Shown one piece after another: positions 1-28,657 of a stretch of 28,657 bases of DNA. The stretch's first letter is position 1, and each line of letters opens with the position of its first letter. The DNA is from Candidatus Woesearchaeota archaeon (GTDB taxonomy: Archaea; Nanobdellota; Nanobdellia; Woesearchaeales; ARS49): the NCBI GenBank assembly GCA_023266895.1, contig JAHFOI010000013.1, forward strand, positions 1 through 28,657. The letters run 5' to 3'. The position numbers were made by a program, and so were the translations under genes. The notes beneath the pieces were generated by a model. That model worked only from the letters and a program-made list of their open reading frames with translations, was not told the DNA's origin and searched no databases.

Positions 1-3000
1 TCACAAGTGACCATGGCAGTCTTGAGTTGCTCTTCAGTTTTTTTGGTATCCAGCACAACTCCTTCGTATTGTTGGTATTCTGATTGCAAGCCTGCGAGTT
101 CTGCATTAATGCTTGCTTCTTGGACTGCGTGGAGGTTGAGCTCAAATTCTTCTTTACGACAGTGTTCTTCTTGTTTGAAAACTTGATTTTCTATGTTAGT
201 AATTGTGTCTGAGAGCACATTACGTTGCTCAAATAAGTGTTTGCATTGTGCATAAAATTGAGCAAGTTCTTGGTCTTTAGCATGCGCACGTGTTTCTTGT
301 TCAGTGACCTTATTAGTGAGTTGTACCTCTGATTCTTTGGCAAGTTTTTGCTCTTGATGAATTGACTCAATAACCGTCGTAGCGTTGGTTAATTCTTGTG
401 CTCCTGATTCTATACGTTGGACAATGGATTTTAGTTCTGCATCTAAAGTTATGCGTTGTTCTGTGAGTTCTTTGTTTTTTTGTTCATACGCATTGAGTTC
501 TGCAAGAATGGTTGGATTTCTAATTTGACTTAGTTTTTCTCGTAACTCTTGTTTTTTTATTTTAAGGCCAGTCAATGCCTGAGTTTTTTCATTGACCAAG
601 TCTTCAAACCTGGAAAGTTCTTTTTCTGCAACAGCATGCTGTTGTTGGAGTTCTTGTTTGTATTTTTGGTTTGCATCAAGGTCGCTGGTTTCAAGATGAA
701 GTGATTTTTCTGTTTTGATGATGTCGCCTTCAAGGTTCGCTTTTACTTCGCGTAATCGTGTTATTTGTTCATCATGATCTTTTCTGCTTTCTTCTAAACG
801 CTGGATTTTGGTATCAAGAGCAGCAATTTCATTATTGGCGCAAGTGAGTTCGTCAGCAAGTCCTTTTTCTTTAAATCCTGCTATTTTTTTGTGACGATAA
901 CCGCCAATCATTGCGCCTGAAGGCTCGCATAAATCTCCTTCCAAAGTGACCATTCGCGTGGTGCCAACACCAATTTTTCTGGCAATTTCTATAGTATCAA
1001 CAACAAGAGTGTTGCCAAAGACATGACTAAAGACTGCTCTGAATTTTGGGTCAAACTCAATGAGGTCTATTGCCATGCCACGCACTCCTTTTTCATTAAG
1101 TAATTTTTTAGTTTCTTCGCGGCTGACAACAGGCCGTATTTTGTTGAGTGGTAAAAATGTTGCTATGCCAAACTGGTTTTTTTTCAAAAACTTAATGCAG
1201 TTTGCGGCAGTTTTATCATCTTCAACAACAATGCTTTGGAGTTTTTGTGCTGCGGCAACTTCGAGTGCTTGGGCGTATTCTTTGTCTGCCTGTCCTAGTT
1301 CTGCGACTGTACCGTAAATTTCTCCAAGCTGGTTTTTGTTTTCCAAGACTTTTTTTACTGCAATGTTTTCTGCGATTTGGTCTTGGACGCTGGAGTGTTT
1401 AATCTCTAGTTTAGCAGCGTGTTCTCTGAGTTGTACTACGCGTTGTCTGCTGTGCGCAAGTTCTGCTGCATGCTTACTGTCCGTATTAAGCAGTTCATTA
1501 AGTTCAAGGATGAGCTTTTTGAACTGGTCTTTTTTCTTTTTGAGCAGACTTACTTCTTCTTTGTTTTCATCTTCAAGATGTTGCACTTTCGCGATTTGTT
1601 CATCAATGGTTTGAAGTTGGAATTCTATTTTGTCTTTTTCTCTGAGCAAGGTTTGTTGTTGTTCTCTGAGCTGTTGAAGTTCTTTTTGAAGTGTTTCGCT
1701 TGTTTGATCCAACAGTGTTATTTCTTGTTCTAAGGTGTTGGTTTCTTCGCCAAGGGCATTGCGTTTTTTGAATGCTGCGATTGCACTTGTGAGTTCATTG
1801 AGCTGGTTGTGAACTACCTTTTTAGTTTGCGTAATCTCTTGGTGTTGGTTTTTTATTTGAAGGTGTGCTTCTTCAAGAGTTTTTTTGGTTTGCTGAAGTT
1901 GTTTGATGCGCTGTCCTGCTTTTTGTGCATCAAGGCTGAATGCCTGTGCTTTTGTGCGGTCTGTTGCAATATCAATGCGTAGTTGTTCAAGTTCTTTTTG
2001 CATGCACACTTGTTCTACTTCACCTTTTTGCTCAATTTCTTGAGACAATTGTTTAATCCTCTCTCGGCCAAGCAGTATCTCTTGGCGCAGGGTTTGTATT
2101 CGTGAAGTGCTACGCGCAATATTTTCTCTGTACACACTTGTTTTTTGTTCAAGACTTTGCTGGTCTTTTTTCTTTTTTTCCATTTTCTGATTACAATAAC
2201 TTGCTTTGTATGTTTTGAGCTCATCAAGAAGGTGTTTGTAGGTAATTGCTTGATCTCTGTCTTTTTTGAGGTCTTTCAAAAATCCTTCACGTTCTCTGAG
2301 TATGATGCCTGCCTGGCTGAGTTTTTCCTCAACTTTTTGCAGATCATTTAGGGCATGTTGTTTTTTTTCTTCATACGTTGAAATACCTGCGATTTCCTCA
2401 ATAATCATGCGTCGTTCTGTAGGACTCATCTCAACCAATCGTATGATGTCTCCTTGCAGAATGATGTTGTACCCGTCAGGATTTATGCGTGCTGCTGCAA
2501 GCATTTCAAGTACTTCTTGTCGCGTGCGTGTTTTGCCATTTATTTTGTACTTACTTGTTCCATCTGAGCCAACAATTCTGCTAAGCTTTACTTCATCATC
2601 TGATAGAGGAAATGTGTTGTTGGAATTGTCAAAGCAAATGCTTACTTCTGCTTGTTTTGAAGGGTTTTTTGTCTTGCCTCCATTGTAGATAAGGTTTGAG
2701 CTTTTTTCTGCTCTGAGCTGCTTGCTGCTTGATTTACCTAAGACAAAGCAGAGCGCATCTAACACATTGCTTTTTCCTGAGCCATTAGGCCCTAGTATTG
2801 CATTAAAGTCTTCGCCAAGTAAAAGTTCTGTGCGTTTGCCAAAGCTTTTGAATCCATCAAGCACGAGTTTTGTTATTCGTGTGGATTGAACTGAGGAGCG
2901 TACGGGCAGAACACGTGATGCAGCTTGCGTAGTGCTTTGATCGCTAGGCAGTGCGCCAGAAATTGCATGGGAATGATCAGGGGCAATTACACTACTTCCT

Positions 3001-3011
3001 TCATCAGTCAT
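1..3011 (-). CDS. smc: Structural maintenance of chromosomes protein SMC; the first ~1003 codons are present and the 3' end runs off the window
   Basis: The minus-strand frame is open from ATG 3011 to the window edge. It is absent from the ORF track because no stop lies in the window. My translation gives the Walker A region LLGEDFNAILGPNGSGKSNVLDALCFVLG, long heptad-rich coiled-coil arms, and a hinge (LGEIYGTVAELGQADKEYAQALEVAAAQKLQSIVVEDD...GAMIGGY) at about 900-1330 in the same frame. A TATA-like CCTTTAAATAGC lies about 30 nt upstream. Confidence 0.9.
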   Translation of the reverse strand, partial: MTDEGSSVIAPDHSHAISGALPSDQSTTQAASRVLPVRSSVQSTRITKLVLDGFKSFGKRTELLLGEDFNAILGPNGSGKSNVLDALCFVLGKSSSKQLRAEKSSNLIYNGGKTKNPSKQAEVSICFDNSNNTFPLSDDEVKLSRIVGSDGTSKYKINGKTRTRQEVLEMLAAARINPDGYNIILQGDIIRLVEMSPTERRMIIEEIAGISTYEEKKQHALNDLQKVEEKLSQAGIILREREGFLKDLKKDRDQAITYKHLLDELKTYKASYCNQKMEKKKKDQQSLEQKTSVYRENIARSTSRIQTLRQEILLGRERIKQLSQEIEQKGEVEQVCMQKELEQLRIDIATDRTKAQAFSLDAQKAGQRIKQLQQTKKTLEEAHLQIKNQHQEITQTKKVVHNQLNELTSAIAAFKKRNALGEETNTLEQEITLLDQTSETLQKELQQLREQQQTLLREKDKIEFQLQTIDEQIAKVQHLEDENKEEVSLLKKKKDQFKKLILELNELLNTDSKHAAELAHSRQRVVQLREHAAKLEIKHSSVQDQIAENIAVKKVLENKNQLGEIYGTVAELGQADKEYAQALEVAAAQKLQSIVVEDDKTAANCIKFLKKNQFGIATFLPLNKIRPVVSREETKKLLNEKGVRGMAIDLIEFDPKFRAVFSHVFGNTLVVDTIEIARKIGVGTTRMVTLEGDLCEPSGAMIGGYRHKKIAGFKEKGLADELTCANNEIAALDTKIQRLEESRKDHDEQITRLREVKANLEGDIIKTEKSLHLETSDLDANQKYKQELQQQHAVAEKELSRFEDLVNEKTQALTGLKIKKQELREKLSQIRNPTILAELNAYEQKNKELTEQRITLDAELKSIVQRIESGAQELTNATTVIESIHQEQKLAKESEVQLTNKVTEQETRAHAKDQELAQFYAQCKHLFEQRNVLSDTITNIENQVFKQEEHCRKEEFELNLHAVQEASINAELAGLQSEYQQYEGVVLDTKKTEEQLKTAMVTC

Positions 3012-3076
3012 ACCAAAAATTGTCAGTCTAATGCTATTTAAAGGTTTGCTCGCCAAAAAAAGGGTTGGCTCTTGTT

Positions 3077-5074
3077 TCACTCTTTTTTTTCGCAGAGTTG
3101 TGCTGTGAAAAATGCAAGTACATCTGCTTGTGTTTGCAGCATAAGTGTAAGTCCTGAACCTGGTCCGTGTCCTGCATCTTGTTGAGTTCGTAAAAGTACT
3201 GGATGACAGGTGTTGGTTTGTTGCAGAATTGCAGTCATTTTGCGGGCGTGAAGTGGGTGGACACGTGTATCATGTGTACTTGTCGTAAAAAGTACGGGAG
3301 GATATTCTATTCCTTGTTTGACATTGTGGTATGGACTCCAGTGTTTGAGCCATCCAAATTCATCTGGTTGTTCTGGATCACCCCATTCATGCACCCAGCG
3401 TGCTGCAATAAGAAATCTTGGATACCGAAACATGTCGAGCACTGGCACTTGACATACGACGGCACTGAACAAATCTGGTCGTTGAGTCATGCACGCTCCA
3501 ACTGTAAGTCCACCATTGCTTCCTCCAATAATGCCCAACGTGCTTGCAGCTCCTTGTTTCATGAGCTGTTCTCCTACTGCAATAAAATCATTGAATGTGT
3601 TTTGCTTGTTGGACAATGTTCCTTGGTCATGCCATGTTTTGCCAAATTCTCCTCCTCCTCTGATGTTTGCAAGAGCAAAGATTCCTCCTTGATCAAGCCA
3701 GGGTTTTATCTGCGCAAGATAATATGGAGGCACAGAAACTCCATACCCGCCATACCCTGTAAGTATTGTAGGTGCAGGTGTTTGAGTTTTTTTTGGTTTG
3801 ACAACAAAAAAAGGCACGCGTGTTTTATCCTTTGAATTTGCCCACTGTTGACTGATATCATACTCTTCTGGATTAAAAATATTTTCTGTTTGTCTCCACA
3901 CTGTTGTTTTTCCTTGGTCTACTGAATAAATCTTCTTTGCAGTCACAAACCCAACTTGTGCGTAAAAAAATTCTTGTTCTTGGGCGCGCGCCTTTATTCC
4001 AGGACAGGTGCTAAAAAGAGGCAGTGCAAGTTGACCTTTGGAAATTCCTTGGTGTGTAAACAACAATACTTCGGAGGAACAATTATCTAAGTATCTTGCA
4101 ATCAAAAAATCTTTGCTCACATTAATTCCTTCAAGCGGTTTTGATTCTGGGACAAGAATAGGCCACGAGATAATTTGTGTTGGGAGCTGTGATATGGGCA
4201 CTGCTCGAATACAAAAGTTTGGCGCCTGATAATTTGTGCAAACAAAGACTTGGCTATCAGTAATAACTGGGCTGGCAAGTGCGTGTAATGATTCAGAAAG
4301 ACAAGTGATTTTTTCTTCAGCATACATGAAAAGTTCATTGGCATGCCAATGTTGTTGGACAGTAATTAAAAGGATTTTTCCATTTAGTGATATGCTGAGT
4401 TCAATCATGTCTTCTTTTGGCCTATCTTTGCCAAAAATAAGCACATCCTGCGCACAATCCACGTTAAGTTTGTGAAGGTAGACACGAGCATAATACTGTT
4501 CATCACCTGCTGGAACACTTCCTGGTGCAGGATGTCGCGTGTAATAAAAGCCAGTTTCATCAGCAAGCCAGGCAACTGATGCATGACGTGTGTGCTTGAT
4601 GTGCTCAATATCTTTTTCTAGTTCTAAGGAATACACATGCATTGTTGATTGTTCATCGCCTTTTTGTGAAAGCCCATACGTTATGTACTTGCCTGTTGGC
4701 GAGACAAACCAGAAATCAAGGTTTGTTGAAGGTTGTGTGTTTGGATCAATGAGACAGTGTGGCGTTCCTTGCAATCCTTCAGAGAAATACAGTGCAAGGT
4801 GGTCTTGTCCTTTTTTTCGTTCTTCCCAAAAGTAGTGCTTGCCTCGTTTGCTTGGTGGAAAAAAGGCTGTTGATTCAAATGCTTTTTTGAGTTCTGAAAA
4901 ATATTGTGCAGGATGTTGGGGTGCGAGCACTTCTTTTGTTAGTTGATTTTGTGCAGCAATCCATGCATGTACTTCAGGAGTTTCTTCTTCAAGCCATTGA
5001 TAGGGGTCTGTGATTGTGCAGCCATTCAAAGAATACGTGAATTGGCGTCGAGGTGTTAAGGGACTTGATTGCAT
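3077..5074 (-). CDS. Prolyl oligopeptidase (S9A family serine peptidase)
   Basis: This is a 665-aa ORF. It has an N-terminal propeller-like region, the catalytic Ser motif GGSNGGLTVGA, the Asp region TSTHDTRVHP and the His region DAGHGPG. This layout is typical of prolyl endopeptidases. Confidence 0.85.
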   Translation of the reverse strand: MQSSPLTPRRQFTYSLNGCTITDPYQWLEEETPEVHAWIAAQNQLTKEVLAPQHPAQYFSELKKAFESTAFFPPSKRGKHYFWEERKKGQDHLALYFSEGLQGTPHCLIDPNTQPSTNLDFWFVSPTGKYITYGLSQKGDEQSTMHVYSLELEKDIEHIKHTRHASVAWLADETGFYYTRHPAPGSVPAGDEQYYARVYLHKLNVDCAQDVLIFGKDRPKEDMIELSISLNGKILLITVQQHWHANELFMYAEEKITCLSESLHALASPVITDSQVFVCTNYQAPNFCIRAVPISQLPTQIISWPILVPESKPLEGINVSKDFLIARYLDNCSSEVLLFTHQGISKGQLALPLFSTCPGIKARAQEQEFFYAQVGFVTAKKIYSVDQGKTTVWRQTENIFNPEEYDISQQWANSKDKTRVPFFVVKPKKTQTPAPTILTGYGGYGVSVPPYYLAQIKPWLDQGGIFALANIRGGGEFGKTWHDQGTLSNKQNTFNDFIAVGEQLMKQGAASTLGIIGGSNGGLTVGACMTQRPDLFSAVVCQVPVLDMFRYPRFLIAARWVHEWGDPEQPDEFGWLKHWSPYHNVKQGIEYPPVLFTTSTHDTRVHPLHARKMTAILQQTNTCHPVLLRTQQDAGHGPGSGLTLMLQTQADVLAFFTAQLCEKKE

Positions 5075-5137
5075 ACAATCAATTATCAGAACTCTGTTTT
5101 AAAGGTTTGTTTTGTAGACTTCAAAAAATTGTGAATG

Positions 5138-5803
5138 CTAATTAAAGCCTTCTAGTTTTTTTTGCGTTAGTCTTTGTGCATATTTCTTGAATGGTGCCCA
5201 GCTTTTTCTGAATATTGTTGAGTATTTCTTCCAGTTTTTTTCCAAAAAGGCTTTAGTGTAGGGATCGCTTGGATAGCCTGAACCAAAGTCTAACCCTATT
5301 TTTTTCTTTAGTTCATCAATAAGTCTGTCGCGTTCTACTTTTGCAAGAATGCTTGCTGCACTCACCGCAGGATAATCTCTATCTGCATGGTGTGCGCAAT
5401 GTATTTCTATTTTTTTAATGAGCTTTTTTTGTATGTAATCAGTAAATGCTTTGATATTTGGGCTGGGACAATCAATGTATACCACATCTGGTTTGAGTGC
5501 ATTGAGTAATTCTGCTTGTTTGTCTGCTTCAAGCCAATTGAGGTTTGTGGTTTTGCTTTGTACTGCGGCATCTATTTCTACAGGTTCAACAGCAATTAAT
5601 TTGTATGCTGTAGCAAGTTGCTGAATACTCGCAACCAACTCAGTACGTTCTGTTCGCGTGAGTTCTTTGCTGTCTTTCGCGCCTATCTCCTTGAACTTTG
5701 CATGATTTTTAGCATCAATACACACTGCGCACAGCACCATAGGTCCAATAACAGGTCCTCTGCCTGCTTCATCAATTCCACAAACTATAGTCATATCGCT
5801 CAT
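5138..5803 (-). CDS. rnhB: Ribonuclease HII
   Basis: This is a 221-aa ORF. The N-terminal GIDEAGRGPVIGPMV motif carries the active-site DE, and the size fits archaeal RNase HII. Confidence 0.9.
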   Translation of the reverse strand: MSDMTIVCGIDEAGRGPVIGPMVLCAVCIDAKNHAKFKEIGAKDSKELTRTERTELVASIQQLATAYKLIAVEPVEIDAAVQSKTTNLNWLEADKQAELLNALKPDVVYIDCPSPNIKAFTDYIQKKLIKKIEIHCAHHADRDYPAVSAASILAKVERDRLIDELKKKIGLDFGSGYPSDPYTKAFLEKNWKKYSTIFRKSWAPFKKYAQRLTQKKLEGFN

Positions 5804-5900
5804 TCAGTCCACAGAGTAATTAAGGTTTGCTATTCATGTTTGACGCAACGCAGCTACATGAAAATAAAAAATGCGAAGCTTTATATAAAAGTATTCACTT

Positions 5901-6224
5901 ATGAGTAGTATGAAAAAACTCGAGCAGGTCATGGGCGGTACAGCAATAGGTGTAACAGGATTTATCGTAGGATACATCTCTTCAGAAATGAAGCCTGACA
6001 AAAAAGACACGCGCCCAGCACATCTTTCTTCTGTTTCAACACACTATACTTATTCTCCTACGCACATAGCAACTTCCTCAGCTTACAGGCTAAGTAGAGA
6101 TAATTTTTACACTCCTGATAATTTTATTATGCCTGGTCTTGGCATGTTGTTAGGTCTTGTTGCAGCAGGCGCGTATGCATTAGGAAAGAAAATAATTGAG
6201 AAAATCAATAAAACACAGATGTGA
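5901..6224 (+). CDS. Small membrane protein with two predicted TM helices, function unknown
   Basis: This is a 107-aa ORF with hydrophobic segments GGTAIGVTGFIVGYI and PGLGMLLGLVAAGAYAL. A TATA-like CTTTATATAAAA lies about 20 nt upstream of the ATG. I recognise no family. Confidence 0.4.
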   Translation: MSSMKKLEQVMGGTAIGVTGFIVGYISSEMKPDKKDTRPAHLSSVSTHYTYSPTHIATSSAYRLSRDNFYTPDNFIMPGLGMLLGLVAAGAYALGKKIIEKINKTQM

Positions 6225-6339
6225 CACCATAACAAAAATTGGTTTATGCACAAATTTCTAAGCACAGCCCCTCCACCCTTCCCCAAAAAAACTTTTTCTT
6301 GCCGAAAGTCTTTTATATGCTCGTATGAAAATAGAACAT

Positions 6340-7329
6340 ATGCTTCGTGTTGCTATTAATGGATTTGGCAGGATTGGCAGACACCTTCTTCATGCAGGTT
6401 TGCAAGACAAAAACATAGAATGGGTTGCCATAAATGACTTGGCAGACAGCCACACTCTTGCCTACTTGCTCAAGCATGATTCAGTATTTGGATTATTTAA
6501 GGGTACGATTTCTGCAACACCAGGGGTCATTGTTGTGGATGGCAGGAAGATTTCTATATTAAATGAAAAAGATGCCAGCCGTTTGCCTTGGCGCAAGCTT
6601 CAGGTTGATGTTGTTGTGGAATGTACTGGTTTGATGGCCTCTCGAGATGCTGCAGCAGTTCACTTGCGTGCTGGCGCGCATAAAGTGCTTGTGTCAGCAC
6701 CTTGTGATAACGCAGATATTACGCTTGTGAAAGGAGTGAATGAAAAAAAATACCATAAAAAAAAGCACAACATCATTTCTAATGCAAGCTGCACCACAAA
6801 TGCGCTCGCGCCAATTGTTAAAGTGCTTCAAGAAGCTCTTGGTATCAAGCACGGATTCATGCTTACGGCTCATGCATTAACTGCAGATCAACGACTGATT
6901 GATGCTCCTCATAAGGACCTGCGTCGTGGAAGAGCTGCTGCGTTGTCTATTGTACCATCAACAACTGGTGCTGCAAAAACAGTTGCTGAAGTTCTTCCTG
7001 AACTTGCAGGAAAGCTTGATGGCATGTCTTGGAGGGTTCCTGTGCCTGATGGTAGCATTGTTAATTTTTCATGTGTTGTGAAAAAGCAGACAAGTGTTCG
7101 CGAAGTTAATGAATTATTGCGTAAGGCAAGCAAAGGTGTGATGAAAGGAATCATAGATGTGACCAATGAAGAACTTGTTTCTCATGACATCATTGGTAAT
7201 TCACACAGTTGTGTTGTTGATGCATTAAGTACACTTGTTATTGACAAACACTTAGTTTCTGTGGCAGCATGGTATGATAATGAATGGGCATATGCCTGTA
7301 GAATAATTGATATTCTTAAAATTCTCTAG
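6340..7329 (+). CDS. gap: Glyceraldehyde-3-phosphate dehydrogenase, class I (bacterial/eukaryal type)
   Basis: The protein has the NAD-binding motif INGFGRIGR and the active site SNASCTTNALAP, and ends WYDNEWAY. The ORF track starts at 6325. ATG 6340 (MLRVAINGFGRIGR) fits the family N-terminus better and lies about 25 nt after the TATA-like CTTTTATATGC. Confidence 0.9.
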   Translation: MLRVAINGFGRIGRHLLHAGLQDKNIEWVAINDLADSHTLAYLLKHDSVFGLFKGTISATPGVIVVDGRKISILNEKDASRLPWRKLQVDVVVECTGLMASRDAAAVHLRAGAHKVLVSAPCDNADITLVKGVNEKKYHKKKHNIISNASCTTNALAPIVKVLQEALGIKHGFMLTAHALTADQRLIDAPHKDLRRGRAAALSIVPSTTGAAKTVAEVLPELAGKLDGMSWRVPVPDGSIVNFSCVVKKQTSVREVNELLRKASKGVMKGIIDVTNEELVSHDIIGNSHSCVVDALSTLVIDKHLVSVAAWYDNEWAYACRIIDILKIL

Positions 7330-7852
7330 AATTCAGGAGTGTCACATAGGGAACCTCATATGTTTCCTGGTGCATGCGTAAATTAAAAAAAGTTAGGTGG
7401 ACTGCAGTTACTGTTCCGCTCAAATGCATAAACTGAAAAGACGTTCCCAATTTAACAGGTATTCCTCGTAACATAAGAAGCATGCGCACAAGTATGTTTC
7501 TAAAAAAATCATACAGCAACAGTAACATACCAAGCACAAGAAAAAAGACCAGCGCTGCAAGAATAAAAAACCCTGTCACAAATGCAATGTTGAGTACGTG
7601 CAATGCAAGAATAAGAGCAACGACATCAATAAAATAAGTAATGAGTTGTGAGAGAAATTGTGTTGCAGAAAATTTGACTGGCAATGACTTTGCAATAGCA
7701 TCAAGCCCTGTGCGAATAAATAAAACATAGACTGCTCTTCCTGTGATTTTTCCAATCAGCAAACCAATGAAAAGAGTGAACAAACTTGTTGCGCCAACAC
7801 GTAATCCATACAACAATTGGTCTTGCACAAGTCCAAGCACTGCCATGTTCAT
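7316..7852 (-). CDS. Multi-pass membrane protein, possibly a miniature MscS-like channel
   Basis: This is a 178-aa ORF with 3-4 hydrophobic helices followed by a beta-rich tail (GIPVKLGTSFQFMHLSGTVTAVHLTFFNLRMHQETYEVPYVTLLNS). The tail loosely resembles the MscS beta-domain pattern. The family call is weak. The 3' end overlaps gap by 14 nt in convergent orientation. Confidence 0.4.
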   Translation of the reverse strand: MNMAVLGLVQDQLLYGLRVGATSLFTLFIGLLIGKITGRAVYVLFIRTGLDAIAKSLPVKFSATQFLSQLITYFIDVVALILALHVLNIAFVTGFFILAALVFFLVLGMLLLLYDFFRNILVRMLLMLRGIPVKLGTSFQFMHLSGTVTAVHLTFFNLRMHQETYEVPYVTLLNSREF

Positions 7853-7898
7853 TCAAGAGAGGTCATGTTTTTAAATGTACGCCTGTTTGAGTAACGCA

Positions 7899-8996
7899 AT
7901 GGTTAATTATGAACAGCAAATTAAAGAAATGGAAGACCAGCTGCGCAAAGCACAGTATAACAAGCATACCGAGCATCATTTTGGTGTTGTGAAAGCGCAA
8001 ATTGCTAAGCTTCGTGAACGTGCGCAAAAACGTCAGGGCGTGGGTACCTCAAGCGCTGGTTTTGCAGTTAAGAAAAGTGGTGACGCAACCGCGATCATTC
8101 TTGGTTTTCCCAGTGTTGGTAAATCAACATTATTGAATGCATTAACTGGTGCACAATCCAAAGTTGCAGCATATGCGTTCACAACTCTGGATGTTATTCC
8201 TGGAGTTTTGCGGTACAAACATGCAAGTATTCAAATTTTGGATGTGCCTGGCATTATTCAAGGTGCAGCATCTGGGAGGGGTCGTGGCAGGGAAGTGCTT
8301 GCGATGATTCGCAATGCAGATGTAATCATGATGTTAATTGATGCATTACATCCTGAACATTATGACGCATTAGTTCATGAGGTGTATGAAGCAGGAGTGC
8401 GCATGAATCAGCACCCGCCAGACATACGAGTTGCAAAGCGAAGCAAAGGGGGAATAGTATTCAATAGCACAGTAAAGATGACAAAGGTCTCTCCTGAGAC
8501 ATGTATTGCTGTTTTGCGCGAGTTTAGAATGAATAATGTGGACGTAGTTGTACGCCAAGATGTGACTCTGGATGAATTTATTGATGCTCTTGAAGGAAAC
8601 AGAACATATGTTCCGTTAGTGCTTGTAGTAAGTAAAGCTGATTTGCTTGATGCACGTGCAAAAGCAGAACTTGTTCGCACGCTTCATCCAGATGTGTTCG
8701 TGAGTTGTGAAACAAAACAGGGTATTGATGAACTCAAGGAATGCTTGCACAAACGTATTGGATTTATGCGCGTGTTTTTGAAGGAAATAAACAAAAAGCC
8801 TGATCTTAATGAGCCTATGATTTTGAGAAGTCCTATGACGCTACGAAGCGTGTGTGAACAGATTCATAGGGATTTCGTGCGCAAGTTTAAGTATGCGCGT
8901 GTGTGGGGAAAAAGCGCTAAATTTCCGGGCCAGCAGTTTCGCCAGCTTGAAAAACTTTTGTGTGACGGAGATATTATTGAGGTACACGTAAGCTGA
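7899..8996 (+). CDS. Developmentally regulated GTP-binding protein (DRG/Rbg, Obg-family GTPase with C-terminal TGS domain)
   Basis: The G1 motif is GFPSVGKSTLLNALTG, G3 is LDVPGII and G4 is VSKADL, with a C-terminal TGS-like region. The N-terminus EQQIKEMEDQLRKAQYNKHTEHHFG is typical of DRG. The start is chosen at ATG 7899, about 25 nt after the TATA-like GTTTTTAAATG. The ORF track starts at 7875. Confidence 0.85.
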   Translation: MVNYEQQIKEMEDQLRKAQYNKHTEHHFGVVKAQIAKLRERAQKRQGVGTSSAGFAVKKSGDATAIILGFPSVGKSTLLNALTGAQSKVAAYAFTTLDVIPGVLRYKHASIQILDVPGIIQGAASGRGRGREVLAMIRNADVIMMLIDALHPEHYDALVHEVYEAGVRMNQHPPDIRVAKRSKGGIVFNSTVKMTKVSPETCIAVLREFRMNNVDVVVRQDVTLDEFIDALEGNRTYVPLVLVVSKADLLDARAKAELVRTLHPDVFVSCETKQGIDELKECLHKRIGFMRVFLKEINKKPDLNEPMILRSPMTLRSVCEQIHRDFVRKFKYARVWGKSAKFPGQQFRQLEKLLCDGDIIEVHVS

Positions 8997-9054
8997 CCTC
9001 CTCACAGCTCACATTTTAGTAACCTTATTATACCACTTCTTGTTCTCAAATTGC

Positions 9055-9783
9055 ATGCCAAAAAATAGTTCTTTGATTACCCTATCAAAAAAAATAAAGG
9101 GCGCCACAGTTATTGAAGGTTTTCCTGGAGTGGGTCTCGTGGCCACGATTGCAACAGGTTTTTTGAGTGAACACTTAAAGTGTGAAAAAATTGGCAAATA
9201 TTTTTTCTCAGATCCTCCAGCTACTGTAGCAATTCATGGCAGCCACATTGTTGATCCAGTTACAGTGTATTACAGCAAAAAACACAACATTGTTATTGTT
9301 CATTCTATCATAAACACTGCAAGTATGGAGTTTAGGGCTGCTGATCTTGTGCTTGATGTTTGCAAGCAAGTGCAGGCCAAAGAGCTTATCGCGCTTGAAG
9401 GAGTTGGTGCAACAGATCAAGAAGACAGTCAAGCATTTCATTATTGCACGCATGAAAAATGCCAAAAAACAATGAAAAAAATAGGTATCAACGGTTTGAA
9501 TGAAGGAATTATCGTCGGAACCACTGGTGCATTGCTTTTGAAAGCATCAGATGCCAAGGCACCATTGACTGCTATTTTTGTAGGTACTCATTTGAACATG
9601 CCTGATTCCAAGGCTGCGGCAAAAGCTATTGAAGTTTTAGATAAATATCTTGGTTTAAGCGTACCTTATGCTCCTTTGTTGCGTCAAGCTGAAAAGTTTG
9701 AGTCAAAGCTTCATGGCATGATGGAACAAGCAATGCTGACCAAACAATTGAAGGAGCAAAAAGATACTAATTATGTTGGGTAA
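9055..9783 (+). CDS. PAC2-family proteasome assembly chaperone-like protein (COG1938)
   Basis: The N-terminal GATVIEGFPGVGLVATIATGFL motif, the size of about 240 aa and a charged C-terminal tail fit the family. ATG 9055 lies about 25 nt after the TATA-like CCTTATTATACC. The ORF track start at 9040 is a TTG. Confidence 0.7.
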   Translation: MPKNSSLITLSKKIKGATVIEGFPGVGLVATIATGFLSEHLKCEKIGKYFFSDPPATVAIHGSHIVDPVTVYYSKKHNIVIVHSIINTASMEFRAADLVLDVCKQVQAKELIALEGVGATDQEDSQAFHYCTHEKCQKTMKKIGINGLNEGIIVGTTGALLLKASDAKAPLTAIFVGTHLNMPDSKAAAKAIEVLDKYLGLSVPYAPLLRQAEKFESKLHGMMEQAMLTKQLKEQKDTNYVG

Positions 9784-10455
9784 ATCAGCACGCACACTAA
9801 GAGCTTTTGAAGCCTAAAACGTTTTTTATTCTGGCATTATGGAAGAAAGAAGTCTTTCTCTCACTTTTTGTTTATCTTTTGTAAAAAGTTCAACAATTAA
9901 GCACAAAAATAACGCTCGCAACATGGTGCCTAACACTTTTTCAACCCAAATCTGTGATTTTTTCATCCAGCACCCACCCCAAACCAGCCAACTCAAAAAA
10001 AAAGAACTCAGTGTAAAATTTTTCTTAAAAAAAACACTCACTTTTGCAGAACAACAAACTGCGCAAAGAGACAACACGCAGCACCCATCACCACCACTAC
10101 CACCACCCACACAAAAACACACCAAAAAAGTTCTACACCCACAACAAACAGAACAATCTGCCAAAATACCCTAATTTATGAGCAAGCCCGCAGATCTCAA
10201 AAACACCTCACAAAGCAAGACAGAACAAGCACTCACTTTTTACTCACACAACACCAAAAGCCCACCCAAAAAAAAGATTGCAAACCATTGAAAATAAACT
10301 CAAAAAGAACTAATAAAAAACATCCATCCCAAAGCTACCATCACGAAAATGAGCTGACAAAATAATTATGCTAAAAGAACTGTAAGCAAATATCTCTTGC
10401 AAAATAAGCACTACAGAAAATAGCCCCAAAAAAAATCCACAAAACATAAACCGTC

Positions 10456-10965
10456 AAAAATTCCGACGTAAAAACAAAAACATAACCCCAAAAAATTAAT
10501 TTTGCCAACAAAGTAAGAATATAAAAATTAACAAAAAAAAGCTCAAAAGCACAACAAACAACAATAAAATAATAAGTATATGATATATCTTTTTTAAAGG
10601 TCAAGAATCATGCAGAGATTATGCCAGAACAAACATTTCTGCAAAAAACTAAGTCTTCTGGCACAACTCCGGCCAAGTCGGAATAAAAAGAGAATTAGTT
10701 AAAAAATCCCGACAAAACAGGTGAAGCCCCTTTTTGGACAGTACCCAGGTTCCACACCAAAACAACTCCTTTGCTGCAAAAACTAGAGAGAACAAGAACA
10801 ATGTCAGGATTTTCTCAGAAATCAGTAGTGTTTACGGCCATTTCGGAATTTGTTCAAGTTTTTGCCAAGGTTTTAGTCAAGCCACAAAAAAAGTCTTGTG
10901 CAACAGCTCCTAATGCAAAAATCACTTGTTTTCTGCTTTTTTTGACGACTGATGTCGGAATTTTA
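10456..10965. repeat. Cluster of short GTCGGAATTTT-like motifs in both orientations
   Basis: Five copies were read by eye. They are 10456-10467 (-, GTCGGAATTTTT), 10677-10688 (+, GTCGGAATAAAA), 10701-10713 (-, GTCGGGATTTTTT), 10842-10852 (+, TTCGGAATTTG) and 10954-10965 (+, GTCGGAATTTTA). A degenerate copy GTCAGGATTTTC lies at 10803-10814. The first copy sits on the far side of a very AT-rich stretch (about 10486-10600) from the other copies. Confidence 0.6.
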
Positions 10966-11000
10966 AAAACATTTTTATACCAGTTCTTGTTTGCAAAAGT

Positions 11001-11516
11001 ATGAAAGTGCAACTTGAGCATAAAGAGCCTGGTGATAATGCAACAGCTGATGAACTTGCAAAAGTGTTAATCACGCGATTTGGTTTAGCTCCAAGAAAAA
11101 GTGATGCGAGTGCACAATTTCATCGCTTGCTTCTTGAACTTTCTGAACGTAAAAAGTCTGCAAATCGTGACAAACGTCCTGAAGTTGCCGTCATGCCTGT
11201 TGAAGTAATGGGTTCTTTTGCTGGCATTCGTCGACAAACAATGTATGACTATTTGCATCGCTGGCTTGACTTGCAGATTTTGAAAAAAACAAGTTTTGTT
11301 GCATCAGGCAAAGTGATTATTGGATACGAACTCAATGGTCAAAATATTGAAGGTGCATTTCGCAAAGCTGAAACATGCATTAAGAATCATTTAGATGCTA
11401 GTTTTAAGCTTGTGGAACAGCTTCAGTCAGAGGTAAAAAAGGAAAAGCTTAGGGCTGGAACTCCTGATGAGTCTGAAACCCCTGAATCCACTGTGTCAAC
11501 TGGCAGTCTGCCTTGA
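11001..11516 (+). CDS. Small putative winged-helix DNA-binding protein
   Basis: This is a 171-aa ORF. The central segment MPVEVMGSFAGIRRQTMYDYLHRWLDLQILKKTSFVASGKVIIGYEL reads as helix-turn-helix plus a beta wing. The tail is acidic and Ser/Thr/Pro-rich. A TATA-like TTTTTATACC lies about 25 nt upstream. I recognise no specific family. Confidence 0.5.
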   Translation: MKVQLEHKEPGDNATADELAKVLITRFGLAPRKSDASAQFHRLLLELSERKKSANRDKRPEVAVMPVEVMGSFAGIRRQTMYDYLHRWLDLQILKKTSFVASGKVIIGYELNGQNIEGAFRKAETCIKNHLDASFKLVEQLQSEVKKEKLRAGTPDESETPESTVSTGSLP

Positions 11517-12018
11517 TCACATTGTGTTTTGCTTGTTGTTCGCGAAATTCTGGACTAAGTTGAGCATATGCTCGCGTGCTATCATATTTTTTAAGAACAG
11601 GCACGTGTTTTGTGACAAGTGCTGCAAGGGTTGCTGCAAGCACCTCTCTGCTAAGCCCGCATTTTGTCGCAATTTCTTCACAGCTCACCCAAGGCCTGGT
11701 TTTTCCTAGCAAAAAAAGTGTTTGGCACACGGTTTTTTCTCGACGAGTAAGCACACCAATAACTGGTGTTGATTGATTGAGTGTAAGGGCAAGCCGTTCA
11801 ACAAGATGCTGCACATTATCAAGCTTAGCTTCAAGAGCATTGAGAAATTCAAAAACTGTTTCTATTTCAGTAGTGTTTTCATTAATCGTTTGTCTGTGGT
11901 CATCAAGCTCTTCACGCATGCCATCAAACACCTGCTTTATGATGCTACTTTCTGAAATACTAAGTAGTTGCTGTTCTGTAATGCGTACCACCCCTTGAGT
12001 GTCGTGCATGGGTTTCAT
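11449..12018 (-). CDS. Coiled-coil protein with C-terminal winged-helix/HTH domain
   Basis: This is a 189-aa ORF. The N-terminal heptad-like helix is DDHRQTINENTTEIETVFEFLNALEAKLDNVQHLVERL. The C-terminal HTH is LTRREKTVCQTLFLLGKTRPWVSCEEIATKCGLSREVLAATLAALVTKHVPVLKKY. An SD-like GAGGTAA lies 8 nt before the ATG. Confidence 0.55.
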   Translation of the reverse strand: MKPMHDTQGVVRITEQQLLSISESSIIKQVFDGMREELDDHRQTINENTTEIETVFEFLNALEAKLDNVQHLVERLALTLNQSTPVIGVLTRREKTVCQTLFLLGKTRPWVSCEEIATKCGLSREVLAATLAALVTKHVPVLKKYDSTRAYAQLSPEFREQQAKHNVIKADCQLTQWIQGFQTHQEFQP

Positions 12019-12130
12019 AGTGTTACCTCATGACAACAACCAAAATTTGGGCAACAGTGCTTGCTTATATTCTTTTCGGTTCACATTTTTTTATCGACGA
12101 AAAAAAGTGCCAGAACACCTACACCCCCCC

Positions 12131-12140
12131 AAAAAAAAAA
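12131..12140 (-). terminator. Oligo-T (T10) tract immediately after the stop of the 252-aa gene
   Basis: The minus strand reads TGA-AGAC-TTTTTTTTTT-GGGGGGG starting at the stop codon (12147-12145). Oligo-T tracts act as archaeal termination signals. Confidence 0.5.
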
Positions 12141-12144
12141 GTCT

Positions 12145-12903
12145 TCACGGATGCTTGCGTGTCTGCAGGTACACCTTATTTTTTCCTTCAGCAAGTACCG
12201 TGAGTGATTCGTCATGTTCTAATTCTTCTAAGAGCCTGTAAAAACTGCTTTTTGAGCACAATCCTTGTTCATCAACAATGGTTTCTCTGAGTTGTTGTCC
12301 TGATATTTTTCCGTATTTTTGAATTAAGCTAAGCAGTAATCCTTTAACATATTCTTTGCTGTTTTGCGTGAGTTTTTTCAGTACTTTTTCCTTAAATCTG
12401 CTCACTTGTGAAGTTCGTGTTCCTGGTTCAAATTGAGGCATAACAGAAGCTGTAACATGAGCCATGCTTTCTTGATGAACAAGATGCTGATTATGAATCT
12501 GTTCATCATGAATGCGTTCTTCATGCATGCGTTCTATTTGTGTGCGGATTGTGCGCAATTGCTGAGGTAAATCTTGTAGTTTAACATCAATTTGTTCTAC
12601 TTTTGCGCGTTGGAATTCTAAAAGACTTACTTTTTGTTCAATAAGTCGTATTCTTTCGTTCATCCCTTCATAATCATACAAGCCGTCAATAAGTAGTTTC
12701 ACATCATTGCGTGTTTTTGGCACTTGCTCAATTTGACGTCGGAGTTCTTCAATAATTCGCCCTTGCTCTTGACGTTGCTGGTCCAGATACATCACCCATT
12801 GCCCAAGTGTTACTATATCGCTTTTTACTCTGTCAAAACTCTGTGTTGCATTGCGATCAAACAGCTCCAATCGTGCATCAATTTCTTTCTGAAAAAACCA
12901 CAT
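12145..12903 (-). CDS. Long coiled-coil protein with C-terminal winged-helix domain
   Basis: This is a 252-aa ORF. About 150 aa is heptad-rich and Gln/Glu/Arg-rich (EELRRQIEQV...LEFQRAKVEQIDVKLQDLPQQLRTIRTQIERMHEE). The winged-helix region follows: KGLLLSLIQKYGKISGQQLRETIVDEQGLCSKSSFYRLLEELEHDESLTVLAEGKNKVYL. The promoter abuts the TGGGAC repeat array. Confidence 0.55.
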   Translation of the reverse strand: MWFFQKEIDARLELFDRNATQSFDRVKSDIVTLGQWVMYLDQQRQEQGRIIEELRRQIEQVPKTRNDVKLLIDGLYDYEGMNERIRLIEQKVSLLEFQRAKVEQIDVKLQDLPQQLRTIRTQIERMHEERIHDEQIHNQHLVHQESMAHVTASVMPQFEPGTRTSQVSRFKEKVLKKLTQNSKEYVKGLLLSLIQKYGKISGQQLRETIVDEQGLCSKSSFYRLLEELEHDESLTVLAEGKNKVYLQTRKHP

Positions 12904-12922
12904 CTTTGCCAGAAAATATTCA

Positions 12923-12934
12923 GTCTATTTAAGC
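12923..12934 (-). promoter_or_regulatory. TATA-like box for the 252-aa coiled-coil/wHTH gene
   Basis: The minus strand reads GCTTAAATAGAC about 25 nt upstream of ATG 12903. This is the spacing seen at most genes in the window. Confidence 0.45.
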
Positions 12935-12940
12935 TTTTTG

Positions 12941-13088
12941 TCATTCCCAAACTCATTCCCAGGACAGTCCCAAGACCATCCCAGGACTATTTTGGGACTA
13001 TCTGGGACTGACTTTAAGACGACAAATCTCATTCCCAGAGACTATAATGGGACTGAACTGGGACTGTCCCAGGACAGCTCTGGGACTA
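12941..13088. repeat. Dense phased array of TGGGA(C)/(G)TCCCA sites (iteron or operator-like)
   Basis: TGGGAC occurs on + at 12993, 13003, 13048, 13059 and 13081. TCCCA (the same core on -) ends at 12949, 12961, 12972, 12983, 13037 and 13071. The longer unit TCATTCCCA occurs three times (12941, 12953, 13029). The palindrome GGGACTGTCCC lies at 13060-13070. Neighbour spacings are 10-12 bp or 22 bp. Confidence 0.8.
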
Positions 13089-13143
13089 ACCGAATTTCTT
13101 GCAAAAAATGCGCAAAACTGTCAAAAAACAAACAAGCCCACCC

Positions 13144-13180
<37 letters not shown>

Positions 13181-13521
13181 CAAAACAGCTAACCAAATCA
13201 TTTATAAACAAGAACTACTTTCAAAAGCCGGGGAAATAAGGGTAAGAGCAGTTAAATAAATTACACAAAAACCAAAAACTGTCAAAGCAACTAAATTTAA
13301 CTGCAATACGCCAAGCAATGATCAATCAGCACCAGGCTTATTCAAGGAACGTAGCCTGCAATTCCCGTAGCAACCAATGCCCAACAAACCCTAAAAAAAC
13401 AAGCTTTAAATCAGCCACACTATCAAAAGTGAGAGTTCACACTACAAAAAACACCAAAAACAAAGTCTCAAAATAGTGCCTAACCACTTTTTAGAGTAAT
13501 ACAAAGAAAGATTTGGTCAAA

Positions 13522-14187
13522 ATGCCAGAAAAAAAACTTAATCAAACCGCAAATCACGCAATTGTTTGTTCTAAAGGCCAGCTCGCAGTGATTTTATCAC
13601 AAATCAAAGGGTTTGCTGAAGCAAAAGTGAGTCTTGAACAATATCAAACAGATTCTGAGACTGCTGCAACAGTGCTTTGGCACGCAAACATGATATGCGA
13701 TTTAGCAAACAAAAAAATCATTGACCTTGGTTCGGGTACAGGAATCTTAGGGTTAGGCACCATGTTATTAGGTTGTTCTGAAGTAACTTTTGTGGAAAAA
13801 GACGAAAATGCATTAAAACTGTGCAAAATCAATGCCAAAAACCTCAAAAGTGAGTTCTCAGATGATTTTCTGGTATCATTCCAGAATAAAGATGTTTCCG
13901 AAGTTCTAGGTTCTTTTGATGTTGTTGTCATGAATCCTCCTTTTGGCACACACGAAGCTCATGCTGACAGAGTTTTTTTGCAAAAAGCATGTTCTCTTGC
14001 ACCAATCATTTATTCATTTCATAAGGCAGCAACTTTCGCATTTGTTCAAGCTTTTGCCAAAGATAATGGTTTTGCAATTACGCACAATTGGCAATTTGAT
14101 TTTCCTCTTAAACAAACCATGAAATTTCATACAAAAAAAATCCAACGAATTACAGTTGTGTGCGTGAGATTAGAAAGAAAACAATGA
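13522..14187 (+). CDS. METTL5-like class I SAM-dependent methyltransferase (COG2263 predicted RNA methylase, NPPF motif)
   Basis: The protein has LEQYQT near the N-terminus, the SAM motif IIDLGSGTGILGLG, and the catalytic VVMNPPFG. ATG 13522 is preferred over the TTG at 13513 used by the ORF track. Confidence 0.8.
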   Translation: MPEKKLNQTANHAIVCSKGQLAVILSQIKGFAEAKVSLEQYQTDSETAATVLWHANMICDLANKKIIDLGSGTGILGLGTMLLGCSEVTFVEKDENALKLCKINAKNLKSEFSDDFLVSFQNKDVSEVLGSFDVVVMNPPFGTHEAHADRVFLQKACSLAPIIYSFHKAATFAFVQAFAKDNGFAITHNWQFDFPLKQTMKFHTKKIQRITVVCVRLERKQ

Positions 14188-14250
14188 TGCATTGCAAAAG
14201 AGTAGTTTTCTCCCAAAACCTTTTTAAACCACCTCTTGCTTTTTCTCATC

Positions 14251-14532
14251 ATGGCTATGGAAATGAAGGTTCTTGAGGATAAAAAGGCGCGTATGATGTT
14301 TCAGATTGTGGGAGAAAATCATCTTCTTGCGAACGTGTTAAAAGATGAGCTTCAGCACGATGATCATGTGAAGGTTGTTGGCTATCATGTGGAGCATCCT
14401 TTGATTGGTAAGCCCAGATTCATTCTTGAAACTGATGGTGCTGACACGTGGAAGACTGTTTCTGCTGCAGTCAAACGTCTTTCTAAGACTGCTGATAAGC
14501 TTAAGGATGAGTTTAAAGAAATAAAATATTAA
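14251..14532 (+). CDS. rpoL: DNA-directed RNA polymerase subunit L (Rpo11)
   Basis: The translation is MAMEMKVLEDKKARMMFQIVGENHLLANVLKDELQHDDHVKVVGYHVEHPLIGKPRFILETDG. The GE(D/N)HxLxNxL and HPL motifs are characteristic of RpoL. ATG 14251 lies about 25 nt after the TATA-like CCTTTTTAAACC. Confidence 0.85.
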   Translation: MAMEMKVLEDKKARMMFQIVGENHLLANVLKDELQHDDHVKVVGYHVEHPLIGKPRFILETDGADTWKTVSAAVKRLSKTADKLKDEFKEIKY

Positions 14533-14574
14533 GTAACATTTTCTCCAGCCCATCACGAAAAATAGATTGCAATT

Positions 14575-15084
14575 TCACTCAGCAGGTCGTGGTCCAAGTT
14601 CTTTAACTGCTACATCTACCAATTGAACAAATACCTCATCTGACACTTGTATGCCTGCTTTTATGAGTGCAAACGCAAGTGCTTTGCCATTAACTTCTTC
14701 AGGAATGTCTGCATCAACAGGCTGAAATCCCAGTAAGTTTTTGAGTGTAACATCGCACAAGTGTCCGTTGTTTAATGCAAGTACTGCAGGTTTGTCTCCA
14801 ATCATGCAGGTGTGCTGTTCAATATTGCAACGCACTGAATTAAGCGTGTGTACGTGTTCTTCTTTGGAAAATCCATGCTGTTGTAGTTCTCGTGATACAA
14901 GGGTTTTGAGGCATGTTGCGAGGCTACCTGTGAGTTCTGGCGCGTCAAGTGTGTGTATTTTTGTTGAGGTAACAAGTCTTCCTAAATATTTGTGTACTTT
15001 TTGTCGTGGTCCTTGTGCAGTCCACTCATTTCTCACAAGATATGCATATCTTGCGTTTTTTATTGTTTTCACGCGAATAAACAT
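14575..15084 (-). CDS. Hypothetical protein with a basic N-terminal beta-hairpin-like motif
   Basis: This is a 169-aa ORF from ATG 15084; the ORF track begins at an upstream TTG at 15105. The N-terminus is MFIRVKTIKNARYAYLVRNEWTAQGPRQKVHKYLGRL. I recognise no family with confidence. Confidence 0.5.
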   Translation of the reverse strand: MFIRVKTIKNARYAYLVRNEWTAQGPRQKVHKYLGRLVTSTKIHTLDAPELTGSLATCLKTLVSRELQQHGFSKEEHVHTLNSVRCNIEQHTCMIGDKPAVLALNNGHLCDVTLKNLLGFQPVDADIPEEVNGKALAFALIKAGIQVSDEVFVQLVDVAVKELGPRPAE

Positions 15085-15146
15085 GCTAGTGCCTAAAAGT
15101 CGCAATAGATAAATCTATTGTTCAATATCAGCGTATTACTGCTCTG

Positions 15147-16382
15147 CTACTTGAGTCGTATCACTGTGCCTGTTTGTTCTTGAATAAGCTGGAAAATTGC
15201 AGTGTAATCTGGTGTATTTGTGTCTTGTTTTTTTTGAAGGTCTGCAAGTTCTAATTGTTTTTTCTTCATGATTTCGTGGACTGCTTCTGTTTCTTTTCGC
15301 AACATGTTGAGTTCTTGTGAGGTTTTGTGTGAAATGAGTGCTTGTGCGAGGCGTACTTCATCGCGCTTGAGTTTAGCATAGGTTGTGATGAGCTTTTGTA
15401 AGAAAGGCTTGTTTAGGTTTGCGATTGCATTGATGGTGCGTGTTTTTTTATCTTGTTTGAGCTCAAGTGTATCGTTCCAGGCATTTTTTTGGAGTTCTAC
15501 AAGCACTTCTGTAATTTTGAGGTGTACGTCTTGGCTAAGTGCATCTGAGGGGCTAGCAAGGTATTGTTCTATAACATGTGCGTGCAGTGGTGCAAGTTTT
15601 GCATATTTTCGTAAACCTGCTTCTAGTGGTGCAACCATGTTACGTAACTTGTCCTCTAATTGTTTGACTGTCTGCTGTGTGGTAATAAGTTCTTGTTCAA
15701 GCATAATTCTTGCTGAGTCTTTTGCAATGCGTTGTTGTTCCTGTGTAAGTCTTGTTTGTTCAGAGGCATAGGTTTGCAATGAAGCGTGTAAGGCAGCTAT
15801 GTTCTGTTGTATTTCTTTGCAAAAATTTTCCTTATCAATGCATTGCGTAAACGAATGATGTGCTGTTACATAAACTGCATGTTTGCTTTCTTCAAGTTCT
15901 TTTCTGAGCTGATTTGTGAGTTGTTCAATGCGTCGTAGACTTTCTAAAACTGCGTTTTTTTCACGTGCGTGAAATTCTTGAAGCACTGCGCTTTGGCGTG
16001 AGGTGTTTTCAAGAAAAACTTGTGTTGCCAGTTCATACACCTCAAACCATGAAGCTAATTCATTAACTTGGTCAGGTAGTCTAAACTGGTCAAGGTAATT
16101 TGTCACGTTTTTTATGAATGCTTCTTTATTTCCTGATGCTATGCTTTTGTGCTGTTCAGGAATTGCCTGATTCGTGAGTTCTGCATTTTGAAGGTTGTTA
16201 AGTGCGTGTGTTGTTTCCGCAATCCAATGCTGTGCTTCAATTGCTTTTTTTTGGAGTTGTTCTGCAAGTTGTTTTGTTGCAGCACCATGCTGTTTTGTTA
16301 TCCACCTGCCAAGCTGTTCTGATGTAAGTGTTAATTCTGGTGTTGATTGTTTGCCAAAGATTTTTTTCAAAAATTGCCGCAT
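15147..16382 (-). CDS. Large all-alpha coiled-coil protein, function unknown
   Basis: This is a 411-aa ORF rich in Gln/Glu/Leu/Lys heptads with no enzymatic motif seen. It starts 26 nt downstream of rnp4 on the same strand. Confidence 0.5.
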   Translation of the reverse strand: MRQFLKKIFGKQSTPELTLTSEQLGRWITKQHGAATKQLAEQLQKKAIEAQHWIAETTHALNNLQNAELTNQAIPEQHKSIASGNKEAFIKNVTNYLDQFRLPDQVNELASWFEVYELATQVFLENTSRQSAVLQEFHAREKNAVLESLRRIEQLTNQLRKELEESKHAVYVTAHHSFTQCIDKENFCKEIQQNIAALHASLQTYASEQTRLTQEQQRIAKDSARIMLEQELITTQQTVKQLEDKLRNMVAPLEAGLRKYAKLAPLHAHVIEQYLASPSDALSQDVHLKITEVLVELQKNAWNDTLELKQDKKTRTINAIANLNKPFLQKLITTYAKLKRDEVRLAQALISHKTSQELNMLRKETEAVHEIMKKKQLELADLQKKQDTNTPDYTAIFQLIQEQTGTVIRLK

Positions 16383-16408
16383 AAGAAGTGTAGCAGCATA
16401 GTATTTTA

Positions 16409-16759
16409 TTAGGCTTGTGTTCTTATGAGCAGGGATGACTTGGTTGCTTTTTCTTTTCGTTTCTTTTGTTGTTGCTTTTTATATGAAAATCGTGTGCACG
16501 CACCACAAGTGAAGCAAGTATACACCACCATGCCTTCATGAGTTCTGACTCGGTAGGTTTTTCCTGGAACAAAATGTGCGTAACAATGATTGCAATACTG
16601 CCGTTTGAGTTCTTTTGGCAGTTTTAATCTGTGCTTCATTGCAAGGGTTCTGGCTTTGGCAACAAGTCGTGCTGAGGTTGCGTGATCTTCACGTGCGGCC
16701 TGCGCAAAATAGTTTGCGATCTGATGTTTAGCTTCAGGTGCGGTGTGCTGTTTCTTCAT
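16409..16759 (-). CDS. rnp4: RNase P protein component 4 (Rpr2/RPP21 family zinc ribbon)
   Basis: The helical N-terminus is YFAQAAREDHATSARLVAKARTLAMKHRLKLPKELKRQYC. The zinc ribbon is CNHC...17 residues...CFTCG, followed by a basic tail. Confidence 0.8.
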   Translation of the reverse strand: MKKQHTAPEAKHQIANYFAQAAREDHATSARLVAKARTLAMKHRLKLPKELKRQYCNHCYAHFVPGKTYRVRTHEGMVVYTCFTCGACTRFSYKKQQQKKRKEKATKSSLLIRTQA

Positions 16760-16861
16760 ACTGCAAAGAGTGATATGCTTGCTCTTATGCTTTGCGGAAG
16801 TATGATGCTACTTTAGCAAACATAACAAATACTAATCATTCAGGAGTTCAAAAAAAGTGTT

Positions 16862-17047
16862 TCAGCACTCTCGATTTTTACCATGCTTTACATTAGAATA
16901 TCTTTTTTCATAAGAAGTAAGATTTTTTTCCACAAACCTACAGAGAATGCGATCAAGTGCTTCTTCAGGACTTTTTCCATAAAAACCAGTTTTTACTAGA
17001 TAACTTAGAAAATAGTTGCTATAAGGAGAAAGTTTAATTTCCTGCAT
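16862..17047 (-). CDS. Small hypothetical protein, possibly a remnant of a longer gene
   Basis: The ORF is 61 aa from the first ATG (17047). The frame stays open a further ~58 codons upstream, to about 17220, with no ATG. The only alternative start there is the TTG at 17074 used by the ORF track. Confidence 0.25.
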   Translation of the reverse strand: MQEIKLSPYSNYFLSYLVKTGFYGKSPEEALDRILCRFVEKNLTSYEKRYSNVKHGKNREC

Positions 17048-17322
17048 TCTTGTTTGAATAGGAATATCTTGCAAGAGATCTTCTTCAGCCCAGGGATCAG
17101 ACTCAAGTGTTTGCTGAGTTAGAATAAAACGTACTATGTCAGTAGTATTTATGAAAAAACCTCTATCACAAAGTAAGACTATGTTTTTTTTGGAACTGCT
17201 GGAGCAAAGAAACGAGTCACAACCTTAAAGAGAGTGTGTTTTTTATAATTCTTTCAGTATAGACATTTCCAAGACTTCATAGATAGTTTTATAAATTCAA
17301 GGGCTGATTTTTTTATGAGCTC

Positions 17323-19863
17323 ATGACGTTTCGTGTACCCCTAAATATTTCGCAATGTAATGCACAAGTGAGCAAAATATTGCTTATTGGTGTAATGTTT
17401 TTGTTAGTTGTGGGTTTTCCGCTTTTTATTGTGGTTCATGCAGTTGATACTGGTCAGGCCAATGCTTTGCAAAAGAGTGATGGTTCTCTTGTTGAATACA
17501 AAATTACGCTTACCAATACCGGAAAAGGCACTGCATTTCAGGTGCAACTCCATCAAGAGTATCCAAAAGGTGCGGTGTTTGTGGATAGTTCTGTTGCGCC
17601 TATAAAAGGTACTACTTTTTTTTCATTAGGCGATATTACTCCGGGAAGTTCAGCAGTATTGCGTATTTCTGTTGCATCAGACTCCTTGGTTTCAAAGAAT
17701 TTTGAAGGCGATAATGCAAGCATTTCATACAAGTCTTTTCCTGATAGTCCACCAAAGATTTCTGCAGTGTCTACTTTTTCTGTGAAGCCTATGAATGATG
17801 CTGCTAAAACAAATGAAGAGAGCACATCAACAAATCAAAAAGACAACAATATCTTACCGCCCAAAATTCCTGAGATTGTGCCAGAATCTGCTGTGCCTGA
17901 CCTGCCAAGAACTGACATCATGCTTGGCAAGGGTGGTGATCCGCTTTCTTTTGAGAGAGTTAAGAACAGGCCTGAGCTCGCATGTGGTGTTTCACGTAAT
18001 GCAGGCATAGTGCGTGTTCTTTCTTCTCCATCAATAATACCTGCCCCTCAAGGGTTTGAGACTATTGTACCGCCGTTTACACTATCCTGCGAAAAAGGGG
18101 AAGTTGATGTAAGCATGAGTGTTCCTTCAGGGTTCACAAGCATACGCACAATGAGAATTTCTGGAGAAAAAAATGCTGAAGTAAAAAATGTAGAGTCTGC
18201 TGACCTTGTTTGCGGTGCTCAATCACTTACAAATTTTACTGCAGAGTCATTACGTCGTAAGGTAATGTACCTTAATGTAACTGAGCTTCCTCCTATTTCT
18301 ACGAAGAGCACAGAGATCACTGCTGAGAAGAATTCCTTAGCGCTCGCAGCACATAAAATCCATGTTCTTGATTCAAAGAGAGATTTTGTTCTTGAAGCAG
18401 GATCTGTTTCGCGGGGTGTACCACTTCCTCAAAATCCTTCATTGAACATTATTGGCGCCCCGTTGCAGGTCTTGATAAAAAATAATTCAGCAATACCTGC
18501 TGGGGAGGGTGTGTCTGTTGAGGTTGATTTTGCATTTGCAGAAAGTCAATTACTGGACAAAAGTTCTCTGGCAGTGTTTCGTTTAAATGGTTCAGTGTGG
18601 GAATATCAGGGTGGTATTGCAAATGATTCAGCTGTTGTTGCAAACGTATCTTTACACATAACACAACCTACAATTCTTGCACTTATGGGCACGTATTGTG
18701 CTGGTTGCGTGCAGTCTGAACTTGTGAAAAAGTTTGATGGAGGTTCGCGTATTGCAGTAGTGTTAGTGCATGGCTTGACCAGTAGAGCATCAAAGTGGCA
18801 GTATTTGCTTGATGAATTTAAGTACACGCATCAGCCCGAGCAGGTTTTTTTTTTTAATTATCCTGTTACGAAAAAAACTGAGGAAAATGCACGCGCGCTG
18901 ATTGATCTTCTTGAAAAAAAACAAGACAGATTTGATGCAGTGTATTTTGTTGGTCATTCGCTTGGTGGTTTTGTTGTTGAATCAGGGTTGAATCAGGCTT
19001 TTATTGCAAACAAGAAAAATCCTGCTGCATATACTTTTTTGGAAAAAGTCCGCAAAGTTCTTATTCTTGGCGCACCTCATGAGGGAAGTCCGTCGGCAGA
19101 AGCATATTTGAATTTATTTTCTTTTTTCGCAAACCAGCAAGATGTTATTCCAGTAGTGAATGCCAATACAGAAGTTGTACGTGAAGTGACTAAAGGCAAA
19201 GTGTTTGCAAAAGTGCCTGGTATTGACTACGTTGTCATGGCGGGCACAAAGCCGTATGAGTTTAATGCAGGTTTGTTTAAGGCAAGTACCAATGAATTGC
19301 TGGCTGAAGAAAATGATGGCATTACCAATGTTTCTGGTGCGAGAAAGATTGGTAGTTCTGAACTACGTGATTTTTGTAGTAATTATTATGAGATTAATGT
19401 AACGCACACACAACTTGATGATGATACCCTTGCGAGAAAAGTAATCACGTATGTTCTCGCAAGTGATATTGCTGCAAAGAAAGTGTTTTCCCAGCCCTTG
19501 CTCGGACTCACAAAGTACGTGCAGATTGCCATACAAAATTGTTCTTCAAGTGATGTGTATATGCTTATTGGCAAATCTGTTGCAAAAGATGCAAGTCCTT
19601 CTGTACTTGGCTGTAATTGTGGCAATAAAGTATGTGGTCTTGATGAAAACGAACTTTCTTGTCCGAGCGATTGTGGCAAAACAAGTGTTTCTGAAGAAGC
19701 AAGACGCATAAAAACTCTGACTGTCGGAATTCTTGTTTTGCTCAGTGTTTGTTTTGGTGTTCTTTCATTTTATGCATGCCGAAACCAAAAATGGATTTTG
19801 CTCGCGTGTTGTGCAATACTTCTTTTGTTCTTTATTGCCATGCTTATATTGATACTAGTATAG
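17323..19863 (+). CDS. Membrane-anchored surface protein with DUF11-like repeat domain and alpha/beta-hydrolase (lipase/PGAP1-like) domain
   Basis: This is an 846-aa ORF. The N-terminal signal or anchor is ILLIGVMFLLVVGFPLFIVV. The DUF11-like segment is YKITLTNTGKGTAFQVQL. The hydrolase core is VVLVHGLTSRASKW...YFVGHSLGGFVV...LGAPHEGS. A Cys-rich module CNCGNKVCGLDENELSCPSDCG follows, and two C-terminal TM helices close the protein. Confidence 0.7.
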   Translation: MTFRVPLNISQCNAQVSKILLIGVMFLLVVGFPLFIVVHAVDTGQANALQKSDGSLVEYKITLTNTGKGTAFQVQLHQEYPKGAVFVDSSVAPIKGTTFFSLGDITPGSSAVLRISVASDSLVSKNFEGDNASISYKSFPDSPPKISAVSTFSVKPMNDAAKTNEESTSTNQKDNNILPPKIPEIVPESAVPDLPRTDIMLGKGGDPLSFERVKNRPELACGVSRNAGIVRVLSSPSIIPAPQGFETIVPPFTLSCEKGEVDVSMSVPSGFTSIRTMRISGEKNAEVKNVESADLVCGAQSLTNFTAESLRRKVMYLNVTELPPISTKSTEITAEKNSLALAAHKIHVLDSKRDFVLEAGSVSRGVPLPQNPSLNIIGAPLQVLIKNNSAIPAGEGVSVEVDFAFAESQLLDKSSLAVFRLNGSVWEYQGGIANDSAVVANVSLHITQPTILALMGTYCAGCVQSELVKKFDGGSRIAVVLVHGLTSRASKWQYLLDEFKYTHQPEQVFFFNYPVTKKTEENARALIDLLEKKQDRFDAVYFVGHSLGGFVVESGLNQAFIANKKNPAAYTFLEKVRKVLILGAPHEGSPSAEAYLNLFSFFANQQDVIPVVNANTEVVREVTKGKVFAKVPGIDYVVMAGTKPYEFNAGLFKASTNELLAEENDGITNVSGARKIGSSELRDFCSNYYEINVTHTQLDDDTLARKVITYVLASDIAAKKVFSQPLLGLTKYVQIAIQNCSSSDVYMLIGKSVAKDASPSVLGCNCGNKVCGLDENELSCPSDCGKTSVSEEARRIKTLTVGILVLLSVCFGVLSFYACRNQKWILLACCAILLLFFIAMLILILV

Positions 19864-19920
19864 GAAAAAAGTAATCCTTCTTTTTTTGTTTAAAACTATG
19901 CTGCTCTTCACCCGTATTCT

Positions 19921-20238
19921 TCACCCGTATTTTTCTGTCACATGTTCTTTTTGCAGCAAGAGTGCGTACAAGAATATTGAGATTATGATGAGCTCAAAGA
20001 ATCCATTGATGTGCAGAGGAATGCTAACCAGGTTTGCTTGTCTGAGTACAGTAATCAATTCTTCTAGAATAAAAATGCATAATGCGAAAAACATAAATTT
20101 CCATGGTGCAACATAAATAGTTCTGAAGACTGGTGGTGTGGTAAAAAGCTTGAAAAATAGGTATACCACTGCAATAACCAATGCTAAGTTATAAACTGGG
20201 GCCACTCGTCCGAGGGCAAGCCAAAATTCTGCAGTCAT
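19921..20238 (-). CDS. Three-TM membrane protein, downstream paralog of a tandem pair
   Basis: The start is taken at MTAEFWLALGRV (ATG 20238). This ATG overlaps the upstream gene's stop as ATGA. The protein shares the motif W(K/R)..(5)..AL..F.LEE.....LR with its neighbour. Confidence 0.55.
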   Translation of the reverse strand: MTAEFWLALGRVAPVYNLALVIAVVYLFFKLFTTPPVFRTIYVAPWKFMFFALCIFILEELITVLRQANLVSIPLHINGFFELIIISIFLYALLLQKEHVTEKYG

Positions 20239-20540
20239 GCAGTCCAGCCTCTGTTGATATTGATTTGCATAGTAAGCGCAATAATGAGTAATGCAAGAAT
20301 AACTGAAGGCAAAACATGTGTTATCCATGGATTTGAATACACTCCAAAGGTGCGTAGTGCACCAAATATTTCCTCAAGTGTAAATAAAAGAAGGGCGATG
20401 AGAAGTGCTCGCCACGCATGGAGATTTTTTTGATTATGACTGACCTTGAGCAGACTGATTGCAATAATTGCTGAAGCTATGCTGAGCAATACTGCACCTA
20501 ATTGTGCGCTGCCATAGATCCAGTCATAGGTGCTAAGCAT
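20235..20540 (-). CDS. Three-TM membrane protein, upstream paralog of a tandem pair
   Basis: This is a 101-aa ORF with three hydrophobic helices and the motif AWRALLIALLLFTLEEIFGALR. Its stop TGA (20237-20235) overlaps the ATG of the next gene. Confidence 0.6.
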   Translation of the reverse strand: MLSTYDWIYGSAQLGAVLLSIASAIIAISLLKVSHNQKNLHAWRALLIALLLFTLEEIFGALRTFGVYSNPWITHVLPSVILALLIIALTMQININRGWTA

Positions 20541-20648
20541 AAAGTTTTTCGCGCAGAGTTAGATATATAAAGATAACGCTTTTATACCGGTTGCTGTTGT
20601 AAAATAGGTACAGTATATCAACAATTAATAAAAAGGAGCTCAACTCTC

Positions 20649-21167
20649 ATGATCCTGTTTGAATTATTGTATTTCATGCTTCCTGCATATGTTGCAAACA
20701 TGATGCCTGTTTTAGTCAAAAAAGTTCCTTTTTTGAACAGCCCTGTTGATGGTAGCCAAAAACTGTTTGGCAAGCCAATATTGGGAAATCATAAGACATG
20801 GCGTGGGATATTGTTTGGCATGTTGGGTGGCATAGGTATGGGGGGATTTCAGTTTTTGATACACATAAATGTGCTTTCAATAAATTATGCTCAGTCATGG
20901 TTTCTCTTGAGTGTGTGTCTTGCAGGAGGTGCATTGCTTGGGGATGCTATTAAGAGTTTTTTTAAGAGACGGTTCAATATTGCTCCAGGCTTATCCTGGA
21001 AGGTGTTTGATCAATTGGATTACGTGAGTGGTGCACTATGCTTGACAGCACCTTTTTTTTGGCCAGGTATTGAAAATGCAATTATTCTTCTTGTGATAAG
21101 CGGAATAGGGCATGTTTTAATTAATCACGTGGGTTTTTGGGTTGGCATAAACAAAAAAAAGTGGTGA
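20649..21167 (+). CDS. carS: CDP-archaeol synthase (CDP-2,3-bis-O-geranylgeranyl-sn-glycerol synthase)
   Basis: The N-terminus is FMLPAYVANMMPVL, followed by PVDGSQKLFGKPILGNHKTWRG and GDAIKSFFKRR, then DQLDY. The protein is about 170 aa and multi-pass. This matches the CarS (DUF46) family pattern. An SD-like AGGAG lies upstream. Confidence 0.85.
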   Translation: MILFELLYFMLPAYVANMMPVLVKKVPFLNSPVDGSQKLFGKPILGNHKTWRGILFGMLGGIGMGGFQFLIHINVLSINYAQSWFLLSVCLAGGALLGDAIKSFFKRRFNIAPGLSWKVFDQLDYVSGALCLTAPFFWPGIENAIILLVISGIGHVLINHVGFWVGINKKKW

Positions 21168-21219
21168 AAAAATATCTTCGTGCCAGCACCCATGCACTGA
21201 GTAGTGTATTCAACGGTCA

Positions 21220-21294
21220 TGACCCTGCTGAGATTCGAACTCAGGACCTCTCGATTATCAGTCGAGCGCTCCAGCCAGGCTGAGCTACAGGGTC
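21220..21294 (-). tRNA. tRNA-Ile (anticodon GAU), 75 nt, no intron
   Basis: I folded the minus-strand sequence GACCCTGTAGCTCAGCCTGGCTGGAGCGCTCGACTGATAATCGAGAGGTCCTGAGTTCGAATCTCAGCAGGGTCA by hand. It forms a full cloverleaf with a 7-bp acceptor stem, anticodon loop CTGATAA and T-loop TTCGAAT. Confidence 0.9.
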
Positions 21295-21319
21295 GTTTTG
21301 TAACCCAACACGAGTACGC

Positions 21320-21327
21320 TTTATAAA
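21320..21327 (-). promoter_or_regulatory. TATA box (TTTATAAA) for tRNA-Ile
   Basis: The palindromic octamer lies 26-33 nt upstream of the mature tRNA 5' end at 21294. Confidence 0.55.
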
Positions 21328-21362
21328 GTTTATTTATGAGAATTAGAGGACGGTCTATGAAT

Positions 21363-21866
21363 TTATGAGATGCAATCAATAGTTCTTGCTGATGCCTGTT
21401 CTACTTCTACAAATATTTTCTTAAGTTGGTTGACAAATTGGAGGAGGAGTGCATCGCCTTGTTTTGCGCCAAGGTTTGCTTGTGTTTTTGTGATTCCTGA
21501 GATCACCTGTTGTGAAATTTGTTGATTTGTTTGTGCTGCTTCTTTGAGCTGGTCATAAGAAGGTGTTTGGGAGGTAAATGATGAAATAAGATTTTGGGAG
21601 AGTTCATGAATTTTTTCAAACTCATTTTCAGCTTCAGAAACGTTTTTATATGATTTAGAAACATCTTTCGCAAGATATGCACTTATGTCTCGCGCATTAT
21701 TTACTGTTTCAGTAATGTCTTCAGTCCAGCAATAAGAAGGTGTTTTTATTGCTTGACCCTCACGCAAACTGCTCATGACAAGAATTGCTGCTGAAATAAT
21801 AACCAAAAGAAGAACCACTGAGAGTGTAAGAAACACACGTGTGTTTTGCGCTTGTTTCTTCTTCAT
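21363..21866 (-). CDS. N-terminally anchored, probably extracellular, helical protein of unknown function
   Basis: This is a 167-aa ORF. After MKKKQAQNTR comes the TM segment VFLTLSVVLLLVIISAAILV. The remainder is polar and helical. Confidence 0.5.
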   Translation of the reverse strand: MKKKQAQNTRVFLTLSVVLLLVIISAAILVMSSLREGQAIKTPSYCWTEDITETVNNARDISAYLAKDVSKSYKNVSEAENEFEKIHELSQNLISSFTSQTPSYDQLKEAAQTNQQISQQVISGITKTQANLGAKQGDALLLQFVNQLKKIFVEVEQASARTIDCIS

Positions 21867-21931
21867 ACATAAGAGTGTTAATTCAGAGTATAATAAGTTT
21901 GCGTTGCGTACGAACTAGTTTTGTGCTTATA

Positions 21932-22024
21932 CGCCCCTGGCCAGACTCGAACTGGCGACCTCGCGGTTTCTTCCGATAATTCAAGCGGTAACAGCCGCGC
22001 GCTCCACCGCTGAGCTACAGGGGC
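21932..22024 (-). tRNA. tRNA-Asn (anticodon GUU) with a 21-nt intron at the canonical 37/38 position
   Basis: The minus strand reads GCCCCTGTAGCTCAGCGGTGGAGCGCGCGGCTGTTA[CCGCTTGAATTATCGGAAGAA]ACCGCGAGGTCGCCAGTTCGAGTCTGGCCAGGGGCG. Removing 21968-21988 restores a 72-nt cloverleaf with anticodon stem CGCGG/CCGCG. Confidence 0.85.
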
Positions 22025-22049
22025 AGCTTGTCTGTTCGTACAGGCGAGG

Positions 22050-22057
22050 TTTATAAA
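22050..22057. promoter_or_regulatory. Palindromic TATA box (TTTATAAA) placed to serve both tRNA-Asn and the divergent dph2 fragment
   Basis: The octamer centre lies about 29 nt from the tRNA-Asn 5' end (22024, minus strand). It lies about 26 nt from ATG 22080 on the plus strand. Confidence 0.5.
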
Positions 22058-22079
22058 CATTGTGTGCTTCTGAATACGT

Positions 22080-22337
22080 ATGTTGCCTGTTGAATTTGAT
22101 TTAGAACTTGATCATGTTGCAAATGAGATTATTAAAATGCAAGCAGTTCGTGTGTGTATTCAATTACCCGATGGCTTAAAACCTCGTGCTGGAGAAATTG
22201 CGGATGTGCTAAAACAGAAAACTGGTGCAATGATTTTGATTTGGTTGGGCAGTTGCTTTGGCGCGTGCGACATTCCTCCTGTTGACAAGTTAGGTATTGA
22301 TTTGCTTGTGCAATGGGGTCATAGTGAGTTCAGGTAG
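22080..22337 (+). pseudogene. dph2: 5' fragment (85 codons) of diphthamide synthase subunit Dph2
   Basis: The translation FDLELDHVANEIIKMQAVRVCIQLPDGLKPRAGEIADVLKQKTGAMILIWLGSCFGACDIPPVDKLGIDLLVQWGHS matches the conserved Dph2 N-terminus. That includes the first cluster-ligand Cys region GACD and the GHS motif. Dph2 is normally about 330-340 aa. The frame ends at TAG 22335-22337 and no continuation appears in any frame. Confidence 0.65.
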
Positions 22338-22394
22338 GAATTAACGAAAAAAAATCCACGATACTGTTTTAAACATGTAGATACGTATCGCGCT

Positions 22395-23936
22395 ATGCCC
22401 TCGCGTTCTTCTCACGCAATTCGCACACCTTCAAAAGTGGCTACGGTAGATGTTATTCTTGACACTTTGCAAAAAAGCAAGCAGGCAATTGTGTTTGTGA
22501 ATACCAAGCGTAGTGCTGAGAAAGAAGCTGAAGAAATCGCGAAACATTTGCCAGTTACTTCAGAGTTATGCTCTCTTGCTGAACATGCCAAAAGTGCATT
22601 GTCAAAGCCTACTGAGCAGTGTATGCGTTTGGCAGGTTGTGTGCAACATGGTGTTGCGTTTCATCATGCTGGCTTGCATAGTTCGCAGCGTTCTCTAATT
22701 GAAGATTCATTTCGCATAGGTAAAGTAAAAGTTATTTGTGCAACTCCTACACTTGCTGCAGGCGTTGATCTTCCTGCATTTCGGGCAGTGATTCGTGATT
22801 TAAAGCGTTTTTCTAGTCAGGGTATGGGTTGGATTCCTGTACTTGAATATTTGCAAATGGCAGGTCGTGCTGGCAGGCCTTCGTATGATTCTTTTGGTGA
22901 AGCAATTATTCTTTGCAACACAGAAAGTGAGTGTGAAGCAGTTCTGGAAAAGTATGTGCGTGGCAGTCCTGAGCCTGTTTTTTCTAAGCTTGCCGTTGAA
23001 CCAGTTTTACGTGCGTATCTTCTTTCATTAACTGCATCAGGAATTATTCATTCTGTTGAGTCTGCACATGTTTTTTTTTCAAAAACTTTTTGGGCACATC
23101 AATATGGTGATCTAACGCGCTTGCAACGCATTCTTGAGCACCAGGTTGATTTGCTTGAAGAATGGGGATTTGTTGTTCAAACGAAGAATAAACTTGTTGC
23201 AACAAAGCTTGGTGAACGTGTTGCACAATTGTATCTTGATCCCTATACTGCGCATGAGTTTGTGGTTGCGATTGCAAAATCATCAAAAACATCCGTAAAA
23301 GTTTCATCGTTTTCATTGCTTCACCTTTTCTGTAACACCTTGGAATTGCGTCCTTTGCTTTCTGTGCGCCAAAAAGAGTGTGAGCTATTGCAAGAACGTC
23401 TTGCCCAGGAATCCTTGCTTCAGCCTGAGCCTGACATGTTTGATGAAGAATATGCTGATTGGCTTAAAGCCACCAAGACTGCCATGATGCTTGAGGCATG
23501 GATGAATGAAAAAGATGATCAGGACTTGCTTGAATTGTTTGATGTGCGTCCTGGTGAGTCTCGGGCAAAGCTTGATCTTGCTGACTGGCTTTGTTATTCT
23601 TTAGTTGAGCTTGCCAAGTTATCAAAAGTATTTGGTGTTGTGAAAGAATTACAAAAAGTGCGTTTGCGTCTTAAGTATGGCGTGCGAGAAGAATTATTGC
23701 CTTTGATTCGCTTGGAAGGTATTGGTAGGGTGCGTGCGAGAAAGCTCTTCAGAAATGGAATCAAAGACCTTGCCGATATTAAGCTAAAAACTTTTGATGT
23801 GTTGCGTGATATTGTTGGTGCGCAAGTGGCAAAGAATCTTAAGAAGCAGGTAGGTGATAACGTGCCTGAGATTGTTGCTGAGAACAAGCGCAGAGGCCAG
23901 CTTGGCTTGATGGGGTTTGATGAATCAACTCCATAA
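22395..23936 (+). CDS. hel308: Hel308/Ski2-like helicase lacking the N-terminal RecA1 domain (RecA2, winged helix, ratchet and HhH domains present)
   Basis: This is a 513-aa ORF. It begins just before motif IV (AIVFVNTKRSAE). It has HHAGL, motif V TPTLAAGVDLPA, motif VI QMAGRAGRPSYD and a C-terminal HhH (LIRLEGIGRVRARKL). Walker A and DEAH (motifs I-III) are absent. A TATA-like TTTTAAAC (22367-22374) lies about 25 nt upstream of the ATG. Confidence 0.8.
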   Translation: MPSRSSHAIRTPSKVATVDVILDTLQKSKQAIVFVNTKRSAEKEAEEIAKHLPVTSELCSLAEHAKSALSKPTEQCMRLAGCVQHGVAFHHAGLHSSQRSLIEDSFRIGKVKVICATPTLAAGVDLPAFRAVIRDLKRFSSQGMGWIPVLEYLQMAGRAGRPSYDSFGEAIILCNTESECEAVLEKYVRGSPEPVFSKLAVEPVLRAYLLSLTASGIIHSVESAHVFFSKTFWAHQYGDLTRLQRILEHQVDLLEEWGFVVQTKNKLVATKLGERVAQLYLDPYTAHEFVVAIAKSSKTSVKVSSFSLLHLFCNTLELRPLLSVRQKECELLQERLAQESLLQPEPDMFDEEYADWLKATKTAMMLEAWMNEKDDQDLLELFDVRPGESRAKLDLADWLCYSLVELAKLSKVFGVVKELQKVRLRLKYGVREELLPLIRLEGIGRVRARKLFRNGIKDLADIKLKTFDVLRDIVGAQVAKNLKKQVGDNVPEIVAENKRRGQLGLMGFDESTP

Positions 23937-24011
23937 ACCTTTATAAACGCAGATTTTCATAGTATTACAAGTTGCCTTGTGAGTGGCAGAGAATGCCAGA
24001 AGTTGTGCAAT

Positions 24012-24107
24012 GCCTCGGTAGTCTAACTTGGACAGGACATAGCCCTGCGGCAAATCAAAAAGATTTGAAGAAAGGCTGTAGTGCGGGTTCAAATCCCGTC
24101 CGAGGCG
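24012..24107 (+). tRNA. tRNA-Arg (anticodon GCG) with a 22-nt intron at position 37/38
   Basis: The sequence is GCCTCGGTAGTCTAACTTGGACAGGACATAGCCCTGCGG[CAAATCAAAAAGATTTGAAGAA]AGGCTGTAGTGCGGGTTCAAATCCCGTCCGAGGCG. Removing 24051-24072 gives a 74-nt cloverleaf. The anticodon stem is TAGCC/GGCTG with one G-U pair, and the T-loop is TTCAAAT. Confidence 0.8.
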
Positions 24108-24113
24108 TTTTTT
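24108..24113 (+). terminator. Oligo-T tract directly after tRNA-Arg
   Basis: TTTTTT begins immediately after the discriminator base. Confidence 0.5.
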
Positions 24114-24224
24114 AGTAACAATGCTGACTTCGTTAAAAGAAAAATGAATCAGTCCGTCCAACCCCAAAAAAAGTCACTCTTAAAAGAAAGATTATAAAAC
24201 CACACTCTTTTCTCAGTAAGACAT

Positions 24225-24683
24225 ATGATAAGTGAAAAATTTAAGCAAGCAATCATGTTCATATCAGAAGTGTTAAGCAATGCAAAAATCAAGTGGGCAG
24301 TAATCGGAAGCACCAATCAAGCTCTGCAAGGAATGGAGATAACTCCAAATGACTTGGATCTTATTGTTTCGTTTGATTATTTGAAGAAGATTCCTGAATT
24401 ATTCAAATCTTTTTCACCCTCTCCTTTCCAAAAATTAGAGACAACAACTGGAATGCCAGCATGGGATGTTAAAATGACTTTAAAGAAAGTAGAAGTGCAA
24501 TTTTTAGGTGAGCGTAAAGAAGGGTTATATGTTAAGCCATTATTATCAAAAAAAGTTACTCATGTCACGGTTAATGGTCTCTCAATTCCATGTTTAGCAT
24601 TGGATTCAGAAGCTAACGCATATGCCAAAACAAATAGAGAAAAGAAAGCAAAAGCTATACTGGATTTCCTGGCAAAACAATAA
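24225..24683 (+). CDS. Minimal nucleotidyltransferase-fold protein (pol-beta superfamily)
   Basis: This is a 152-aa ORF. The motif WAVIGSTNQALQGMEITPNDLDLIV fits the hG[GS]x(9-13)D-h-D-h nucleotidyltransferase signature. A TATA-like GATTATAAAACC lies about 28 nt upstream. Confidence 0.55.
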   Translation: MISEKFKQAIMFISEVLSNAKIKWAVIGSTNQALQGMEITPNDLDLIVSFDYLKKIPELFKSFSPSPFQKLETTTGMPAWDVKMTLKKVEVQFLGERKEGLYVKPLLSKKVTHVTVNGLSIPCLALDSEANAYAKTNREKKAKAILDFLAKQ

Positions 24684-24734
24684 GATAACTTGGTTTTATT
24701 TGTTGAATTTTCCGTCAGCCCGATAAAAAAGGAT

Positions 24735-25076
24735 TTATTTCTTAGAAATTGTTGGGGTACGTTCAACTTTTGCATTTTCAAGATAATCAGTAATGTCTTT
24801 TGAGAGTTTTGTAAAGCGTTGAATAACTTCTGAAATTTCTTTATTTTTCATGCCTAAGTCAATCAACAAAGTCATATTAGTTCTGTATGATTGTAGTTCT
24901 TTGAATTGTTCCGGAGTGATAATTGGTTTTCGCCACCAAAAAAACAAAAAACAGCCAGGTTTTGTTGAGTATTCCAAATTCTCAAAAAATTGAGAAGCTG
25001 CTTGATATTTCATGCGTGCATCTGAAGAAGAATAACTTGTTAATTCAGACTGAGAATTATCTGCTGGGAATAACAT
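24735..25076 (-). CDS. Hypothetical protein
   Basis: This is a 113-aa ORF with no recognisable motif. It is convergent with the nucleotidyltransferase gene. No HEPN-type Rx4-6H motif was seen. Confidence 0.35.
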   Translation of the reverse strand: MLFPADNSQSELTSYSSSDARMKYQAASQFFENLEYSTKPGCFLFFWWRKPIITPEQFKELQSYRTNMTLLIDLGMKNKEISEVIQRFTKLSKDITDYLENAKVERTPTISKK

Positions 25077-25150
25077 GGCATAGACTTTGAGTGTTGAGCC
25101 TTTAAAAGGATTGTTCTCTGAAAAGAATGACTAAATTGACATTTAAAAAA

Positions 25151-26923
25151 CTATTCTGTCCTTCCTCGTTGTTTTTCATAAATTCTTTTCACGTCTTCAA
25201 GTGTGCTTATGTCGTGGGGTCCTTTATCTTCGCGTAGTCTGATAAATCGTGGAAATCGAAGCGCGTATCCTGAGCTGTAAGATGGTGATTCTTGGACTTC
25301 TTCGTAATGTACTTCTATTACAATTGTTGGCTGTACAAGTACCTCTCGTTCTTTTTCTGTGAGAATACGTGGTTTGAGGAGTTCCGTGAGCTGTTCAAAG
25401 CTTGTGCCTTCTTCTGTTTTTTCTTTAAAACCTGTGCCTACTCTTCCTATTTCTTGAAAGGTTCCATCATCTGTGCGTACTGCAATAATAAAGCTTGCAA
25501 GCCATTTGCTTCGCTTGCCTTCGCCCCATTCTGCACCAACAATGACCACGTCAAGCGCATCAAGTATTGGTTTTATTTTAACTCCTCCACCAACATGTCT
25601 TCCTGGTTGGTATGCTGCAGTTATGTTTTTGACCATCATGCCTTCTTCGCCTGCAGCAAGTGATTGTTGATAGAACTTTTCTGCTTTTGTAGCACTGTCA
25701 GTAATAAGTTGTTCTGAAAGTCGTATGATTTGTTTTTGTTGTGTCATGGCTTTTTCAAGAATGGTGCGTCGTTGTCGAAATGGTTCTTGAGTAATATCTT
25801 TTTCTTTGGAGTATAAAATGTCAAATACAACTAATTCCATGGGGTAGTCACGAGACATTTTTGTAATATCATATTTTCGTTTGATGCGTTGGCTTATTTT
25901 TTGAAAGGGTACATATTTTTTTGTTATAGAATCATAACCTACTGCTTCTGCATCAAGAATGCAAGTATCAAGGTTCACATGTTCTTTGATTGCGCAAACA
26001 ATATCTGGAAATTGAGCACTTACGTTTTCTAGTCTTCTGGTAAACAACAACACCTGTGTTCCGATTTTATGAATTTGTAATCGGAAGCCGTCATATTTGT
26101 ATTCAAATGCTGCTGGTGTTCCTACTGCGTCAAATGCTTCTGTTATGCTTTCTGCTTTTGGGTAAAGCATGACATTGAACGGTTTTCCTGGAATAAGTGT
26201 GAGTGTGGTAATCGCAGTGAATCCTTTACGTGCTGCTCGTGCAACAAGGCTAAAGTCATTAGTTAAGTCATAGGCACGTTGCACTGCAAGAGCATACTGA
26301 TTGTATTGTTCGCGATTGTCATCAGGTAATTTGAACGTATTGTCATGAGCACTATATTGAATTCCTAGTTCTTTGCCAAAAAATGCCCAGATAATTGCAT
26401 CACGCATTGTGCCTTCGCCAAGTCCTATTCTAAGATCTTCAAGTACAGTTCGTACAACATAGTTTGCTTCTTTTGGTGTTGCGCTGGTGAGAAGATCTAC
26501 AATAAGACTAAGTTTTTTATCTACAGTTCCTGTTCCTTGAATGGCTGCGATTTTTTGCAGGTTATCAAAGACTTTTCGTGTAGTCAGTACTGCAAAGGTA
26601 AGTGTTGCTTGTTGTTTTTTCTTTTTTATGTGTTCAGTCACATCTCCAAGGTTGCCCATTTTTTTCCATTGTTGCTCAATAACTTCAGTGTCAGCGCCTG
26701 TAGCAAGAGCTATTGCTTTGAGCACAAGTTTTGATGCTATGCCTATGACTCGTTCATCCCATACCGGAAATACTCGTCCTTCGATGAGTAAGCATACTTC
26801 TTCATATTCCTTTTCCGGTAGGTGTTGAATAAATTCTGCAAGAATGTTTGTTTTTTCCAAGCGTTTGCTTGTATGTTCAAGCTGTTCATACAACTGAACA
26901 AGCGCAGCGTATTCCATATTCAA
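25151..26923 (-). CDS. lig: ATP-dependent DNA ligase
   Basis: This is a 590-aa ORF. The adenylation motif I is FEYKYDGFRLQIH (KxDG), followed by DAEAV and MVK motifs. An OB-fold C-terminus ends ALRFPRFIRLREDK. A TATA-like GTTTAAAAAC (plus strand 26939-26948) lies about 20 nt upstream. Confidence 0.9.
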   Translation of the reverse strand: MNMEYAALVQLYEQLEHTSKRLEKTNILAEFIQHLPEKEYEEVCLLIEGRVFPVWDERVIGIASKLVLKAIALATGADTEVIEQQWKKMGNLGDVTEHIKKKKQQATLTFAVLTTRKVFDNLQKIAAIQGTGTVDKKLSLIVDLLTSATPKEANYVVRTVLEDLRIGLGEGTMRDAIIWAFFGKELGIQYSAHDNTFKLPDDNREQYNQYALAVQRAYDLTNDFSLVARAARKGFTAITTLTLIPGKPFNVMLYPKAESITEAFDAVGTPAAFEYKYDGFRLQIHKIGTQVLLFTRRLENVSAQFPDIVCAIKEHVNLDTCILDAEAVGYDSITKKYVPFQKISQRIKRKYDITKMSRDYPMELVVFDILYSKEKDITQEPFRQRRTILEKAMTQQKQIIRLSEQLITDSATKAEKFYQQSLAAGEEGMMVKNITAAYQPGRHVGGGVKIKPILDALDVVIVGAEWGEGKRSKWLASFIIAVRTDDGTFQEIGRVGTGFKEKTEEGTSFEQLTELLKPRILTEKEREVLVQPTIVIEVHYEEVQESPSYSSGYALRFPRFIRLREDKGPHDISTLEDVKRIYEKQRGRTE

Positions 26924-26952
26924 AAAGAGTTATCATGTGTTTTTAAACATGT

Positions 26953-27136
26953 CTAAGAACTGGGCTCTGTCCTAAATCTCGGTTTTGACCTCGCCAGCTC
27001 TGCCGTGCTCGCAGTCTATAATACTTCCCGTTTTGCCCTACAGCCTCGGTATCATCGGGCAGGCACAGTTTACACCAGAACCTGCGCGCACCGAAAAGGA
27101 GGCAGAGCTGGACATTTAGGACAGAGCCTAAGAACT
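26953..27136. mobile_element. MITE-like element: 166-bp body with perfect 15-bp terminal inverted repeats, flanked by a 9-bp direct duplication
   Basis: The direct repeat TAAGAACTG occurs at 26953-26961 and 27128-27136. The terminal inverted repeats are GGCTCTGTCCTAAAT (26962-26976) and ATTTAGGACAGAGCC (27113-27127). Internal nested complementary segments are 26993-27003 with 27100-27110 (11 bp) and 27004-27013 with 27081-27090 (10 bp, one mismatch). By eye the body is more GC-rich than its flanks. Confidence 0.55.
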
Positions 27137-27229
27137 GAGTTGGTATGAAAAACCTGACAAATGTCATGCGCCTACACAAAGAACTTGATTGGGAAAACAC
27201 TTATATACTTCTCGTGGTGCTCGTGTAGT

Positions 27230-27871
27230 ATGGATATTGAGAAAGCCATTCAGTTAAGGCGTAGTGTTCGTAAGTATCTTGATATTCCTGTGGAGATGGA
27301 AAAGGTTGGCAAGATTCTTGATGCAGGGCGTTTTGCTCCTTCTGGTGGCAATATTCAACCATGGCGTTTTGTGCTCATAACTGATCCTGATGCACGTCAA
27401 AAAATTGGGGAGGCGTGTGTGCAACAGCATTGGATGGCACGTGCGCCTTTGCATATTGTTGTTGGTGTTGAGCCACATAAATCAAAACGTATGTATGGTG
27501 AGCGTGGCGAAAAAAGATATGCATTATTTGATGGTGCTGCTGCTGTTGAGAACATGTTATTAGTTGCAACTGCACAAGGTCTGGGTTCCTGCTGGGTTGC
27601 AGCGTTTGATGATGAAGCTCTTGCTCAAGTGGTTGGTGCACCAGGTAACGCAATTATTGTTGGCGTGCTTACCATTGGTTATTCTGATGAAAACCCTGTC
27701 ATGCCTCTGCGTTATTCTCTTGAAAATGTAGTGTTCATTAATGAGTGGGGCTCACGCAGAAAAGATTTTGCAGCATGGTATGGGTACACATCTCATCACG
27801 TGCAGAACTTGCTCAAAAAAGGCAAAGGTATGCTTGAAAAAATTAAAGACAAAGTACAGGACGTGAAGTAG
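27230..27871 (+). CDS. Nitroreductase-family flavoprotein
   Basis: The translation MDIEKAIQLRRSVRKYLDIPV...AGRFAPSGGNIQPWRFVLI...ENMLLVATAQGLGSCWV is a classical nitroreductase pattern. ATG 27230 lies about 26 nt after the TATA-like CTTATATAC. The ORF track starts at 27161. Confidence 0.85.
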   Translation: MDIEKAIQLRRSVRKYLDIPVEMEKVGKILDAGRFAPSGGNIQPWRFVLITDPDARQKIGEACVQQHWMARAPLHIVVGVEPHKSKRMYGERGEKRYALFDGAAAVENMLLVATAQGLGSCWVAAFDDEALAQVVGAPGNAIIVGVLTIGYSDENPVMPLRYSLENVVFINEWGSRRKDFAAWYGYTSHHVQNLLKKGKGMLEKIKDKVQDVK

Positions 27872-27912
27872 ACACGTATAGCACGCGTTTTGTTTTTTGG
27901 AAAATTTTTGTT

Positions 27913-27958
27913 ATAGCGAATGACATAACTTGTTAGACATTCAGATGTCATTCGCTAT
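27913..27958 (+). other. Perfect 14-bp inverted repeat (hairpin with an 18-nt loop) downstream of the nitroreductase gene
   Basis: ATAGCGAATGACAT (27913-27926) pairs with ATGTCATTCGCTAT (27945-27958). An alternative short pairing, GACAT with ATGTC, exists inside the loop. Confidence 0.7.
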
Positions 27959-28088
27959 TACGAACGGTTGCGAGAGTCTTGCGGACCTACGAACCGAAGT
28001 GAGTATGGACACGTATTGTATAAAAACTTTTGTCAGTGAGTATAGAATTGCCTTTCTGTTTGCTGTCCTTTTTTCTCTTCTTTCACGA

Positions 28089-28152
28089 AAAACGCGTTTG
28101 GTGTTTCTAAGAGTCGTCACGCGTTCGCGACTCCAAAATCCAAACGCGTTTT
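28089..28152. repeat. 64-bp imperfect palindrome built on ACGCGT cores
   Basis: AAAACGCGTTTGG (28089-28101) pairs with CCAAACGCGTTTT (28140-28152). The inner pair is GAGTCG (28111-28116) with CGACTC (28128-28133). The centre is ACGCGT at 28119-28124. ACGCGT also occurs at 27883-27888, 28092-28097 and 28144-28149. Confidence 0.75.
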
Positions 28153-28570
28153 CCTGGCATATGAAGAAACGGGGCAACACACACTAAAGCCATTCAAAAC
28201 TTTTTCCGACGAGAAATCGCACAAATCTGATAAAAAACATAACAAAAACCCAAATTCTACTACTACGATATACACATTGTAGATTGAGAGTCTTTTTATA
28301 TGAGCTGAGTTAAACAAAAAAGAAATTTGGGTTGTTACGTGGTTTGGCGACCAGCGCAACAATAAATATTATCGTGTTCCGTTTGGCGACGGCTTGTATT
28401 GATTACTGTGAAGTTCGTTTCTCGCATTCAACTTATTGGCGTAAGTCAAAAGCACGACTTCTAGACGTGGGAAAAAGAGCGAGCATAAATAGTTTTCCGT
28501 GGCGGAGAATATATGTTCAAGACCATACAAAAAAACAAAAAAAACCTTTGGGGAAAAAGGGGGATGAACA

Positions 28571-28657
28571 ATGGAAATGTTTGCAGAACAAGCAAAAGAA
28601 GCATCTTACTCCGAACTGGAAGTAGGACAATGTAATATTAAGGTAATCGGTACTGGT
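28571..28657 (+). CDS. 5' end of a probable tubulin/FtsZ-family GTPase (partial, runs off the window)
   Basis: The translation is MEMFAEQAKEASYSELEVGQCNIKVIGTG. IKVIGTG resembles the start of the FtsZ/CetZ nucleotide-binding strand (I.V.G.GG.G.N). An SD-like GGGGGATGA lies upstream. Only 29 codons are visible. Confidence 0.35.
   Translation, partial: MEMFAEQAKEASYSELEVGQCNIKVIGTG

Follow-up and report, generated by a model that had tools for sequence, protein, structure and literature searches.

In the iteron-plasmid Rep systems (pPS10, F, R6K), direct repeats lie distally and inverted repeats lie at the promoter of a winged-helix gene, combining a structural role with autorepression. Plasmid iterons are ~17-22 bp long with ~22-bp spacing and lie beside an AT-rich unwinding element and host initiator boxes, and the Rep proteins consist of two winged-helix domains with no coiled coil. 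Archaea encode autoregulated winged-helix repressors with operators at the BRE/TATA, such as the MDR1, Lrs14-type, and TrmB-type proteins, and known archaeal operators comprise one to few sites. The archaeal segregation DNA-binding proteins SegB and pNOB8 AspA act with ParA-type ATPases whose genes adjoin theirs. ParR is a small ribbon-helix-helix protein, and TubR is a winged-helix protein. The parC site of plasmid R1 consists of two sets of five 11-bp iterons flanking a promoter and accommodates approximately one ParR dimer per iteron; ParR binds cooperatively, and both represses and builds the partition complex (PMC2241845). The tubC site is arranged in split blocks with two kinds of iterons upstream of tubR, and the TubR complex covers the promoter (PMC6009700).

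Here we describe an array of short phased units in a 28,657-nucleotide archaeal contig of ~39% GC (the whole stretch of DNA that was analysed, hereafter the window). Because its arrangement recurs in more than 80 Woesearchaeota species, the array can almost certainly be taken as a genuine platform on which proteins dock at multiple sites, built like a plasmid centromere/operator with no segregation motor gene nearby. Unlike known iterated operator or centromere-like arrays, it is chromosomal and archaeal, spans an order, has a composite build, and lacks a motor gene. The locus comprises the following features, with coordinates given in the window.

10944-10960, + strand: GACGACTGATGTCGGAA, immediately upstream of the hth171 TATA box (10973-10980)
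11001-11516, + strand: hth171, 171 aa, putative HTH protein with a weak HTH_Crp_2 match
11449-12018, - strand: cc189, 189 aa, with its own TATA box and Shine-Dalgarno sequence
12090-12102, no strand assigned: TTTATCGACGAAA, a palindrome-like copy just upstream of the cc189 promoter
12145-12903, - strand: cc252, 252 aa, candidate binder of the A(G/T)TCCCA units
12926-12940, - strand: core promoter of cc252, with the BRE-like CAAAAAG (12940 to 12934) and the TATA box CTTAAATA (12933 to 12926)
12941-13012, no strand assigned: module B, the promoter-proximal sub-array, six units, four forward and then two reverse
12943-12949, 12955-12961, 12966-12972, and 12977-12983: module B units reading TCCCA on the + strand (ATTCCCA, ATTCCCA, AGTCCCA, and CATCCCA, respectively)
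12993-12999 and 13003-13009, - strand: module B units of opposite orientation (AGTCCCA)
13013-13027, no strand assigned: spacer TTTAAGACGACAAAT, which separates the sub-arrays and is a degenerate version of the family palindrome TT(T)ATCG(T/A)CGATAA(A)
13029-13087, no strand assigned: module A, the distal sub-array
13031-13037 and 13065-13071, + strand: module A units ATTCCCA and TGTCCCA
13048-13054, 13059-13065, and 13081-13087, - strand: module A units AGTCCCA, with a degenerate AGTCTCT at 13038-13044
13513-14187, + strand: small class-I methyltransferase gene, divergent from cc252 across the intergenic region

The likeness to R1 parC-ParR lies in short direct repeats of 11 bp, set in two blocks in the promoter region of the putative binder's operon. 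Compared to R1, the candidate binders are winged-helix proteins with long coiled coils, a ParM-like motor gene is absent, and the locus is chromosomal and kept across an archaeal order. Furthermore, the units occur in both orientations, their blocks are split by a separate palindrome, and the promoter follows the array at one end, whereas in R1 it lies between the blocks. With TubR-tubC of Bacillus/Clostridium plasmids and phage c-st, the locus shares a split array with two kinds of elements upstream of a winged-helix gene. In contrast to that system, it has no TubZ GTPase gene, shows no detectable sequence relationship, belongs to an archaeal host with BRE/TATA promoter architecture, and encodes in cc252 a helical N-terminal region of ~140 residues that TubR does not have. 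Relative to the iteron Rep systems, the units are shorter (11 bp), cc252 combines one winged helix with long helices, and the chromosomal context is of a housekeeping kind (rpoL, uppS, ribosomal protein genes); no match to a Rep family was found in Pfam, NCBIfam, or PHROGs. As in the archaeal winged-helix repressors, the gene lies beside its presumed sites, and these touch or bracket the BRE/TATA of a leaderless gene, but here 10-27 phased units extend over 150-500 bp. The ParA-type ATPase that adjoins SegB and AspA is absent. The locus has an array of short repeats immediately upstream of the putative binder's operon, as a plasmid centromere does, and no NTPase gene in that operon. As the defining motor gene is absent, the array does not qualify as a member of a partition system; by analogy, it may work like one.

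On the + strand of the window, TCCCA begins at 12945, 12957, 12968, 12979, 13033, and 13067, and TGGGA at 12993, 13003, 13048, 13059, and 13081, which are the eleven pentamers that a sequence-only reading of this DNA had located. The higher-order repeats reported there were re-found as well: TCATTCCCA occurs in three copies (12941, 12953, and 13029), CTGGGACT likewise in three, and the array contains the palindromes GGACAGTCC and GGGACTGTCCC. Counted over the whole window, TGGGA/TCCCA pentamers number 34, compared with 32.5 in shuffles, so the pentamer is clustered rather than enriched overall. Eleven of the 34 fall within 12945-13085 (141 bp), and the other 23 are spread over 28.5 kb. The highest count per 145-bp window among 1000 first-order Markov simulations was four pentamers, against the eleven observed (Poisson P for eleven or more ~1e-18). 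A[G/T]TCCCA heptamers number 12 in the window, nine of them in the array, and a count of 12 was reached in 0 of 100 shuffles. Distances from site to site are 12, 11, and 11 bp, then 10 bp, and 11 or 22 bp. The sequence-only reading had placed all sites on one face of the helix. This holds for neighbouring sites, which share a face, but the period is 11 rather than 10.5 bp, with a drift of ~120 degrees over seven units.

Divergent genes border an intergenic region of 609 bp (12904-13512), and its promoter-proximal 150 bp are taken up by the array. The array end at 12941 lies directly against the start of the BRE at 12940, in agreement with the earlier description of an array ending just upstream of the cc252 TATA box. 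Sites therefore directly flank the BRE/TATA of cc252's own gene, as in an operator. The TATA box lies ~30 nt before the ATG at 12903, with ~22 nt between the box and the ATG, and this spacing implies a leaderless or near-leaderless cc252 mRNA. The BRE/TATA block is invariant in an alignment of four close relatives. Other genes of the window encode an ATP-dependent DNA ligase-like ORF, RNase HII, the Rpr2 RNase P subunit, RpoL, and tRNAs, and the ORF-poor stretch 1-3076 is explained by an SMC gene that runs off the window end. The names under which the homologues are listed in databases place the window in the Woesearchaeota (DPANN).

Three close relatives (L002, L006, and L007; cc252 identity 63-67%) share the same synteny, in which the methyltransferase gene diverges across ~650 bp from cc252, cc189 follows, and hth171 converges on it, and all three carry the array. 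In their alignment, the cores of the units and of the spacer are invariant together with the BRE/TATA, and the count of 11-bp units varies by whole units. The three-way identity amounts to 0.62-0.78 in module B and 0.85 over 13030-13069, compared with 0.25-0.45 in the remaining intergenic sequence. The array is thus the best-conserved portion of the intergenic region; a lack of conservation, one of the outcomes that would have told against the sequence-only reading, was not observed.

A wider scan with one genome per species yielded 80 further loci with a cc252 identity of 30-39%, nearly all labelled Woesearchaeota or Nanoarchaeia. At nearly every locus in these 80 species-level genomes, the densest 150-bp cluster of pentamers lies 130-400 bp upstream of the start of the cc252 tblastn match. 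Over the 200 bp before cc252, pentamers number 3.95-3.98 per 100 bp, as against ~0.12 in ~500 kb of flanking sequence; the motif is thus not dense elsewhere in the sequence covered, and this outcome likewise did not tell against the sequence-only reading. Neighbours of the same orientation are spaced most often by 11 bp (244 pairs), followed by 10 bp (78) and 12 bp (29), with harmonics at 22, 33, 44, 55, 66, and 77 bp. A 22-bp hetero-unit alternating ATTCCCA and AGTCCCA was considered, and no alternation was observed. The family consensus of the unit is c-A-(G/T)-TCCCA-(a/g). Over 84 loci, 739 units read TCCCA on the cc252 strand and 215 read TGGGA, and of the TGGGA units a greater fraction than of the TCCCA units falls within the last 100 bp before cc252. 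The median locus has 10.5 exact pentamers (interquartile range 8-16, maximum 27). As a whole, the array is strictly phased, under purifying selection, and locked to cc252 across the archaeal order; the core of the sequence-only reading, a phased protein-binding array tied to the promoter of the adjacent coiled-coil/wHTH gene, is thereby strongly supported, as the array, its 11-bp register, and its position against the BRE/TATA recur in ~80 other Woesearchaeota/Nanoarchaeia species.

Promoter statistics were restricted to the 52 loci with a recognisable TATA box, as some automatic start-codon calls fell inside arrays. A TTTAWATA-like box begins 28-31 nt before the ATG in 39 of these 52 loci. 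A gap of 10-13 bp usually separates the end of the last pentamer from the TATA box, and in 36 of the 52 a pentamer lies no more than 22 nt upstream of the box. In 11 loci (16 when one mismatch is allowed), TGGGA(C) also occurs within 14 nt downstream of the TATA box and before the start codon, so that the core promoter is bracketed. In one genome, L070, cc252 is inverted and the array is kept at its old intergenic position, now on the 3' side of the gene. Barring an assembly error, the array is therefore not kept only for the cc252 promoter.

The association of array and gene was also seen from the side of the DNA element. A metagenome scan for three AKTCCCA units at an 11-bp period returned at least 120 matches. 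Among the matches listed, 14 had a cc252 homologue, and in all 14 the array adjoins that gene; in a further match that tblastn had missed (L303), the contig edge falls just inside the start of a cc252-type gene. The other matches listed are unrelated satellites, coding repeats, and plasmid-like AATTCCCA iterons. In viral contigs, the pattern TCCCA-N(3-5)-AKTCCCA-N(3-5)-AKTCCCA gave 119 matches, mostly coding or satellite tandem repeats, and none with a cc252 homologue.

The arrays contain a second element, which the sequence-only reading had not noticed, just as it had passed over two further putative DNA-binding proteins of the module. The palindrome TTATCG(T/A)CGATAA lies between the unit blocks and splits the arrays; it is degenerate in the window, and close relatives carry TTTGTCGTC/TTTGTCGACGA at the spacer position. 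The exact 13-mer was found inside the arrays of 23 of the 84 loci (central T in 20, central A in 3), and TTATCGTCGATAA on either strand in 28 of the 84. The palindrome is mostly situated 75-125 bp before the ATG, and some loci have two copies. Related sequences are found at the other promoters of the module. ATCG(T/A)CGA-type elements with at most one mismatch occur in the cc252-cc189 spacer of 11 of 75 loci, and the copy TTTATCGACGAAA in the window may, tentatively, be linked to the array. At the hth171 promoter, many relatives carry two direct copies of TGTCGG(A/G) ~21 bp apart, which may, tentatively, be a related half-site. As a second motif class, the palindrome suggests that at least two recognition specificities act on the module, and TTATCGWCGATAA is probably bound by a second module factor, either cc189 or hth171.

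The module encodes three candidate DNA-binding proteins. The AlphaFold2 model of cc252 (mean pLDDT 85.6, with block means of 89-96 across residues 181-250) consists of helices spanning residues 2-140, a disordered linker of 27 residues (141-167), and a winged helix (169-247). Foldseek returned only generic winged-helix matches for the latter (Hop2 WH, PadR, Fur, BlaI, MarR, cullin WHB), the best of them weak (E = 2e-3), and winged helices can also serve to bind proteins. No family match for cc252 was found in Pfam, NCBIfam, PHROG, PADLOC, or PDB sequences, and our literature search found no published account of the array element or of the protein family. The family is lineage-restricted and of uniform architecture, with 570 word-indexed matches and 622 clusters at 50% identity. 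Almost no variation is seen in its recognition helix, KSSFYRLLEE (85 sequences; mean top-residue frequency 0.83). In 80 of 83 loci, the gene that directly follows cc252 is cc189. Its predicted product (pLDDT 74.6) has the layout of cc252, with a long helix (23-80) and a winged helix (92-154); the winged helix is MarR/ArsR-like (Foldseek E ~4e-4), and its recognition helix is variable, with a mean top-residue frequency of 0.48 compared with 0.83 in cc252. The third member of the conserved module, hth171, was seen in 47 loci; it is convergent with cc189 and overlaps the cc189 3' end by 68 bp.

Several identities were considered for these proteins and set aside. Neither BLASTP nor hhalign detects a relationship among cc252, cc189, and hth171 that would make them paralogues. 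An SMC kleisin (ScpA-like) was considered for cc252 owing to its helical N-terminus, disordered linker, and C-terminal winged helix, and to the SMC gene ~10 kb away, but cc252 has no ScpA_ScpB Pfam match, and a PDB profile search gave coiled-coil noise only. Orc1 and Rep identities found no support in family searches.

The conserved gene order is uppS, an orphan of 163-176 aa, rpoL, an RNA methyltransferase gene, the array, cc252, cc189, hth171 (convergent), and PAC2, with a XerC-like recombinase gene sometimes placed between hth171 and PAC2. On long contigs, the module sits within a block of ribosomal-protein, Spt4, and Rpo7 genes. The SMC gene of the window lies outside the conserved module.

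On balance, we favour the interpretation of the array as a set of operator sites or iterons that one or more of the adjacent winged-helix proteins would bind cooperatively and through which they would regulate their own expression. Most likely, cc252 binds the A(G/T)TCCCA units, as its recognition helix is nearly invariant, like the TCCCA core, and that of cc189 is variable. We postulate that dimers or oligomers of cc252, mediated by the coiled coil, would set their flexibly tethered winged helices on successive 11-bp units, and that cooperative polymerisation would proceed along two or more blocks of units. The resulting complex would extend to the BRE/TATA, or bracket it in one subclade, and could in this way control the promoter of its own operon. 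Archaeal sites directly upstream of the BRE can also signal activation; we infer that the control exerted here is most probably negative autoregulation of the cc252 operon. By analogy with ParR-parC and TubR-tubC on plasmids, the complex may additionally serve as a structural landmark on the chromosome. Room for such an added role is left by the array that stayed in place while cc252 was inverted in L070, and by the number of sites per locus (median ~10, up to ~27), which is far above the need of a simple repressor.

The same two observations count in favour of a centromere-like or chromosome-organising site, at which a coiled-coil protein complex would tether or segregate the chromosome via a partner encoded elsewhere, with promoter control as a by-product. 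This reading also draws on the split blocks of short direct repeats with an 11-bp period upstream of a gene for a DNA-binding protein, as in plasmid centromeres (PMC2241845, PMC6009700), on the ~140 residues of long cc252 helices, which could bridge to other structures, and on the solitary nature of the array, as neither the ±3 kb around 84 loci nor the 28.7-kb window contains a second pentamer cluster. However, neither the window nor the conserved neighbourhood yielded a gene for a ParA/ParM/TubZ-type NTPase, and none was detected when three contigs of 395-505 kb were examined to ±10 kb; nor is there any sign of an origin-proximal location, and the SMC gene is not part of the conserved module. 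We consider this reading rather unlikely; it overlaps with operator function rather than excluding it. A bolder form, which would make the array the centromere of the Woesearchaeales chromosome, or a comparable architectural landmark in single copy, with no ParA/ParM/TubZ alongside, is doubtful; it would have a cc252 polymer on more than ten units, with the coiled coil coupling the chromosome to the segregation or division apparatus. Alternatively, the array could be an operator for another regulator (hth171, cc189 alone, or an unlinked factor), with the cc252-cc189 operon controlled externally and cc252 not the binder. The winged helix of cc189 is more convincingly of the regulator type, hth171 provides a third HTH candidate, and the palindrome points to more than one factor. 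Against this, the TCCCA core is invariant order-wide and the recognition helix of cc252 nearly so, as the variable one of cc189 is not, and the arrays track cc252 specifically in the metagenome matches. We judge this reading unlikely.

A replication origin, with the repeats as iterons or mini-ORB-like initiator sites, would account for short direct and inverted repeats in an unusually long intergenic region (0.6-0.85 kb) of a compact genome, and for the placement of direct repeats distally and inverted ones at the promoter, as in iteron plasmids. The array also contains GTCC-NN-GGAC dyads, which we take to be loosely reminiscent of ORB dyads, but units of 11 bp are too short for Orc1 footprints. 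Furthermore, a search of 12-15 kb around the array in the window, of ±3 kb at 83 loci, and of ±10 kb on the three long contigs (L327-L329) revealed no Orc1/Cdc6 or Rep gene, and this absence over 10-15 kb disfavours replication iterons. The cumulative GC skew climbs both before and after the locus, without a switch, and the ~15-bp spacer leaves no distinct AT-rich unwinding element between the inverted blocks. Of 208 complete Nanobdellota genomes, 206 encode Orc1/Cdc6 (preprint 10.64898/2026.05.13.725050); a canonical initiator therefore exists elsewhere, and an origin at this site is very improbable. The least probable reading, which we regard as far-fetched, is a structured RNA or DNA cruciform, with each sub-array being an imperfect inverted repeat that forms a long functional hairpin. 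The array region does fold far more stably than shuffles (RNA -75.8 kcal/mol, z = -7.4; DNA z = -5.1), owing to its convergent units. Yet the promoter-proximal balance of forward to reverse units varies among close relatives (2:4, ~4:3, 4:2), the 739 to 215 ratio of orientations across the 84 loci is far from even, and several AT-rich species have essentially direct repeats only, without hairpin potential. We reject the hairpin on these grounds: what is conserved is sequence rather than pairing. Rfam scans, at the gathering threshold and with permissive settings, returned tRNAs and one sub-threshold, spurious miRNA-precursor match on the array. Of the three functions that the sequence-only reading had named, the autoregulatory operator thus fits best, replication iterons are disfavoured, and a centromere would have to do without a motor gene nearby.

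For most lineage-specific genes of uncultured DPANN archaea such as the tiny Woesearchaeota, no function is assigned. The locus links a precisely delimited DNA element to an orphan protein family that spans the order and numbers at least 600 sequence clusters, and a 160-bp fragment together with three small proteins makes this pairing open to in vitro testing. The 11-bp register and the gain and loss of whole units among relatives offer a natural system for the evolution of iteron arrays. If the array serves autoregulation only, it would constitute an unusually elaborate archaeal operator and define a new family of winged-helix regulators with a known motif. A further role in chromosome organisation or segregation would make it the first centromere-like element put forward for the phylum, and one without a canonical motor. 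Should the reading as a chromosomal centromere be true, the array and its proteins would represent a previously unrecognised chromosome-handling system in DPANN archaea.

The array of A(G/T)TCCCA units abutting the cc252 promoter lies in a neighbourhood with several further conserved elements. The three-gene module to which it belongs (cc252, cc189 and hth171), the adjoining intergenic region and the more distant genes comprise the following features, in window positions:

9784-11000 and 13090-13512: long non-coding DNA on either side of the three-gene module
about 13197-13215, minus strand, gtttataaatgatttggt: TATA-like block, common to four of four close relatives
13420-13485, near the methyltransferase start: short blocks, e.g. 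gaactctcactttt and ggcactattttgagact, kept among the four close relatives
14575-15105: gene of the orphan protein p176; 61-66 loci have a homologue at about -2.2 kb
21931-22025 and 24012-24107: two tRNAs of 93-96 nt, from Rfam

Both non-coding flanks are strongly G-poor on the plus strand (A 42-46%, C 23-25%, G 12%), and neither 9784-11000 nor 13090-13512 has a match in Rfam. Gaps of 0.8-1.2 kb on both sides of the module are also retained in relatives, which is unusual for the compact genomes of DPANN archaea. The 430 bp of non-coding DNA adjoining hth171 share 69% identity with the close relative L002.

The intergenic DNA that separates the array from the methyltransferase gene contains elements of its own. 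Mid-intergenic, approximately 110 bp upstream of the array, lies the TATA-like block, TTTATAAATG(C/A)TTTGGT. It could represent a second promoter, serving either an upstream transcript that runs through the array or an unannotated small RNA. The short blocks closer to the methyltransferase start may serve this divergent gene as a conserved promoter or regulatory element in its own right; the sequence 'gaactctcacttt' is also found upstream in the distant AT-rich loci L025, L029, L054 and L081. An (AC)n microsatellite of approximately 14 units occupies 13146-13173. As the close relatives L002, L006 and L007 lack it at the matching position, it is probably hypervariable.

Within the module, the convergent genes cc189 (minus strand) and hth171 (plus strand) overlap at their 3' ends by 68 bp (11449-11516). 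Its retention in relatives, for example at L002 5368-5435 and L327 11224-11255, suggests that the two genes are coupled through antisense effects or termination. The hth171 promoter has a conserved motif of its own, TGTCGG(A/G), located within 10944-10980 in the window and upstream of hth171 in L010, L014, L038, L061 and L065. Frequently there are two direct copies of the motif, with a spacing of about 21 bp, just upstream of the hth171 TATA box. It differs from the TCCCA units and may be related to the half-site of the palindrome TTATCG(T/A)CGATAA that splits the arrays into blocks.

The p176 protein (163-176 aa, no family match) is a further member of the conserved neighbourhood (uppS-p176-rpoL-methyltransferase), and its orientation in the window is flipped compared to most other species. 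Of the two tRNAs, ARAGORN gave the one at 21931-22025 no more than an undetermined type, with a 4-base anticodon, and missed the one at 24012-24107; both are presumably intron-containing archaeal tRNAs.

Similar arrays are also seen apart from cc252. Among the matches listed, 11-bp 'aa(c/t)aATTCCCA' iterons are repeated in tandem on the unrelated metagenome contigs L207 (reverse complement, 4290-4360), L254, L270 and L302, accompanied by no cc252 homologue. These resemble the replication iterons of plasmids or phages, and those of L207 adjoin an apparent ORF end. An ATTCCCA core at an 11-bp period has thus arisen in other systems too. In the IMG/VR contigs L135, L144 and L188 (e.g. L188 849-1000) and in L100 (11017-11170), TAGTCCCA / TGGGACTA units form convergent arrays on either side of a TATATA core. 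These are superficially alike in design to the Woesearchaeota array, with no cc252 homologue within the retrieved DNA. Within the Woesearchaeota, one MAG (L070, 2203-5152) has cc252 as the only inverted gene; cc189 is now divergent from it, and the array is still in place, between what is now the 3' end of cc252 and the p176 gene. Either the rearrangement is real and shows that retention of the array does not depend on the cc252 promoter, or it is an assembly artefact.
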